Origin: Phycisphaerae bacterium
Lineage (GTDB): Bacteria > Planctomycetota > Phycisphaerae > UBA1845
Length of the DNA: 64,000 nucleotides
Direction of reading: 5' to 3'
NCBI GenBank assembly: GCA_963666835.2
Contig: CAXXGO010000001.1
Span: forward strand, 1,312,001 to 1,376,000
The notes under the pieces were generated by a model. The model did not search any database and was not told the DNA's origin. It saw nothing but the letters and a program-made list of their open reading frames with translations. Below are positions 1 to 64,000 of the stretch, piece after piece. A program made the translations under genes and the position numbers. How positions within the stretch are numbered: the first letter of the stretch is position 1; the number at the start of each line of letters is the position of its first letter.

Positions 1-144
1 AACTTCCTTGACCACATCGAGAACCGCCTCGGCCTCGAATGGCGAACAATGGAGTCCGTGCTTGATTTCGTGCAAAAACTTGGCATCCAGTGTCTTCGAG
101 TCAAGACGCTCAAGCCTCTCCTTCTTCTTGTTCCGCAGCCCCAT
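1..144 (-). CDS. DUF1670-like protein A, N-terminal part (partial)
   Basis: Same sequence as the 5' end of 7342..8193 (MGLRNKKKERLERLDSK...). Confidence 0.85.
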   Translation of the reverse strand, partial: MGLRNKKKERLERLDSKTLDAKFLHEIKHGLHCSPFEAEAVLDVVKEV

Positions 145-209
145 GCGTAGTCCTCCCAAGTCCCGAAGTCCGTTACCAAGGTACCCGGGTGGACATATGT
201 CAGGAAGGT
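1..209 (-). mobile_element. Left end of a second copy of the DUF1670-pair insertion element (truncated by window edge)
   Basis: 1-209 is the reverse complement of 7277-7485; ORFs 8..211(+) and 7275..7478(-) translate identically; sub-terminal IR at 188-202, CT core (AG on +) at 210-211. Confidence 0.9.
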
Positions 210-211
210 AG

Positions 212-423
212 GCGTTACGTCCCGCAGCCCAGGGTTGCCGCGGAGCGGCCACCCTGGAGTGACGGTCACATCAAAGACCAACCCTGACGGGGTTGCGACA
301 CTGTTCAACCCACTTCGAGGTTGGTCTGGGAAGGGGCTTTGTGACTCAGGGTGGCACTGCGTGGCTGCGCCGCTTCGTTTACCCTGGGCCTTGTTGTGAA
401 ACACCTTTGGCGTATGTTCGGAA
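212..423. repeat. REP-like palindromic cluster (ACCCTGGGC / AACGCCTTCGGCGT family), including an empty paralogous target site at 391-423
   Basis: 282-423 is near-identical to 7153-7276 joined to 9190-9206; a further partial copy lies at about 47067-47159. Confidence 0.8.
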
Positions 424-433
424 AAGGTGAACC

Positions 434-533
434 GTCCCGAAGGGACGTGGGCATGCAGCCACGGGTGGAACGCAGCGGAACCCGTGGGCGAGGTTTGTCT
501 CCCAAGGCCGCCCGTCCCGGCGGGCCGGCGGAC
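434..533. repeat. REP-like repeat (GCCACGGGTGGAnCGnAGCGGAACCCGTGG family)
   Basis: Copies at about 5570-5668 and 46867-46967; internal hairpins. Confidence 0.8.
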
Positions 534-725
534 TGATGATGCCCTTCGGCGTCGAATGTAGCCGAGAATTCTCGATGTTGCACCGGAGGCGGGATTCACC
601 TAATCGGGTGACAACACGTTATTCCCCGGAGCTTCGTAGAGCTCGGGGAATGAGACGTTCCACAATGGCGCCCGCCGCGTGACGACCTGGATTCAACCTT
701 CCAAGAATATTCTCGAAGAAAAGGC

Positions 726-760
726 TTGACTGCAATGTTAGGGGGGGGGGGGGGTACCAT
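726..760 (+). promoter_or_regulatory. Possible sigma70-type promoter with a G14 tract in the spacer
   Basis: TTGACT (726-731), GCAATGTTA, G14 (741-754), TACCAT (755-760); current spacer is 23 bp. Confidence 0.3.
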
Positions 761-910
761 ACAAGAGTTCAAAGGTCGTCGGTAAAAGACAAAACAGATT
801 CTGTGGTTCGATAGAGCGCGGTCGAGCCGCGTGGTGCGTCGCTTCAGTGGTTGGGTGCCGCATCGCTTTGGCGGTGGGAGACCCGACAGCACCTTGAGCG
901 CCCGGCCGCG

Positions 911-1243
911 ATCAGTACGGCGAGCGTGAGCGACCCGCCCGATGTGATGGTAGCGCAGGGCCGGCTCCCTGACGGTTGCGGTACTGACATGCGGGGCCAC
1001 GTCTTGCCGGGTCGCCCGGCGCTTCAGCGGCCGGAGACACGAACTGACACGGAGGCGGCACTGGCAAGCAACTCGACAGTGGATTGAGTGGCCTGCCGCG
1101 GTCAGTACGGTGAGCATAAGCGATCCGCTCTGGGCGCGTGGTGCGTCGGGCCGGCTCCCTGACGGTCGCGGTACTGAATGGTGCCTGCGGGCGCTGTGAC
1201 GGTTGTAGTCTCGTAGGGCACGGTCGAGGCACGAGACCTGCCG
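911..1243. repeat. REP-like cluster: two GCCGGCTCCCTGACGGTyGCGGTACTGA units plus an inverted CGGCAGGTCTCGTGCCTCGACCGTGCCCTACG unit
   Basis: Units at about 911-987 and 1101-1177; the last family recurs at about 5459, 5836, 7042, 9230 and 26378. Confidence 0.75.
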
Positions 1244-1380
1244 GAAGAGCGGTTTGCGCAGGCCTGAGCCCCGAAAGCACCGGTCAAGCGCTCGGCGTGC
1301 GCGCAAAATCGGCAAGGATGTAACACCTGTCCACGTGGACAAGGTAGATCGTTTTTCATATCTTGGATAGGAGAAGTCAC

Positions 1381-2439
1381 ATGGTAGCGACTGAGACGAA
1401 GATCGTGGCCGCATGTTGCAGTGTTTTGATGATGCTCCCGTCATGGGCATGGGCGCAGCTCTACGCCCCACCGGACGCGACGGTTGACCTTCCGGTGCAG
1501 GTCGTACAGAGCGCCCAGAATCGCACGCCCGAGGAGATACGAGCGTGGGCGTTTACGGACGAGTATGTTCTGCAGTACCTAGTCAGCAACGCGTATTCGA
1601 TCGGCACGTTCGAGGCGATGTGGCCCGCAGGTGATCCGGACATTCACGCGATGATCGTTGAGCCGCCGGACTACCCGGGACAGATTGTGTTGATCGACTC
1701 GACGGTGGACCCCGAGGAGGCGGAGGAACTACCGGTGGTAGATACTGGCACGTTCACCGAGTTTGCCCGCTACGCAGCTGACAATGTCGCCGTGGGTGTC
1801 AGCTTCGTAGCAGGGACTTTTAGCCGGTCGGGCAGTGAACTGGTTGTTGTGGGACTCGAATTGGCGGTGGTCGTCGAGGACGCGGACCTACCGGAGCCCA
1901 TTGTAGTGAGGACGTTTCGGTCATTGGATGTCATTCCTGATGAAGACTTGGCGCACGCGACGGCTTATCGCTACGCTGTACTGAGCGCGAACCACTCGTC
2001 GGGGAGCGGTGGAAAGGACGCACTCGTTCAACGCACGCACCCCGCTATGATGGCTGAGCCGGAAGGCAACAACACGCCGGCACGCGACAACTGCGGGTGT
2101 TTCATGACGCTTCGGCACAGTCTCCAGGAAGCGCAGGATGAACGAAACAGGGATATCGCCAGTCTTCTGGGCACATATACGGGCTTAATCATAGGGGCCG
2201 TTGCTGCTTGCTTGGCGTTCCATTTCTTCGCAGCCACATGCGTTGGGCTCACTGTCGGCTCGCTTTTGACTGTGGCCTCGATCGAGTTTGAGATGATAGA
2301 CACTGCGTATGTGCACACATGCGATAGGCATCGGGATCTTTACGACGCGTGTTGCGACAGGACGGGTTGTGTTTGCCCAGGGTTGCCATGTTTTGGACAG
2401 GGCGATAGAATCCCGGAGGGCGCACTGATTGCAGACTGA
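1381..2439 (+). CDS. Secreted hypothetical protein with C-terminal hydrophobic hairpin and Cys-rich tail
   Basis: AGGAG RBS before ATG 1381; signal peptide ending AWA-Q; C-terminal CCDRTGCVC. Confidence 0.7.
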   Translation: MVATETKIVAACCSVLMMLPSWAWAQLYAPPDATVDLPVQVVQSAQNRTPEEIRAWAFTDEYVLQYLVSNAYSIGTFEAMWPAGDPDIHAMIVEPPDYPGQIVLIDSTVDPEEAEELPVVDTGTFTEFARYAADNVAVGVSFVAGTFSRSGSELVVVGLELAVVVEDADLPEPIVVRTFRSLDVIPDEDLAHATAYRYAVLSANHSSGSGGKDALVQRTHPAMMAEPEGNNTPARDNCGCFMTLRHSLQEAQDERNRDIASLLGTYTGLIIGAVAACLAFHFFAATCVGLTVGSLLTVASIEFEMIDTAYVHTCDRHRDLYDACCDRTGCVCPGLPCFGQGDRIPEGALIAD

Positions 2440-2440
2440 T

Positions 2441-3385
2441 ATGTCAACATCGAAGGGTCCGAGTACTCGCCGCAGGCGGTCGCGGATCGCGACGTTTTTC
2501 GTTAACGTGGTCACTCAGGGCGCCGGGCTGCCTTGGGCGGTCCTCAGAATGCACGTGCTTCGCGATTACTTGGGGATAGTGTGTTTGTTTGTTCTTGGAT
2601 TCGGAAGCTTGGTCTTTGCGGCAAGCTCGGCATGGCCGAGAGGGTCTGCGGCTCTCTATCTGGGAACGGTCGTTTATGGGGGATTCGCTGCGTTGGGATT
2701 GCGCCGCTCCTGCATTGAGGTTCAGCTGAAGCGAGAGGTCGCAAGCATGGGAAACGCTGCTTGCCTTGAGTGCGGGCGTCGGCTTATTGAGAGAAACGGC
2801 CAATGTCCGGCGTGCGGATGGGAATACGAAGATGTCGGCGAAGTAACCAAGTTCTGGGCTGAATGGGAGCCGTGTGCTGGTCTGTTGTACAGGATATCCG
2901 GGGGGCGCAGAGCGGATTGCATGCAGCCCGGCCGAGTGAAACCGGCTCTTTTGACCAGGCTCCGCATGCGTTTCGAGGTGCTCTTCATTGTTTGCGGTGT
3001 GATGATTGGGGGCGTTGTTTTGGTGTACGGTCGCTGTCTGCAAGGCGCAGCGTCGTTATCGGCGTTGTTGTGGCCTTACCTTGTCGCCGTGTTCGCCTTG
3101 GTTGTCGTGCTTAGTCTCGGTTGCCGGTTCGCAGAACGGCGCCTCAAACGTGACGTGGTCGGTAAGGACAACGCAGCCTGCTTCGAGTGCGGGTACTGGC
3201 TCACCGAGCCGACCGGCCGTTGCCCGGAGTGTGGTTGGGCGTACGAGAGTCTTGAAGATGTTGTGCGGTTTTGGAGCGAATGGCAGCCGTTCCGGCGCTT
3301 TCCGCGGCTACGGAAGCAGAAGGCGGTGGAGGCCGAAGGTTCGGGTGATCCTGGCTCTTCGAAGGAGGTGTCAGCGCCCGAGTGA
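2441..3385 (+). CDS. Membrane protein with two TM-pair + CxxC-x10-CxxC zinc-ribbon modules
   Basis: CLECG...CPACGWEYE and CFECG...CPECGWAYE; starts immediately after upstream stop. Confidence 0.75.
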   Translation: MSTSKGPSTRRRRSRIATFFVNVVTQGAGLPWAVLRMHVLRDYLGIVCLFVLGFGSLVFAASSAWPRGSAALYLGTVVYGGFAALGLRRSCIEVQLKREVASMGNAACLECGRRLIERNGQCPACGWEYEDVGEVTKFWAEWEPCAGLLYRISGGRRADCMQPGRVKPALLTRLRMRFEVLFIVCGVMIGGVVLVYGRCLQGAASLSALLWPYLVAVFALVVVLSLGCRFAERRLKRDVVGKDNAACFECGYWLTEPTGRCPECGWAYESLEDVVRFWSEWQPFRRFPRLRKQKAVEAEGSGDPGSSKEVSAPE

Positions 3386-3626
3386 CACGAGCCGGACATA
3401 TTGGGTGCCCGCGGGGCGCCCCGTTTCTCACATGGCATGGGGCGGGGCGCCCGCGCGGTTGCACCGGGTTTCGTTCTCTGAACCAGCGGTACGACGCGTA
3501 AGGGGTGGACCGGCCCTTCCTCACAGGCTGCCTCAGGTTATCGGATCTGGAATTGCAGCGCAGCTCGCAGAAAATCGTAGCCGGATATTGGGCATGCTGC
3601 AATATCTACAAATGTTGTGATGAGCC

Positions 3627-4619
3627 ATGTTGGTGATGAGCCACTGTGAGATGCTTCCTGGCATTGTCGTCAGAATAGGTCGCCGTTTCGGGCTCTTGGG
3701 GTTGGCCTCGATGGCCGCGCCGTTCCTCGTTGTCTTCTGGGCGGGCTGGTACGTTGATTTTTCTGTGGGAGGGGCAACGCGTCCATTTGGGCTCTTTGTG
3801 GGCTGTGCCATTGTTTGTGTCATCGCATTCGCCGCTATGGTGTCAGTGTGGCAAATGCGGGTCGAGACGCGGCTACATTGCGACGTGGCGAGCAAGGGCT
3901 TTGCCGTGTGCTTTGAGTGCGGGCATCGGCTCGCCGGGAGCGGCGGGCATTGTCCCAAATGTGACTGGGAGTATGACGATATCGAGCAGGTTGTCAGTTG
4001 CTGGGCAAACTGGAAGCCGTCCGAGTATCTGTTTCGCAGGACGAGCGTAGAGGGTACGGACGCGCCGGTTGCCGTTGCGGGGGCGCGAAGCGCCGATGGG
4101 TCGATTATCGACTGCAACGGACCCGGTGTAGTAACGAGCGGTCGCGTGCTGCAGAAACTCGGTAGCCCGCTGATTCTGAACAGGATTCTGAACCGCCACG
4201 ACGCGCTCGGCCTGATAGCGTTTCTCTCAGTCGTCGGCGTCTATATGGTGCATGTCTGGAACGTGCCGGGCTCAGGTACGCCTTCATTAAGCAGGATGTT
4301 CGGTTATATTGCGGCCGGATTGGGCACCACCGTTCTATGCAAGGTGTTTCGCTTGTTCGCGGAGCAGCGGCTGAAACGCGATGTGGCCGGTAAGAACAAC
4401 GCTGCGTGCTTCGGATGCGGCTACTGGCTCACGGAGCCGAGTGGGCGGTGTCCGGAGTGTGGTTGGGCGTACGAGAGTCTTGAAGAGGTCAGAGGGTCCT
4501 GGACGGAGTGGCAACCGTGTTGGTACTTTCTCAGCCGAAGGAACAGGAGGCGGCAAGGCGCCGGCGATACGCTGGACCAAGACGGCGCGGATTCGGCGGC
4601 AACGGCCGATCAGCGCTGA
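3627..4619 (+). CDS. Paralogous membrane protein with two zinc-ribbon modules
   Basis: CFECG...CPKCDWEYD and CFGCG...CPECGWAYE; start codon uncertain. Confidence 0.75.
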   Translation: MLVMSHCEMLPGIVVRIGRRFGLLGLASMAAPFLVVFWAGWYVDFSVGGATRPFGLFVGCAIVCVIAFAAMVSVWQMRVETRLHCDVASKGFAVCFECGHRLAGSGGHCPKCDWEYDDIEQVVSCWANWKPSEYLFRRTSVEGTDAPVAVAGARSADGSIIDCNGPGVVTSGRVLQKLGSPLILNRILNRHDALGLIAFLSVVGVYMVHVWNVPGSGTPSLSRMFGYIAAGLGTTVLCKVFRLFAEQRLKRDVAGKNNAACFGCGYWLTEPSGRCPECGWAYESLEEVRGSWTEWQPCWYFLSRRNRRRQGAGDTLDQDGADSAATADQR

Positions 4620-4622
4620 CCG

Positions 4623-5315
4623 GTGCAGGCTACCGGCCGACAGCTTGTAACGGGACTATGCGTCGTGGACTCTACTGGTCATGCCGAATCACAGCTTCTT
4701 GCGGATGAATTGGTGTGCGCGGAGTGCGGATACGACCTGCGCGGGCTTCCCGGCGATCCGGTGCAGTGTTCGGAATGTGGCAGGACATGCCCGATCCGGG
4801 AACTGCGCGTGAACGCCGCCGAGATTCAGAAGGAGCTACGCAGGCTGGAGACCTTGCCGACAGCCTGCGTGGCCTCCTTTCTGGTGATGATCTTGGCGCT
4901 CGGTTGGGCTTGGTGGACGGGACGATCGGCATTCGGCGTACCGGTGGTTGTCGCTCTTGCGGGGTATTGGCTGCTGTTGGTACACAGATTCGCGGCGGTT
5001 ATTGAATGGGAGGTCGGATGGATACGGGTGTTGCTCTTGTTCCATATTACCGGGTTGGTTGGCGCGGTCTTGCTTGGGACGATCTGGTTCGCCGGTGTTA
5101 TACTGTTGATCCACTGCACCGGCGGGCCGTCATTCTGTGACGCGGCGATTCACCTGATTGTCATGGCCATGGCTGTTTCGGTCGCGGGACTGTTCACGGT
5201 GGTTCGACTGCTGAACCGAAGAGCTCGGATCGCGCAAAGGAAGCTGCAACACCGTCTGGCCATCCGACTCGCCCAGCTCAACCGAGGGGCCAATCGTCCT
5301 TTGATTAACATTTGA
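4623..5315 (+). CDS. Membrane protein with N-terminal zinc ribbon
   Basis: CAECGYDLRG...CSECG followed by about four hydrophobic segments. Confidence 0.7.
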   Translation: MQATGRQLVTGLCVVDSTGHAESQLLADELVCAECGYDLRGLPGDPVQCSECGRTCPIRELRVNAAEIQKELRRLETLPTACVASFLVMILALGWAWWTGRSAFGVPVVVALAGYWLLLVHRFAAVIEWEVGWIRVLLLFHITGLVGAVLLGTIWFAGVILLIHCTGGPSFCDAAIHLIVMAMAVSVAGLFTVVRLLNRRARIAQRKLQHRLAIRLAQLNRGANRPLINI

Positions 5316-5382
5316 TGCGGCTAAAGTCAGTCCTGCAGCGTTTGGTCTCCTGCCTCGGCTGTGCCGCACAAAGCTGTCAACA

Positions 5383-5918
5383 GGGTGGCATGGGCCAACT
5401 TGTTGGCTTGTGGGATCGCGCCACGCGTTCCCGGGGGTGAACCGCGGTCGCAACTTGGCGACAGGTCTTGTGCCTCGATCGTGCCCGACACCCGTGGACG
5501 CTGCGCTACAAAGGGGCCGTCGTAATCAGTACGGCAAGCGCGAGCGACTCGCCCTTGGTCGATATGCAGTCCCTTTAGGGACGTGGGCATGTAGCCACGG
5601 GTGGAGCGTAGCGGAACCCGTGGGCGAGGTTTGCCTCCCAAGCCCGCCCGTCCCGAAGGGCTGGCGGACGGTTACCGCGAATCACGCGAAGATCTGGCGG
5701 AATAGCGAAGTGTCGGCAATACGGCACTATCGACCCAGGGGCAAGCTGAAAGCGTCCATGCCGAAGCGCGTAATCTGGCGGTGTGCGGCGGAATGGCTTG
5801 CGCGCGAGCTACGCTATGCCCATGCCACGCGCCATGGCAGGTCTCGTTCCTCGACCGTGCCCTACGAGGGACCGACGCAAGCTCCGAACGGGTGGCCCGT
5901 GGCTTTAGCCGTGGGGGA
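5383..5918. repeat. Intergenic mosaic of several REP-like families
   Basis: Units matching 13165-13200 (inverted), 1212-1243, 911-940, 434-533 and 7122-7152. Confidence 0.7.
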
Positions 5919-5948
5919 CGCCCTCCGAGGGACTGAGGGGAGCCCGGG

Positions 5949-6896
5949 TCATCCGAAGCTGGCTGCTATTATGACGATGTAGATGCCGATGAATGGCGGG
6001 ACGACGAAGATCAGAGCTGCGAGCGTGAGCCAGAGCAGGGGCACGGACACGGCAATCAACGTCGCCCGCCTCCTGACGCGCGGCATAGCTCTTTGGGCAG
6101 TTCGCACGAGGTTCACCCACCAGGTGAACGCCACCATCCCGGCTGACAGGATGATCATCAGCCACCGGAGTTCCCAGATCTCCGCGCATGTCCAACGCCA
6201 GGATGTTCCATAGTATGGTTTGTACAACAGAACGGTGGTCGACAGCATCATGAGGACCAGGATTGCGAATGCCGCCAGCGGGCCGCAAGCGTAGTAGCTC
6301 AGCGTGCTTGCGGCGTTCTGCCGGGCAAGTGGCACGTTCCGGGGCCGGAAAAAGTCGCTGGGCACCCCGGTGGCGGCGATCAGAAAGAACAGCATGAGAG
6401 CCAGCCCAATCGCCAGCGGCCAGCCGGCTGTACAGGCATAGTCCCACAACAACGGCGGTATGGGGCCGCGATGGATCAGCTCGCGAAGCGGATCTCCCAC
6501 GACCTTCGGAGCCCGGGCGATGGCGGAGGTAACCACGACCGCCGTCACCGGCACGAAGACGTGCGCAATCGTGACCCATCGGAAGCTCTGAGCGTCTGCG
6601 CGGCTGACCGGGCGAATGCACTCCTCGCTGAAGCGCTGGTTCCGGAATGTCACCATCCAGACCGTGCGCCAGTAGCTCTTGAGGAGCCCGCGCTCTCGGC
6701 GGTGGACCCAAGGTATCCCCGACTCTGTCGACCGTAGGTTTTCCAGGGAGTGGCCGCACTCGGGGCAGCGGTTGCTGACGACCCCGCGCAGGTCATAGGT
6801 GCATTCCGAGCAGTAGACTCCAGGCTCAATTGCCGGCAGAGCGTTGGGTTGCTCATTGTCCGGTGCGTCGTTAGCGATAACAGATTCGTCTGCCAT
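5949..6896 (-). CDS. Membrane protein with N-terminal zinc ribbon
   Basis: CSECTYDLRG...CPECG then multiple TM segments; 315 aa. Confidence 0.75.
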   Translation of the reverse strand: MADESVIANDAPDNEQPNALPAIEPGVYCSECTYDLRGVVSNRCPECGHSLENLRSTESGIPWVHRRERGLLKSYWRTVWMVTFRNQRFSEECIRPVSRADAQSFRWVTIAHVFVPVTAVVVTSAIARAPKVVGDPLRELIHRGPIPPLLWDYACTAGWPLAIGLALMLFFLIAATGVPSDFFRPRNVPLARQNAASTLSYYACGPLAAFAILVLMMLSTTVLLYKPYYGTSWRWTCAEIWELRWLMIILSAGMVAFTWWVNLVRTAQRAMPRVRRRATLIAVSVPLLWLTLAALIFVVPPFIGIYIVIIAASFG

Positions 6897-7041
6897 GCCG
6901 GGGGTGTCCTGTCATGCACGGATTCTGCGGTTCGTGGAGCGAACCGCACCCCATCCGAAGAACCGACCACCCTCATCATGGCAGGCTCCGGGGGTAAGGT
7001 CAAGATACGCCGTGCTGGTCGGCATGGCCGATGCGAGGTTG

Positions 7042-7276
7042 CGGCAGGTCTCGTGCCTCGACCATGCCCTACGTAGCTGCACTGCTCAAGAGTAGTGGCA
7101 CACCCGAGAACCCAGGTGTGGACGGGTGGCCCATGGCTTTAGCCGTGGGGGACCTGACGGGGTTGCGACGCTGTTCGACCCACTTCGGGGTTGGTCTGGG
7201 AAGGGGCTTTGTGACCCAGGGTGGCACTGCGCGGCTGCGCCGCTTCGTTTACCCTGGGCTTTGTTGTGAAACGCCT
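7042..7276. repeat. REP mosaic; the last unit is interrupted by the DUF1670 element
   Basis: Units at 7042-7072, 7079-7102, 7122-7152 and 7153-7276; sequence resumes at 9190 (TCGGCGTATGTTCGGAA). Confidence 0.8.
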
Positions 7277-7341
7277 ACCTTCCTGACATATGTCCACCCG
7301 GGTACCTTGGTAACGGACTTCGGGACTTGGGAGGACTACGC

Positions 7342-8193
7342 ATGGGGCTGCGGAACAAGAAGAAGGAGAGGCTTGAGCGTCTTGACTCGAAGACACTGGA
7401 TGCCAAGTTTTTGCACGAAATCAAGCACGGACTCCATTGTTCGCCATTCGAGGCCGAGGCGGTTCTCGATGTGGTCAAGGAAGTTTACTTCCCGTACCTC
7501 GATGAACACGCCGGCAAGGCCCCACCTGGCAAGATTGGCTTGGTCGTCGTCGACGCCGACGAGCCTGCCGGGAAACCCGTCTGCGAATGCCAGAAGCAGA
7601 ACGTGTGCCTGACAATCCACCGAGGTGCAGAGGATGATCGACTTCTGGAGGAGGAGGGGCCGGTCGGCTTTCGACAAGCCCGCATCCCACCGCTTTGCCA
7701 AGAAGCCCTGAGTCAAGGTGGGCTGCTCACGCGCGAAGATCTGGCCTACCGGATGTTCTTTGTTACGCCACGAACCATTACGCGCGATTTGAACGCTCTC
7801 CGGAGTGCGTATCCCGGGGTGCTTATTCCTCTGCGAGGAATCGTACACGATCTTGGTCCCGTGTTGACTCATCGCAGCCAAATCGTGCGTTTGGCTCTGG
7901 AGGGAAAGACGACCTCACAGATCTGCACCATGCTTCGCCATTCACCGGCGGCTGTAGCGAACTACGTCTCGACATTCACCCGTTGTGCGCAGTTGGCAAA
8001 GAAAGGTATGCAGGTCGGGCAAATCGCCTTCCTTCTGCGGAGAGGCAAGCGGTTGGTACAACAGTACCTTGATCTCCTCGACGAATGCGCGGTCGACAAG
8101 AACATGGGCTATCACCTGGAAGAACTGATGCGCCTGGGTTGTTGTGGCGGGGGGAAAAAGGAGCTCGGTGAAGAGGGAAGATCCGATGGGTAA
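7342..8193 (+). CDS. DUF1670-like protein A
   Basis: GGAGG RBS; motifs EALSQGGLLTREDLA, RGIVHDLGPVLTHR and HSPAAVANY, recalled as typical of DUF1670. Confidence 0.8.
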   Translation: MGLRNKKKERLERLDSKTLDAKFLHEIKHGLHCSPFEAEAVLDVVKEVYFPYLDEHAGKAPPGKIGLVVVDADEPAGKPVCECQKQNVCLTIHRGAEDDRLLEEEGPVGFRQARIPPLCQEALSQGGLLTREDLAYRMFFVTPRTITRDLNALRSAYPGVLIPLRGIVHDLGPVLTHRSQIVRLALEGKTTSQICTMLRHSPAAVANYVSTFTRCAQLAKKGMQVGQIAFLLRRGKRLVQQYLDLLDECAVDKNMGYHLEELMRLGCCGGGKKELGEEGRSDG

Positions 8194-8959
8194 GCCGCGA
8201 GACACCAACAGCAGAAGATACAGTCCCCTGCAGGCGAAAACGCTGAGAAACGTGTTGGCTCACCGCATCGAAACGGAGTTTCCACGCATAGGCGGCCCAC
8301 GGATTCGCAACCTGTGCGCAGAGATGATCCTTGAGGTCATCGGTGCCCACGTTCTCCCGAAGGAGCATATCCAACATGGTCAGATACTCTGGATGGCGAT
8401 CAGCAGCGCAGATCCCCCGAGTCAGCGTCGACGGATTGAGGATACCGATCTGCTTCCGGTGGTCTTGGACGTGAGTACCTTCGAGGATATCGAGATGCGT
8501 TTGCAGAAGAAGGGACGTGGAGAGTTGCTCTTACAAAAGAGCTTGAGGTTATGCCGACAGGCGTACGAACAAGGGGGCGTTCTGTCCAACTCTGATCTCT
8601 CGGAGTTGTTAGCAGTCAATGCGTCGGACGTCTCGCGATTGTTGGCGGCGTACGAACGCGAGACCGGTCAGATCGTCCCACGTCGCGCTACTGTCCACGA
8701 TGTCGGCACAGGGCTTACGCACAAACGGATCATCTGTTTCAAACATTACGCAGAAGGCAAAGCGGCTAACGAAGTGGCTCGGGAAACGTACCACAGCCTT
8801 GAGGCTGTGGATCGTTACCTGGGCCAGTACGATCGCGTCCGCCACTGCCATCTTCAGGGGCTGACGGCAAAGGAGACAGCCCATGCTTTAGGTTGCAGCA
8901 TCTTCCTGGTTCAGGAGTACCTGGAGATCGATCATGAGTTGGAGGGCCAGCATGCTTGA
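8186..8959 (+). CDS. DUF1670-like protein B
   Basis: Overlaps gene A stop; motifs QAYEQGGVLSNSDLS, RATVHDVGTGLTHKRII and HSLEAVDRY. Confidence 0.8.
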   Translation: MGKPRDTNSRRYSPLQAKTLRNVLAHRIETEFPRIGGPRIRNLCAEMILEVIGAHVLPKEHIQHGQILWMAISSADPPSQRRRIEDTDLLPVVLDVSTFEDIEMRLQKKGRGELLLQKSLRLCRQAYEQGGVLSNSDLSELLAVNASDVSRLLAAYERETGQIVPRRATVHDVGTGLTHKRIICFKHYAEGKAANEVARETYHSLEAVDRYLGQYDRVRHCHLQGLTAKETAHALGCSIFLVQEYLEIDHELEGQHA

Positions 8960-9168
8960 CTCGATGGCACAGCACGTCAGACTTGTGTGTGCTGGTCGAG
9001 AGGACAGGGCTCTGCTGAGGAGCACCCCGAGCGCTCGTACCAGTGCCGGGACAGGCGCGGGAGTCTGCATGCACGGCGGGCTCTCGCTCTCCCTGGCCTG
9101 TTCTGGCTCCCAAGCGACAAACCTTGGGGGTCTGGGGGCAAAGCCCCCGGTGATCGCCACACGGTCGC
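8960..9168 (+). ncRNA. Candidate structured non-coding RNA in the element's right end
   Basis: Consecutive stem-loops read by eye: CTCGA...TCGAG (8960-9000), AGGACAGG...CCTGTTCT, GCGGGAGTC...GGCTCTCGC, CCCAAG...CTTGGG and GGGGGC-AAA-GCCCCC; expression unknown. Confidence 0.35.
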
Positions 9169-9290
9169 GGTGGACATATGTCACTATCTTCGGCGTATGT
9201 TCGGAAGATGTACGTCGCACGAAGACCAGCGGCAGGTCTCGTTCCTCGACCATGCCCTACGAGGGGAAGCAGAAGCGCGCTTGCGAGCGG

Positions 9291-11114
9291 TTAGCTCTTC
9301 TTGCGGGTCGCGCGGCGGCGGTCGAGTTCTTTGAGCACGCGCTTGCGCAGGCGGATGGCGTCGGGGGTGACTTCCACGGCCTCGTCGTCGGCGATGAACT
9401 CCAAGGCCATCTCCAGCGGCATCTCGCGGGGGGGGCGGAGGACGACCGTTTTGTCGGCCGCGGCCGCCCGGATGTTGGTCATCTTCTTCGCCCGGCAGAT
9501 GTTCACTTCGAGATCGTTGTCGCGGCAATGCTCTCCGACTATCTGGCCTTCATAGACCTGGGTCCCCGGGCCGACGAAGAACTCGCCGCGGTCGGCCAGG
9601 TTGTTTATGGCGTATCCCGTTACCTGTCCCGGTTCGTTGGCCACGAGGACTCCGTTCTGCCGACCGGGAATGTCGCCGCGGAAGAACTCGTACTCATAGA
9701 AGTTGTGGTGCATGATGGCCGTGCCGTTGGTGGCGTTGAGCATGCGGTTGCGCAACCCAATCAACCCACGTGCCGGGATGGTGAACTCGATCAAGGTCGA
9801 GTCGCCGCGCGATTCCATGGTCTTGCAGATGCCGCGCCGCCCGCCCATTAACTCCATAACAGTTCCGACATGTTGTGACGGCACATCGATTACGCAGAGC
9901 TCGATCGGTTCGGTTTTCTTGCCCGCCAGTTCGCGATAGATGACCTTCGGTTTGCCCACGGCCAGCTCATATCCCTCGCGCCGCATGTTCTCAATCAACA
10001 CGGACAAGTGCAGCATCCCCCGACCGGATACGTGCATCTCCTCGGGAGTGTGTCCCGGCTCGACCCGCAGAGCGACGTTGCTCTGCATTTCCTTTTCCAG
10101 GCGATCGCGCAGGTGGCGCGACGTGAGGAACTTGCCGGACCGCCCCGTAAACGGAGAGTCGTTTACGCGGAAGGTCATGTGGAGCGTCGGTTCGTCGATA
10201 CGGATGATCGGGAGTGGTTCGGGGTTATCAGCGCAGGCGATGGTGTTGCCGATGTCGACCGTCTGCAGCCCGACGACCGCGCAGATGTCACCGGCCGGGA
10301 CCTCTTCGACCCTTGCTCGTCCCAACCCATCGAAGGTGAACAGCTCTCCGATACGTTCCTTGTGTTGCGTGCCGTCCCGGTGGATCAAGGTCACGTCACT
10401 ACCGGCCCGGATTGAACCGGCGAAGACGCGACCGATACCGATTCGACCGACGTAGTCGTTGTAGTCGAGCGTCGTGACGAGCATTTGCAGCGGGGCGTCG
10501 GGTTTGACGTCGGGGGGCGGGACATGTTCGAGAATCACGTCGAACAGAGCGAAGATGTTGTCCGGGCGTTCGTTTGCGTTCATTGCCGCGAAACCGAGTG
10601 TGGCCGACGTGTAAACGGTGACGAATTCAAGGGCGTCATCATCGGCGCTCAGCTCGATGAACAGATCGAGCACCTCGTCGAGCACGCTGTCAGGTCGGGC
10701 GTCGGGGCGATCGATTTTGTTGATTACTACGATCGGTCGGAGATGGTTCTCGAAGGCCTTGCGCAGGACGAATCTCGTTTGCGGCATCGGTCCTTCGAAC
10801 GCATCCACCAGCAGCAGGCAGCCGTCGGCCATTTTCAGGACCCGCTCAACCTCACCGCCGAAATCAGCGTGGCCTGGGGTGTCGACGAGGTTGATCTTCG
10901 TGCCGCGGTAATTGATTGCGATGTTCTTGGACAGGATTGTGATGCCGCGTTCGCGCTCGATATCGTTGGAGTCGAGGATCCGCTCGCCCGAGACCTGGGC
11001 CGCTCGAAACTGGCCGCACTGGCGGAGCATCTGATCGACCAGGGTGGTCTTTCCGTGGTCGACGTGGGCGATGATGGCGATGTTACGAATAGCGGTGTTC
11101 TTCAAGAGCGGCAC
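9291..11114 (-). CDS. typA: Translational GTPase TypA/BipA
   Basis: [44 protein letters not shown] and BipA C-terminus. Confidence 0.97.
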
Positions 11115-11339
11115 CTTTGTCTAGTTGACTGTCCAAGGGTGTTGTTGTTCGAGAGATTAATCGCGCGACAAGCCAATTGACACCCAACGCTTGCACGCGA
11201 AGCACGCGGTACTTGTAGCGTTGGCTTCGGTCCGGGGCAATGCTCCAGGCGGCGAATGTTGTGGCTGTCCGGTGTTTCTTCGTATCGGACGTTGTTTTCG
11301 TCTGCTACAGCGTTGGAATCGCGAGCAAACCGCGATCCG

Positions 11340-11858
11340 TCACAGATTCCGGAGCATCATAACACGATTGTCCATAGGAAGGCCCAGGCGAGCGTCAAAC
11401 TCCAACAGGTCCCGTTGCGGTTGGGTCAACTCGGCTTCGGCGAGGATTCGGAACCCGAGCCGGGCGTAGAACGGTGCATTCCACGGTATGTTGGCGAGAG
11501 TTGAGAGGGTGATCGCGGGGTAGCTTGCCTGTTTCGCCCAGGCGCAGACCGTTTCCACGAGGGTCCTGCCGATACCGCGCCGGCCGTGGTCCGGATGAAC
11601 GTCCAGCTCGTCGAGGTGGGCGTTATCGCCCACGGTTGTGCCGACCGCGAAGCCGACCGGCAGATCTCTGTCATTCGCAGCGACCCACACGCGCCCGGCC
11701 TGCGCGTGTTCGGTGAGCAAATCGAGCGGCATGACGATCCGGGAAAACGTCTCTGCCAATCCGAAGCTCGCGAAACGGACCGCGGCCAGCCGCTCTATTT
11801 CCGATAGCGCCGCGACTTCGTCTTGCCGGGCAAGTCTGATCTGGTAGTCCGGAGCCAT
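11340..11858 (-). CDS. GNAT family N-acetyltransferase
   Basis: VHPDHGRRGIGRTL acetyl-CoA motif; NAPFYARLGF. Confidence 0.9.
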   Translation of the reverse strand: MAPDYQIRLARQDEVAALSEIERLAAVRFASFGLAETFSRIVMPLDLLTEHAQAGRVWVAANDRDLPVGFAVGTTVGDNAHLDELDVHPDHGRRGIGRTLVETVCAWAKQASYPAITLSTLANIPWNAPFYARLGFRILAEAELTQPQRDLLEFDARLGLPMDNRVMMLRNL

Positions 11859-12002
11859 GCCGGCTATGATCGCGGGTGAGCCGGAATGCTGCAAGCATTT
11901 GGAGCAAGATCGCCGGCTGGCCCGCCTCTTTGGAGGTGGGGAGCCCCATTCTGTGTGTTGCGGGAGATACTGCAGATGCCTGCGCTACGCGAAGGGGTCC
12001 CC

Positions 12003-12080
12003 CACGTCCAGACGGCATTACCTCGGGCGATTCTCGACGGATTGGACTGTGCGCGAAAGTCAAAAGGACGTGGGCCACCC
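12003..12080 (+). repeat. 78-bp direct repeat, copy 1
   Basis: Matches 13079-13156 with one mismatch. Confidence 0.9.
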
Positions 12081-12138
12081 GGCCACCCGGCCGGAGGTGG
12101 AATGCGCTGCTTGTGGCGACTAGAATCGGGCGTGGAGG

Positions 12139-12969
12139 TTGCCGGTGTATTGTCGGGAATGTCACTACGATCTGCGCGGGCAGGACGTGCCCCGTTGTCC
12201 GGAATGTGGGACGGCGTTCGCGTTCGATGATCCGAGCAGTTACCTTCGTAGGGTGCCGGGTTTCCTCGGTCGCAGAGTGCAGGGGATACGGCGCCGGCGG
12301 TGGTTTCTGCTGGTTGTTTTGACCGCGGCGCTGTTGTGCGGCTATGCCGAAGCGTATTCCCACATGCCGTCTTTGCGTAACGCAAGACACGAGCGGCTTC
12401 TTTCCGCTCAGACCCTCAAGTGGATCATGGCAGTCTGGATGAACTACCAGCGTGAGCATCCAAGGCAGCATGAGTTCGATGCGGATGTGATCGGAAGAGC
12501 CGTCGGTACTCGCCCGAGTCCATGGTCAGAGCCGACTGAGGCTAGACGCCGAGCGACTTTGGCCTACGTGTTGGAGTTCGGGGGGGTGTTTGTGATTCCA
12601 ATCCTCGCATATTTGATAGCGGTCGGAGTCTTATTCCGCTGGAGAATGCGCCGAATAGGGTTTGCCGCACTGTTGGTTGCAGCGTTGGTAATACTGGGCT
12701 GCCGATATGCAAACGAAACGGCCGTGTGGCTCTATCCGGGAACGCATGCGTACCTTAAAGACTACGTTTTCATCTCGGGAGTGAACCTGGCGAGATCGAA
12801 TCCGCAAAGGGGGATGACGATTGCCGCGTACGACATCCACATTCCCCGCAAGCATGCGCGTTTGACGATCGCGTATGGCGATGGACATGTGAATCACCTC
12901 TGGTGGGACGATCGAGCGAAACCGTTGTTCGAAGCTCAAGGTATACCGTTTCCTGAGGGGCTTGAGTGA
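12139..12969 (+). CDS. Membrane protein with N-terminal zinc ribbon and C-terminal xYxDGHV motif
   Basis: GGAGG near TTG start; CRECHYDLRG...CPECG; IAYGDGHV. Confidence 0.7.
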   Translation: MPVYCRECHYDLRGQDVPRCPECGTAFAFDDPSSYLRRVPGFLGRRVQGIRRRRWFLLVVLTAALLCGYAEAYSHMPSLRNARHERLLSAQTLKWIMAVWMNYQREHPRQHEFDADVIGRAVGTRPSPWSEPTEARRRATLAYVLEFGGVFVIPILAYLIAVGVLFRWRMRRIGFAALLVAALVILGCRYANETAVWLYPGTHAYLKDYVFISGVNLARSNPQRGMTIAAYDIHIPRKHARLTIAYGDGHVNHLWWDDRAKPLFEAQGIPFPEGLE

Positions 12970-13078
12970 GCCCGGCCGTGCATGGATCGGCTATGCCTCC
13001 TCTTGGGCGCCGGGTGGCTTATCGCTTTAGCGGTGGGGAACTCGTTCGAGTGTGAGCAGACATTGTCATCGGGTCCAT

Positions 13079-13156
13079 CACGTCCAGACGGCATTACCTC
13101 GGGCGATTCTCCACGGATTGGACTGTGCGCGAAAGTCAAAAGGACGTGGGCCACCC
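13079..13156 (+). repeat. 78-bp direct repeat, copy 2
   Basis: Matches 12003-12080. Confidence 0.9.
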
Positions 13157-13290
13157 AGTGCGGTATGCCCCACGGGTCAACAAGTTGACCCATGCCACCC
13201 ATGCGGCACGCTTGTGGGATTCCATCTTGTGCGTTGTGCGAGATAATGCAGGCAGGATGCCTGCGCTAGGCGAGTGGGAACTCCCGTTGC

Positions 13291-15057
13291 CTATTGCGTG
13301 GTCACGTGGGCGTATCCGGTGCGCAGGGGGCCGCCGCGGGCGGTGGACCAGAGGATGCAGTTGGCAGAAGAGCCCGGGACTGTAAACACGTCCATGCCGT
13401 GGTCGAAAGTCTGGACGAATACTTCGAGCTGCCCGTCCCCGGTCAGGTCGCCCACGGTCGGGGCGGCCGGAGCGCCGTTTCCATTCCCGTTGTGACCCGG
13501 CGATGGCAGTGCGATATCGTGCAGTACGCCGCCGCCGGCGTCCAGGACCATCAGGTATCCGGAATCATCCGTGTCCGGATCGCCATAGGTGCATAGAAGC
13601 AACTCGGGGATGCCGTCGGCATTAAGATCAGCCACGGTGACTTCCGAAGCGTACATGATCGAATGACCATGAGTGAAGTCCGTACGCCAGAGGCGGGTGC
13701 CGTCGGCGTCGAACAGATAGACGTAGCCATCGTTCAGCGATACAGCGATCTCCGGGCGGTCGTCGCCCTGGACGTTGGCAATCGCCGGCGCGGGCACGCC
13801 GGACGGTGGATACCAGCCGTCAACGTCAATTGGAGGCTCGCCGCGCGGCAGGGTCTCCCAGCCGGCCTTTCTCATGGCCGAGCGACTACCGTCGCCGTGG
13901 GCGCCTTCCAGCACCATGACCCCGTACGCCTGCGTCTCGTACGGGACGTGCATTTCGATGTTCGGCACGCCAATGACTTCGTTTTCGCCGTCTAAGTCCA
14001 AATCAACAACACTGGGTGGGGAGGCCGTCCATTGCAGCCACTCGGTCCATTCCGGGTGAGGCCAGTCCCCGGTGTGTTCGTGATAGTGATCCTCCTCGAC
14101 TTCGGGATCCGCCCAGCGAATGAACTGCCCCCAGGTCATACGTTCGCCGGAATAATCCGAGCTGCGGTTGGTGAACCAGGGGGCGGCGTCGAGCGCTGCG
14201 CCGTCATGGTCAAACGCCTGGATGTGGTGGTTATCATAGGTGGCGATCACCTCCAGTTCGTCGTCGTCGTCGATATTGCCGATCCCGACGTTGAGCCCGT
14301 AGCAACCGTACCCGTTGTGGCCTTGCCCGTTCCGATCGGCGTCGTTGCCTGAGCCGCTCAGAGCGTTGTATCGAGGCCATGCCGGGTCGTGGCCGCCGGC
14401 CGGCTGATACGCCGATCCGTCCGGGCTGAAGACGAAGACCTGGGCACCGCCGTCCTCGCTGCGTTGAGTCTGGGTCGTGGTGGCCACGATCTCGATTTGC
14501 CCGTCGAGGTTCAGATCGGCGGCGGCCAAGCCGCGTACCTCGGGAGACTCACCGGCCGTGGTGGTATCGACCGGCCAGCCGCTCTTGACCTGGAGGCTGT
14601 CGGATCGCCACTCCCACACCCAGACGTCCTTTCGGTTGCCGGCGACAATATCGGTGATGCCGTCTCCGTCGAGGTCGGTGACAACGTGGGGAGCGTAGAC
14701 GCGCCCATCTCCATCGTCGGCCTCATCGAGAAGGTTGCCTTTGTGGTCGAACACGTAGACCGAGTAGTAGGCCGCGATGAGTTCGTTATCACCGTCGCCG
14801 TCGAGGTCGTGGATAAGCGGAGAGGCGAACCAGCTAGTCTGCCCGTCGAGGGCCATGAGATGGATAGGGGCCTGAACGTCGCCGGCGCTCTCACCGGCTT
14901 GGCAGACCGGTTCCAGCACTACCGTTGAGTTTGTGCCGTCATCCGGCTCGCCGTTACCCGAATTGTCGTCACCACTCGGCGTGGGGGTGTCGGGATTGCA
15001 TCCGGACGGTGCGGCGATTATCAGCAGTGCGAGTGCGCACTTGACACATCTGGTCAT
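13291..15057 (-). CDS. FG-GAP/VCBS repeat lipoprotein
   Basis: Lipobox-like PSGC; repeated DLDGDG / DLNADG motifs. Confidence 0.85.
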   Translation of the reverse strand: MTRCVKCALALLIIAAPSGCNPDTPTPSGDDNSGNGEPDDGTNSTVVLEPVCQAGESAGDVQAPIHLMALDGQTSWFASPLIHDLDGDGDNELIAAYYSVYVFDHKGNLLDEADDGDGRVYAPHVVTDLDGDGITDIVAGNRKDVWVWEWRSDSLQVKSGWPVDTTTAGESPEVRGLAAADLNLDGQIEIVATTTQTQRSEDGGAQVFVFSPDGSAYQPAGGHDPAWPRYNALSGSGNDADRNGQGHNGYGCYGLNVGIGNIDDDDELEVIATYDNHHIQAFDHDGAALDAAPWFTNRSSDYSGERMTWGQFIRWADPEVEEDHYHEHTGDWPHPEWTEWLQWTASPPSVVDLDLDGENEVIGVPNIEMHVPYETQAYGVMVLEGAHGDGSRSAMRKAGWETLPRGEPPIDVDGWYPPSGVPAPAIANVQGDDRPEIAVSLNDGYVYLFDADGTRLWRTDFTHGHSIMYASEVTVADLNADGIPELLLCTYGDPDTDDSGYLMVLDAGGGVLHDIALPSPGHNGNGNGAPAAPTVGDLTGDGQLEVFVQTFDHGMDVFTVPGSSANCILWSTARGGPLRTGYAHVTTQ

Positions 15058-15345
15058 GAGATGATCTCCACGGGGCTTTCCCGGCCGCTCCGTTTCCAGG
15101 CCCGATCTCATCGGGAGGGTGCTCTCGGCCTGGAGGAGCATCGGAGATTCGGTGCGGGGTTCTTGAGGGTGGCGCTGACGTCGCGAGAGGGGACGGATCC
15201 CTCGGTGACTGCGGTCATTTCGCCAATAAACGTGGTGTGTATTCCGCTGTTCGGAAGGTTGGGTTTGCTATACTGAGAGCGGTGTTTCGGAGTCGCTCAG
15301 ACGCAGCGGGGGCGTCAGGTGTCGGATCTGGAGGGCGTACGGATC

Positions 15346-16050
15346 ATGAAACGAAAGCTGGTCAAGGAGAGCGAATCGATCGACCGCGAGCTTCTCGAGG
15401 CAAACGAGCAGGTCGAGCGCATAAATGCGGAGTTGGCGGAGGCTCTGCGCCGGCGGAACGAGGCGTCCGAGGGCGATCGGGAGCGGGCTGCCGCTCGCGT
15501 GGACACGCTCAACACCGAACACGCGGAGGCCGTGAGGCGGGTCCAGGAGATTAAACGGCAGAATACACTCGAACACGAACGACGGGCCAAAGAGAAGCGT
15601 CAAACCAAGAAGAGGCGGCGATCTGCGGCGACGGATACGAGCGCCGGGGACCTCGAATGGGAAGCGGCAGAGGCGTTCGAGCTGCATCAGCAAGAAGCGG
15701 AACGGGAGGAGGCCGACCGTCGGGGGCACAATGCTCGGTTGTTTGCCCGGCTGGCCGCGGAAGAGCGTCGGGAGGCGGAGAAGGCCGCTCAGCTCGAACA
15801 GCGGCGCCGGGAGGCCGAGGCTCGCGCCCGCCAAGAGGAAGAGGATCGCCGGCGCGAGGTGGAGCGGCAGGCCCGGGCGGCCGCCCGGCAGGCAATGTCG
15901 CTCAGGCGTAAAGAAGAGGCCCGCGCCGCGCGGCGCGTGCGTGTGGAAGCCGGAAATCGAGATCGCCTGGCGGAGCAGGCCGGGAAGGGGGCCTTGGCAG
16001 TCTTCTGGGATAGGGTGTTGGCATGGTTCGGCCGGGGGGGGCGACGATAG
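15346..16050 (+). CDS. Coiled-coil, E/R/A-rich hypothetical protein
   Basis: GGAGG RBS; charged helical composition. Confidence 0.6.
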   Translation: MKRKLVKESESIDRELLEANEQVERINAELAEALRRRNEASEGDRERAAARVDTLNTEHAEAVRRVQEIKRQNTLEHERRAKEKRQTKKRRRSAATDTSAGDLEWEAAEAFELHQQEAEREEADRRGHNARLFARLAAEERREAEKAAQLEQRRREAEARARQEEEDRRREVERQARAAARQAMSLRRKEEARAARRVRVEAGNRDRLAEQAGKGALAVFWDRVLAWFGRGGRR

Positions 16051-16063
16051 CCTAGAGTAAGCC

Positions 16064-16126
16064 CGGCCCACACTGCTCAAGAGCAGTGGCACACGGCCCA
16101 CACTGCACAAGAGCAGTGGCACACGG
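16064..16126. repeat. Tandem 30-bp palindromic REP (CACTGCTCAAGAGCAGTG)
   Basis: Two adjacent copies; further copies at about 7079 and 30245 (inverted). Confidence 0.85.
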
Positions 16127-16193
16127 GAATCCGTGTCTACCTTTCCGAAAGCGGCACCAGAAACGGCACGGGATTCGCCCGCTCGGCAGACTA

Positions 16194-18401
16194 CTACCGA
16201 ACGGTGATTCGGCCCGTGCCTATGCCGGTGACGCGGCCGATGACGGCGGCTGCGAGGACGTCGGCGGATTTCAGTGCCGATATTATGTCATCCACGGCGT
16301 CTTCGGCGACCGCGGCAACAAGACCGCCGGAGGTCTGGGCGTCGCACGCGAGAATGCGATAGCTTTCAGGAACCTCGCGATTCCAGGCAACCCATGGCTC
16401 GACGTGGGTTCTGTTGTTGAGGGTGCCGCCGGGTATCGTGCCGCCGACGACCAAGTCCATTGCTCCGTCGATTAACGGAAGGGACTGATGGTCGATCTCT
16501 AAGTCGACCCCGCTTCCCGCCGCCATTTCGCGGAGGTGCCCGAGCAGGCCGAACCCGGTGATGTCTGTGCAGGCATGGGCTTGTCGATTGCGCAATGCCT
16601 GGGCCGCGGCTCGGTTGAGAGTCATCATGACGTTTTGGATGCGCTGCTCACCGGCCGTGTCCAATAAGCCGGCTTTTAGAGCGGTAGACATCACGCCCAG
16701 CCCCAGCGGCTTGGTGAGAATCAGCACATCGCCGGGGACCGCCCCGGAGTTTGTCCACATGTCCTTAGGTGAGACCATGCCGGTTACGACGAGTCCGAAC
16801 TTCGGCTCGGGGTCGTCGACCGTGTGCCCGCCGAGAATGGGGATGCCTGCTTTGTCGGCCACGTGCCGCGCTCCGCGGAGAATGTCCTCCAGCACGCTAA
16901 GCGGCAGGCGATTGGAAGGAAACCCGACCACGCTCAAGGCGAACAGCGGCTCGGCTCCCATGGCATAGATGTCACTGAGCGAGTTAGCCGCAGCGATCGC
17001 CCCGAAGCTGAACGGGTCGTCCACCACCGGCGTGAAGAAGTCTACGGTTTGGACCACGGCCTGATCGTCGTTAATCCGATAGACGGCCGCGTCGTCTGCG
17101 GTTTCGGTTCCGACCAGCACGTTCGGGTTCTCGCCGATTGGCGGCAGGGAGGCGAGGACTTTCTCAAGGGCTTGCGGGCGTAGTTTGCACGCACAACCCA
17201 GCCCGCTGGTGAAGCGGGTCAGCTTGATCTCCTCGTTGGCGGCTACTTCGCACTCAATCGGACCACCCTGCGGCTGTAACCGTTTCACGGTCGAGATGAT
17301 GTCTTCGATCGCGCGGTCTGCGTCCGCGATCGTCAGGAACGCCCCGGTAGATAGCCGCACCGTGCCCATGGCGTAGTCAACCGGCACCTTCATGCCTTTG
17401 AGCGTGTCAGACATGATAACTTCGTCGTTGTGACACGCAGCTCCCGCGGAAGCGGCGATTCCGACCAACTCCGAGAGGATCGCGGCCGCCTCTATTCCTC
17501 GAAAACTCAGGCTGAGCGTATTGGGCAGGCGCTCATCCGGGTGCCCGTTTACCCGTACGGCGTCTACGCCGGCCGTGATCCCCTCTTGCAGGCGATCGCG
17601 CAACTGTCGCATGTGTTCCGCGCGCTGCGGCAGGCGCTTCTTGGCGAGCTCACAGGCCTTACCCAGTCCGACGATCTCCAGAACGTTCTCGGTACCCGCT
17701 CGGCGGCCGCGTTCGTGGTCGGCGCCGAAGACCAGCTTTTCAATCTCGACTCCCGTACGGATGTACAGAGCCCCGACCCCCTTGGGGGCGTAAAGCTTGT
17801 GACCCGCTATTGACAGTAGATCCACTCCGAGGTCGTCCACCTCGACGGGAATCTTCCCCACGGATTGGGCGGCGTCGGTGTGCATGAGCACTTCATGCCG
17901 GTGGGCAATGTCACTGATCTGCCGGATAGGTTGGATTGTCCCTACCTCGTTATTGGCGTGCATGATCGTGATGAGGATTGTGGCCGAGGTTATGGCCTTC
18001 TCGACGTCGGTAGGGTCTACCTTTCCGTATTCGTCCACCGGTACTACGGTGACGCGGAAGCCCTGCGTCTCTAGATGTCGGCAGACCTCGGATACGGCCG
18101 GGTGCTCGACGGCGGAGGTGATGATGTGGTTCCCGCGCTCGCGCAACAGTCGGGCCGCGCCGCGAATCGCCTGGTTGTTCGCTTCAGAACCGCCGCTGGT
18201 GAACACGATCTCCTCAGGCCGGGCGTTGAGCATATCGGCGACCTGTCGGCGGGCGAGTTCGACGGCCTTCTTGGTCCGTACCCCGTATACGTGTCCGCTT
18301 GACGGGTTTCCGAAGTGGGTTTCCAGGTACGGGCGCATCGCCTCGACGACGGCCGGGTCCAAGGGAGTGGTGGCGTTATAATCCAGATACAGCGGTTCCA
18401 T
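16194..18401 (-). CDS. selD: Cysteine desulfurase/selenocysteine lyase fused to selenide,water dikinase
   Basis: N-half YLDYNATTP, AGHKLYAPKG and SAGAAC; C-half GCACK, DDAAVY, QTVDFFTP and DAQTSGGL. Confidence 0.92.
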   Translation of the reverse strand: MEPLYLDYNATTPLDPAVVEAMRPYLETHFGNPSSGHVYGVRTKKAVELARRQVADMLNARPEEIVFTSGGSEANNQAIRGAARLLRERGNHIITSAVEHPAVSEVCRHLETQGFRVTVVPVDEYGKVDPTDVEKAITSATILITIMHANNEVGTIQPIRQISDIAHRHEVLMHTDAAQSVGKIPVEVDDLGVDLLSIAGHKLYAPKGVGALYIRTGVEIEKLVFGADHERGRRAGTENVLEIVGLGKACELAKKRLPQRAEHMRQLRDRLQEGITAGVDAVRVNGHPDERLPNTLSLSFRGIEAAAILSELVGIAASAGAACHNDEVIMSDTLKGMKVPVDYAMGTVRLSTGAFLTIADADRAIEDIISTVKRLQPQGGPIECEVAANEEIKLTRFTSGLGCACKLRPQALEKVLASLPPIGENPNVLVGTETADDAAVYRINDDQAVVQTVDFFTPVVDDPFSFGAIAAANSLSDIYAMGAEPLFALSVVGFPSNRLPLSVLEDILRGARHVADKAGIPILGGHTVDDPEPKFGLVVTGMVSPKDMWTNSGAVPGDVLILTKPLGLGVMSTALKAGLLDTAGEQRIQNVMMTLNRAAAQALRNRQAHACTDITGFGLLGHLREMAAGSGVDLEIDHQSLPLIDGAMDLVVGGTIPGGTLNNRTHVEPWVAWNREVPESYRILACDAQTSGGLVAAVAEDAVDDIISALKSADVLAAAVIGRVTGIGTGRITVR

Positions 18402-18559
18402 GCGTAAAGACCTTTCTCAGGGCGATAGACGCAGGTATCAAGCTCTCTTCAGATAGCGTACGTGGTGTCGGGTGATTCGCCAACACTTGTCCGCGGAAGA
18501 AGATCGAGCCGCGTGGCGTCGTCTGCGTTCCGAGCGACCTCACAGGGCAGACCAGCGTG

Positions 18560-19609
18560 TTATGTGCGTCCGAGCCGGCGTAGGGCGGAGTCCAGCAGCG
18601 CGGCCGACAGAATCACCAGCCCGAGCACGACCTTCTGCCAGAAGTGCTCGACGTGCAGCAGGTTGAGGCTGTTGTTGAGCACCCCGATAATCAGTGCTCC
18701 GACCAGCGTTCCCGGAATGCTCCCGCGTCCGCCGAACAGGCTTGTCCCCCCGACCACGACCGCCGCGATCACGTTCAGCTCCCACATTTCCCCGATCTTC
18801 GGATCTGCGGCCATTAGTTTGGCATCATGAAGAACTCCGACGATTCCGCATAGCGCTCCGGTAAGGACGTACACCGCCAGCTTGGTACGTCGAACCGCTA
18901 TTCCCGCTAGGCGCGCGGCCTCCTCGTTGCTGCCCACCGCAATGACCCCACGCCCGAATACCGTGCGCGCCAGCAGAATATGAAAGAACCCGAACCCGAC
19001 CAGCATAACCAACACCGGCACCGGCAGGACCCGGCCGAGCGTGCCTTCCAGCACGAACCCCCGCCCCAGAACCAGCAGTTCTTCCGGAAGCTCGTAGACC
19101 GGTTGTCCGCCGCAGGCGATGAACGCGAAACCTCGCGCGATGAGCATGGCTGCAAGGGTCACGATGAACGGCGGGACCGAGAAGCGCGTGACCACGGTAC
19201 CCGATACGGTCCCGACCACGGCTCCCACCCCGAATCCGGTCGCCAACCCCGCTCCGATACACAGCGGAGCCGACAGCTCCAGCGTCGCCCGCATCACCAC
19301 CGCGGCTACCACGCCCGTCAGGGCTACGAGCGATCCCACCGACAGGTCGATCCCCCCGGTGACAATCACCAGCGTCATTCCGAACGCAATCAGCGCTTCG
19401 AAGGAAATCTGACGGGCGACATTGATCAGATTAGCCGGCTGGGCGAAGACCCCGTCGGTCAGGATAGTCACCGCAATAATCAACAGCGCCAACACGATCG
19501 GCATACGCAGAACAACGACCCCGTGCACAATTGCCGAGCCTTGACCGGGGCGGCTGGATTCCACCGACAGTGCCGTCTCCGCGACAGACTTGGCGTTGTT
19601 CTTATTCAC
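18560..19609 (-). CDS. Monosaccharide ABC transporter permease (RbsC-like)
   Basis: GIDLSVGS, GSNEEAARLAGI and IAAVVVGGTSLFGGRG. Confidence 0.93.
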   Translation of the reverse strand: MNKNNAKSVAETALSVESSRPGQGSAIVHGVVVLRMPIVLALLIIAVTILTDGVFAQPANLINVARQISFEALIAFGMTLVIVTGGIDLSVGSLVALTGVVAAVVMRATLELSAPLCIGAGLATGFGVGAVVGTVSGTVVTRFSVPPFIVTLAAMLIARGFAFIACGGQPVYELPEELLVLGRGFVLEGTLGRVLPVPVLVMLVGFGFFHILLARTVFGRGVIAVGSNEEAARLAGIAVRRTKLAVYVLTGALCGIVGVLHDAKLMAADPKIGEMWELNVIAAVVVGGTSLFGGRGSIPGTLVGALIIGVLNNSLNLLHVEHFWQKVVLGLVILSAALLDSALRRLGRT

Positions 19610-21162
19610 CTGTCGTCATCCTCTCCTGCGGCCAGACGCATGATTTGCTCCTGCGTTACGTTTCGGCGTCGGTTGTCCAAGATGCCGGCCAATCGGCGGC
19701 GCGGAGGCCGTCCACTCTCTTCGTGCATCACGCCAATCCGGTCGGCCATGCCGATTACCTCCGGCAGCTCCGACGAGACCATTACAACTGCTGCTCCCTC
19801 GTTGACCAGGCGGTTGATCAGCATGTAGATCTCGTACTTCGCTCCCACGTCCACCCCGCGGGTGGGCTCATCAAAAAGGACCACGCGGTGTGCCCGCGAC
19901 ATCCAACGGGCCAGCAACACTTTCTGCTGATTTCCCCCGCTGAGCGTCTCTACCAGCACTTCTGTATCCACCGCTTTTATTCGCAGGTCATCGATCAGAC
20001 CGCGCGCCAGCTCCCGCTCGCGCCCGGTCAGCAGGAACCCGCCCACGGCCGCCGCGTGGCGATCGGCCAGGGTGAGATTCTCCCGCAGACTCCTTCCTAG
20101 TAACAAACCCTCGAGCTTGCGATCCTCGGGCAGCATTACTACTCCGGCGGCGATGGCTTCTCGCGGGCTCTTGAAAGGACCGCATGAAGGCGGGGTCGTA
20201 CCGGTGTCGTTTAAGACGCTCACCGACCCGGATGTGGCGCGGACCGCGCCGAAGAGCGTCTTGACCACGGAGGTCCGTCCGGAACCTACCAGGCCGGTCA
20301 GCGCCAGCACCTCCCCGGCCCGCACGTCGAAACTCACGTCAGTGAAACGAGGGTATGCTGACAGGTTTCTGACATCCAACACGACGTCGCCGAGGTCGTT
20401 CGATCGGGCAGGAAACTCGTCCTTAAGCTCTCGTCCGACCATTTCTGCAATCAGGCTCTCCCGCCTCACTTCCGCGATCGGCCGGGTGGAGATTCGCCGA
20501 CCGTCCCGCAATACGGTGACGGTATCCGCAATGTCGAACACTTCGTCCAGCCGGTGGCTGATGTAGATGACACTTACCCCGCGCCGCTTCAGATCTCGCA
20601 CCAGCGTAAACAACGTATCCAGCTCGTGCGCGGTCAGCACCGCGGAGGGCTCATCGAGGATCAGCAAATGTGCGTTCAGCGACAAGGCCTTGGCAATCTC
20701 CACCATCTGCTGCTGGGCCACCGTCAGAGTCCCAACCGACCGGCGAACGGGCAGGTCAATCCGCAGCAGAGCCAACAACTTCTCCGCCTGTTTGTGCAAC
20801 GCTCGAAAGTCAACGCAGCCGGTGAGCGGTGTGCGAGGCCAACGTCCCAGAAAGATGTTCTCGCTTACGCCCAGGTCAGGGACCAGGTTGAACTCCTGAT
20901 ACACGATTGCGATGCCGTTCCGCCGGGCCGCGCGGGCGTCGGGTATCGTCACCGGCAGTCCATCAATTGCTATCGTGCCGCTATCCGCCCGCACCGCTCC
21001 GGACAGGACCTTCATCAGCGTGCTCTTGCCGGCCCCGTTCTCGCCGACGACTGCGTGGATACTCCCGGCGGCAACGGTAACGCTCACGTCATCGAGGGCC
21101 AGCACGCCGGGGAAGACTTTGCGGATTCCCGCGCAGTGCAAACGCGGTGCGGTGGTCCCCAT
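19606..21162 (-). CDS. Monosaccharide ABC transporter ATPase (RbsA-like)
   Basis: GENGAGKST, LSGGNQQKV and DEPTRGVDVGAK. Confidence 0.95.
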   Translation of the reverse strand: MGTTAPRLHCAGIRKVFPGVLALDDVSVTVAAGSIHAVVGENGAGKSTLMKVLSGAVRADSGTIAIDGLPVTIPDARAARRNGIAIVYQEFNLVPDLGVSENIFLGRWPRTPLTGCVDFRALHKQAEKLLALLRIDLPVRRSVGTLTVAQQQMVEIAKALSLNAHLLILDEPSAVLTAHELDTLFTLVRDLKRRGVSVIYISHRLDEVFDIADTVTVLRDGRRISTRPIAEVRRESLIAEMVGRELKDEFPARSNDLGDVVLDVRNLSAYPRFTDVSFDVRAGEVLALTGLVGSGRTSVVKTLFGAVRATSGSVSVLNDTGTTPPSCGPFKSPREAIAAGVVMLPEDRKLEGLLLGRSLRENLTLADRHAAAVGGFLLTGRERELARGLIDDLRIKAVDTEVLVETLSGGNQQKVLLARWMSRAHRVVLFDEPTRGVDVGAKYEIYMLINRLVNEGAAVVMVSSELPEVIGMADRIGVMHEESGRPPRRRLAGILDNRRRNVTQEQIMRLAAGEDDDR

Positions 21163-21165
21163 GGG

Positions 21166-22170
21166 TTACTTCGACTCCCGCGTGAACGTGCCGACCTCAA
21201 CCGGAATCACCGCCGGAACGGTCTTCCCGTTGAAGACGTCGTGAATCGTCTGAACGGTGAGCACTCCGATGCGCTTGGGGTTCTGGATCACATCGCCGAA
21301 GATAGCCCCGGTTTTGATCTTCTCGCGTGCCTCCTCAGTGGCATCATACCCCACGATTCGAACCTGCCCGAGTTTGCCGGCCGCTTCCACCGCGGCCAGA
21401 GCCCCCAGGGCCGAGTCGTCGTTGATGGCGAAGATACCGGTCAGCTCCGGATGCGATTGCAGAAGGTCCTCGGTGACCTTGACCGCCCGGTCCCGCTTGC
21501 CTTCGGTAGATAGCTCGGCCACGATGCGAATGTCGGGACGCTGCGCCAGCCCCTCCTTGAACCCGGCCACCCGATCCATCACGCTCGTTACCTCCGGATG
21601 GGAGAGGATCGCCACCTGGCCGACACCTTCCAAGGCGGTAGTCAGCAGTTCGGCCGCCTCACGTCCGCCCTGGCGATTGTCCGAAGCGATATGCGCCACC
21701 ACCTCGCCCAACGGAGACGTGCTTGCGATGTCGGCCGTGAAGACCGGAATCCCCGCTTCGTTTGCCTGCACGATACTCGCGCCGACGCTCCGCGAATCGC
21801 ACGGACAGAGCACTATGGCATCCACCTTCTGGACGATGAACTCGTCGACCTGGTCGGCCTGTCTGGCAGAGTCGAATTCGGCCGTCGTGGTCAAAAGCTC
21901 ATACCCGAATTGCTCCGCCTCCTCCCGCAGACCGGCTCGCAGATCCTGGTAGAACTGATGCTGGACGGTGAGCAGGGTAACGCCGATACGTTTGGATTGC
22001 CGCGCCGCTTTAGCCGACTCCCTTTCCGCATCCGGCGTCGCCTCCCGCCGGCAGCCGGAAGTTACGCAGAGGGCCAGCAGCAGAATCGACAGCCACCTCC
22101 TCGCACTCACGCCGCCTGTGGTTGACGTCTTTGGGCTGCAGGCTAGATTGGTTTGCTGTGTCGAATGCAT
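21166..22170 (-). CDS. Sugar-binding lipoprotein (RbsB-like)
   Basis: Lipobox TSGC; IASDNRQGG and FAINDDSALGA. Confidence 0.9.
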   Translation of the reverse strand: MHSTQQTNLACSPKTSTTGGVSARRWLSILLLALCVTSGCRREATPDAERESAKAARQSKRIGVTLLTVQHQFYQDLRAGLREEAEQFGYELLTTTAEFDSARQADQVDEFIVQKVDAIVLCPCDSRSVGASIVQANEAGIPVFTADIASTSPLGEVVAHIASDNRQGGREAAELLTTALEGVGQVAILSHPEVTSVMDRVAGFKEGLAQRPDIRIVAELSTEGKRDRAVKVTEDLLQSHPELTGIFAINDDSALGALAAVEAAGKLGQVRIVGYDATEEAREKIKTGAIFGDVIQNPKRIGVLTVQTIHDVFNGKTVPAVIPVEVGTFTRESK

Positions 22171-22315
22171 GAGATCTTCCCTTGTCCTGAGCGCGCGTCG
22201 CGGGTCAACCCCGGCGCTTACGGCTAATCGGATACACTTCCGCACGCCAAGCCTCAAAGGATACCGGAAAACCGCGCACGGGCACAGTTAACCGAACCCT
22301 CAACGAGGAATCACC

Positions 22316-25300
22316 ATGCGTATTGCGAGATTGATCACCGCGATGTCGGCCCTGGGCGTCCTGTCGCTGTCGGGCTCGGCGGCACACGGTGAGAGGACGC
22401 CTCAAACGGGCACGAAACCCGTTCTCTACGTCACCGCCACCGCTCATCTGGACACCCAATGGCTCTGGACGATCCAGACCACGATCGACGAGTACCTCCC
22501 CGCCACGCTGCGCGATAATTTCGCCCTGTTCGAGAAGTACCCGGACTACACGTTCAGCTTCGAGGGAGCGTTTCGCTACATGCTGGCCAAGGAGTACTAT
22601 CCAGAGGACTACGCCAGACTATCGGACTACATCGCCCAAGGCCGCTGGTGCGTTTGCGGCAGTTCGATCGTCGCCGGAGACGTCAACGTTCCCGCCCCGG
22701 AGTCGCTGATCCGCCAAGTGCTCTACGGCAACGACTTCTTCGAGCGCGAGTTTGGGCGAAGAAGCTGCGACATCTACCTGCCCGACTGTTTCGGATTCGG
22801 ATACGCTCTGCCATCGGTGGCCGCCCACTGCGGGCTCAAGGGCTTCTCCACGCAGAAGCTCACGTGGGGCTCATCCGTCGGCATTCCGTTCAACGTGGGT
22901 GTTTGGGAAGGCATCGACGGCTCCTCCATTCTGGCCGCGATCAACCCCGGCGAGTACGTGGCGAAAGTCCGCAGCGATCTGAGCGTGGATGAAGAGTGGC
23001 TGGCGCGAATCAACAAGAACGGGGAGCAGTCCGGGGCTTTCGTGGATTACAAGTACTTCGGGGTCGGTGACCGAGGCGGAGCCCCTGACGAGGAGTCCGT
23101 GCAGTGGATCGAGAAGGCTATTGCCGGTGACGGACCTATCCGGGTTGTAAACTTGCCCGCCGATCGGATCTTCCACGATCTGACCGCGGACCAGATCGAC
23201 CGACTGCCCCGATACGACGGCGAGCTGCTCATGACTCGCCACGGCATCGGCTGCTACACCTCACAATGCGCGATGAAACGGTGGAACCGTAAGAACGAGC
23301 TGCTGGCGGACGCCGCGGAACGGGCGGCGGTGGCAGCCGATTGGCTGGGCGGATTGGCTTATCCGCGTCAGCGACTTACCGAAGCCTGGATTCGTTTCCT
23401 GTGGCACCAGTTCCACGACGACCTGACCGGCACGAGCATCCCGCATGCCTACCAGTTTTCGTGGAACGACGAGATCATTGCCCTCAACCAGTTCGCAGCC
23501 GTGTTGACCGATTCGGTCGGGACGATCGCCCGGGCGCTGGACACGCGAGTTAAGGGCATTCCGGTGATCGTATTCAATCCGCTGGCGTTCGAGCGCGAGG
23601 ATGTGGTCCGCGCCACGGTCCGCTTTCCGAACGGCGCCCCGGCATTCGTGGACGTTTACGATACCAACGGGCGGCGCATTCCGTCGCAGGTCCTGTTGGT
23701 CGAAGACCGGAACGTGGAGATGCTCTTTCGAGCTCGCGTGCCTTCGGTCGGGTTTGCGGTTTTCGATGTCCGTCCCGCCCAACCATCGCTCCCTGCGCCA
23801 GCCACTGAGCCGGTTACGGCCACGAAGTTCGGTCTGGAGAACGGGCGGTACCGTGTCAGCCTGAACCCCGACGGAGACGTAGCCGGCATCTACGACAAGA
23901 AGCTCGGGCGAGAGTTGCTCTTGGGGCCCGCTCGATTGCAGTTTCTTCAGGATACGCCTGCCCAGTGGTCTGAATGGGAGATCGATCTTGATGACATCAG
24001 CGCCGAGCCGTACGCCCATGCCGCCGGTCCTGCACAGATCAGCGTGATTGAAGAGGGTCCCATACGCGCGGCCGTCAAGGTTGCTCGCCGGATCGCCGGT
24101 TCGACAGTCATACAACGGATCAGTCTCGCCTCGGGCAGGGCCGGTGATCATATCGAGTTCGACACGGTTATCGATTGGCAGACTCCCAAGACCCTGCTGA
24201 AAGCGTCCTTCCCGCTGGGGGCCTCGAACCTCAATGCCACTTATGACCTGGGCTTTGGAGCGATCGAACGCCCGAATAACAGCGAGAAGAAGTACGAAGT
24301 TCCCGCTCAACAGTGGGCGGACATTACCGCTTCCGACGGGTCTTTCGGCGTGACGATTGCCAACGACTGCAAGTACGGCTGGGACAAGCCGGCGGACAAC
24401 CTGCTACGCCTGACGTTGATCCACAGCCCCAACGACGTCGAAAAGGACATGGGTAGGCACCGCGTACTCTACTCGATAGCCGGGCACGCCGCCGACTGGC
24501 GCGCCGGTAACGCCATCCGACAGGCGGCTCGGATCAATCAACCCCTGATGGCCTTCCAGACGAGTCCCCACCGCGGATCTCTCGAGTCGTCCTTCTCGCT
24601 CCTGAGCGTCGATAGCCCTCAAGTAGTCGTCCGCGCGATCAAGAAAGCCGAGCATGGTGAAGAAGTGATAATCCGCGTGCAGGAAGCTCATGGGAAGAGC
24701 GCGCGAAATGTCGCGGTGAGCATGGCGACTCCGATCTTGGCGGCTCGAGAGGTAAACGGCGCGGAGCAGCTCCGGGGCGATTTTGCGGTGCAACAGGGCA
24801 GGCTTCGACTCGACTTCGAGCCGTTCCAGCCACGTACGCTGGCGGTGACTCTGACGCCTCCCGATGCGGTTGTGCCTCCTCCGGCAGCGCAGCCGGTTAT
24901 TCTGCCGTATGATCGCGATGTCGTTAGCAGCGACCGGGACCGCGCTGATGGTGACTTCGACGGTGCAGGGCACTCGCTACCGGCGGAGCTGCTCCCGGCC
25001 ACGATCCATCACGGCGGCATTCAGTTTGCCATGGGCCCGACCGCAACCGGTAAGAAGAACGCCGTGACCTGCCGCGGACAGAGCATCGCTCTTCCGGATG
25101 GAGACTATGACCGCTTATACGTCCTGGCTTCCGCTCAGAACGGTCCCGCCGCCGGCGAGTTCGCCGTTGGTAGCGAGGTTGAGGAGATTGTCGTTGCCGA
25201 TTTCACGTCATGGGTAGGGCAATCCGACAGCCTGATCGTGGACGGGAAGGAGGTCGAGGCCGCCCGGATGGCTCCGGCTTTCATCCACCGAGATGAAATC

Positions 25301-26215
25301 GCGTGGGTCGGCACTCATCGGCACGACGGCCCGACCGATCGCAACGAGCCGTACGTGTTCTGTTATCTGTTCCAATACGGGATCGACCTTCCTGCAGGTG
25401 CCAAGTCCGTAACACTTCCGGACAACGATCGTATCCGGATTATGGCAATGACCGTTGCGGACAACCCCAATGACGACACGGAGCCTGCCCAATACCTGTA
25501 CGATCATGTGGACGCCGTATTCATCGACCCGCCGGGCGGGCTGCACATTGACCCCGTGTCGGTAGACCTTTCCACGGATGCCCGCGGCGCCGACGTCGTG
25601 TTCACTTTGGACGGGAGCGAACCGACGGCGAAATCCGTCCGGTTCACGACTCCGATCCGTTTGACAAAGACCACGACGATAGCGGCTCGAACGCTGAGGA
25701 ACGGTCGACTTGGGGACTTCGTCCGCCACGCTACGTTTGTGTTCGCCGAGCCGCGCCCACCGGAACCTGTGCAGGATCTGCGACCCGGACTGTGCTACCG
25801 TTATTACGAAGGCGAGTGGAAACAGGTTTCCGGTTTCGAGACTGCCACGCCGGTTAAGTTCGGCACGGTCGACACGTTCGATGTTTCGCCGCGGCAGACC
25901 GACGAGCGGTACGGTTTCACCATCGAGGGGCTCGTCCGGGTGCCGAGCGAAGCGGTGTATACCTTCTGCACCGCCAGCGACGACGGCAGCACGTTATCCA
26001 TCGGTGGTGAGCTCGTGGTAGACAACGACGGCCTGCACGGTGAACGCGAGCGCTGCGGGGTAATCGCCTTACAGCCCGGCCTCCATCCCATCCGCGTCGA
26101 TTACTTTGAACTCACCGGTGACGACGTCCTTCACGTGCGTTACTTCGCACCGGGCATCGCCAAACAACCGATTCCCGCGGAGGTTCTGTTCCACGCGGCG
26201 CCTATCGGAGAATGA
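22316..26215 (+). CDS. Secreted GH38 alpha-mannosidase with C-terminal chitobiase/FN3-like and PA14 domains
   Basis: AHLDTQWLW, YLPDCFGF, QFHDDLTGTS; FTLDGSEPT; SDDGS...DNDGLH. Confidence 0.9.
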   Translation: MRIARLITAMSALGVLSLSGSAAHGERTPQTGTKPVLYVTATAHLDTQWLWTIQTTIDEYLPATLRDNFALFEKYPDYTFSFEGAFRYMLAKEYYPEDYARLSDYIAQGRWCVCGSSIVAGDVNVPAPESLIRQVLYGNDFFEREFGRRSCDIYLPDCFGFGYALPSVAAHCGLKGFSTQKLTWGSSVGIPFNVGVWEGIDGSSILAAINPGEYVAKVRSDLSVDEEWLARINKNGEQSGAFVDYKYFGVGDRGGAPDEESVQWIEKAIAGDGPIRVVNLPADRIFHDLTADQIDRLPRYDGELLMTRHGIGCYTSQCAMKRWNRKNELLADAAERAAVAADWLGGLAYPRQRLTEAWIRFLWHQFHDDLTGTSIPHAYQFSWNDEIIALNQFAAVLTDSVGTIARALDTRVKGIPVIVFNPLAFEREDVVRATVRFPNGAPAFVDVYDTNGRRIPSQVLLVEDRNVEMLFRARVPSVGFAVFDVRPAQPSLPAPATEPVTATKFGLENGRYRVSLNPDGDVAGIYDKKLGRELLLGPARLQFLQDTPAQWSEWEIDLDDISAEPYAHAAGPAQISVIEEGPIRAAVKVARRIAGSTVIQRISLASGRAGDHIEFDTVIDWQTPKTLLKASFPLGASNLNATYDLGFGAIERPNNSEKKYEVPAQQWADITASDGSFGVTIANDCKYGWDKPADNLLRLTLIHSPNDVEKDMGRHRVLYSIAGHAADWRAGNAIRQAARINQPLMAFQTSPHRGSLESSFSLLSVDSPQVVVRAIKKAEHGEEVIIRVQEAHGKSARNVAVSMATPILAAREVNGAEQLRGDFAVQQGRLRLDFEPFQPRTLAVTLTPPDAVVPPPAAQPVILPYDRDVVSSDRDRADGDFDGAGHSLPAELLPATIHHGGIQFAMGPTATGKKNAVTCRGQSIALPDGDYDRLYVLASAQNGPAAGEFAVGSEVEEIVVADFTSWVGQSDSLIVDGKEVEAARMAPAFIHRDEIAWVGTHRHDGPTDRNEPYVFCYLFQYGIDLPAGAKSVTLPDNDRIRIMAMTVADNPNDDTEPAQYLYDHVDAVFIDPPGGLHIDPVSVDLSTDARGADVVFTLDGSEPTAKSVRFTTPIRLTKTTTIAARTLRNGRLGDFVRHATFVFAEPRPPEPVQDLRPGLCYRYYEGEWKQVSGFETATPVKFGTVDTFDVSPRQTDERYGFTIEGLVRVPSEAVYTFCTASDDGSTLSIGGELVVDNDGLHGERERCGVIALQPGLHPIRVDYFELTGDDVLHVRYFAPGIAKQPIPAEVLFHAAPIGE

Positions 26216-26450
26216 CGGCCGGGTGGCCCGGGTCCTCTTGAATCTGGCGCGTGTTTCGATCTATGGAGGAGCATCGGAGTAGAACACATCGGCCCCGGGG
26301 GAGCCGATGATCCGCGCTTCCGCGACCGCCGCGGTAATGTCATCGCCGACATCTGCTATCACGCGATACGCGTTATTGCGGCAGGTCTCGTGCCTCGACC
26401 TGCCCTACAGCGGATGACGCATTTGTGGCATACCCCCACATGATTTCGTA

Positions 26451-27713
26451 TTACGGTTCCTCACCGATTCCCACGCGGCGCATGAGTGGTTTCATTGTTA
26501 CTCCCTGCACCACGAGGGAGAAGAACACGCAGCCGAAGCCCGCCAAAAGCAGCGCGGGACGGTATTCGATCAGCGGGCAATCCGGCGGGAGGTCGGCGGC
26601 CACCGGAATGTGCAACAACAATGCAATCGGGATCGATCCACGAAGACCGCCCCAAAAAAGTATGTGCTTCCACGGCTTGGGCCGCCGGCGTCCCACTTGG
26701 TTGAGTCCCCAGTAGAACGTGTATGTAACAAACGCCCGGCCGACCAACATCGCGGCGATTGCTACGACCACCAGCCGCCAGGGATGGACGGGAATCGATT
26801 CGGGAATCTCGCGCAGCTCCAAACCGATCAGGATGAACAGCAGCGAGTTGATAAGAAAGTCGATCGACTCGAAAAAGGTCTCAACCGTTTCGATCGTCTT
26901 CGGGCTCATCGATAACCGCCGCCCGTAGTTCCCGATCAACAGACCGGCCATCACGGCTGCGATGACGCCGGAGAAGTGCAGCACCTCGGCAAGCCAGAAC
27001 GCCCCATAGGCAAGCGCCAGGCAAATCGCGTTTTCCAGCAGATGGTCATCCAATCGCCGCAGGATCGTGAACGCCGCCATCCCCAAGGCGCTGCCCAACA
27101 GTAACCCTCCGGCCGACACCCACACGAACTCGAAAGCCGCGGTTCCCAAGCTGAGCCCCTGGCCGTGTACGACCGCCTCCAGAAGAATTGTGAACAGCAC
27201 CACACCGGTGGCATCGTTGAATAGCGATTCCCCCTCGACCAGAGTCCGCAAGTCGTCCGGAGCTTTCGCTACCTTAAACAGCGCCAGAACGCTCACCGGA
27301 TCGGTAGGAGAGATCAGTGCCCCGAAGAGCATCGCGGTCAACATCGACCCGATCCCCCCGAGCCAACCGACTACGCCCCCGACCAATAGCGTCGAGACGA
27401 TTACGCCGGGTACCGCAAAGCACACGATCGGCCACAAGTGCTTCATGAGGCGATCCAGGTCCATGTGCATGGCGCCGTGGAAGAGCAGCGGCGGAAGGAA
27501 GACGAAGAAGATCAGCTCAGTACTGAACCCGGTCTCTGTCAGATTCGGTCCGAGATGTAGGACTCCGATGGCCAGCCCGACCACCGTAAGGAATATCGAA
27601 TACGGCAGGTGCGTGATCAGTTTCGAGGCGATACAGACCACACAGGCCAGAAGCAGCAGGCCGATGTAAATGCCCACCGCGTGCTCGATGGCGTGTTCCA
27701 TGACGACGGTCAC
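26451..27713 (-). CDS. CPA1 cation/H+ antiporter (NhaP-like)
   Basis: PTDPVSV, EGESLFNDA and WGGLRG. Confidence 0.92.
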   Translation of the reverse strand: MTVVMEHAIEHAVGIYIGLLLLACVVCIASKLITHLPYSIFLTVVGLAIGVLHLGPNLTETGFSTELIFFVFLPPLLFHGAMHMDLDRLMKHLWPIVCFAVPGVIVSTLLVGGVVGWLGGIGSMLTAMLFGALISPTDPVSVLALFKVAKAPDDLRTLVEGESLFNDATGVVLFTILLEAVVHGQGLSLGTAAFEFVWVSAGGLLLGSALGMAAFTILRRLDDHLLENAICLALAYGAFWLAEVLHFSGVIAAVMAGLLIGNYGRRLSMSPKTIETVETFFESIDFLINSLLFILIGLELREIPESIPVHPWRLVVVAIAAMLVGRAFVTYTFYWGLNQVGRRRPKPWKHILFWGGLRGSIPIALLLHIPVAADLPPDCPLIEYRPALLLAGFGCVFFSLVVQGVTMKPLMRRVGIGEEP

Positions 27714-28273
27714 CTCCCTGTTTCCCAGACACAGGTCCCTACTGCTCGGAGCCGGCGGTGACGGTAACGGACATCGGCCACGAAACCAAGCACCGGGTGG
27801 GCGCGTACCGTATCAACTTTCGGTCCTATAAGTACGGTGACACTGTTGGGATCGGTGGTCCCCGGCGAATTCACAGAAAAACACAAAACATTTTGATTTG
27901 GGCGCGCGAATCCCCCCTTAGATTTCGGATTAACCCGGGGTGAGTAGATGTCATGGTGTCCCCCGCGGTCTCCGCTGACTCGCAGTTGGGGTGTTTGCTC
28001 AGTACAACCGCGTTGCGTTGGAATCGCCTCCGCCGGGCGCGCCTGACCCGGAGGTGGCAAAGACGGTTCCGATCGCTCCCGCGTGGTTGTCTTCAGACAT
28101 CCGTTATTCGTAGCGAGAAAGCTCCGCCCAGCTATCGGTGGAGACCCGGGGGTTGCTTTTGCGCGCTGCCGAGCGGGCTCCGCTCGGGCGGCCGCCTCGC
28201 CTCCATTTCGACGCCGTACTCGGCGTAGCACTGTTTCCGGGCTTGGTCTTTGACTAACCGAGGATTAGACGCG

Positions 28274-30199
28274 ATGCGCAAGCCAACCTCGCGGCTCCTT
28301 ACTGTGGCATCAGCAGTATCGACCTGTTGTCTACTTGTATTCGCCGCGTTGCCGGCCCGAGCCGAGTGCGTCGAGTTTTCGTCCGACGCGTGGAACCTGC
28401 GGGACGCGGTTGTCTCCGAGCACTTAGGACGTATGTGCCTGTCCGGTCGAGCCGTTCTCAAGAACGTAGAATTCGAGAACGGCGTGATCGAAGTCGACCT
28501 GGCCGTGGACGGCAGTCGGTCGTATCCCGGACTCCTGTTCCGGGGGCAGTCCGACCGCGACCATGAGCGGTTCTACGTTCGTCCGCATGTAACGGCTCAA
28601 CAGCCTGATGCCCTGCAATACGCGCCGGTCTTCAATGGCGCGACGTGTTGGCAGCTCTACAGCGGCGCTGGGTTCACCGCCCGAGCGACGTTGCCGCCTG
28701 ATGAGTGGATACACCTCAAGATGGAGGTCCAGGGCACGCAGGCTCGGGTTTTTTTGGCAAACGATCCCCAACCGGCTTTGGTGATCCATGACCTGAAGCA
28801 CGGACTGAGCAAGGGGTTCGTCGGCGTCGACGGACCGTTGGGTGGGAAAGCACATTTCTCGAATTTCTGCGTCTCGTCCGGCGAGGCGTTGGAATTCGAC
28901 CCGCCGCCGCCCGTCTCGTCGTCCCGGAACACCCTGACTGAATGGCAGGTTTCTCAGGTCCTCCCGGTGGACCGGATCGACCTCGAACAGTACCCCGGCT
29001 TCTATACGATCTTCCGCGCCGGTTGGCAGAACGTGACCAGCGAGCCGTCCGGTCTGGTCAACATCTCACGTTACGCCGGGACTGTCGGGCAGGGGCCTCA
29101 ATGTGTTCTGGCTCGGACGATTGTCGCGTCCTCCAAAACGCGGGATGTCAAGCTGTCTTTCGGTTATAGCGACAACGTCACGCTCTTCCTCAACGGCAAG
29201 CCGGTATTCTCCGGGCGGAGCGCCTACCACAGCAGAGACCCATCGTTCTCGGGGATCATCGGCCTTCATGATGATGTCTTCATTACTCTGCATAAAGGCC
29301 ACAATGAGCTGCTTTTCATGGTGACCGACAACTTCGGGGGCGCGGGCGTAATGTCCGCCACGAGCCTCCGCGTCGAACACCCGACAATCCGGCAGGGGCT
29401 GGCCGTGCAGGTCTGGGAGACCCCGGCCGAGTTCAACATCCCCGAGTCCGTTCTCTACGACCCCGCCAGAGACATCCTCTACGTGAGCAACTTCGCGGCT
29501 GTCGGACGCAGCGCTCCCGGAGCGGGCTTTCTGTCGCGAGTGCGCCTGGATGGTCAGATCGACAATCTCCGGTGGGTGACGGACTTGGATGGCCCGTGCG
29601 GCATGGCCATCAACGGGGACCGCCTGTTCGTCGCTGAGGGCACCCGCGGAAACCTCGCCGAAATCGACCTGAATACCGGCGCGATTGTCAGACGCACGAA
29701 CATTGCCGGAGCGACATTCCTGAACGATGTTGCTGTCGATGGTGAGGGTTACGTGTACGTCTCTGATACCACCCGGGCCGCCAAGAGCAAAGACATCTAC
29801 CGGTGCAAGGACGGCACCTGCGAGCTCTGGCAGCATGGCCGCGAGATCCACCGAGCCAACGGTCTGTTCGTCCATAACCAGAGCCTGCTGGTCGGCAATT
29901 CCGGCGACGGGTTCCTTAAGGCCGTCAACCTGCAGAGCGGTGCCGTCGATTCGGTCGCCTGCCTCGGCGCGGGCATCATCGATGGTATTCGGGTCGACAA
30001 CAACGGCGGCTACCTCGTCTCCCATTGGGAGGGGCAGGTCTACCGAGTCAGTCCCGCAGGTGAAGTGGTGCAGTTTCTGGATACGCAGAACGAGGGGATC
30101 AATGTCGCGGATTTCGAATTCGTCAAGCACGAAAACCTGCTCGTCGTGCCGACCTTTCTCGGCAACAAGGTCGTGGCCTATCGTTTGAACGACGGCTAG
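28274..30199 (+). CDS. Secreted protein with C-terminal SMP-30/gluconolactonase-like beta-propeller
   Basis: Signal peptide; PESVLYD...LYVSN, FLNDVAVD, ANGL and DGI. Confidence 0.75.
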   Translation: MRKPTSRLLTVASAVSTCCLLVFAALPARAECVEFSSDAWNLRDAVVSEHLGRMCLSGRAVLKNVEFENGVIEVDLAVDGSRSYPGLLFRGQSDRDHERFYVRPHVTAQQPDALQYAPVFNGATCWQLYSGAGFTARATLPPDEWIHLKMEVQGTQARVFLANDPQPALVIHDLKHGLSKGFVGVDGPLGGKAHFSNFCVSSGEALEFDPPPPVSSSRNTLTEWQVSQVLPVDRIDLEQYPGFYTIFRAGWQNVTSEPSGLVNISRYAGTVGQGPQCVLARTIVASSKTRDVKLSFGYSDNVTLFLNGKPVFSGRSAYHSRDPSFSGIIGLHDDVFITLHKGHNELLFMVTDNFGGAGVMSATSLRVEHPTIRQGLAVQVWETPAEFNIPESVLYDPARDILYVSNFAAVGRSAPGAGFLSRVRLDGQIDNLRWVTDLDGPCGMAINGDRLFVAEGTRGNLAEIDLNTGAIVRRTNIAGATFLNDVAVDGEGYVYVSDTTRAAKSKDIYRCKDGTCELWQHGREIHRANGLFVHNQSLLVGNSGDGFLKAVNLQSGAVDSVACLGAGIIDGIRVDNNGGYLVSHWEGQVYRVSPAGEVVQFLDTQNEGINVADFEFVKHENLLVVPTFLGNKVVAYRLNDG

Positions 30200-30320
30200 A
30201 CTTGCCGCCACCTCGGTGCGCATGCGGAATCCCTCCCCGGGTGGGTGTGCCACTGCTCTTGAGCAGTGCAGGAACGGGTACCGTGTGGATCGAACCCGAA
30301 CCTACACGTGTGACAAAGCG

Positions 30321-32309
30321 CTAGTCGATTCGCGGTGTCCGGTTGAATCCGATTTTGCCCGCCGTCATCAATAGCAGTGCCAGCACCAGCATTCCCCATT
30401 CGGAGACCGTCGGAATCTGTCCGATGCACTCGGGGGCGTACACGTTGTCGTCGATTCCCGGGCACCGGTCGTGACAATTGGCGACCCCGTCGCCGTCGTC
30501 GTCGGTGTCCGGGACGCCGCACCCGCATTGGCCCGGAACGAGCTTGTAGGGGTCGGCCGGACATTCTTCGTCGGACGTGCAGACCCCGTCACCGTCCCAG
30601 TCGTTCCACTTGTCGTTGGGGCACGGGTCGCAGAGGTCTCCGATTCCGTCTTCGTCGTCATCTACCTGCGCGGCATTGGCGAGTGATGGGCAATTGTCAC
30701 AATCATCAATGATACCGTCCTCGTCGCCGTCGGACTCGCATTCGTCGGGGATGACGTTGGCATTGCAGTCGGCGCTGTACTCGGCGAGAGTATCGCATTC
30801 GTCCGGGATACCGTTGCCGTTGCAGTCCGCGCTGGTTCCGTCGGTGATGTCCGTTTCATCAAACACGCCGTTTTCGTTGCAGTCGATCGGGATTCGCAGA
30901 TAGTAGACGTCCTGCTCTCCGTTGAACGTGGCCGCGAACGCCACATGCGCCCCACCGTGGTCGGAGATCATGTCATAGTAGTCGCCGAGCTTCTCCTGGC
31001 GGGGCCAGCCCAGGTGGCTGTCGAACATCGGGGTTACCGGCGTGTTGGGTGACCAGGTGAGTCCGCCGTCCAGTGAATAAGAGTGATACATTTCGGTGAG
31101 CCGGGTAACGCAGTGGATTCGATTGTCGTTCCAGATTGCGTCGATCCGCCCGTTCGGGGAGACCGACATGGTGCCGAACCACTGGTACACCCGATTACCC
31201 GGCGGGTCGTCGTTGATCCTGATCGGTTGGCTCCACGTAAACCCGCCGTCGGTGCTGCGGGCGAACATGATGTCGGCCGGGTCGTTATTCGCCCCGCGGA
31301 CGGAGGCGAGCAAGTACACATTGCCGCGATTCGGACCGTTGGAATGGTCGGTTGCGATCCAAGCCTGCCCGAGCAGGCCTTCGGGGTTTGGTCCTTCTCC
31401 CACGACGAGGAAACCGCCGAGATCAGCATAGGCGATATCGTCGAATTCGGGAGTAGCCGCGGGGTCTTGCGCGTTGGTCGACTTGATGATAACGAAGCCG
31501 TTGCCGACAATATACAAATCCCCGTCGGGTCCGACCGACAAGGTCCCCCAGAAGGGGGCTCCCGGCAGGTACAGTAGGTCTCCGTAAGTCTGCCCCCGAT
31601 CGACCGAGCGGACGAAGTCGCCGCTGCAGCAACTGTATGAACGGTTCCAATTCGAGTAGACGTTATTGCGTCCCGGTCCGTCGGTAGTGTCGATAGTCAT
31701 CCAGGCCTTGTCCCCGCCGTAGGCGTACACCGGGTCGCTCCAGGTTGCCCCGCCGTCCGTGGAGATGAAATCGTCGCAGATATACACTCCGTTGCGTGGT
31801 CCGAGGCTGTTGTAGTGGAACAGCCCGTCGGCATCGGATGCCAGGACCGGGTCACTTCGGAACTGGCCGGGATCCAATACTCCCGCGAAGGTCCAGGTCT
31901 GCCCGCGATCTTGACTAAAGCCGACCCCCGCCTGCCGGAAGTTCGAGTTGATTGTGTCGAACTGCCGCCATCCGATAGCCATCCGATTGGGGTCGGTCGG
32001 GTCTACGGCGATGGACGGTTCGTTAGCGGCATCGCCGATGATGTTGTTCCCGTCGGCATCGACGTTGACCTGGACACTGACGAATTGATCGCGCTGCCAC
32101 GCCTGCGCGGGTGCGGTGGGGGGCTGCCGGTCGGGTGGCACGTACGGCAGATACGGATCGTCGGGCAGTTCGGCCGGGCGCTGCGGTATCGATGCCGCTA
32201 CGTTTCGGATGTCTTCGCGAGCATCCGCCACGGCGTTGGCCGGCGCGGCGAGCAATGTAAGTACTACGAAACCCGCAGCGCGCTTTACGTGATAAGCACC
32301 CCAGTTCAT
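30321..32309 (-). CDS. BNR/sialidase-like propeller protein with DCNxNG and thrombospondin-3 repeats and IPTL-CTERM sorting signal
   Basis: STDGGATWS repeats, DCNGNGIPDEC, IPTVSEWG plus TM; AAAGGAG RBS. Confidence 0.8.
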   Translation of the reverse strand: MNWGAYHVKRAAGFVVLTLLAAPANAVADAREDIRNVAASIPQRPAELPDDPYLPYVPPDRQPPTAPAQAWQRDQFVSVQVNVDADGNNIIGDAANEPSIAVDPTDPNRMAIGWRQFDTINSNFRQAGVGFSQDRGQTWTFAGVLDPGQFRSDPVLASDADGLFHYNSLGPRNGVYICDDFISTDGGATWSDPVYAYGGDKAWMTIDTTDGPGRNNVYSNWNRSYSCCSGDFVRSVDRGQTYGDLLYLPGAPFWGTLSVGPDGDLYIVGNGFVIIKSTNAQDPAATPEFDDIAYADLGGFLVVGEGPNPEGLLGQAWIATDHSNGPNRGNVYLLASVRGANNDPADIMFARSTDGGFTWSQPIRINDDPPGNRVYQWFGTMSVSPNGRIDAIWNDNRIHCVTRLTEMYHSYSLDGGLTWSPNTPVTPMFDSHLGWPRQEKLGDYYDMISDHGGAHVAFAATFNGEQDVYYLRIPIDCNENGVFDETDITDGTSADCNGNGIPDECDTLAEYSADCNANVIPDECESDGDEDGIIDDCDNCPSLANAAQVDDDEDGIGDLCDPCPNDKWNDWDGDGVCTSDEECPADPYKLVPGQCGCGVPDTDDDGDGVANCHDRCPGIDDNVYAPECIGQIPTVSEWGMLVLALLLMTAGKIGFNRTPRID

Positions 32310-32952
32310 GAGTTGATCTCCTTTCCCCCCGGGCGAACACCGATCAGTCCTGGAAACCGAAGCGGGCAGGCTCAGCTCGACCGATGTGTCGCAGAAGCGG
32401 AATAGTGTGCACAGCAATCCCCCTTACCTGCGAGACGCTCCGCCACGAGCTGGAACGGCATTATTATACAGATTTTCCGCCCAAACACAACTTGAGGCTA
32501 TTTTACACCCGGGTTCTCGCGTTTGCCACTCCGCCTGGGCATCGTAGAGGTGGGGCACGGTGTGGATTGAACCCGAAGTTCCACCAGCGGCGATGCACGA
32601 ACGCAGCTAACGCGAAAACGATCGCAGATTCGCGTTGATGTGAGGGTTCTCCCGGTGCCCCGCGGGCTACGGTGAAACTCGGCCACGGCCCTGTCGATAG
32701 CAAGAAGCAGGAAACAGGTCTAAGGCGGACGTTCGTCGGCTAGGCCGCGGGGATTTGCCCAGGATCTGCAGGTCTTGCAGACGGGCGGATGGTCCTGTGA
32801 GTGAATACCGGTTTGAAGAGAATTAGTTCGCTTATGCAACGGTCGCCCACGGCGAGCCAGAAAGTCCTGGGGAGGCGGTCTGCGAGATGACGACGGCCGC
32901 TGATTTAAGAAGAGCAGCGTGTACCTAGTAACCAAGACCCAAAGGAGATGAC

Positions 32953-34869
32953 ATGGGACTCCAGATGAAGATCGTCGCCTGGGCGGGAGCCTGTCTACTT
33001 GCCACGGCTGCGACTGTGGTGGCATTCTCGGCGATTGCGATGAAGAGCGAAGCGGACACCGCCCGGGCCGACGCAGTTCGCGTTGCCGAGGAGCACGCCG
33101 GGGCCGTTGCCAGCGAGCGGGCTGCGGTCATTCGGGAAGAGCTCGATGCGGCGCTCGACGCGGCGCGGACCTTGGCTGAGGTTCTCTCCGGCGTCCCGGA
33201 CGAGACCAACAACGTGAAACTCGACCGCGACGGGGCCAACAACATCCTCAAGAACATTCTGATGCGTAATCCGAGGTTCTTGGGCGTCTACACTTGTTGG
33301 GAGCCCAACGCTTTCGATGGGAGGGACGCGGAGTACGCTGATTCCGAGGGGCATGATAGCACCGGAAGGCTGATTCCCTATTGGAATCGGAACGCCCAAG
33401 GGGAGATCGTCCGGGAGCCATTGGTAAGCTACGAAGTGGCCGGTGACGGTGACTACTACCTGTTGCCCAAGAATACCGAGACCGAGTGTTTGATCAACCC
33501 TTATGTCTATCCGGTGCAGGGCAAGCCGACCCTGCTGACCTCTCTGGTCGTACCGATCATGGTTGACGGGACATTCTACGGTATTGCCGGCGTGGACATA
33601 GGCCTGGGGTTCCTTCAGGAAATGGCCGACGATGTTGAAGACCTGTATGAGGGGGACGCACGCATCGTGCTGCTTAGCAACGACGGCACGATTGCCGGAT
33701 TCACCGGGCAGCCGGAATTAGTCGGAAAGCACCTGAAGGAAGTCCGCGCGGATTCTGCCGAGACGATGAATAACATCCAGACGGGAGAGGCGAAGGTGGC
33801 TATGGCCGAAGGTGAGTTGGAGGCCTTTGTCCCCCTGAATGTCGGCAAGACCACCACGCCTTGGGCCGTTAACATACTTGTTCCTGAGGAGAGGATCGTC
33901 GCCCAAGCCGTTGCGCAATCGGACCGGGCTACGGCGGTCATGTGGCAGATGTTGGTTATCGGCGTTGGTGTCACGATTGCGGCGCTTGTTGTCTTGTCGT
34001 TTGTAGCTCGGTCGATTGCTAAACCGCTCAAGAGTACATTTAAAGGGCTCAAAAGCTGCAGCACGGGCGAGCTGCGGCGGATGGGAGAGACTCTCAAGGG
34101 TATAATTGCCGGTCTGGATAGCGGGGCGACACAGGTCCGCGACGCCTCCGCTCAGGTATCAAGCTCGTCGCAGGCGCTGGCCGGCGGAGCAAGTGAACAG
34201 TCCTCGGCCCTGGAAAAGACCGCCCAAACGCTGCAGCAGATGTCCGCGATGACGTCGGAGAATGCCAGCAAAACCAAGGAAGCTAATAACCTCGCGAGCC
34301 AAGCGCAGATGTCCGCCAGCGACGGCCAGACGACGATGACGGCGATAAACGAGTCCTCCGAGCAGATCAACAAGATCATCAAGGTCATTGAAGAGATTGC
34401 GTTCCAGACCAATCTACTCGCGCTCAACGCGGCCGTCGAAGCCGCTCGAGCTGGCGAGCACGGGAAGGGGTTTGCGGTTGTTGCGGAAGAAGTTCGCAAC
34501 TTGGCCCAGCGCTCGGCTCAAGCTGCTAAGGAGATCACGGCCCTAATCAGCACGTCAGTTGAAACATCCAAGAAGGGCGTCGCGGCGATCAATGCCATCG
34601 TTGAGGGGGTTAGCGGTGTTGCGGAGCTACTCGAGGGTATTGCGCAGGCGTCCGAGGAGCATTCTCAGGGCGTCAGCGAGATCAATCTCGCGGTATCCGA
34701 AATGGACAGCGTGACCCAGCAGAACGCGGCCAGTGCCGAGGAATCGGCCTCCGCGTCCGAGGAGCTCAGCGCCCAGGCAGAGTCGGTAACAGGGATTGTA
34801 CGTGAATTGTCAGCCATGGTTGGCGGGGGCGGTGGACAGTCGGACCTTCACGCACCGACGACTTTCTAG
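32953..34869 (+). CDS. Methyl-accepting chemotaxis protein with Cache-type sensor domain
   Basis: [37 protein letters not shown]; two TMs. Confidence 0.95.
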
Positions 34870-35415
34870 AAAGGGCTTGCAGCCGAATCGTGCTGTGGGC
34901 GACCAGGCGGACCGTCTCCGGCAAGAGGTACGGATTCGCTGAGATCGGAAGTGCTCGTATGGGAAAAAGACCTCACCGGTTACGAAGTGCCAGCAAGCCC
35001 TGACGAGACAGTATTCACCGAGGATTGCGTTTCCGATTTCAAGTGCCCGGCACGGACTGTACTCCATCTTCCTGATGATTCAGGAGGCGAGAGTGTTGGG
35101 GAGGGTCTATGAGGATTCGTTCCCCAGGGGGCCTCCGAACATCCTCGTGATCTGAGCTTCGAAGTCTGCTGCAAGTTCGTTTCATTCCGGGGGCAAGACT
35201 TGTGACACCGGTTTGTGCATTGCCATTTAAGGTCCTGCCCGCATAGCCTAAGATCACTCCAACCCACGAACGTCAGAACAAAGACTCCCGACCCCTTTTT
35301 TCTTTTTTCTTTCAGTTTCTCTATTGATCCCATCGGCGATGTTTGGTATATGTTAGGTAACGGCGGTCACGGCGGGTGCTGGGCCGGATGGCGGTTAAAC
35401 AGGGATTTGATAACG

Positions 35416-36345
35416 ATGTCGATTTTCAACATCGACAACAGCGCTGGGGCTGTGCGCAAAGGTTGGGGTGCCTGCGGCCTGCGTGAAACGACCGATGGTC
35501 GGGTGGCCAGGTTGGGGCGTTGCCAGGCGGATACTGCCGAGACGGTGCGTCGGCTCCGGGGCAAGCTCGAGCGGTATCGGAAGCGGCGGGCTCGGCAGGC
35601 GGGTTGGACGCGCCGGTTTATTCCCACCGGTTTGGTTGCTCTGGATGACGCCTTGCCGCACGGTGGTTTGCCTTGTGGGGCGGTTACCGAAATTCTTTCC
35701 GATGGTTCGGGTGTCGGGGCTATGACACTAGCTATGCGAATCGCTACGAGGATCGAGACCGGTACTGACGAAGGCGTGCCCGAATGTTGCGAGGCGTTTG
35801 ACGATCACCGATATGTGGTTTTGATCGATACGTTTCAGGATTTTTATCCTCCGGCCGCGGCGCAGCGGGGGGTTGCTCTTGATCGGCTCATTGTGATTCG
35901 TCCCAGTGGCCATAAGGAGGCGTTTTGGGCGTTGGATCAATCGTTGCGTTGCCGCGCGGTTGCGGTGGTAATTGCTCCGCTGGTTCAACTTGACGAGGTT
36001 CGGTCTCGCCGTCTTCAGCTTGCCGCGGAGAGCAGCGGAGCGTTAGGGTTGGTATTGGGCGCGGCTCATTGGCGCACCAAGAGTTTCGCCGCCGTGCAGA
36101 TGCTTGTCGAAGGGGCGGGTCGGCGGGAGCTGGTTGATTCGACGTCTGGGATGTTGCCGTCAACGGGGCGGCCGGCGGCGCCGGCGCCGTTTGGCGCTGT
36201 GGAGCCTTATCTCTGTCGTATTACGTTGCGGACGGTTCGGGAAGGGATGCCTGCGGGGCCGTTTATGGTGGATTTGCATCATGAGGCGGGTGTTGGGTCT
36301 GTACCTTCCGTTCCTGTCGACCGACCGGCGGCAAAAACCGGATGA
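35416..36345 (+). CDS. imuA: ImuA (RecA/SulA-like) mutasome protein
   Basis: PTGLVALDDALPHGGL, RRLQLAAE; first gene of cassette; start uncertain. Confidence 0.85.
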   Translation: MSIFNIDNSAGAVRKGWGACGLRETTDGRVARLGRCQADTAETVRRLRGKLERYRKRRARQAGWTRRFIPTGLVALDDALPHGGLPCGAVTEILSDGSGVGAMTLAMRIATRIETGTDEGVPECCEAFDDHRYVVLIDTFQDFYPPAAAQRGVALDRLIVIRPSGHKEAFWALDQSLRCRAVAVVIAPLVQLDEVRSRRLQLAAESSGALGLVLGAAHWRTKSFAAVQMLVEGAGRRELVDSTSGMLPSTGRPAAPAPFGAVEPYLCRITLRTVREGMPAGPFMVDLHHEAGVGSVPSVPVDRPAAKTG

Positions 36346-37858
36346 CGCTCTGGTCGCTACGATTGCCCTGCAAGGTCAGGTGTTACGCGTGGCCCACGTC
36401 AATCGGCGCGCTGGGGAAGCGGGGGTCCGTCCCGGGCAGACCCTGGCCGAGGCGAAGTCCGTGGCTTTGGATTTGGTTACCTGTGACGACGATCCTGCCG
36501 CCGATCTTCGCCAACTGGAAACACTGGCGGTCTGGGCCGGGCGTTTTTCTCCAACGGTTCATATAGAGGGTGAGAACTCCTTGATGGTGGACGTCACCGG
36601 TAGCGAGCGTTTGTTTGCCGGGGAACGGAATCTGCTCCGTCAGGCGCTAGAGGGGTTGAACGCGGAAGGTTTTTTTGCTCGGGGGGCGATTGCCGATACC
36701 GTCGGAGCGGCATGGGCTGTAACCCACGCTCATCCCGACATCTTCGTGATCGTTCCGCCGGGGCAAACGGCGGCGGAGCTGACCGCTCTGCCGGTATGGT
36801 CTCTACGAATCGATTCTGGAGCGGTGAAAGCTCTGGCTCTGGTCGGGGTGAAGACCATAGCGGTGCTGTTGCATCTGCCGCGTTCTTCTCTGGCGCCTAG
36901 GTTTGGCGAGGGCGTGTTGCGTCGTCTTGACCAGGCTCTGGGCGATATTCCGGAAGTGCTCACGCCTTATCGACCCTGCCCCGCCTTAACCAGTCGGTTT
37001 CACCTTGGAGCCGCTACCACCCGGCTCGACGTGTTGATCGAGGCCGTTCGCCGGGCGTTGGAGTGGTTTTGCGAACAACTGGCGCAGCGGGTGGCGGGCG
37101 TTCGCCGGATGTATCTCACGTTTTACTGTTTCGAGGAAGCGGCCGACCGCGGTTCGCGCAGGTACCCGATTACGCTTGAGCTCAATATGTCCGAACCATC
37201 CCGGTCGGTGGATCATCTCTTTCCGTTGCTGACCGTACTGCTGGACAAAACCGACCTTCCGGCTCCGGCAAATGCGCTAATGTTGTGGGCCCGCGAGGTG
37301 GAGTCGCTGGACGGCCGGCAAGAGGAGTTGTTTGACACCAGCGTGAATGATGCGCGGGAGTTGAGCGGCCTGCTGGATCGGCTGGCCGTGCGGCTCGGTC
37401 GCGAGGCGGTCGTTCGTCCTCGCTTGCTTGGGGAACATCAGCCGGAACGGGCGTTTCGTTATGAATCGTTGGTTGGAGGGCAAGAAACATCACGCGGATT
37501 GTCCGGTTGGGAATCCAGCGGGTCTATACGGACCAAGGCGGCGGCGCAGCCCGGGGGCGGTTTGCCGGAAGAGGAGTTTTTGCCGCCCGGTCCACGTCCG
37601 TTGCGCCTGGTTGCTCAGCCTCTGGAGATTAGTGCTACCGCAGTGACACCGGATGGTCCGCCGGCTGCGTTTCAATGGCGGGGACAGGCGCATGTGCTGG
37701 TGAACAGTGTCGGTCCCGAGCGAATCGAGACCGGCTGGTGGCGTGGTCGGTACGTTCAACGGGACTACTACCGCGTAACGACAGAGTCGGGCCGGCGCTG
37801 CTGGATCTTCCGCCGACGCGATACCAAGCAGTGGTTTCTGCACGGGTGGTTTGATTAG
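36281..37858 (+). CDS. imuB: ImuB, inactive Y-family polymerase
   Basis: QEELF clamp-binding-like motif; GPERIETGWW...RDYY...WFLHGWFD. Confidence 0.9.
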   Translation: MRRVLGLYLPFLSTDRRQKPDDALVATIALQGQVLRVAHVNRRAGEAGVRPGQTLAEAKSVALDLVTCDDDPAADLRQLETLAVWAGRFSPTVHIEGENSLMVDVTGSERLFAGERNLLRQALEGLNAEGFFARGAIADTVGAAWAVTHAHPDIFVIVPPGQTAAELTALPVWSLRIDSGAVKALALVGVKTIAVLLHLPRSSLAPRFGEGVLRRLDQALGDIPEVLTPYRPCPALTSRFHLGAATTRLDVLIEAVRRALEWFCEQLAQRVAGVRRMYLTFYCFEEAADRGSRRYPITLELNMSEPSRSVDHLFPLLTVLLDKTDLPAPANALMLWAREVESLDGRQEELFDTSVNDARELSGLLDRLAVRLGREAVVRPRLLGEHQPERAFRYESLVGGQETSRGLSGWESSGSIRTKAAAQPGGGLPEEEFLPPGPRPLRLVAQPLEISATAVTPDGPPAAFQWRGQAHVLVNSVGPERIETGWWRGRYVQRDYYRVTTESGRRCWIFRRRDTKQWFLHGWFD

Positions 37859-40800
37859 ATGCCCGATCGAACCGACGACAGCCGGCACGTTCACCCGGTC
37901 GGTCATTGGCAGCGTGAGGAGTTCGCGGCCGCTCGTCGATCTTACCCGCATCGACATCGATACGCGGAACTGTGCTGCAAGAGCAATTTCTCTTTCCTGC
38001 GCGGGGCGTCTCATCCGGAGGAGTTAGTTCAACGGGCGGCGGAGTTGGGTTATACCGCCTTAGCCATAACGGATCGCAACACGCTTGCCGGGGTCGTTCG
38101 GGCGCATTGTGCGGCCAAGGCCTGCAATCTCAAGCTGATTGTCGGCGCCGAACTAACTCCGATCGATGCCCTACCTGTTACGCTCTACGCCTGCGACCGG
38201 ACAAGCTATGGTCGACTGGCGCGGATCATCACCCAGGGGCGGCGGCGTGCCGTCAAGGGCTCATGCTCGCTTACGTTTGACGATATTGCCCAGTGGTCCG
38301 GGGGACTCATCGCTGCGGTACATGCCGGTGCGGGTGCCATGCCCGAAACCTCGGTCGAAAGGCACGACCCCGGAATCGTCTTTGCGGAGACCTCTACTTC
38401 TCTGAAAGCGGAAGATCCGGCGGTCTACTGTGAGCAAGCTGTCCGCGTTTATCGCGACGTTTTCGGCGATCGTCTCTACCTGCCGGTCAGGGTACACGGG
38501 GGCGCGGATGACGGGCGGTATCTGGCGGAAATAAACAACCTTGCCCGGGCGACCGGGATACCCATGGTAGCGACCAACGACGTTCACTATCACGAACCAC
38601 GGCGGCGGTTTCTGCAGGATGTCCTTACCTGCATCCGCGAGCATTGCACGCTTGATACGGCCGGGCGGAGGCTTTTCGCCAACGCCGAGCGGAATCTCAA
38701 AACGGTCGATGAAATGGGCCGGTTGTTCGCCGATTATCCGCAGGCGCTTGTGCGGACCGGAGAGGTTGCCGACCGCTGCACGTTTACGCTCGACGAGCTG
38801 CGTTACGAATATCCCGAGGCGATCTGCCCGAAAGGCAGGTCGCCGAGCGAGTATCTGGCTGAACTTACCTGGGCAGGAGCGCAGGATCGCTATCCCGACG
38901 GGATCCCGCCGAAAGTCCGCGCCCTGATCCGGCATGAGCTGGAGTTGATTCAGCAACTCGGCTACGAGCCTTATTTTCTCACCGTTCACGATATTGTCGA
39001 GTTTGCCCGTTCTCGCAAGATTCTGTGCCAGGGTAGAGGCAGTGCGGCCAACTCCGCCGTTTGTTATTGCCTGGGGGTCACCGCGGTGGATCCCGGACGG
39101 ATCGATGTCCTGTTCGAGCGTTTCGTCAGCGCCGAACGTGATGAACCGCCCGACATCGACGTCGATTTCGAGCACGAGCGCCGGGAGGAGGTATTTCAAT
39201 ACATCTACGGCAAGTACGGCAGGGACCATGCGGGGATCGTGGCTGAGGTAATTACCTATCGACCCCGCTCGGCCATCCGAGACGTTGGCAAGGTGTTGGG
39301 GCTGTCTCTCGATCGCGTGGGCGCTCTGGCCAAGAAGCACGAATGGTGGAGCAAGGAGGCGTTCGAGGAGGAAACTCTCCGCGAAGCGGGCCTCGATCCG
39401 GCCGATCGCACGGTGCGTATGCTTGGAAAGCTGGTCAACCAGTTGATCGGTTTCCCGCGGCATCTGTCGCAGCATGTGGGGGGCTTTGTCATCACCCGCG
39501 GACCGCTTTGCGAGATGGTGCCGATCGAGAACGCGGCCATGCCTGATCGCACCTTCATCGAATGGGACAAAGACGACATCGACGCCCTCGGCATTCTGAA
39601 GATAGACTGCCTTTCGCTTGGCATGTTGACCGCGATTCGAAAGTGTCTGGGGATGATAAACGAGCGCAGTGCCGCGATTGCGGCTCCTCTCGCCCTCCAT
39701 TCCATCCCATCGGAGGATCCGGCGGTCTACGATATGGTCTGTCGCGCCGATACCGTTGGCGTATTTCAGATCGAAAGCCGCGCTCAGATGAGCATGCTGC
39801 CCCGGCTCAAACCGCGCTGTTATTATGATCTGGTTATCGAAGTCGCCATCGTCCGGCCCGGGCCGATCCAGGGCGGTATGGTGCATCCGTATTTGCGTCG
39901 CCGGGCCGGGGAGGAGCCGGTCAGTTACCCCTGCGAACCTGTTCGGGAAGTGCTCGAAAGGACCCTCGGCGTACCGCTCTTTCAAGAGCAGGCGATGCGC
40001 CTGGCCGTGGTGGCTGCCGGGTTTACGCCTGGGGAAGCGGACCGCTTGCGCCGGGCGATGGGGGCGTGGCGGCGTCACGGGGAGATCGAGCAGTTTCGTG
40101 TCAAGCTCATTGAGGGAATGCGGGCCAACGGCTTAGCGGAGGAGTTCGCCCAACGCTGTTTCGAGCAAATCGCCGGGTTTGGTGAATATGGCTTTCCGGA
40201 GAGTCACGCGGCTTCTTTTGCGTTGTTGGTGTACGTATCGGCTTGGCTGAAACGATATCACCCGGCCGCGTTCTGTGCGGCGCTGCTCAACTCGCAGCCG
40301 ATGGGTTTCTATCATCCCGCCCAACTCGTTCGCGATGCCCGAGCCCACGGGGTAACCGTCCTGCCCGTGGATGTGAATTCCAGCGGATACGATTGCCGGT
40401 TGGAACCTAGTGCGTTTTCCAGAAAAGTCGCTCAAGAACCTCCCCCCTTACCAAGGGGGGATCGAGGGGGGTCTGTTCCGACGGAGAAGAACCTCTCCCG
40501 ACCCCTCCTTGGTAAGGAGGTGGGGAAGAGATTCCGTCACGTTTCTGAGAACGGTTCTAGTATCCAGTGTCGAACCTATGACGCTTCCGGAGAGAGAGAA
40601 CGTGGCAGATCGCGGGTGAAGGACGAGCCGGATCGGTGGGGGAGGGGCGGACCGGCCGTGCGGTTGGGGATGCGGCTGGTCAAGGGGATCTCGCGCACGC
40701 AAGTTGCGGAAATCGAACGGGCGCAACGGGAACGACCTTACACGTCGGTGGCGGATCTGGCGCAGCGATCTCGGGCTCCGCGGGCGACGCTGGCCCGTCT

Positions 40801-41356
40801 GGCTGCCGCCGACGCGCTGGGTTCGCTGGGGTTGGATCGCCGAGAGGCCCTCTGGCAGGTGCTGGCTTTGCACGCTGAACCGCCCATGTTGGATAGCGCG
40901 GAGCCGGCCGAAGCCGATCCGAATCTGCCGGATGCGTCCCTGGCGGAAACCGTGTTTGCGGATTATGAATCCATGGGCCTATCGCTTAATGCCCATCCCA
41001 TGGCACTATTGCGGGACGAGTTGAAACGCGGGCGAGTTTCGCAGGCCCGCGTGCTCCACCACGCCAGAAAAGGGCAACGTCTGAGCGTAGCCGGGCTGGT
41101 GCTGGTCAGGCAGCGTCCCGGTACGGCCGGGGGGATCGTCTTCGGCACGTTGGAGGACGAGACCGGCGTTGCCAATCTGATAATCCGCCCGCGGGTATAC
41201 GAAAAATACCGCCGCGTCGCTCGCGGGGCGGTAGCACTTGTGGCCGAGGGGACGGTCGAACGTACGGGCGAGGTCGTTCACCTTCAGGTTACGCGCCTGC
41301 AGGATCTATCCGAGACCCTCGCCAGCCTTCGAAGCACCTCCCGCGACTTCCATTAG
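37859..41356 (+). CDS. dnaE2: Error-prone DNA polymerase DnaE2
   Basis: SNFSFLRGASHPEEL, GRGSAANS, PDIDVDFE and C-terminal SRDFH. Confidence 0.96.
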   Translation: MPDRTDDSRHVHPVGHWQREEFAAARRSYPHRHRYAELCCKSNFSFLRGASHPEELVQRAAELGYTALAITDRNTLAGVVRAHCAAKACNLKLIVGAELTPIDALPVTLYACDRTSYGRLARIITQGRRRAVKGSCSLTFDDIAQWSGGLIAAVHAGAGAMPETSVERHDPGIVFAETSTSLKAEDPAVYCEQAVRVYRDVFGDRLYLPVRVHGGADDGRYLAEINNLARATGIPMVATNDVHYHEPRRRFLQDVLTCIREHCTLDTAGRRLFANAERNLKTVDEMGRLFADYPQALVRTGEVADRCTFTLDELRYEYPEAICPKGRSPSEYLAELTWAGAQDRYPDGIPPKVRALIRHELELIQQLGYEPYFLTVHDIVEFARSRKILCQGRGSAANSAVCYCLGVTAVDPGRIDVLFERFVSAERDEPPDIDVDFEHERREEVFQYIYGKYGRDHAGIVAEVITYRPRSAIRDVGKVLGLSLDRVGALAKKHEWWSKEAFEEETLREAGLDPADRTVRMLGKLVNQLIGFPRHLSQHVGGFVITRGPLCEMVPIENAAMPDRTFIEWDKDDIDALGILKIDCLSLGMLTAIRKCLGMINERSAAIAAPLALHSIPSEDPAVYDMVCRADTVGVFQIESRAQMSMLPRLKPRCYYDLVIEVAIVRPGPIQGGMVHPYLRRRAGEEPVSYPCEPVREVLERTLGVPLFQEQAMRLAVVAAGFTPGEADRLRRAMGAWRRHGEIEQFRVKLIEGMRANGLAEEFAQRCFEQIAGFGEYGFPESHAASFALLVYVSAWLKRYHPAAFCAALLNSQPMGFYHPAQLVRDARAHGVTVLPVDVNSSGYDCRLEPSAFSRKVAQEPPPLPRGDRGGSVPTEKNLSRPLLGKEVGKRFRHVSENGSSIQCRTYDASGERERGRSRVKDEPDRWGRGGPAVRLGMRLVKGISRTQVAEIERAQRERPYTSVADLAQRSRAPRATLARLAAADALGSLGLDRREALWQVLALHAEPPMLDSAEPAEADPNLPDASLAETVFADYESMGLSLNAHPMALLRDELKRGRVSQARVLHHARKGQRLSVAGLVLVRQRPGTAGGIVFGTLEDETGVANLIIRPRVYEKYRRVARGAVALVAEGTVERTGEVVHLQVTRLQDLSETLASLRSTSRDFH
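40407..40560. mobile_element. MITE/REP-like palindromic insertion, in frame within dnaE2
   Basis: CTAG at 40407-40410 and 40557-40560 (150 bp apart); imperfect terminal IRs; internal inverted CCCCCTTACCAAGGGGGG / CCTCCTTGGTAAGGAGG pair. Confidence 0.7.
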
Positions 41357-42444
41357 GACGCAACTCGCTCCAGAAATGCCGCGATGGCTTCAGCCGTTTC
41401 GTTCGGACGATCGGCGAGCATCATGTGCCCCGCCTCTTTGACAACCAGGATCTCGCCATTGGCAAACAGGTCGGCGTATTGTCGACTGACGGACTCCGGT
41501 TGCAGGTCCTTCTCCCCGTGGAGGACCAACACCGGGGCGTCCACCGCCCGCAGCGCAGCGCTGTAATCATGCCGCCGGCCGAGACCCAGAAACGTGGCCG
41601 TGACCATCCATCCGCCATTGCCTGCGGCTTCGAGTTCGCTCACTACGGCCTGCCCGTCCATGCCAGTAGCTACGGCGAAGTAGTCAGCGAACTGAAGATT
41701 CACCGCCGCGAGTTCCTGCTCGCTCTTGGTGAACACGTCGGCGAAGTTCAGATATTCGGCTTTGAACTCATCGAACTCAGCGCGGCGCGCCTCCGGGATT
41801 CGCTCTCGGATGATCTCAAACAGATCACCTTCCTTTTGCGGGAATACGATCAGATTGGCCGGGGCCGCGAGGATCATCGCTTCTACGTGCTCGGGAAACT
41901 CCGCGGCATAGAGCGAGGCGACAAACCCGCCGAACGAGTGCCCGACTAGTATGATCCGGTTCTGTTTGAGGATCTGCCGGATTCGCTCGATGTCGGCGAT
42001 TTGAGCGGCAAGGCCCAGCGTGCGGTCAAGCTCGAGCATGTTTCTGTAGAAGTTCGTTGAGGGAAACCGGTCGAACGGCTTGGTCGACTTGCCGCATCCG
42101 CGTTGGTGATAGGAATGGACCTCATGAGCCGCGGCCAGGTTGGCCAACCCCGGTGGAACAGTGGAAACGGGGAAACCCGGACCCCCGTGAACAAAGAGAA
42201 TCGGCGGGCCCGACCCTTGAGAGAAGTGGTATAGCTCGATGTCGGGTTCTACCCGCCAGGCGTTTGGATCATCAGGCTGGGGAGGCGGGAGAAGTGGCGA
42301 ACGCAAGGCACTCTCTGCGCGCACCATGCCTGGCTGATAGAGGGGACGGCTCATCAGAGACCAGATCCAGGCTCCACCGGCAATCAGCAGCCCCAGCAAC
42401 GTGGCCGGGACGATAGTCAATATCCGTTTAACAGTCTTGGTCAT
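41353..42444 (-). CDS. Alpha/beta hydrolase (proline iminopeptidase-like)
   Basis: HGGPG, QRGCGKS, GHSFGG and AGH. Confidence 0.88.
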   Translation of the reverse strand: MTKTVKRILTIVPATLLGLLIAGGAWIWSLMSRPLYQPGMVRAESALRSPLLPPPQPDDPNAWRVEPDIELYHFSQGSGPPILFVHGGPGFPVSTVPPGLANLAAAHEVHSYHQRGCGKSTKPFDRFPSTNFYRNMLELDRTLGLAAQIADIERIRQILKQNRIILVGHSFGGFVASLYAAEFPEHVEAMILAAPANLIVFPQKEGDLFEIIRERIPEARRAEFDEFKAEYLNFADVFTKSEQELAAVNLQFADYFAVATGMDGQAVVSELEAAGNGGWMVTATFLGLGRRHDYSAALRAVDAPVLVLHGEKDLQPESVSRQYADLFANGEILVVKEAGHMMLADRPNETAEAIAAFLERVAS

Positions 42445-42448
42445 GGTA

Positions 42449-43372
42449 TCAGCCTCTGTTGTAGGTTACTCCGGCATCCTTCAGAGGAACATAGATGTCC
42501 GTCAACAGATCTTCGGGTCTGGTGCGTTGGGGTGAGTTGCGGTACACCTCGAAACAGCCGACCTCGCGCGGTTCCCGATCATGAGCGGGCAACCATACCC
42601 CCATCAACATTGCGTAAACCGCTCCTAACTGGTCGTACGGTCCGCGATGGGTTGCGATGGCGTGTTCACCTCCGCCGGTGGTCTGCGCACCAATCTCCCC
42701 CTGGGCGACGAAGTCATCGCCTACGCTAATACAAGCGTCGTAGCGGATCTTGTCGCTCGGAGTGACGTCCGGATCGTCGTGGCCGATGCCGAGTACTTTC
42801 GTATCCGGGCCGAACAGCCCGCGCGGCCCGGCCCAGGCCATCAGCTTCTGCCAGGCGGCCCCGGCGTTATCGTAAGGCCCGACGTGCCGGACGAAGGCCA
42901 CGCGAATCGGGTCCACCACTTCGATACGCACCGCGATCGAGTCCTCATCCGCACGGATCGGGCAAAAGCCGGTCAAGGCTCCGTCTGCCGAATAATGTAC
43001 GTTGCTCGGAGATTCAAGTAGCGGCACGCGGCGATGGGCTTCCCGAAAACCGGACGGAGATTCGTCGAACATCGCCCGAAACGATCGCGTGAACGACTCG
43101 TGGGTTTCATAGCCGGCATCGAAGGCGATTCGCGTGATCGGCTGATCGGTCACCTTCAGCCGATGGGCCGCCCGCTCGAGCCGCAAGCGGCGGACGTGCT
43201 CCTTGACCGGCTCCCCGACCATCCCGCGGAACACGCGATGGAAGTGGTACGGCGAGAAGTGGGCCAAGCCCGCCAGCTCTGCGAGGTCCAGCGCGTCGCC
43301 CAGGTGAGCCTGAACGTGAACAAGCACTCGCAGGATCCGCTGTTCATAGTCTTGTTGAGTAGCTGTCTTCAT
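42449..43372 (-). CDS. AraC family regulator with GyrI-like effector domain
   Basis: FSPYHFHRVF, AGYETHESFTRSF, RHVGPY and LLTDIYVPL. Confidence 0.92.
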   Translation of the reverse strand: MKTATQQDYEQRILRVLVHVQAHLGDALDLAELAGLAHFSPYHFHRVFRGMVGEPVKEHVRRLRLERAAHRLKVTDQPITRIAFDAGYETHESFTRSFRAMFDESPSGFREAHRRVPLLESPSNVHYSADGALTGFCPIRADEDSIAVRIEVVDPIRVAFVRHVGPYDNAGAAWQKLMAWAGPRGLFGPDTKVLGIGHDDPDVTPSDKIRYDACISVGDDFVAQGEIGAQTTGGGEHAIATHRGPYDQLGAVYAMLMGVWLPAHDREPREVGCFEVYRNSPQRTRPEDLLTDIYVPLKDAGVTYNRG

Positions 43373-43719
43373 GATCGTCTCAGGATAGCAACCTCGCGGC
43401 CGCCCGGCTTGACGGTTCTTGCGAATTCCGAACCGGCGGCGGTGCGTGTCGAGGAATCGGCCTTCGGGGCCCGCCAGCCAACCACCGGAGTACGTGAGGG
43501 CGGGTCTTATGACGAGGTAGCGTTCCACCGAGCCCACGGTGTTTGGGCTGCAATTGCCCGAGCGTGGCGGATCTTATGGCTCAAGGATATGAATGATACA
43601 CTTTGTCCGCCGCAATCGTCCGAGCCGGGCGGATCTTATGGCAAGATAGCGTTCCACCGGGGCTTGGTCCGGGTCGGGGGCCGTCAGCAAGACGGCGTCT
43701 TGCCAGCGGTAGGTGGGCA

Positions 43720-43748
43720 TTGACAGCCCGGCAGGCTTGAATTCTAAT
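43720..43748 (+). promoter_or_regulatory. Sigma70-type promoter of tRNA-Val
   Basis: TTGACA-17 bp-TCTAAT, 13 bp upstream of the tRNA. Confidence 0.7.
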
Positions 43749-43761
43749 GTCCCGCCGCTGA

Positions 43762-43835
43762 GGGCGATTAGCTCAGTTGGCCAGAGCGCCTGCTCGACAC
43801 GCAGGAGGTCACAGGTTCAAGTCCTGTATCGCCCA
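43762..43835 (+). tRNA. tRNA-Val(GAC)
   Basis: Cloverleaf: GGGCGAT/ATCGCCC acceptor stem, GCTC/GAGC D stem, CCTGC-TCGACAC-GCAGG anticodon arm, TTCAAGT T loop; CCA not encoded. Confidence 0.95.
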
Positions 43836-44130
43836 GTTGTAAACCGCTTGTGAGGCAAGCACTTATGGCGGTTTTCTCATGCGCACTTGCTTTCCGGGAC
43901 TAGGCGCTTGAGGTTTCCATACCAGGCGTTCGGACCGCGTTTTCTGGTCCGTAGCGCGCGTGTTCTGCGGACCATTCGTGCGCTCGCCGCCTGCTGGTAT
44001 TAGCAGGCGTTTCTAGGCAATCGACTTCGCATCACCCGCTGGCCGTTCGCGACCGCCACGAGCGGCCAAACCGCCACTGCAACGGTCAACGCTGGGATCG
44101 GACGATTGGCGACGTTGCGTGCTTCCCTGC

Positions 44131-46098
44131 CTACCCATCGTCTGCCGGCAGTGGGGAGCCTGATTCTGCGTCACCAGACGACGTGTAGGCCTGGCCCGGC
44201 TGGTTCGGCATGTCCGGGTATCGCAGGCGCAGCAAGCCTTCTCGGACCATCGGCTTCAGAAACCGATCCTGGAGCCCGGCTGCTGCGCGCTCCATCAGCT
44301 CGGCAATGAGTGCCGCCGTGAGGTATCGGCCTCGGCACAAGGCTTCGACGATTTCCCGAGTCGTGTCCGGCGCCAGGCGACGCCCCTGGCGTGCGGGGGC
44401 CGCGATCCGACGCAGATCTTCCAGGACCTCAGGGGCTAGGTCGTGAAGCGCTCGCGGCGAGTTTCCCTGACAATCGCGCTGGGAGCCGGTCGCCTCATGC
44501 GGAGAGTCTCCGGGTTTATGTGGGGAGTCTCCGTCCTTATGTGGGGAGCCTTCGTTCTTATGTGGGGAGTCTCCCGTCTTGTGGGGGGACCCGTCCGGTC
44601 CGCTCCCCTGGACATCCCCAAGGCGATACATTGCGCCTCGTTTTCGCCCCTTCTGCACCAGAAAGCCGCGTTTCGCGAGGTGCTGCAGCATCTGCGTCAG
44701 AGCGGCAGGATGTTGGTCCGTGATTTCCCGCATGCGCGCGTTGGTCACCTGCTTCTCCGCGTGGGCCGTGACCAACGCTTGAACCTCCTGTTCACCCAGG
44801 CACTCGAACTCGCCGCCAAAGCGTCGCTTAAGGTCATCCAAGACTTCGTCGGGCATCAAGCTGACCATGGGCATCTCAAGTAGGACCCTCGACGGTCGAT
44901 CGCGTTCCTCAATGCGCGGGTCACGCCAGTGTTGCGATCGCCAGCCCTGTCGAATCTTGTCAATGCCGGAGCCGGCCTTCTCGGCCGCTCCGATCATCAG
45001 GAACATCGTCTGCAACGCTTTGTTGCGACACTCGCTGACTCCGCCCGCGAGCAGCTGGTCGTGCGAGACGAGCAACGTTCCTGGATTCGACACCTCGAAC
45101 CGATCACGGAACTTGTCGATGACGATACCGCCCTCGCCGCGGTAATCCGCATGGATCATGGCGTTAACCAGGGCCTCACGAATGGCTTCGTGGACGATGG
45201 TCTCGCCGCGACGGAACAGATCCGATTCAAGTTGAAACGGGAGTTTCAGGTCTGCCGCCAATCGCTGAACAACGCGGAGGTAGAACTGAAGAACATTGGC
45301 CTCCCAAGTGCCGTCCGCGTGCAACCGATCCGTCCATCGCACATCAGGATCGTCGGATAGGTGCTCGCGGTAGTCGACATGATACCCGGGAACCGCCTCC
45401 GGCAAGCGGACCACGTCCACTCTGCCGAACATTAGTAGGCCCGCTACCGTGAGCCCTTCTTGGTCGCTGTTTCGGTCCCTTCGCCAGCCGCCCAGTTTCG
45501 TCAAGAAGCCGGTCAGATCCTCACCCAGCCATGGATGCGTCGGTGTTCTCGCCGAGAAACGCTGCCGATACTGCTGGACGCTTGCTTCGTCCAGATCATC
45601 GAGCCCGAAACCCTCCAGAATCAGGGAATCAGCGGGCTCATCTGATCGGTCGGCCAGCATCCGGCTGACTTCCTGCTCTGAACAGTGATAATCCCCCTCG
45701 TAGTCTCGCCGATACGTCCCGATCAGCGGGTTCTGCCCGACATACACTGGCCGCTGCTGCCGCGTTGCTCTGGGAACCCGGATCACCAGCACAGACTTAC
45801 CGTTCCCGGGCTGTTCCGCGACATCACCATCGGTCAGCAGGTTGATGCTGATCTTGCCTCGGTTGTTGACCGTGTTCCAGAAGTCTTGTCGCATTCGACC
45901 CGGATCGGCGAGGCCGGTCACTTGGCCGTCCGATGCGACGCCCAGCACGATCACGCCGCCGTCCGTGTTCGCCATAGCGCTGTACGTTTCCCAAAGGCTC
46001 TTAGGCAATCCACCTTTGGCCGACTTGAACTCCAGATCGCAGTCTTCTTGCAGGTCAAGCGGTACGGAAGAAGGAGCTGGGTCCGTGGAACGTGCCAT
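44131..46098 (-). CDS. AlbA_2 (Schlafen-like) + HATPase_c_4 + HTH protein
   Basis: LEFKSAKGGLP...AMANTDGGVIVLGV; REALVNAMIHADY; SNPG; EKAGSG. Confidence 0.85.
   Translation of the reverse strand: MARSTDPAPSSVPLDLQEDCDLEFKSAKGGLPKSLWETYSAMANTDGGVIVLGVASDGQVTGLADPGRMRQDFWNTVNNRGKISINLLTDGDVAEQPGNGKSVLVIRVPRATRQQRPVYVGQNPLIGTYRRDYEGDYHCSEQEVSRMLADRSDEPADSLILEGFGLDDLDEASVQQYRQRFSARTPTHPWLGEDLTGFLTKLGGWRRDRNSDQEGLTVAGLLMFGRVDVVRLPEAVPGYHVDYREHLSDDPDVRWTDRLHADGTWEANVLQFYLRVVQRLAADLKLPFQLESDLFRRGETIVHEAIREALVNAMIHADYRGEGGIVIDKFRDRFEVSNPGTLLVSHDQLLAGGVSECRNKALQTMFLMIGAAEKAGSGIDKIRQGWRSQHWRDPRIEERDRPSRVLLEMPMVSLMPDEVLDDLKRRFGGEFECLGEQEVQALVTAHAEKQVTNARMREITDQHPAALTQMLQHLAKRGFLVQKGRKRGAMYRLGDVQGSGPDGSPHKTGDSPHKNEGSPHKDGDSPHKPGDSPHEATGSQRDCQGNSPRALHDLAPEVLEDLRRIAAPARQGRRLAPDTTREIVEALCRGRYLTAALIAELMERAAAGLQDRFLKPMVREGLLRLRYPDMPNQPGQAYTSSGDAESGSPLPADDG
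44496..44596. repeat. In-frame 21-bp tandem repeat, about five units (xxDSPHK)
   Basis: TTATGTGGGGAGTCTCC units at 21-bp period. Confidence 0.85.
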
Positions 46099-46574
46099 GA
46101 TCCGTGCGACTCCCTGCAAACATCGATGCTCTCGATCAGGCCATCACCGGTCGACCGCCACGCTTTCATCTCGATCGGGCGATCGGGTGTTCCGCGCAAT
46201 CCCCCGCCGATTGGGTTCGCATCATTGTGCGGTCCGGGAATGCCAATGTCCAGGCTGGCTCAGTGATAGTGTACACGCCCGGCGGCGCCGTGTTCCCGCT
46301 GCTACAAGCGGTGGGCGGTCGCGAAACGCCTGGGAGGCGCACACCCGGACAAGCCTGCGAAGGACTCGGGGCTTTGACGAGTTGACCGCAGCACCGTGTG
46401 TGGCAAGGTGCCCGTGTGCGAGATGGTAACGGGCGCATCCAAACGACCGGAACTTCGACTAGGCGCTTGGCTTGCACGGATTGCCGCAAATCAGCCGGTT
46501 TTTCCACATTAAGCGTCTAGTCAGAGTATTGCCTAACACATTGCACAACAGTAACTTACAGGACATATAGGGGT

Positions 46575-46626
46575 TGCTCGACACGCAGGAGGTCACAGGT
46601 TCAAGTCCTGTATCGCCCAGTTGTAA
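46575..46626 (+). repeat. attR-like duplicate of tRNA-Val 3' half
   Basis: Identical to 43791-43842. Confidence 0.9.
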
Positions 46627-46669
46627 CCCCTTTCGAATAAAGCACTTATCGTGGGTTGGGCTCTGCTTA

Positions 46670-47159
46670 AGGTAGGTTGGGCTCCGCCCGACGCTGGGCT
46701 TCGCCCGTTCTTGAGGTGATCGCGCATCCGGGCTGATTAACTGCGAAAGCCAAGTAGGTCGAGTTCTGCCCCACGCTGGAGTTTGGCACTTAACTAGTCA
46801 ACGCAGCCAAGTAGGTCGGGCTCTTCCCAATGGTACCAACCTCGTCAGGCAGTCGTGCGGTAATCCGTCCCGAAGGGGACGAAGGCATGTAGCCACGGGT
46901 GGAGCGAAGCGGAACCCGTGGGGCCGGTTCGCCTCCACGTGCCCACGTCCCGAAGGGCCGGAGGACGGTTTCAGGGATCGCCCGAAGGCCCGAATGGCCA
47001 CAGACAGCGGACGATAGTCGGCTTCGGACGTGTTGCCACCGTGCCGCAACACGATGTTGCGCGCGTTGTTCGACCCACTTCGGGGTTGGTCTGAGAAGGG
47101 GCTTCGTGACCCCAGGCGGCACTCCGCGGCTGCGCCGCTCCGTTTGCCCCTGGGCTTTG
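46670..47159. repeat. REP mosaic (GTAGGTCGGG family and copies of the 434-533 and 282-390 units)
   Basis: GCCAAGTAGGTCG occurs twice; matches to REPs near window start. Confidence 0.7.
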
Positions 47160-47465
47160 ATGGGTAGCGCGTTCGTCCCACTCCTGCATGGCGGCGGTTG
47201 CCGCCACGCACAGGGGGCAAAACCACATATCCACAACACCGCGTTTCCGCTGTTATCCGGCGTGCGACGGTCTTTCCCGCTTGACGAATCTTGGCGAATA
47301 CGCCGAGAACTCGGTATCATGCCGGGAATATCTGCTCGTCGCCGCGGCTACCTCGTTGTCCCGCTGGCAGCGTAGACGCTGGGGGGAATCGGCATGGATG
47401 TTCCCGGGCTCTGTTCGTTTTCTGTCTTCGAGTTTCTTGCCGAAACTGCTTTGAGGTAGATCGCG

Positions 47466-48059
47466 GTGCCCACGGTCCACATTCCAACCCGGTACTCGGA
47501 GAAAGTGACGGGCTCCACACGCATCTACCTCATGCTGCTGCCATTGGTTATGGGCACGCTTACCCTGGGCCTGGCTCAACTGGCAGTGCGGTGTGTCGCA
47601 GGAAAGGCAGCGTTCGCTCCGGCTGCGGCGGAGGTCCTGCGCTGGCCACTGAGCATGCGTGGTACATTGGGTGTGTCGTTCGCTTGGACTCTCGTTCCCT
47701 TCGTCGGCCTGACCCTCTGGATTCTCGTGCTGAGTAGGAAGCGGTTGCGAAGACAGTGCTTTCTGTTTCTGTGATGTGGATTGCTGGGGATCTTCTGCCT
47801 GTTGGTGCCGGTTTACGCCGCTTATTGGAGTACCATCTACGTTGGCGCACGGGTGGGACCGAACGACGGCATGATCTTCCTCTTCGTGCCGATCTGCGCG
47901 ATATTGCCCATGCACATCGGATTGCTCATCGCCGCCGTCATCGCGAAGTTCCGTTGGTTTCGACTCCCTCCGCCAGGCTACTGCAGCGCCTGCCGATACA
48001 ACCTCACCGGGAACGAGTCCGGCACCTGTCCCGAATGCGGGAGGGCGGTCTCCTCATGA
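47466..48059 (+). pseudogene. Membrane protein with C-terminal zinc ribbon, interrupted by in-frame TGA at 47772-47774
   Basis: ORFs 47466..47774 and 47781..48059 share a frame; ends CSACRYNLTGNESGTCPECG. Confidence 0.55.
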
Positions 48060-48619
48060 TCCGCAACATCATCCTGATCGGCTGTGTGCTGGGGGCTGTT
48101 GTCTATGCTGTTGCGTGGGTGGTTCTGGCCTTTCCGGTATCGACGGCGTCCTACTGGATATCTGAAGGCCGAAGAGTGGCCTTCCATCCGGCGCCCGACG
48201 GCAGCTCGATCTCATTGTACTTCGGAGCTAATCGATGGGTCCGCGGCGAGATGGAATGGTATTGGCGCCGGGACTACTGGATGAGTATCCGTTTTCGGCC
48301 GTATCGGTTCGGTGTTTCACTCTACGACTTCACGGAGGGTTCGAGCAACCTTACCTTCAGGTCGATGAGCTTCGGAGGCTTCAGTTGGGGGCAGAGTAAG
48401 GGGCGCGGGCGTATCGGTGAGAAGGAGTCCCGGAGGCTCGCGGTGCCAACATGGTTCCCGTTCGTTGTCCTGTCTGCGTACCCAACACTCGTATTTATCC
48501 GTGGTCCTGCGCGTCGTTGGCGCCGGAGAAGACGCGGCCTGTGCCTGACGTGCGGGTACAACCTGGAGGGGAACGTATCGGGCGTCTGTCCGGAATGTGG
48601 GTCGGAGATCGCGTCGTGA
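48056..48619 (+). CDS. Two-TM protein with C-terminal zinc ribbon
   Basis: ATGA overlap with upstream stop; CLTCGYNLEGNVSGVCPECG. Confidence 0.75.
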   Translation: MIRNIILIGCVLGAVVYAVAWVVLAFPVSTASYWISEGRRVAFHPAPDGSSISLYFGANRWVRGEMEWYWRRDYWMSIRFRPYRFGVSLYDFTEGSSNLTFRSMSFGGFSWGQSKGRGRIGEKESRRLAVPTWFPFVVLSAYPTLVFIRGPARRWRRRRRGLCLTCGYNLEGNVSGVCPECGSEIAS

Positions 48620-49233
48620 TCCGCAAGTTCCTGAGAGTGTTCCGCGTCGCTGTCATCGTCGGGTTGACGTTGGGGGCGGTTGCGTTTGTCGTCGTATGGG
48701 TGGTTCAGGCCTATCCCGAAGCAGCGTTCCATTGGGGCTCTGAGAACGGGAGGTTGCATGTTCTTCAGGCACCGCCTGTCAGTATGATCAGCCTGCATTT
48801 CGGAGACAAGCGGCAGGTCGGCCGGGGATGTCAGGCGTGCGTCCTGTCGGATCACGAGCTGGCTCTTGCGATCTGCCCAGATCGAGTCATTGTGGATTAC
48901 CTGAACCGTGTAGAGGATCTGAGAGGCGTGACATCCAGACGGGGTGGCTTCCGGAACTTCGGATGGGACAAGACGATCGATGGTCGCGGATGCGGCGGCG
49001 GGCCATGTGTGGAGCGGGGCGTCTACCTGCCGAACTACCTTGTGCTCGTCGCCTTGGTGGCCTATCCAGCACTCGTCTTCATGCGCAGCCCAGCGCGCCG
49101 CCGCCGCCACCACCGTCGCCACAAACGTGGCCTCTGCGTTGGCTGTGGTTATGAACTAACCGGCAACGTCACCGGTGTCTGCTCCGAGTGCGGCGCCGCT
49201 ATCGATCCCAAGCAGGCTGAGGCCACCGGATAA
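48616..49233 (+). CDS. Two-TM protein with C-terminal zinc ribbon
   Basis: GTGA overlap with upstream stop; CVGCGYELTGNVTGVCSECG. Confidence 0.75.
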   Translation: MIRKFLRVFRVAVIVGLTLGAVAFVVVWVVQAYPEAAFHWGSENGRLHVLQAPPVSMISLHFGDKRQVGRGCQACVLSDHELALAICPDRVIVDYLNRVEDLRGVTSRRGGFRNFGWDKTIDGRGCGGGPCVERGVYLPNYLVLVALVAYPALVFMRSPARRRRHHRRHKRGLCVGCGYELTGNVTGVCSECGAAIDPKQAEATG

Positions 49234-49238
49234 CCACC

Positions 49239-49727
49239 ATGCGGACCATCTTTCGGAAACGGCGATTCCTGAAGTGGGCGGGGTTGGTGGCGTGCGCGGT
49301 GATGATAGTTGCGTTCTTCGCATCCCCGTATTGGAACGTGTCCGGGCACATCGGGCCTTACCTTGCTGCAGTCAGTAATGGAGCTGTCTATGTCATCCGG
49401 TTTGAAGACTGGATCACACCTTTTTGGGGGGTTCGACGGAATCCCGGAGGCGAGCCGTATGTGTGGTGGCTTGACTACTGGCCGCCTGCCAGGTTCTCGC
49501 ATTGGTGCGCCGTGATACCGCTCTGGATCCCCCTGACGATAGTAGCCGTCCCAACGTTCTTGGCATGGCGGCGCGATCGCCGGATTCCGCCCGGTCACTG
49601 TGCGAGCTGCGGATACGATCTGACGGGGAACGTGTCGGGTCGGTGTTCGGAGTGCGGTACGCTCGTGCCCCAGCAAACAGCCTGCGGCGAGTCGATAGCC
49701 CGGTCTCAGGAGGATGAGAACAAGTGA
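49239..49727 (+). CDS. Two-TM protein with C-terminal zinc ribbon
   Basis: CASCGYDLTGNVSGRCSECG. Confidence 0.78.
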   Translation: MRTIFRKRRFLKWAGLVACAVMIVAFFASPYWNVSGHIGPYLAAVSNGAVYVIRFEDWITPFWGVRRNPGGEPYVWWLDYWPPARFSHWCAVIPLWIPLTIVAVPTFLAWRRDRRIPPGHCASCGYDLTGNVSGRCSECGTLVPQQTACGESIARSQEDENK

Positions 49728-50142
49728 CCGCTGGAAGGGGTCGGTACACCGGGCGAGCGGGAGGAGAATCGGGTGTCATGGAAGGGTGGGATTCACGTGG
49801 CCTGGAGGGGTCTGGTGTCCCGCGAGTCACGCAATCGCTCGGAGGGATCGGCGATGATGCTCCCAAGCAAAGTAGGTCGGGTTTTGCCCGGCGCTAAAGA
49901 CAAGTAGCTCGGCCGGAGCCCGATCTACGGTGCTGGCAGCGGGCCCATCATTCTTGAGTGTGTCCTCGAGTCCGTCAGAAACCCCGCGATTGTCGAGTGG
50001 GGTGTCTGGTTAAGTGACACTTCGTGTTGCTTGAAGCCAACTCCAACGTCCGGTAAAATAACGTGCTCATTCTCCGCGCGATCTCGGAGGGGCGGGGTTG
50101 TCTTACCGGGTGCGTGGGTTTCATGTTTGGGGAGGGTCTGCG

Positions 50143-51258
50143 ATGTCGCGATTCGGTTGTGCTGCGGTGGTGTTCCTGATCGTGCTCTGTGCATCAAGCG
50201 TGCGGGCTGAGGTCGTCATCGAAACGGTGACCGTGGTGAATCCCACGAACGCGCCTGATTCGGAGATCATGGATGACTATACGACCGGTTATGGTGGTGT
50301 CAGTTACGCCTACGATATCGGCAAGTTCGAGGTAACGGCCGGGCAGTATGCGGAGTTCCTCAATGCCGTGGCAGAAGAGGATCCGTACGGGCTGTACAGC
50401 TTGTTCATGTTTTCGTCGAAGTTCGGATGCAAGATCCGGCGGACCGGGAGTTCGGGCAGCTATTCCTATCTGGTGGATGCCGACGAGGATGACGTCGAGG
50501 ACGCCGACTGGCTGAACCGGCCGGTTAACTACGTGTCGTGGGGCGATGCCGCTCGTTTCGCAAACTGGCTGCACAATGGCCGGCCAACCGGTGCTCAGGA
50601 TCCGAGCACAACGGAAGACGGGGCGTATCACCTCAACGGGGCCACGAGCGATGCCGAGCTGATGGCCGTTGCGCGCAGTGTGAACGCCACGTGGGTGATT
50701 CCGTCAGAGGACGAGTGGTACAAGGCTGCATACCACAAGAACGACGGCGTGACGGGAAACTACTGGTACTTTCCCACGGGCAGCAACAACATGCCGAGTA
50801 ATGAGCTGGTCGACCCGATCGACCCGGGCAATAACGCGACGTTCTACTACCCGGACATCTTCACCATCGACCGCCCTTACTATCGCACCGAGGTCGGTGC
50901 TCATGAGAACTCGGGCAGCCCATACGGCACGTTCGACCAGGGCGGGAACGTCCTCGAGTGGCACGAGACGGCAATCGCGTCGTATCGCGGTCTCCGCGGC
51001 GGGGCGTTCCGCTTCTACTTCAAGGATGCCGCTAATCTGGACGCGTCATACCGCGTCGGCAACAACCCGACGTACGAGAACGGCATCATCGGGTTCCGCG
51101 TTGCCCAAGTGCCCGGCGAAACCTGCGACGGACTGGACGGCGATGGCGATGGCGACGTTGATCTTGCTGACTTTGCGGTCTTCCAGGTCGGTTTCAGTGC
51201 TGGCGACCTTGCCGGCTACGCGGCTTTTCCCTATTGCTCCCGTGGGATTGGCGGATAG
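50143..51258 (+). CDS. Secreted formylglycine-generating-enzyme (SUMF1)-like domain protein with dockerin-like tail
   Basis: IGKFEVT, PVNYVSWGDA, PSEDEWYKAA, DQGGNVLEW, IGFRVA and DGDGDVDLADF. Confidence 0.85.
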   Translation: MSRFGCAAVVFLIVLCASSVRAEVVIETVTVVNPTNAPDSEIMDDYTTGYGGVSYAYDIGKFEVTAGQYAEFLNAVAEEDPYGLYSLFMFSSKFGCKIRRTGSSGSYSYLVDADEDDVEDADWLNRPVNYVSWGDAARFANWLHNGRPTGAQDPSTTEDGAYHLNGATSDAELMAVARSVNATWVIPSEDEWYKAAYHKNDGVTGNYWYFPTGSNNMPSNELVDPIDPGNNATFYYPDIFTIDRPYYRTEVGAHENSGSPYGTFDQGGNVLEWHETAIASYRGLRGGAFRFYFKDAANLDASYRVGNNPTYENGIIGFRVAQVPGETCDGLDGDGDGDVDLADFAVFQVGFSAGDLAGYAAFPYCSRGIGG

Positions 51259-51439
51259 CGCGGGTGGGGGACGGGTGAGACTCCGACGGGAACTGCACTC
51301 GGCAATCAGTTTCCCACTCTTCGCCTGGGGCTTAGTGTGTATGCCGTGACAGCGTCCATATACGGGGGTATTTTTGTCTACCGTGAGATAACACAGGGCG
51401 AAGGATGGAGCACCCTGGCTGGTAATCAGAGAGACAGGC

Positions 51440-52339
51440 ATGGCTGACCATTGCGTCCTCGGCATCGGCGAGCTTCTGTGGGATTGCTTCGGCAATACCC
51501 GTCGGCCCGGCGGGGCACTGGCCAACGTTGCCTTTCATGCAACGCAACTCGGCGTGCGGGGGCGGGTGTGTTCGCGAGTCGGGTATGATGACCTTGGTGA
51601 TGCCCTGCTTGGCGAGCTGAGCGGGCATGGCGTGGATACTACGTTGATTCAACGGGGCGCCTCGCATCCGACCGGTACGGTGACCGTAGATACTACGCAC
51701 CCGTCGGCCCCGACATATACGATTCACGAAAACGCAGCCTGGGACTACGTCGAATTCGACACGATGCTGGAGGAAGCTGCGGCCCGGGCCTCCGCCGTTT
51801 GCTTCGGGACGCTTGCCCAGCGGTCGCGGCAATCAAAGGAGACGATACACCGTGTCCTCGATGTCGTCCCGGAGGCAATGGTGGTCTATGATCTGAATCT
51901 GCGACCGCCGTGGTACGACCGGAACACGATCGAGTCATCTCTCAATCGCTGCACCGTGGCGAAGCTGAATGAGGACGAGGCTGAGCGGTTGGCGGACCTG
52001 CTCGGCTTTGGCGCATTGGATGCAGCCGATTGCGCGGCACATCTACTTTCGCGGTTTAGTATTACACTTGTTTGCGTCACTCGCGGCCCGAGGGGCTGCC
52101 TCCTCATTACCGATGCGGAACACGTGGATCAACCGGGGCTTACCGTGGAGGTTGCCGACGCCGTAGGTGCCGGAGACGCTTTCACGGCGGCGCTTGTCTG
52201 TGGCCTTCTCTGGAAATGGCCGCTTTCGGCCGTGGCCAGGTTCGCGAACGGCGTGGGAGGGCTCGTGGCAAGTCGGAACGGCGCGATGCCTGACTTGGCT
52301 GAAGAGTACCGGATTTTGCGCGAGAGTGTTTGCACGTAA
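51440..52339 (+). CDS. PfkB family carbohydrate kinase (fructokinase-like)
   Basis: GELLWD, PGGALANVA and DAVGAGDAF. Confidence 0.9.
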   Translation: MADHCVLGIGELLWDCFGNTRRPGGALANVAFHATQLGVRGRVCSRVGYDDLGDALLGELSGHGVDTTLIQRGASHPTGTVTVDTTHPSAPTYTIHENAAWDYVEFDTMLEEAAARASAVCFGTLAQRSRQSKETIHRVLDVVPEAMVVYDLNLRPPWYDRNTIESSLNRCTVAKLNEDEAERLADLLGFGALDAADCAAHLLSRFSITLVCVTRGPRGCLLITDAEHVDQPGLTVEVADAVGAGDAFTAALVCGLLWKWPLSAVARFANGVGGLVASRNGAMPDLAEEYRILRESVCT

Positions 52340-52391
52340 CGCGGCATTGAGATCCAAGAGGGCGGTCGGCCTTGGCTGCGCGGCGCGGAGC

Positions 52392-53729
52392 TTAGGTCTG
52401 CCGGGCGCAACCTGTGCCGTCGCCAAGGTCCAGATCCACCGTGTGATCCACTACGGTTGCAGGCAGGCCGCACTCCTTGCGTTGTCTGGACTCTTCCGGT
52501 CCGTCCTTTGATGTTTCGATTCTCATATCCCCCTGGAGGCCCAGATACGCCGCAACGTAGGAGGCAGCGCTCCACGCCTGATAAGCCTTACCCATGGGTC
52601 TTCCGGTGGTGCCGTGAGCCCACTCGGTGAATTCCCACTCTTTTTCCATGCCTTGTCTGCACAGTTCGGCCAGCCGAGTGAGAGCCTTCTCCGCCGATTT
52701 GTGCTCGCCGAGTCTTTCGAGGAACCGGACCCAAAGCCCGCCGACGAACGGCCAGATTCCCCCGTTGTGGTAGTGGTCCGGCAGATTCTGGAGATTGACC
52801 AAGAAGTAATCTCGCCAGTCGGGGGCGCCGGGCTGAATCGGCGGATATAGCACGCGGACCGGGTATGGTTCATCAACGGCAACATCGCGAAGAAACTGCC
52901 CCACTTTCTTAGAACGCGCGGTATCCAGAATACCGTATAGAACTGCGATGATGTTGGCGAAGACGTCGCACCGCCAACTGAAGCCAAACGGGGTGATCTG
53001 GGAGATTAGATACCGTGCCCGGCCCAGGTTGAACTGGGTGCTTGCAAAAGACTCGACGCAATCTCGGATCGTATCCGGTGTGGGCCAGAACTGCTCGTTG
53101 ATAATCTGCCTGATCCGCGCCGCCCGATTGATGTACCGTGCCGACGGCTGGTCGCAGATCTTGCGAAGTTCCACGAAATCCACGTTCGCCCTGTACCAGA
53201 GCACTTCGTCGTAGAGCACGTTATATGATCGTGGGAACAGGTCGGTCCAGTCGGAAGCCTCGGGGACCTCCAACAAGCCGCAGTTGTTCGAATCGTGAGC
53301 CCGCAGCCATTTCATCGTGCGGTGGAGGCGCCCGAAGTACTGCTTCGCAAAATCTACATCACCGGTGACTCTGACGTAGTTCCAGGCCGCGATGACAATC
53401 CAAAGCGCCCCATCGATCCCGGCGATGTTGCCGATGCCTCCGAACTCGGGACGACCGGTAGCGACTTCCACATAATTGGGGAGATGCCCATCGCGGGTCT
53501 GCGCCCCTAGGATGGTCTCCAGCGATCGGCGCGCGCATTCTGTGAGCTCGGGTTCCTCGAGGGGCAAAGCCCACATGAGCGTCATGGCGGCGTCCCTCGC
53601 CCAGACACTTCGATAGTTGCTTCCCGGGTCCTCGTCGTGCTGCATACTGCAGGCGCTGAATCCCCGCTCGGTGACATTCATGTGGAGAACCTGCCGCGCC
53701 TTGTCGAAGGCCTCGTCGATCAGATTCAT
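52392..53729 (-). CDS. Six-hairpin glycoside hydrolase, GH100 (alkaline/neutral invertase)-like
   Basis: NYRSVWARD, YHNGGIWPF, EFTEW and QAWSAA. Confidence 0.7.
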   Translation of the reverse strand: MNLIDEAFDKARQVLHMNVTERGFSACSMQHDEDPGSNYRSVWARDAAMTLMWALPLEEPELTECARRSLETILGAQTRDGHLPNYVEVATGRPEFGGIGNIAGIDGALWIVIAAWNYVRVTGDVDFAKQYFGRLHRTMKWLRAHDSNNCGLLEVPEASDWTDLFPRSYNVLYDEVLWYRANVDFVELRKICDQPSARYINRAARIRQIINEQFWPTPDTIRDCVESFASTQFNLGRARYLISQITPFGFSWRCDVFANIIAVLYGILDTARSKKVGQFLRDVAVDEPYPVRVLYPPIQPGAPDWRDYFLVNLQNLPDHYHNGGIWPFVGGLWVRFLERLGEHKSAEKALTRLAELCRQGMEKEWEFTEWAHGTTGRPMGKAYQAWSAASYVAAYLGLQGDMRIETSKDGPEESRQRKECGLPATVVDHTVDLDLGDGTGCARQT

Positions 53730-56700
53730 GGTGCTTCCTCCGTGCTGTCGTTCTTGACGGGCCGATTGCCGTCTTCACGAGTTTCCATTGTCCCGACTGT
53801 GGTGCCGCTAATCGGCAGTACATCCCGGATGCTCCGCACATGAATGTCGCATTGCGGGAAGGCAATCTCGACACCGGCCTCGCGAAACGCGGCATCGATC
53901 GCCTTATTGAGGTTGTGTCTGACTTTCAAGTATTGATCGATGCTTGGAACGAAGACTCGCAGCTCGAAAGTGAGGGAACTGTCGCCGAAGTCCAGGAACA
54001 AAACTCTGGGTTCCGGTTCGGCAAGGACGTCTTCCGTGGCACGCGCGACTTCGTATAGAATTGATTCGGCCAGATCCGTGTCTGAACCGTAAGCGATACC
54101 GACCGGGATCTTGACTCTGAGCACCGAGTCGGTCAGTGACCAGTTGACCACCTGTCCGGTGACGAACTCCTTATTGGGGATTACGAGTTCCTTTCTGTCC
54201 CAGTCAGTAATGGTAGTAGCCCGGATTCGAATGCGTGCAACTTCGCCGCTTATATCGCCGACAGTGACTGTATCGCCGATGCGGATTGGGCGCTCGAACA
54301 ACAGGATCAGGCCGGACACGAAGTTGGCAAAGATCTCCTGCAGGCCGAATCCCAGACCGACGGTCATGGCCGCAACAAGCCACTGCACCTTCGACCAACC
54401 GACGCCGATTGAACCAAAAGCCACGATCACGCCTACCACGATTATGATGTACCGGGCAATCGTAGTAATAGCGAACCGCCCGCCCCGATCGACGGGCAAC
54501 TTGCTGAGAAGGGCGATTTCCAGCAGCCCGGGTATGTTTTTCGCCAGGATCATTGTGACGACCGTGACAAGTAACGCGAGGACCATGTGCGCCAAGGTCA
54601 CGTATGCAACTTGCGGAGCCGGGGGTGCGGCGCTCGCCTCACCGGCCGTGTTGACGGTAGTAGACGTGTAGGACCAGAGCCTTACGTCTTTCATGAAGCC
54701 CAGCGAAGGCAGCAAATCAACCCAGAGAAACCAAAGACCAATCACCAGACCAAGCACGATGAACGAGCGCAAGAGTTTTCGAGTCTGCGCGCCGACGGCG
54801 ACTAAGTCCAAATCCGGTCCATCGAGTGACGATGGATCAGAAACAGGAGACGTTCCCGCGGTCTGCAAATCTGCTACCCGCTTTGCCTGTTTAGCCTTGG
54901 CCTGCTGGAGTGCCAGGCGGCGCTGGGCCACGAGTAACCAGCGGACCATCATTGCGTGCAGAAGCACTAGCAGCAAGATAAGCCACGCCGTGTGGGCCAG
55001 CCGCTGGGCAAACTCAACCGCGGTGTAGTGGTAGCCGGCGAAAGACATCGCCGCTAGGACAAGTGGCGCCAGTAATGCGGCCAGGTACCAGACATACCTC
55101 AGGCCATACAGCCAGCCACTCTTGGTCCGAAGGTAGCGGCGTGCCAACACTCCCGTGCGCGGGCGGAGAATCCGGTGGCCGAAAAGGCCTAACGCAATCA
55201 TGCCAGCGATAAAGGCGAGCCGACCGAATAGCTCACGCCAGTCAACATCTGTGTATTGTTCGGTGAAGGAGACAACGCCGATAGCGGGAATACCGACAAT
55301 CGCAAGCCAACGGATGTCGCGACGCAGGAGTACGGTGCTCGCAGAGTCCCAGCGGAAGTGCTTTTCGGCCAGCCCCTGCGAGCGGCAGATCCGGCGGACA
55401 AGCCCTAAGGTGAGCATCAATAGCGAGATCGCACAAAGGGCTGCCCCGACGGCTTCCGCCAGTCCGTACGCGGCGGCTTCCGTGCCGCCCACCGACGACG
55501 GAGTGCGCCATGCGAGAAAGAGCAAAAGAACCGGCCAAGGAAGTGCGAGGATCAGCGTATAAGCAAACGCCTGAATCGTGAGCCAATAGGAGTCAGTCGC
55601 GGCCCGTGCGACCTTCTGGCTGATTTCGCGCAAAGACGAGCGGATTCTGAACCGCGCTGCAAACATGGCGGCGACGGCGAGAACGATTAGGGCGTACATG
55701 ACCTGATGGGTGGCCGCATCTTGTAGTACTGATTGGGAAAGTATGGGCCACGCCGGGCTAAGGGCCGGCCAATCGTCCGGAAGCCTCACTCGATAAAGCG
55801 GCTCCGCACTCGGAATCCACAGGACGTGGCGTTCAATGAACTCGCCAAACTCGCTTACCTTCGCCAGCAGACTATTCGTGGCCGTGCTGAGCTGGATCAG
55901 GTCGTTCGTATAGGTCTCGTAATCCTTCTTCAAACCGTCGAGCAAGTCTCGGCGGGATTCAAGCGACTCCCGGATCCGAGGCTCGACGCGCGCGAGGTTG
56001 TACGACATGTCGGATTCGGCCAGAGCATCAAGAACCTCCTGCACGCGGGCGTCAAGATCCGCCAGGTTCACACGGTCGTTCTCAATCTCCGTGTGTCTGA
56101 GGCGTGCCTGGGCGAGCTGTTGCCGGACTGATCGCAGTTGAAGCTCGTGGCTGCGAAGACCTTCGAGCTCTGTTCGGTGCTGCCGCATCACCGGACCGAT
56201 GAACTCCGACATTCCCTCCGTGCCGGCGTTATCCTGAACGAACTTGAAACCCTTCGCGAGCTTGTCGCCGGCTTCTGCCACCTGCTTGGCATTTGTCTTC
56301 AGCTCACCGAGCCTCTGGTTAAGCGCGGCTCGTTCCTCGGCCAACTGCGCGTTACTCTCAGCGAGCTCTCGGACTGCGGAAGGAGCCCGGGCCAGCTCCT
56401 CCTCGGTCTGCTGTCTTTGCCTCTCCACATCCGCTTGGCGGCGTTGGGTTACCAAGGCCTGCAGGGCGGCTGTCCGGGCTTGAGCTTCCGAGACCGCCAG
56501 TCTTGCTTCGTCGCGGCGCACCGCCAACACGTCGCTTCGAGCGCTGTAGAATCGAAGCTCCTCATCGTACGCCGTTATTTCCCGCTCGATCGCGCGTTTC
56601 TGGGCCGAGAGCAACATTTTCTTGGCTTGGGCGATTTGGGGACTTAATCCAGGGGCCGGAGTGGCGGCCAGCTCCGGGGTAAGTTTCTCGATTCTCCGGT

Positions 56701-57277
56701 TGGCCTCCGCCAGAAGCTCCGGGATGACAATCCGCCGATCCGACCTTTGCTTAGCCTCATCCTCGAGCTTCTTGGCCTCATCTTGCTTGGCCTTGAGATC
56801 AGCCTCCGCCTGGGTCAGGTCTTGGGACAGCTTTTCCAGGGGCGCGCCTGACTCGACCTCCGTGACTGGCACCGTGCCCGGCTGTTTCGCGGTGTTGGCC
56901 AACCGGGTTTTGACCTTCTCGAGATCGGCAGGAGCCTCCTCGCGCCCTTTCCGATAGGAATCGATCTTGGCGGCCCAGTTGCCCGCGATGTTGACCTGTT
57001 CCAAGGCTTGGTTATAGAAGCCAAGGAGCTCTGTTTTCGTCGTCTCGGGCAGGTCGTTCGTGGCTTTTATTTGTTTAATGCGATCCTGAATGCTGTCCGC
57101 CGACAGATCGGAAACCGGCTCGCTCGGCTGGTCCTGTTGTACGGCCTGTTGAGCGTCAGGCTGTGCCGGCGGCAGGCTGGAAGGTTCCTGGGCGGTTAGC
57201 GGCGAGCACCATGCGCAAACGACCACACCGATCCGAAGAACCCGGAGCAGTGGGTAGCGGCTGCTTCTGCAGTACAT
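53726..57277 (-). CDS. MscK/KefA-like mechanosensitive channel
   Basis: Long periplasmic coiled coil, multi-TM region, GLGFGLQEIFANFVSGLILLFERPIRIGD. Confidence 0.92.
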   Translation of the reverse strand: MYCRSSRYPLLRVLRIGVVVCAWCSPLTAQEPSSLPPAQPDAQQAVQQDQPSEPVSDLSADSIQDRIKQIKATNDLPETTKTELLGFYNQALEQVNIAGNWAAKIDSYRKGREEAPADLEKVKTRLANTAKQPGTVPVTEVESGAPLEKLSQDLTQAEADLKAKQDEAKKLEDEAKQRSDRRIVIPELLAEANRRIEKLTPELAATPAPGLSPQIAQAKKMLLSAQKRAIEREITAYDEELRFYSARSDVLAVRRDEARLAVSEAQARTAALQALVTQRRQADVERQRQQTEEELARAPSAVRELAESNAQLAEERAALNQRLGELKTNAKQVAEAGDKLAKGFKFVQDNAGTEGMSEFIGPVMRQHRTELEGLRSHELQLRSVRQQLAQARLRHTEIENDRVNLADLDARVQEVLDALAESDMSYNLARVEPRIRESLESRRDLLDGLKKDYETYTNDLIQLSTATNSLLAKVSEFGEFIERHVLWIPSAEPLYRVRLPDDWPALSPAWPILSQSVLQDAATHQVMYALIVLAVAAMFAARFRIRSSLREISQKVARAATDSYWLTIQAFAYTLILALPWPVLLLFLAWRTPSSVGGTEAAAYGLAEAVGAALCAISLLMLTLGLVRRICRSQGLAEKHFRWDSASTVLLRRDIRWLAIVGIPAIGVVSFTEQYTDVDWRELFGRLAFIAGMIALGLFGHRILRPRTGVLARRYLRTKSGWLYGLRYVWYLAALLAPLVLAAMSFAGYHYTAVEFAQRLAHTAWLILLLVLLHAMMVRWLLVAQRRLALQQAKAKQAKRVADLQTAGTSPVSDPSSLDGPDLDLVAVGAQTRKLLRSFIVLGLVIGLWFLWVDLLPSLGFMKDVRLWSYTSTTVNTAGEASAAPPAPQVAYVTLAHMVLALLVTVVTMILAKNIPGLLEIALLSKLPVDRGGRFAITTIARYIIIVVGVIVAFGSIGVGWSKVQWLVAAMTVGLGFGLQEIFANFVSGLILLFERPIRIGDTVTVGDISGEVARIRIRATTITDWDRKELVIPNKEFVTGQVVNWSLTDSVLRVKIPVGIAYGSDTDLAESILYEVARATEDVLAEPEPRVLFLDFGDSSLTFELRVFVPSIDQYLKVRHNLNKAIDAAFREAGVEIAFPQCDIHVRSIRDVLPISGTTVGTMETREDGNRPVKNDSTEEAP

Positions 57278-57834
57278 GAGCACATCTCCGTAAGCGGCGG
57301 ACTCTCCGAGGAGCCGGCTCGGCCTGGAACGGTTCAGGCCCCGCAGCCCCCCGAGGCGAAAGCATACCTCGAAATCCGGTTCCCTGGTACGATGGGTACA
57401 AGCATCCGATGCCGAGGCGCTGGACACGACCAGACAGGAAACGAGATCGTTGCAGGATCACGGTTCATCTTGCCCCATTTGCCTTTTTGTCCGGCTTTTC
57501 CGCAGATTCTATCGGTGGTGGCGCTTGGGCGCTGTTAGGGGGGAGCCCTCGAGTTCTTCGGGGTTTTTCGAGGCATTGCTCCAGCGTCTGAAGGGAATAG
57601 GGAGCCGACCCCGCCGTCGTCTAGGACGGCGGGGCTGGCCGGCGCCTTCGGTGCGCCGTCGGCTTGGCTATCCCTTGCCGGGTCGTTCTCCAGCAGGGTC
57701 CGCCTCCGTTTTACCAAGCCGGGCTAGGGTACCAACCGGCCGCGGTTTGCTTGAGCGGCATCCGGTCGACGTTGGTTTCAAGATGGGGGCGGACGCGGTC
57801 GCCCGCCCCAGTCGAAATGCCTCAGGCAATCACA

Positions 57835-58623
57835 TCAGTAGGCGGTACATGGCCAGCCTGAGCTACCCGGGTCGTACGGGTACTTGCTGCCCGTGAATGC
57901 GTTTATCTCTATCAGGACGTCTGACATAGTGACGATTTCGTTGGGACCTTCGTCATGCAGGTCCACCCAGTGGCGGGGGGGGGCTTGAACCGCGCTCTGG
58001 AATCTCTGGATTATAGCCATAAGGTCGTTCATATTCACCAAGCCGTCCGGTCCCGTCCAGGATCCATCCTCGGGCGGGCCCACGACATCGCCCCAGTATT
58101 TCTGGCTTGGTTTGGGAGTTGATGAAACCACGAGCGGATCCGACCAAGTACTCGCACCGTCACCAGCTCGGACCTCAAACGTCGCGGCCGGGTGGATCAT
58201 ACAGTCGAAGATGTGCAGCGGCTCCTCCGGCCAGGTCTGCACCAATGGCATGGAGATCAGCGGGTAGTAGCCCTGCGCCGTGACCGAACCGACATACTTG
58301 GTCTCGCCGACCGAATCCGGGAAGTACAAGCTGGATGTCACTTTCACCTGCAGCGCGACCGGATCACCCACGTTCTCCGCCATGATCGAGATGTAGCGGC
58401 TCTTTGTGTTGTCTTCGGGAGGCGGCGGCAGCACGGGGGACTCATACGGATCGCGGGCATCGCCATACTCTACCTCTCCCTCATTCCAATCGTCGCTCGT
58501 AGGCTGAGGAGTAGTGTCGGTCGAATCGGCTAAGATGCCATGGACGCTCCAGCCAAACACAATCAGCCCTGCAACCGCCAACCCCGCGATTGCACGTTTC
58601 CGGTAAACTTGTGTGTTTTTCAT
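57835..58623 (-). CDS. Secreted hypothetical protein with dockerin/EF-hand-like C-terminus
   Basis: GGAGGT RBS; signal peptide; WGDVVG...PDGLVNMNDL. Confidence 0.7.
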   Translation of the reverse strand: MKNTQVYRKRAIAGLAVAGLIVFGWSVHGILADSTDTTPQPTSDDWNEGEVEYGDARDPYESPVLPPPPEDNTKSRYISIMAENVGDPVALQVKVTSSLYFPDSVGETKYVGSVTAQGYYPLISMPLVQTWPEEPLHIFDCMIHPAATFEVRAGDGASTWSDPLVVSSTPKPSQKYWGDVVGPPEDGSWTGPDGLVNMNDLMAIIQRFQSAVQAPPRHWVDLHDEGPNEIVTMSDVLIEINAFTGSKYPYDPGSSGWPCTAY

Positions 58624-58734
58624 GACCATTGACCTCCGTTGTTTAGATACGAACACCTCAACCTATGAGATAGGTTCTCCTCCGGACTAGTTGTTAGTCG
58701 TTTCACGGGCGGTGGCCCGTCCCCAAAGGCCGAA

Positions 58735-58769
58735 GCAACTTCGGCGTCGGCTTGCGACTCCGAAGTTGC
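58735..58769. terminator. Strong intergenic hairpin (terminator or RNA stabiliser)
   Basis: GCAACTTCGG-CGTCG...CGACT-CCGAAGTTGC; no clear U tract. Confidence 0.35.
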
Positions 58770-58859
58770 CCCGCCCCGTCTATTCGAGTTGTCTATGGAA
58801 AGTCGAATACTGCTCGACCAGCGGGACCCGTGATCGGATTCCCATCGGAAAACGTCGGC

Positions 58860-61800
58860 TTATTCGACGCACCCAAGCACACTGTCGCAGGTCATGCCGG
58901 CCGGGCAGGCCGTGTGGTCGGGAGTGTTCAAGCACGTATCTCCCTCCTCCCAGCAGGCGTCTATCGTGCAATCAACGCCGTCGTCACAGTCGACCAGCGT
59001 GCCGCTTTGGCAGGTCTGATTCGCATCGCACGTTTCCAGGCCGTTACAGAATGCCCCGTCGTCGCAATGAGTGTCGCTTTCGCACTCGACGCACCCATAC
59101 GTCGTGCTGCAGATCCAATCCCCCAGGCACATCCAGTCGCGAGGGACGTTGTAGCACACGTCCGCCGTTGTATAGCAGGCGTCTTCCGTGCATGCGATGC
59201 CGTCGTCGCAGGTCTCGGGCGGCCCGGACTGGCAGTCAAGAGCCAGATCGCAGTACTCCACACCGTCGCAGAGCACGTCGTTGTCACATGACTCGTGATC
59301 GAGGGTGTGCTCACAGGTGTTCGTGGCCAGGTTACACGTGTCCACCGTGCAGCCTACCTCATCATCACAGTGGGCGTCGTTATAGCACTCGACACAGCCG
59401 AGCGTCGTGCTGCAAACGGAATCCCCGGCGCACAGCCAGTCGCAGGGTACATTGTAGCACACGTCCATTGTTGAATAGCAGGCGTCTTGCGTGCACTCGA
59501 TGCCGTCGTCGCAGGTTTCGGGAGGGCCGGACTGACAGTCAAGCGCCGGATCGCAGTACTCCACACCGTCGCACAGCACGTCGTTGTCACATGACGCGTG
59601 ATCGAGAACATGCTCGCAGGTGTTCGTGGCCAGATTACACGTGTCGACCGTGCAGCCGACGCCGTCATCGCAGTGACCGTCGCCGTAGCATTCAACGCAG
59701 CCGAGCGTGATACTGCAAACCCAATCCCCGGCGCACATCCAGTCGCGAGGCAGATTGTAGCACACGTCCTGCGTGGCATAGCAGGCGTCTTCCGTACACT
59801 CGATACCGTCGTCGCAGGTCTCGGGCGGGCCGGACTGACAGTCAAGAGCCGGATCGCAGAATTCCACGCCATCGCAGAGCACGTCATTGTCACACGATGC
59901 ATGATCGAGGGCATGTTCGCAGGTGTTCGTGGCCAGGTTACAGGTATCGACCGTGCAGCCGACCTCATCATCACAGTGAGCGTCGTTATAACACTCGACA
60001 CAGCCGAGCGTCGTGCTGCAAACGAAATCCCCGGCGCACAGCCAGTCGCAGGGCACATTGTAGCACACGTCCATTGTTGAATAGCAGGCGTCTTGTGTGC
60101 AGTCGATGCCGTCGTCGCAAGTCTCGGGTGGACCGGACTGGCAGTCTAGAGTCGGATCGCAGAATTCCACGCCGTCGCAGAGTACGTCGTTGTCACATGA
60201 CGCGTGATCGAGGGCATGCTCGCACGTGTTCGTCGCCAGATTACACGTGTCGACCGTGCAGCCGACCTCATCATCACAGTGGACGTCGCTGTCGCATTCG
60301 ACACATCCGTACGTCATACTGCAGATGAAATCCCCCTCGCACATCCAATCTCGCGGCAGGTTGTAGCACGTTCCCTGCGGTCCGTAGCAGGCGTCTTCGG
60401 TGCACTCGATGCCGTCGTCGCAATCGATGGGGGTGCCGCTTTGGCACATGCCCATGGCGTCGCACGTTTCTTCACCGTTGCAGGTATCGCCGTCGTCGCA
60501 ATCCTCGTCGTCGTCGCACTCGATGCACCCGAGTGTCGTACTGCAGATCCAGTTCTCGGGGCACATCCAATCGCGAGGCACGTTGTAGCACACATCCGCC
60601 GTTGTATAGCAGGCGTCCTCCGTACACTCGATGCCGTCGTCGCAGGTTTCGGGCGGGCCGGACTGGCAATCGAGAGTCGGATCGCAGTATTCCACGCCGT
60701 CGCAGAGCACGTCGTTATCGCACGACGCATGATCGACGGCGTGCTCACAGGTGTTCGTAGCCGGATCACACGTGTCGACCGTACAGCCAACGGCGTCATC
60801 ACAATGGGCGTCGCTGTAGCACTCAACACAGCCGAGTGTCACACTGCAGACCCAATCCCCGGCGCACATCCAGTCGCGAGGCACGTTGTAGCACACGTCC
60901 TGCGTGGCATAGCAGGCGTCTTCCGTACATGCGATACCGTCATCGCAGGTCTCGGGCGGACCGGACTGACAATCAAGAGCCGGATCGCAGTACTCCACGC
61001 CGTCGCAGAATACCCCGTTGTCACACGATGCATGATCGAGGGCATGTTCGCAGGTGTTCGTGGCCAGGTTACACGTGTCGATCGTGCAGCCGACCCCATC
61101 ATTACAGTGAGTGTCGTTATAGCACTCGACACAGCCGAGCGTCGTGCTGCAAACGAAATCCCCGGCGCACAACCAGTCGCAGGGTATATTGTAGCACACA
61201 TCCGCCGTTGTATAGCAGGCGTCTTGAGTACAGTCGATGCCGTCGTCGCAGGTCTCGGGCGGGCCGGACTGGCAGTCGAGAGTCGGATCACAGAATTCCA
61301 CACCGTCACAGAGCACGTCGTTGTCGCATGACGCATGATCGAGCGCGTGCTCGCAGGTGTTCGTGGTCATATTACAGGTGTCGATCGTACAGCCGACCCC
61401 ATCATCACAGTGGGCGTCGCTGTCGCACTCGACGCATCCGTAAGTCACGCTGCAGATGAAATCGCCCTCACACATCCAATCTCGCGGCAGGTTGTAACAC
61501 GTTGCCTGCGGTCCGTAGCAGGCATCTTCCGTACACTCAATGTCATCGTCGCAATCGACGGCCGTGCCGGCTTGGCACATCCCACTCGCATCGCACGTTT
61601 CTTGGCCGTTACAGGCATAGTCGTCGTCGCAATCCTCGTCGTCGTCGCATTCGATGCACCCGAGCGTTGTGCTGCAGAACATACCTGTCGGGCACATCCA
61701 ATCGCGAGGCACGTTATAGCACACATCCGCCGTCGTATAGCAGGCGTCTTCGGTACACTCGATGCCGTCGTCGCACGTCTCGGGCACGCCGGCCTGGCAG

Positions 61801-62222
61801 GTGCCCTTAACGCACTGCTCAACACCGTTGCAGAACACCCCGTCGTCACATTCAAGGTCTACGTTGCAGTCGACGCAGCCGAATTCCGTACTGCACACCT
61901 GCTTGCTGGGGCATAGTGCGTCAACGGGTACATACACACAGAAGCCTTCAATCAGGTCGCAGATGTCTGTTGTGCAGGCAATGGAATCGTCGCAGTCTTT
62001 GTCCACTGCGCACTTCTCTGATGACTTACAATCGGAGGACACGACCGGGGCACCAGAGTCATCGGCGCCCGACAAGGTGGGCTCGGGGGAAGTTCTTCCG
62101 AGATCGGCTGCGACGACGATCGAAGTCACCGCAGTGAATATCGTCAGATACAGCATTATCGCGCATGCCCTGCGCCACCCATTTACATGATGTCGATCGC
62201 GTTCAATCGCTACGTTTTTCAT
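58860..62222 (-). CDS. Secreted Cys/Asp-rich tandem repeat protein
   Basis: GAGGAG RBS; CDDGxxCTxDxC repeats in 101-aa and 74-aa units. Confidence 0.88.
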   Translation of the reverse strand: MKNVAIERDRHHVNGWRRACAIMLYLTIFTAVTSIVVAADLGRTSPEPTLSGADDSGAPVVSSDCKSSEKCAVDKDCDDSIACTTDICDLIEGFCVYVPVDALCPSKQVCSTEFGCVDCNVDLECDDGVFCNGVEQCVKGTCQAGVPETCDDGIECTEDACYTTADVCYNVPRDWMCPTGMFCSTTLGCIECDDDEDCDDDYACNGQETCDASGMCQAGTAVDCDDDIECTEDACYGPQATCYNLPRDWMCEGDFICSVTYGCVECDSDAHCDDGVGCTIDTCNMTTNTCEHALDHASCDNDVLCDGVEFCDPTLDCQSGPPETCDDGIDCTQDACYTTADVCYNIPCDWLCAGDFVCSTTLGCVECYNDTHCNDGVGCTIDTCNLATNTCEHALDHASCDNGVFCDGVEYCDPALDCQSGPPETCDDGIACTEDACYATQDVCYNVPRDWMCAGDWVCSVTLGCVECYSDAHCDDAVGCTVDTCDPATNTCEHAVDHASCDNDVLCDGVEYCDPTLDCQSGPPETCDDGIECTEDACYTTADVCYNVPRDWMCPENWICSTTLGCIECDDDEDCDDGDTCNGEETCDAMGMCQSGTPIDCDDGIECTEDACYGPQGTCYNLPRDWMCEGDFICSMTYGCVECDSDVHCDDEVGCTVDTCNLATNTCEHALDHASCDNDVLCDGVEFCDPTLDCQSGPPETCDDGIDCTQDACYSTMDVCYNVPCDWLCAGDFVCSTTLGCVECYNDAHCDDEVGCTVDTCNLATNTCEHALDHASCDNDVLCDGVEFCDPALDCQSGPPETCDDGIECTEDACYATQDVCYNLPRDWMCAGDWVCSITLGCVECYGDGHCDDGVGCTVDTCNLATNTCEHVLDHASCDNDVLCDGVEYCDPALDCQSGPPETCDDGIECTQDACYSTMDVCYNVPCDWLCAGDSVCSTTLGCVECYNDAHCDDEVGCTVDTCNLATNTCEHTLDHESCDNDVLCDGVEYCDLALDCQSGPPETCDDGIACTEDACYTTADVCYNVPRDWMCLGDWICSTTYGCVECESDTHCDDGAFCNGLETCDANQTCQSGTLVDCDDGVDCTIDACWEEGDTCLNTPDHTACPAGMTCDSVLGCVE

Positions 62223-62887
62223 CGCAGACTCCTCTCCGAAAACAGTTGTGAGTATGGACACCTAACCGGGGTTTTCCGCACACATAGACTTCCGTTGCGG
62301 CGCCGGCGTATGGGGCCGACCGATCGAAACAGGTGTCGCAGCTTTCGCCGCGAACGTGCCGGTTCGACAGTCAGAGCCCGGCATACGCCGGTGCCGGCGC
62401 CGGAGGGACGAACACCGACCGCTTCCTCGACATACGCGCCGCTAGCGTTCCTCTACTAGCTAAGACAGAGAACGGACCTGAGCACTCACGGTAGATTCGC
62501 GTTTTCTGTCGGTAGCGTTGCAGGTTCCTCTCAAACCTAACGCACGGGCAAGGCATGCGGACCGTTACGACTCAAGCGTTACTGAGTGAGAGCATGCGAT
62601 CCGACTCCAAGGCTCCGGCGTTATGTTCTGTAAGCGTTGCGGAGCTCGCCGAGTTCTGCCGGGGACGCCTTTTCAGGCCCGCGCGCAATGTGGACCAGTA
62701 CAGTTCGGATCGTGGTTCCTAGATTGCCAACCAGGAAGAGGGTGGGCGGTGGAGGTGCCCCGATTTAGTTGCAAAAGCGGCTTTGATGAGGTATTATCGA
62801 TGACGTTCAGGGCGTTGCTGGTCGGACTAATCGGTTGGGGCGTGCCGGCCGGACCATCAAACCCGTGGGTAACTCGGGTTGTTGCGT

Positions 62888-63505
62888 ATGCCACATGAGG
62901 AACTAGTCGCCCGAGCTGTGGGGGGCAGCCAAGAGGCGGTTTGCGCATTGCTCCGCCGGTATGGTCCCCACGCCCGGGCCTCGCTCGGCGACCAGATCCC
63001 GCAAGAATGGCGGTCCGTGCTCAGCGAAGACGACGTCATGCAGGTAACCTACCTCAACGCGTTCCTCCACATAGGGGAGTTCGAGGCACGCGACTGCAAA
63101 GCATTTGTAGCTTGGCTGAAACGGATCGCCGAGAACAACCTTCGTAATGCCATCACGCAACTTGCGGCCGCCAAGCGACCTGATCCGCGGCGCCGGATTC
63201 GATGGACGCAGGACGAAGATCGGTCCACGGCGTTGCTTGAGTCTCTGGTAGGTCCGGACTCCACTCCGAGTCGCAAGGCCCAGCGCCATGAGATGCAGCA
63301 CCTTATGGCGGACGCGATCTGCGGGCTGCCGGAAGCCTATCAGAGAGTTGTGCGACTGTACGACCTGGGCGGGCGGAACGCCAAGGAGGTAGCGGCGTCG
63401 ATGAACCGGTCGGAAGGCGCGGTGTACATGCTCCGGGCCAGGGCTCATGAACGGCTGCGTGAGATCATTGGATCCGGCTCGGGGTTTCTGTCTGATGTCA
63501 AGTGA
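62888..63505 (+). CDS. ECF RNA polymerase sigma factor
   Basis: DDVMQVT, FVAWLKRIAENN, STPSR and region 4 HTH. Confidence 0.88.
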   Translation: MPHEELVARAVGGSQEAVCALLRRYGPHARASLGDQIPQEWRSVLSEDDVMQVTYLNAFLHIGEFEARDCKAFVAWLKRIAENNLRNAITQLAAAKRPDPRRRIRWTQDEDRSTALLESLVGPDSTPSRKAQRHEMQHLMADAICGLPEAYQRVVRLYDLGGRNAKEVAASMNRSEGAVYMLRARAHERLREIIGSGSGFLSDVK

Positions 63506-63538
63506 ATCAGGATCAAGTCGTTCATTGGAGGCGCGGCC

Positions 63539-64000
63539 TTGAGTGGCAACGAGCCAACGCCGGACGAGTTGCCCTGCGACCCTGAATCCCCGCTTATCGA
63601 GGCGGCCCGCAAGGATGCCGTGGTGCCCCCAAGAGATGGAGACGACGCGGCGATACCGTTACCCAAGCACGTAGGCTCCTACACCGTCACGCGCCTCTTG
63701 GGGGCCGGCGGTATGGGGGTCGTGTACGAGGCCCAGCAAGAGAACCCCAACCGAGCCGTGGCCGTAAAGGTGGTGCGCGGCGGGCAATACGTCGACAGTC
63801 GTGACCTCAGGCTGTTTCAACGCGAGGCCTTGGCCTTAGCCCGGTTGAAGCACCCCTACATCGGAGCTATTTACGAGGCGGGGCGGACGGAGGACGGCCG
63901 GCATTTCTTCGCCATGGAGTTGGTTCAGGGGCAGCGGCTGATGACGTTTGCCCGCCGGCAGAACCTGTCACTCGACCAACGGCTGGGACTGTTCAAGAAG
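63539..64000 (+). CDS. Ser/Thr protein kinase (partial)
   Basis: My translation from TTG 63539 (GGAGG RBS): LGAGGMGVVYEA, VAVK, FQREA, LKHPYI and FFAMELVQG. Confidence 0.92.
   Translation, partial: MSGNEPTPDELPCDPESPLIEAARKDAVVPPRDGDDAAIPLPKHVGSYTVTRLLGAGGMGVVYEAQQENPNRAVAVKVVRGGQYVDSRDLRLFQREALALARLKHPYIGAIYEAGRTEDGRHFFAMELVQGQRLMTFARRQNLSLDQRLGLFKK

Follow-up and report, generated by a model that had tools for sequence, protein, structure and literature searches.

Insertion into REP sequences is a habit of at least five families of insertion sequences (PMC1525189). Members of the IS1111 group (ISEc11, ISPa11, IS4321) are described as having sub-terminal inverted repeats with extensions of 7 on the left and 3 on the right, a long downstream non-coding region, and specific targets that include REPs (PMC11187229). 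A guide RNA is known for IS1111 and for IS621 (PMC11187229, PMC11208160). In the IS110 group, IS621, ISPpu9 and ISPpu10 are reported to have REP targets entered at a fixed position, with a 2-nt core on both sides that is CT for IS621 and AG for ISPpu9 (PMC11208160, PMC12288879, PMC1525189). ISPpu9 also has an optional downstream RNA, Ssr9, which we liken to the RNA of the element below by description only. A third set, IS1397, ISKpn1, ISPsy8 and ISRm22, consists of DDE elements for which a protein-determined, palindromic REP site is described (PMC1525189).

Since REP targeting is already known, the new point of the locus presented here is that an active element does so with a protein for which no catalytic fold is known. 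Our analysis suggests that this element moves in an undescribed way, by a strand swap at a two-base match that it carries itself and with no guide RNA. The element is real, recently active, and site- and orientation-specific, and we think it probable that it is an insertion sequence that moves autonomously and belongs to an undescribed family.

The element, its copies and their REP target

The window, by which we mean the whole 64,000-nucleotide stretch of DNA that was analysed (G000:C1:1312001-1376000, G000 being the host genome), holds copy 2 of the element and the left end of copy 1. The features are given below in window coordinates.

1..209, minus strand: left end of copy 1
210..235, minus strand: core, and left half of the REP arm into which copy 1 is inserted
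381..414, plus strand: empty sister REP arm, of the same doublet as copy 1, with changes at 403 and 408
7251..7274, plus strand: left half of the interrupted REP arm (body and left hairpin arm)
7275..7276, plus strand: left CT (core)
7277..7283, plus strand: 7-nt left terminal extension
7284..7298, plus strand: left sub-terminal inverted repeat, 15 bp, holding a 10-bp palindrome
7342..8193, plus strand: ORF A, DUF1670, 283 aa (Pfam E 1.8e-37)
8149..8159, plus strand: G6A5 slippery run at the end of ORF A
8186..8959, plus strand: ORF B, DUF1670, 257 aa (Pfam E 1.6e-49)
8956..8983, plus strand: predicted sigma70-type promoter of the right-end RNA, its -35 overlapping the ORF B stop
8987..9166, plus strand: structured non-coding RNA, about 180 nt
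9169..9183, plus strand: right sub-terminal inverted repeat
9184..9187, plus strand: 4-nt right terminal extension (nnAT in relatives)
9188..9189, plus strand: right CT (core)
9190..9197, plus strand: right half of the interrupted REP hairpin

Copy 2 reads as REP, CT (7275-7276), an element of 1911 bp (7277-9187), CT (9188-9189) and REP, exactly as an earlier, sequence-only reading of the window had proposed. Copy 1, on the minus strand with its core at 210-211, is identical to copy 2 over all 1911 bp, and its right flank, which lies in the previous window, continues CT-TCGGCGTA. When the element and one CT are removed from the site of copy 2, the resulting 33-mer differs from the sister REP at 391-423 at exactly two positions, 403 in the stem and 408 in the loop. 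BLAST found six full copies in G000, with 0-4 nt differences among them. All 7 left junctions (six full copies and one scar) come after AAYGCCT, and CT-WCGGCGTA comes next at all 10 right junctions, in agreement with the earlier observation that both copies lie at one CT of a REP hairpin. Alignment of the flanks of all copies shows that they are related, and that AACGC is part of the REP and not of the element.

In the 6.0 Mb of the genome there are 74 such REP arms, of which 7 are occupied and 67 are empty, and against this background the counts from the copies and the scar mean that junctions at the REP CT are not due to chance; the specific targeting of a multicopy REP that had been postulated is supported by the junction counts. 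Copy 1 does use the same AACGCCT site, but the different REP context ascribed to it was a misreading: the two contexts are the two arm types of one REP doublet, and in the doublet that holds copy 1 the opposite arm is the sister REP at 391-423. The idea that this mutated sister site is immune found no support. With 67 of 74 arms empty, including 27 with a perfect hairpin, a single empty variant is expected by chance and uninformative, so that immunity cannot be inferred from it. The empty arms carry CT in 51 cases and another dinucleotide in 16; none of these 16 non-CT variants is occupied in G000, an avoidance that is not significant (Fisher p 0.33). Occupied sites tolerate a C-to-T change in the stem and a change at +2.

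Several remnants were also noted. A scar in a REP at G000:C6:739698-739761 consists of core, 7-nt left extension, one 12-bp palindrome, 4-nt right extension and core, the entire interior between the palindromes of both repeats being gone. At G000:C5:242181-242230 two right ends are joined head to head at a single palindrome and each keeps a REP flank of its own, an arrangement that fits the collapse of a doublet with both arms occupied. A solo 55-bp right end remains at a REP CT at G000:C6:1881239-1881293, the remainder having been deleted, and an isolated variant of the inverted repeat at G000:C6:208989 has no DUF1670 gene near. In a relic of a related lineage (L189, G000:C6:796100-796400), which sits in a different REP, a left-type end comes after the RNA, and in L105 both ends are left-type; these two suggest exchange at the repeat palindromes or, for L105, misassembly.

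Elsewhere in the window, the interval between the copies (2429-6896) encodes a run of paralogous small membrane proteins that carry CxxC zinc-ribbon motifs, and has REP doublets in the gaps, and about nine 303-bp direct repeats form an array at 58952-61816. A 55-bp direct repeat resembling a tRNA 3' end (43791-43845 and 46575-46629) bounds a 2.8-kb stretch that is possibly a small integrated element.

Target symmetry and the two-nucleotide repeat

Scans for relatives gave 52 loci, and the best 80 of 409; a contig scan with the single protein as query gave no match, and the plasmid and phage collections gave no match. Across the 52 loci and the best 80 of 409 the layout is constant, core(2)-7 nt-IR-ORF A-ORF B-IR-4 nt-core(2), and pairing of the 7-nt left extension with the stretch that precedes the ORF A start is predicted in 91 of 116 loci. 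Among named homologues, the closest come from Phycisphaerae, and DUF1670 occurs in 3 of the 301 genomes of a phylum sample, G000 among them.

Target symmetry was examined in 51 elements for which both ends and sufficient flank were present and the cores were equal, drawn from 76 distinct right ends; 7 elements with unequal cores, and those without a left end or flank, were left out. The target is a palindrome with arms of 5-6 bp and a 5-nt centre, and insertion occurs at the first two bases of the centre. These targets, whose classes include CGGAY-N5-RTCCG and GCCC-CTNCG-GGGC, are symmetric about +2, with 71-86% complementarity at -6..-2 and no other axis comparable. The predicted circle junction, in which 4+2+7 nt separate the two repeats, is likewise centred on +2, the same axis as the target. 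The arms pair above within-class shuffles (4.47 versus 3.94, n=30; 4.14 versus 2.54, n=21), and T-G exceeds C-A by 8 to 3, but kinship and the palindromic nature of REPs confound a hairpin-versus-duplex reading of these figures.

For the dinucleotide itself, RNA-less elements were added and five loci with mis-called, cut or N-masked ends were dropped, giving 74 elements. The same dinucleotide stands on both sides in 64 of them, and ten different dinucleotides are seen. When two elements at different sites are at least 97% identical, their left cores agree in 18 of 19 pairs and their right cores in 11 of 12; at 93% identity or more the figures are 39 of 44 and 21 of 24, and in pairs under 72% identity the core is shared in 8%. 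By this comparison of sequences, the 2-nt repeat is lineage-specific. The core also appears to fix orientation: in the target family with centre TAAGT/ACTTA, seven sites hold TA-core elements and one a TC-core element in one direction, and two sites hold AC-core elements in the opposite direction, a class that has only these two members.

The shared target family, which is AT-rich and was seen in the flanks of L094, L020, L087, L112, L123 and L143, is a conserved repeat of about 150 nt, possibly the end of an integrative element; by eye, L112 has an apparent serine recombinase gene on its other flank.

The two sides are unequal in 10 of the 74 elements, 9 of which differ at the second base only. 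Three of the unequal-core elements have seven perfectly paired arm positions, and in two of the ten the lineage core stands on the right side, not the left. L027, with CT on the left and CG on the right, is a hit in the reverse orientation, as in the reverse reading of the usual hairpin. A search for the circle junction found none in 143 loci, viral contigs and the contigs of four runs, contigs being prone to drop rare forms.

Whether CT is a recombination core or a 2-bp duplication had been left open by the sequence-only reading, and the lineage link, the opposite-direction use and the unequal sides lean towards a core. Ordinary transposition with a 2-bp target-site duplication, in which the proteins would read the arms and an asymmetric centre and in this way yield a lineage dinucleotide and an orientation, we consider unlikely. 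It accommodates the 64 elements with equal sides. It also accommodates the centre positions +2 to +4, which track lineage about as well as the core, so that core matching alone cannot explain the centre; the centre must in part be read by the protein or reflect conserved target repeats, either of which could account for orientation too. However, the two copies of a duplication start out the same, whereas 10 of the 74 elements have differing sides, some of them where the arms pair well, and a duplication would sit off the symmetry axis of the target. As a rule, inverted repeats of DDE-type elements are not inset from the junctions, whereas those found here are inset by 7 and 4 nt, and the DUF1670 proteins have no DDE triad. 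Because the two sides are sometimes unequal, we favour a recombination core. A heteroduplex at a mismatched core would give unequal sides; such sides may also stem from chimeric assembly or from recombination between copies, the latter described for ISRm22 (PMC1525189).

The DUF1670 proteins and the right-end RNA

Two DUF1670 proteins, ORF A and ORF B, with 26% mutual identity, are the only proteins that the element encodes. Up to E 1, Pfam matches both ORFs to DUF1670 and HTH models only. The DEDD RuvC (PF01548) and Tnp (PF02371) domains are absent from the ORFs in the same Pfam scan that finds both in a neighbouring IS110 element. No Pfam match was obtained to an RNase H-like DDE domain, the mark of DDE insertion sequences such as IS3 and IS630, and the alignment has no conserved acidic triad; an NCBIfam match to IS630 covers the HTH part only, at 12.7 bits versus a cutoff of 100. 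Neither DUF1670 alignment has a serine conserved at 90% or more, and Pfam gave no resolvase match. IS200/IS605 and RAYT elements are marked by an HUH domain and by the lack of a duplication and of inverted repeats; here Pfam gave no HUH match, and the element has inverted repeats and a dinucleotide on each side.

Conservation among polar residues is seen at R121, Q129, D137, R167, H171, D172, H179, K180, H203, R210, Y211, R217 and Y245, with H179 and Y211 invariant. Tyrosine recombinases are marked by the lambda-integrase fold with R-K-H-R-H/W-Y; conserved R, H, K, H and Y are present here, and the lambda-integrase fold is not among the fold matches listed. Our guess from residue conservation is that the likeliest nucleophile would be Tyr211 (B numbering), acting with R167, H171, D172, H179, K180 and H203. 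A structure model of ORF B (pLDDT 91) matches helix-turn-helix units alone. Foldseek against the PDB and viral libraries gave no match at E 0.001, and the best VIA-align hits (Z 6.4 and 6.1) are all of HTH type, absence there not excluding a family. Winged helices of TopoVI-A/Spo11 (VIA-align Z 5-6) were not taken as homology. A PDB sequence search returned a 'CAP repeat' chain and one weak match to a small protein, and the ESM Atlas gave unnamed HTH clusters (best 0.81). We found no publication naming DUF1670 or PF07900 in a search that did not extend to ISfinder or subscription journals.

A G/A run at the end of ORF A is present in 99 of 100 loci and lies within the open B frame in 96; relative to A, the frame of B is +1 in 78, +2 in 18 and the same in 4. 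Single proteins with three DUF1670-like repeats (P0143, P0144, P0151, P0165; 930-952 aa) or two (P0226, P0248, P0250; 504-544 aa) occur naturally, which makes an A-B fusion produced by slippage at this run plausible. The predicted A-B complex scored 0.25.

That no catalytic fold was found in these proteins would suit a non-autonomous passenger, in which an IS1111-type transposase would act in trans on the ends and carry the DUF1670 genes along as cargo, an account we consider quite improbable. The end geometry is near that given for IS1111 (7 and 3 bp; PMC11187229), and an IS110-family element is present in G000. That element, however, has different ends. Within G000 the inverted repeat was not found outside DUF1670 copies and their remnants, apart from one unexplained variant site, and was seen with no other transposase, and the gene pair and the ends travel together in more than 100 loci from several phyla.

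The non-coding stretch between ORF B and the right repeat is about 225 nt long. The right end folds at z -3.8, and 30 of 41 pairs show two-sided changes across 45 sequences, a count that 0 of 500 shuffles reached and that is well above slid controls too. A promoter motif (TTGAY, 16 nt, a hexamer with A2 and T6) is in register in 63 of the 72 RNA-bearing loci; in this copy the -10 is weak, and the promoter was not called by a generic scan. The RNA is absent from Rfam, with three miRNA-level chance matches only, its pattern is absent from viral contigs, and among the papers listed none describes it in its title or the beginning of its abstract.

Structure, promoter and IS1111-like ends make an IS1111-like guide the obvious first idea. 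Column and diagonal covariation between RNA and target (a scan without a positive control) and word matches gave no guide-like signal, nor did single-column kappa (best 0.58), and in a gapless scan of 60,622 windows the best cognate match was 0.48 versus 0.34. A match to an RNA loop, apparent by eye in a few loci, failed across the whole set. Eight loci lack the RNA, with right ends of only 38-73 nt; at the hairpin position where the core is expected, seven of them have CT and one has CG. Four of the eight are 99-100% identical copies in another genome (G301), the sole DUF1670 copies there, and the RNA model found no match in that genome (150 of 5467 candidates scored).

The model matches 12 of 151 genomes of the phylum sample, several weakly, and five copies of an IS110-family element in G000. 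In this 1.83-kb element (L206, G000:C6:1566813-1568640, and four more copies) the same structured RNA lies about 230 nt beyond the stop codon of the transposase, on the opposite strand; the flanks of the element are not this REP. In other genomes the motif adjoins IS110, IS21 istB and rve-type genes, usually on the opposite strand (L198, L213, L214, L215, L216, L225, L227, L228; the IS1380-like and istB calls for L225 and L227 were made by eye).

We give very little credence to target choice by this RNA in the manner of the seek or bridge RNA of IS1111, which the layout, the strongly supported structure and the RNA's own promoter motif would favour, but which is opposed by the lack of a target-matching segment, by the sites of the RNA-less loci, the G301 copies included, and by the same RNA beside unrelated transposases. 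The right-end RNA is probably not a guide, and is best read as an optional passenger common to several IS families.

A proposed mechanism and its relation to known systems

On balance, we favour a protein-guided, core-matching recombinase of a new type, whose chemistry we infer. The DUF1670 proteins (A, B, or the slippage-made A-B fusion) would join the element ends into a circle with the junction IR-4-core-7-IR, and would bind the target palindrome through protein-DNA contacts. Target and circle sites would then be aligned on their common symmetry axis, two bases past the core start, with strand exchange at the 2-nt core requiring a match at least at the first base, and a non-palindromic core would select one of the two orientations. 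Because the REP hairpin is the matching palindrome here, copies would collect in REPs. The chances seem to us about even for a broader view, in which DUF1670 is a new recombinase class (tandem helix-turn-helix, with a His/Tyr active site) that reached an IS1111-like circle, a 2-nt core and orientation-specific palindrome landing independently and without RNA, with the right-end RNA hitch-hiking on several unrelated IS families.

The natural variants yield a testable rule, in which the arms of the palindrome are combined with a two-base match, and this match sets the orientation. If the proposal is true, a function would be assigned to DUF1670, a new recombination chemistry would be added, and a compact, directional, RNA-free integrase would be on offer. 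The passenger RNA, which crosses families and is absent from Rfam, is a second lead.

In serine integrases, IS607, and tyrosine recombinases with short first-exchange homology, a central dinucleotide sets orientation and the partner sites are dyad-aligned. The DUF1670 element resembles these systems in both respects, but differs in having no conserved serine, no recombinase fold match, and a core that lies off the axis. With IS1397, ISKpn1, ISPsy8 and ISRm22 it would share the protein-determined choice of a palindromic REP site, whereas those elements have 3-6 bp duplications and DDE transposases and the DUF1670 element has 2 nt, inset repeats and no DDE motif. The likeness to IS621 drawn in the sequence-only reading stands for layout and target type, not for machinery, as there are no IS110 domains and no guide RNA signal. 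Like IS621, ISPpu9 and ISPpu10, the element has a REP target, a fixed position and a two-sided 2-nt core; unlike them, it has a different protein, no bridge RNA, and 15-bp repeats. In contrast to IS1111, it has two DUF1670 genes in place of the DEDD RuvC and Tnp domains, and an RNA that is dispensable and not complementary to the target. It is like IS1111 in its sub-terminal repeats (here 15 bp) with asymmetric extensions (here 7 and 4 nt), its long downstream non-coding region, and its specific REP target.

Follow-up and report, generated by a model that had tools for sequence, protein, structure and literature searches.

A DUF1670 gene pair in a mobile element that inserts site-specifically into hairpin loops of REP-like repeats

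A 64,000-nt stretch of DNA (the window) holds an element of 1911 bp with two overlapping genes, orfA and orfB, a left non-coding end of 65 nt and a right one of 228 nt, the latter carrying a structured RNA module, R1 (Table 1). The original prediction had described this unit, its perfect 15-bp repeats, separated from the left end by 7 nt (ACCTTCC) and from the right end by 4 nt (CTAT), and the CT that flanks it at 7275-7276 and again at 9188-9189, and all of these were confirmed. The 3′ non-coding end, given as about 210 nt, is present but actually spans 228 nt (8960-9187). We found no other ORF with a relative inside the 1911 bp and no further conserved gene inside any element of the family, while the promoter and terminator scan gave signals at chance level, and PADLOC and PHROGs returned nothing of note for the element proteins.

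Table 1. Features of the element and its surroundings (window positions).
Feature	Position	Strand	Basis
Second copy, left 209 bp, cut by window edge	1..209	-	inverted repeat 1-235 vs 7251-7485
Unoccupied variant target AACACCTTTGGCGTA, neighbouring REP-like repeat copy	400..414	+	repeat comparison, empty-site survey
REP-like repeat with target at 3′ end	7153..7276	+	direct-repeat family D6; precedes each of 30 empty sites
Target hairpin, left half AACGCCT, ends in CT core	7270..7276	+	empty site is AACGCCTTCGGCGTA
Mobile element, 1911 bp	7277..9187	+	six full-length genome copies align over exactly 1-1911; identity ends there
Left tip ACCTTCC, complementary to orfA Shine-Dalgarno region	7277..7283	+	conserved across relatives
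Left sub-terminal inverted repeat TGACATATGTCCACC, holds palindrome GACATATGTC	7284..7298	+	sequence; conserved in relatives
orfA, 283 aa, DUF1670 + HTH_23	7342..8193	+	Pfam, DUF1670 E 1.8e-37
G6A5 homopolymer run, candidate slippage site joining A to B	8149..8159	+	B in +1 frame
orfB, 257 aa, DUF1670, N-terminal domain + three HTH-like units	8186..8959	+	Pfam E 1.6e-49
R1 structured RNA module, 3′ untranslated end	8973..9122	+	covariance model match, 130.7 bits
GC-rich hairpin after R1, CTGGGGGC AAA GCCCCCGG	9132..9150	+	like hairpins trail R1 at other loci
Right sub-terminal inverted repeat, reverse complement of TGACATATGTCCACC	9169..9183	+	sequence; conserved in relatives
Right tip CTAT	9184..9187	+	relatives end in nnAT
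Second CT + target hairpin right half CTTCGGCGTA	9188..9197	+	kept in 6/6 copies, one as CTACGGCGTA

We identified six full-length copies on three contigs of the source genome, with 0-4 substitutions and the same sharp ends, as well as one 39-bp right-end remnant of a deleted copy. The second copy, predicted from its 209 bp inside the window, lies there in inverted orientation and is complete in the genome (G000:C1:1310299-1312209, minus strand). DUF1670 matches in this genome are confined to the copies (12 matches, two for each of the six). The outer flanks differ for all six copies, which excludes an assembly artefact. The different flank claimed for the second copy thus holds for these outer sequences but not for the immediately adjoining target, which is the same in all six: AACGC-CT-TCGGCGTA, located 3′-terminally in a REP-like repeat. 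Insertion occurs at the 5′ stem/loop boundary of a GC-rich hairpin, in a single orientation and at the same dinucleotide each time. The genome also carries 30 unoccupied AACGCCTTCGGCGTA sites, and comparison with these showed that filled sites are longer by 1911 + 2 nt, with CT duplicated. Together, the near-identical copies and the empty sites indicate a recently active site-specific element, in agreement with the predicted recent mobility.

Among the assembled contigs of public sequencing runs, no circle junction or excision product was listed, and no RNA run was listed among those that carry the element. A 1913-nt skip in one of these contigs has a 28-nt side with 3 mismatches and is indistinguishable from one of the 30 paralogous empty sites; contig depth was greater over the element than over its unique flanks, although depth here is no measure of copy number. 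A currently immobile unit, be it a regulatory cassette in repeated form or a product of misassembly, has a single point in its favour, namely that these data show no excision or insertion event directly. We regard this explanation as negligible in view of six sharp-ended copies in six outer contexts, the 30 empty paralogous sites, the same pattern in other genomes, and the finding that most relatives lie on roughly element-sized contigs.

The family is widespread. DUF1670 comprises 970 clusters at 50% identity, and we found 1453 near-length relatives, 356 metagenome loci, and 56 loci from Planctomycetota, Acidobacteriota, Chloroflexota, Verrucomicrobiota, Nitrospirota, Lentisphaerota and other phyla; a Pfam control match in Methanosarcina points to occurrence in archaea, and a protein search of a plasmid collection gave no match. 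Relatives in genome contigs were found by an alignment-based scan, whereas a single-protein scan gave none. Among the listed relatives with a stated contig size, 115 of 118 lay on contigs no longer than 4.2 kb, as is the case for multi-copy repeats, and several copies per genome were also seen in other genomes. We recovered 51 complete elements with common ends among 137 sources, so that the predicted ends are conserved in 50 elements besides the one described here. These relatives share the gene pair, the GACATATGTC repeats, the asymmetric tips and the hairpin-loop target. In the 50 elements with both flanks, the first flanking base was identical on the two sides in every case, and both bases were identical in 38. 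Comparison of the relatives also showed that tip positions 7-8 covary with the bases preceding the orfA Shine-Dalgarno sequence, and the left tip can pair with the orfA ribosome-binding site.

Both proteins matched DUF1670 (PF07900) far above the gathering cut-off of 25 bits (129.3 bits for A and 168.7 bits for B), and the two sequences are paralogous (26% identity over 250 aa, E 3e-16), confirming the predicted overlapping paralogous pair. Pfam reported DUF1670 and HTH families alone, and NCBIfam gave no classified transposase, its best match being an IS630 N-terminal HTH (12.7 bits; cut-off 100). The proposed HMM comparison with known transposases therefore places both ORFs in DUF1670 and neither in a classified transposase family. 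The absence of DEDD, DDE, HUH and serine-recombinase motifs, noted by eye in the original prediction, was borne out by the domain and fold searches. Neither A nor B matched a DEDD (RuvC-like) recombinase or Transposase_20 in Pfam or NCBIfam; a DDE (RNase H-fold) domain was found neither in these databases nor in fold searches with B; Pfam gave no HUH/Y1 nuclease for either protein; and the serine-recombinase catalytic domain had no Pfam match, with fold matches covering the HTH only. For tyrosine recombinases, there was no Pfam match in A or B and none among the fold rows. Y1_Tnp genes occur elsewhere in the source genome, outside the element. Our literature search on DUF1670 (PF07900, IPR012872) found no paper.

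Foldseek with the model of B against the PDB gave nothing at E <= 0.001, and VIA structural searches, both wide and on the Foldseek list, returned only HTH or winged-helix rows with Z <= 6.1. Tn3 resolvase, for example, aligned through its HTH alone (Z 5.1-5.2 over 46 residues). Tyrosine recombinases carry the residue consensus R-K-H-R-H/W-Y, and a similar spacing of H, R, G, HS and Y at B 178-211 was considered and rejected, as this stretch is a sigma-region-4-type HTH: when superposed on sigma region 4, B 177-225, which holds conserved H, R and Y, fits at 1.3-1.7 Å. Topo VI-A and Spo11 cleave with a 2-nt stagger, and B 108-169 could be aligned with the CAP domain of these enzymes (Z 6.1 and 5.6); this lead was rejected because B 108-169 has no conserved tyrosine. 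In the model of A (pLDDT 59), helices and strands follow one another as they do in B; this model is of low confidence and was left out of the fold searches. The predicted A + B complex scored 0.02, a profile search of PDB sequences gave chance-level rows only, and HTH_23 clusters in the ESM Atlas matched at 0.81, which is a lead only. Judging from the models, A and B look like multi-HTH DNA-binding proteins with no known transposase or recombinase fold.

The resemblance of A and B to pure DNA binders raises the question of whether another enzyme cuts. In such a case the DUF1670 proteins would recognise the ends and target, or regulate, while a host or co-resident enzyme (Xer-type recombinase, topoisomerase or transposase) would perform the cleavage. 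Some elements do make use of the Xer recombinases of their host and encode only a small activator for them. Consistent with a helper, no other catalytic domain accompanies DUF1670 where two or three of its modules are fused in one protein, a finding that also fits action by DUF1670 itself, and all genomes examined carry other transposases. IS110-family transposases, with five copies in the source genome, are present in the three other genomes examined, and because they co-reside in all four, a helper acting in trans is not contradicted by absence. However, the ends, the type of target and the gene pair are the same in hosts of many phyla, and a helper would therefore need to be universal. Moreover, paralogues A and B have dense invariant polar residues in common, and residues invariant in both include a P-x-R...D-x-G-x-x-L-T-H stretch, an H-S pair and shared tyrosines; the layout of the two genes is IS3-like and typical of transposases rather than accessory factors. 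We thus consider dependence on a helper unlikely, though it is the most serious of the alternatives.

This layout is seen at the A/B overlap, where a G/A or A8-9 run was present in 14 of the 14 elements printed, and run-length variants fuse A and B in-frame in nature. The natural fusions together with the conserved run suggest that OrfA and OrfAB are both expressed, in the manner of IS3.

The right end of the element contains R1, a strongly covarying RNA. Its 41 base pairs are formed in 94.8% of the alignment cells, 30 of them with compensatory changes, and 0 of 500 shuffled controls reached the observed covariation. Rfam 15 gave no match to R1, its sole match being a chance-level one inside orfA (E 0.88). 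In a further alternative, R1 would be a bridge- or seek-type guide RNA, and the DEDD recombinase of the co-resident IS110-family element would move the DUF1670 element. The IS1111-like anatomy would fit this, and the same RNA family is found in the right end of the five local IS110-family copies and beside IS110 transposases in two other genomes; within one genome, the R1 of the DUF1670 element and that of an IS110 element are 92% identical over exactly 139 nt. Nevertheless, R1 also adjoins rve, ISL3 and IS21 transposase genes as well as those of IS110, in either orientation, and the ends of the local IS110-family element are unrelated to those of the DUF1670 element. No common register of complementarity was found between R1 or the 5′ end and the element's own target or ends, only scattered flank matches of 5-9 nt, a comparison of little power because target diversity is low. 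The single-stranded motifs of R1 are invariant although tips and targets vary. Furthermore, full R1 is absent from 12 of the 51 complete elements (11 have none, and L055 has a 23-nt partial match), including a short subfamily with four copies in a genome that has no R1 match. Taken together, these results make R1-guided movement by an IS110 recombinase improbable.

An orphan R1 at G000:C6:796186-796333 is followed by the inverted-repeat-like GACAATTGTC. That R1 beside other insertion sequence types is the relic of a DUF1670 right end was supported at this orphan copy alone, and the other 17 R1 loci scanned gave no inverted-repeat-like match within 2 mismatches. On the comparative evidence, R1 is a portable accessory RNA module of about 150 nt that appears dispensable for movement. 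The non-coding end, which had been read as an IS1111/IS110 hallmark, is not simply one: it holds a portable structured RNA that also accompanies other transposase types and is missing in a subfamily.

The whole is best explained, with a probability of roughly 60%, by an insertion sequence that acts autonomously and site-specifically, in which A and B perform or direct break-and-join and whose family is unclassified as judged against Pfam and NCBIfam. The predicted site-specific family is thus supported; the recombinase role assigned to the DUF1670 pair is a possibility, the fold searches having recovered DNA-binding HTH units only. The evidence for A/B function is comparative throughout. We propose that OrfA and OrfB, probably forming a pseudo-dimer, bind the palindromic GACATATGTC box of either end, and that an OrfA-B fusion is probably also made by slippage on the G6A5 run. 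The proteins would assemble a complex of both ends with the target hairpin and would carry out, or at least direct, break-and-join with a 1-2-nt stagger, although neither a nucleophile nor a metal site was recognised in them. An excised circle with the junction right end-CT-left end is the probable intermediate. By pairing with the ribosome-binding site of orfA, the left tip would keep transcripts that read in from outside silent, and R1 would be accessory, with movement possible without it. More tentatively, and at somewhat less than even odds, the DUF1670 module may represent a new recombinase class, a paralogous multi-HTH pseudo-dimer or fusion, lacking RNase H, serine, tyrosine and HUH domains, that acts on 10-bp end palindromes with a 1-2-nt stagger at hairpin loop boundaries.

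We compared the element with known systems. IS3 and IS1 produce OrfA and OrfAB from overlapping ORFs by programmed frameshifting on a slippery run. The DUF1670 element likewise has overlapping ORFs, a homopolymer run before the overlap, an open downstream frame and natural fusions, but its pair lacks a DDE/RNase H domain, B is in frame +1 instead of -1, its two proteins are mutual paralogues, the repeats are sub-terminal and the target is a hairpin. Like IS607 and the serine recombinases, which use a 2-nt core at the crossover, it has a 2-nt core or duplication there, yet no serine-recombinase catalytic domain was detected in the pair. With IS630 and Tc1-mariner it shares a 2-bp duplication and HTH_23, HTH_29 and paired-like DNA-binding units, and it differs from them in having no DDE domain, no terminal repeats, and a hairpin loop instead of TA as target.

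The claimed IS1111-like anatomy holds for the sub-terminal repeats, the short left and long right ends, the dinucleotide core and the hairpin/REP target. In the portions of the published accounts available to us, the IS1111 group has sub-terminal inverted repeats, asymmetric tips, REP-type palindrome targets and a structured RNA at the right end (PMC11208160, PMC11187229). To that extent, the DUF1670 element resembles IS1111 (IS110 family) in its repeats, tips and unequal ends, as well as in its flanking dinucleotide core, orientation-specific REP-type insertion and right-end RNA. It differs in having two multi-HTH proteins in place of the DEDD/RuvC-like recombinase, and an RNA in which no guide-like complementarity was found and which is dispensable in one subfamily. 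ISPpu9 ssr9, as far as the available part of its description goes, is a small RNA gene found inside insertion sequence copies and alone, as a separable module (PMC12288879). On that description it is the closest parallel for R1, which is a different RNA, common to unrelated insertion sequence types and with no flanking boxes identified.

To our knowledge, every well-studied transposon family uses one of a few catalytic folds. The DUF1670 family is widespread and inserts with base-pair precision at hairpin loops, with HTH proteins as its only cargo, so either a new chemistry of DNA transfer is hidden in the DUF1670 proteins or the family exploits a universal host enzyme in an undescribed way. 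New here are the conserved overlap run with A-B fusions, the pairing of left tip and ribosome-binding site, and the R1 module, a separate lead as a strongly covarying, uncatalogued RNA that travels among unrelated insertion sequences. The system is small and defined, needing only a hairpin of 13 nt as target, ends of 20 bp and a pair of genes of about 0.8 kb, and such a compact, orientation-specific, hairpin-targeting inserter may be of use as a tool.

We found the mobile element of the original prediction (7277-9187) borne out by direct reading of the sequence: the tips, the sub-terminal inverted repeats (IRs) and a CT on either side of the 1911-bp unit are all in place, and the unit is filled by two ORFs that overlap by 8 nt. 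As had been proposed from the sequence, these encode a DUF1670 pair (Pfam, 129 bits for A and 169 bits for B against a cut-off of 25), and the two proteins are paralogous, with 26% identity across 250 residues (E 3e-16). Besides DUF1670, A and B matched only helix-turn-helix (HTH) families in Pfam, and their sole match in NCBIfam, the models by which NCBI names transposases, was the IS630 N-terminal HTH at 12.7 bits against a cut-off of 100.

A search of the whole genome (6.02 Mb, 7 contigs) identified six full-length copies, each aligning across exactly 1-1911. Three are identical, one carries 3 substitutions and two carry 4; window 1-209 is an inverted partial piece of one of the six. The genome holds 12 DUF1670 matches, two in each copy and none outside them. 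The immediate flanks are alike in all six copies (left ...AA(C/T)GCCT, right CT(T/A)CGGCGTA), the left one closing a REP-like repeat (two subtypes) at its 3' end. The empty target AACGCCTTCGGCGTA occurs uninterrupted 30 times in the genome, always terminating a copy of this repeat, indicating that a filled site equals an empty site plus 1911 nt and a second CT. This target forms a short hairpin with stem ACGCC/GGCGT and loop TTC, and insertion falls after the first loop base in a constant orientation. A deletion has left a 39-bp solo right end, fused at a GGTG microhomology to the left arm of a REP copy. The REP-like family ending in the target hairpin (D6) has about 36 target copies genome-wide, and a second REP-like family (D8) is also found in the window. 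The coordinates of these features, together with other repeats in the window, are collected in the table.

Coordinates of the element, its RNA module and other features (window positions unless a contig or locus is named)
Feature	Position	Remark
Left IR	7284-7298	TGACATATGTCCACC, preceded by left tip ACCTTCC
orfA	7342-8193	283 aa
G6A5 run	8149-8159	before A stop
orfB	8186-8959	257 aa
R1, structured RNA	8973-9122	begins 14 nt past B stop
GC-rich hairpin	9132-9150	after R1
Right IR	9169-9183	reverse complement of TGACATATGTCCACC, then right tip CTAT
REP-like family D6	283-430, 7153-7276, 47048-47171	ends in target hairpin
REP-like family D8	441-533, 5577-5669, 46875-46967	
607-aa ORF, minus strand	9291-11114	adjoins insertion, element just downstream of its 3' end; N-terminus presumably like a translational GTPase of TypA/BipA type
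86-nt direct repeat	11995-12080, 13071-13156	97% identity, 1076 nt apart
55-nt repeat	43791-43845, 46575-46629	98% identity; we take it to resemble a tRNA 3' half
Four tandem 21-nt units	44493-44597	CCTYATGYGGRGAGTCTCCG-like
About nine tandem 303-nt units	58952-61816	60-92% identity; probably encodes a protein of repeated ~101-aa domains
IS110-family element, 1826 bp	G000:C7:69788-71613	DEDD_Tnp_IS110, 409-aa frame; five near-identical copies
Other IS110-family copies	C1:~1128880-1130700; C6:~1566810-1568640; C6:~1727580-1729410; C6:~2672730 to contig end	
R1 neighbour IS110	L189	sense, directly downstream
R1 neighbour rve	L191, L196, L202	
R1 neighbour ISL3	L193, L199	L193 partial
R1 neighbour IstB of IS21	L201	
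R1 neighbour phage-type integrase	L195	

Among 137 sources (the window plus 136 loci from other genomes and metagenomes), 51 complete elements of 1722-2297 bp were delimited. Their left-end consensus is A(C/G)C(T/A)TC(C/T)N followed by GACATATGTC, and their right-end consensus is CGGT(C/G)(A/G)GACATATGTC followed by nnnAT; GACATATGTC is a perfect palindrome, and the IR often reaches 17 bp. All 12 representative elements examined carry the pair as A then B, and no further ORF is conserved among the 12. The commonest target is GCCCC-TNC-GGGGC, and its variants retain CC...GG atop a GC-rich stem. The flank dinucleotides of the 50 elements with both flanks, which are partly non-independent since some are same-genome copies, match as CT/CT (31), TT/TT (4), GT/GT, CG/CG and GC/GC (1 each), and mismatch as CT/CA (5), CT/CG (4), CT/CC, CC/CG and TA/TG (1 each). 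The first base is thus repeated in 50/50 and the second in 38/50, with T in the left copy in 10 of the 12 mismatched pairs. This pattern fits a 2-nt core whose second position varies between donor and target, and fits equally a 1-nt duplication plus a T carried by the element.

Near-length relatives of B number 1453, and among those listed with sized contigs 115 of 118 lie on contigs of ≤4.2 kb, a hallmark of repeats at which assemblies break. A search of 1.84 billion cluster representatives gave 970 matches at E ≤ 0.001, of which 527 reached ≤ 1e-10 and 79 reached ≤ 1e-30. The distribution is patchy, as only 5 of 401 genomes sampled from the window's own phylum contain DUF1670. Alignment-based scanning yielded 356 relatives in metagenomes, 80 of which were kept, and 56 loci in genomes (32-70% identity), whose titles include Planctomycetota, Acidobacteriota, Thermoanaerobaculia, Anaerolineales, Verrucomicrobiota, Nitrospiraceae, Lentisphaerae and others. 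Near-identical multiple copies are present in two long-read genomes (four in G401, at least three in G402). The sources annotate the relatives as 'DUF1670 domain-containing protein', 'hypothetical protein' or 'CsgD family transcriptional regulator', and no paper in the literature collection searched names DUF1670 (PF07900, IPR012872). Taken together, the element is a real, active, widespread and site-specific insertion sequence of an unclassified family.

The best-supported reading of these sequences is that the DUF1670 HTH pair would itself be the recombinase; we assign the whole account, of which this is one part, a probability of about 0.6. The B model (pLDDT 77.6) consists of three N-terminal helices and a beta-hairpin, then three HTH-like units; the A model is poor (pLDDT 59) and has the same helix/strand order. 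Foldseek with the B model returned no match at E ≤ 0.001, and two VIA searches matched B to DNA-binding domains only (Z ≤ 6.1), the N-terminal 105 residues being barely covered. These matches were sigma region 4, LuxR/GerE, DeoR, the DnaA DNA-binding domain, Pax paired domains, the HTH of Tn3 resolvase and the CAP domain of Topo VI-A/Spo11. Polar residues invariant in both paralogues include a P-x-R-x(4)-D-x-G-x-x-L-T-H-(R/K) stretch, between the first and second HTH, along with an H-S pair and two tyrosines. DUF1670 proteins with two modules (504-546 aa) and three modules (930-952 aa) also exist, and no known catalytic domain was identified in nine checked proteins (three two-module, five three-module and one single-module chimaera, apparently fused to a UvrD fragment). 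P0126 (400 aa) and P0122 (470 aa), both single-module B-type proteins, have a CHC2 (DnaG-type) zinc ribbon at the C-terminus, in the place where other elements carry the structured RNA R1.

The ends had been likened to those of IS110/IS1111 elements. PMC11208160 and PMC11187229 describe, for the IS1111 group, sub-terminal repeats, a short left and a long right end, a right-end RNA and specific targets; the anatomy of the DUF1670 element agrees in all of these, but the defining DEDD recombinase is missing, and the element is therefore not a member. Resident IS110-family elements may help in trans, as their genes are co-resident in 4/4 genomes tested; the DUF1670 ends bear no relation to those of the resident IS110-family element, which read TAATCG-CATGAAAGGC... 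and ...GCCTTTCATG-GATAGGGTCCG. IS3/IS1, IS630, IS607, IS200/IS605 and tyrosine recombinases each have one trait in common with the DUF1670 element. No catalytic domain of the first four groups was found in the element, and that of tyrosine recombinases did not appear among the Pfam matches of A and B or the fold matches of B.

A resemblance to IS3 and IS1 lies at the A/B overlap, where we describe a candidate slippery run as new here. All 14 elements inspected have a homopolymer run (G4-8A4-7 or A8-9) 30-40 nt upstream of the A stop, and B, in the +1 frame relative to A, is open from the run onward. The run is G7A4 rather than G8A4 in two of the four G401 copies, where A and B consequently form single open frames of 599-602 aa, and locus L034 carries a fusion of 555 aa; such DNA-encoded fusions are rare (4 longer proteins versus 1453 near-length). 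We infer that some A-B fusion protein would be made by slippage, as in IS3 and IS1. Also new here, the left tip can pair with the Shine-Dalgarno (SD) region of orfA, perfectly over 6-8 nt in 15 of 43 distinct 5' regions (6 bp in the window); about 12 more pair along 8 positions if one G-U is allowed (tip ACCTTCTA against TAGGAGGT). Covariation links positions 7-8 of the tip to the bases that precede the SD (CCA-TGG, CCT-AGG, CCC-GGG, CTA-TAG). Such pairing would keep transcripts that begin outside the element from being translated, as is common among insertion sequences.

The 3' end forms a structured RNA module, R1, which is also new here. Even elements with only ~60% protein identity have near-invariant blocks in common at their 3' ends, and a 31-nt core occurs in 72 of the 137 sources, on the gene strand every time. 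RNAalifold predicted 44 pairs from a 42-sequence alignment. Among the 41 that lie beyond the terminal repeat, pairing holds in 94.8% of cells, versus 80.5% when shuffled and 42-46% when partners were slid; compensatory changes occur at 30 of the 41, the covariation score is 0.46 versus 0.19 shuffled and 0.08-0.12 slid, and 0/500 shuffles reached any of five measures. Many G-U pairs indicate that the fold belongs to the sense strand. The whole 3' end of the window element folds at z = -3.3, and Rfam 15 gave no match for this RNA. Of the 51 complete elements, 39 contain R1, 31 being recognised by motif and a further 8 by covariance model; one has a 23-nt partial match only, and the 11 without it include all ten short elements (1722-1755 bp). 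The covariance model found no match anywhere in G401, which has four copies of a short element, so R1 seems dispensable for spread. In a 2.26-2.30-kb subfamily (L103, L112, L113, L120, L127, L139), R1 is separated from the right IR by ~350 additional nt, and L120 shows a second, weak R1-like match (24 bits).

R1 was also found away from DUF1670 genes. In the genome of the window, an orphan R1 (C6:796186-796333, equal to L175:1501-1648; 123 bits) lacks DUF1670 genes and is followed by a hairpin and an IR-like GACAATTGTC, which makes it a probable right-end relic of another DUF1670 element lineage. In the same genome, the R1 model matched the right non-coding end of 5/5 copies of the IS110-family element at 69 bits over the full model, antisense to the transposase; this element has sub-terminal repeats CATGAAAGGC/GCCTTTCATG, and its right end of ~520 nt holds the R1-type RNA. 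An R1 in a G402 DUF1670 element and another next to an IS110-family transposase of that genome match at 92% identity along exactly 139 nt, beyond which all similarity ends. The phylum sample contained R1 in 10 of 151 genomes, and 8 of its 14 loci have a transposase or integrase ORF inside the 3-kb locus and 6 have none; in another genome, G403, two more R1 loci lie just downstream of rve genes. No register of complementarity between R1 and the target or ends was found. The nearest precedent in the literature consulted is the ssr9 module of ISPpu9 (PMC12288879). With neighbours of several insertion-sequence types, R1 is a discrete, exchangeable module that collects in the ends of unrelated insertion sequences.
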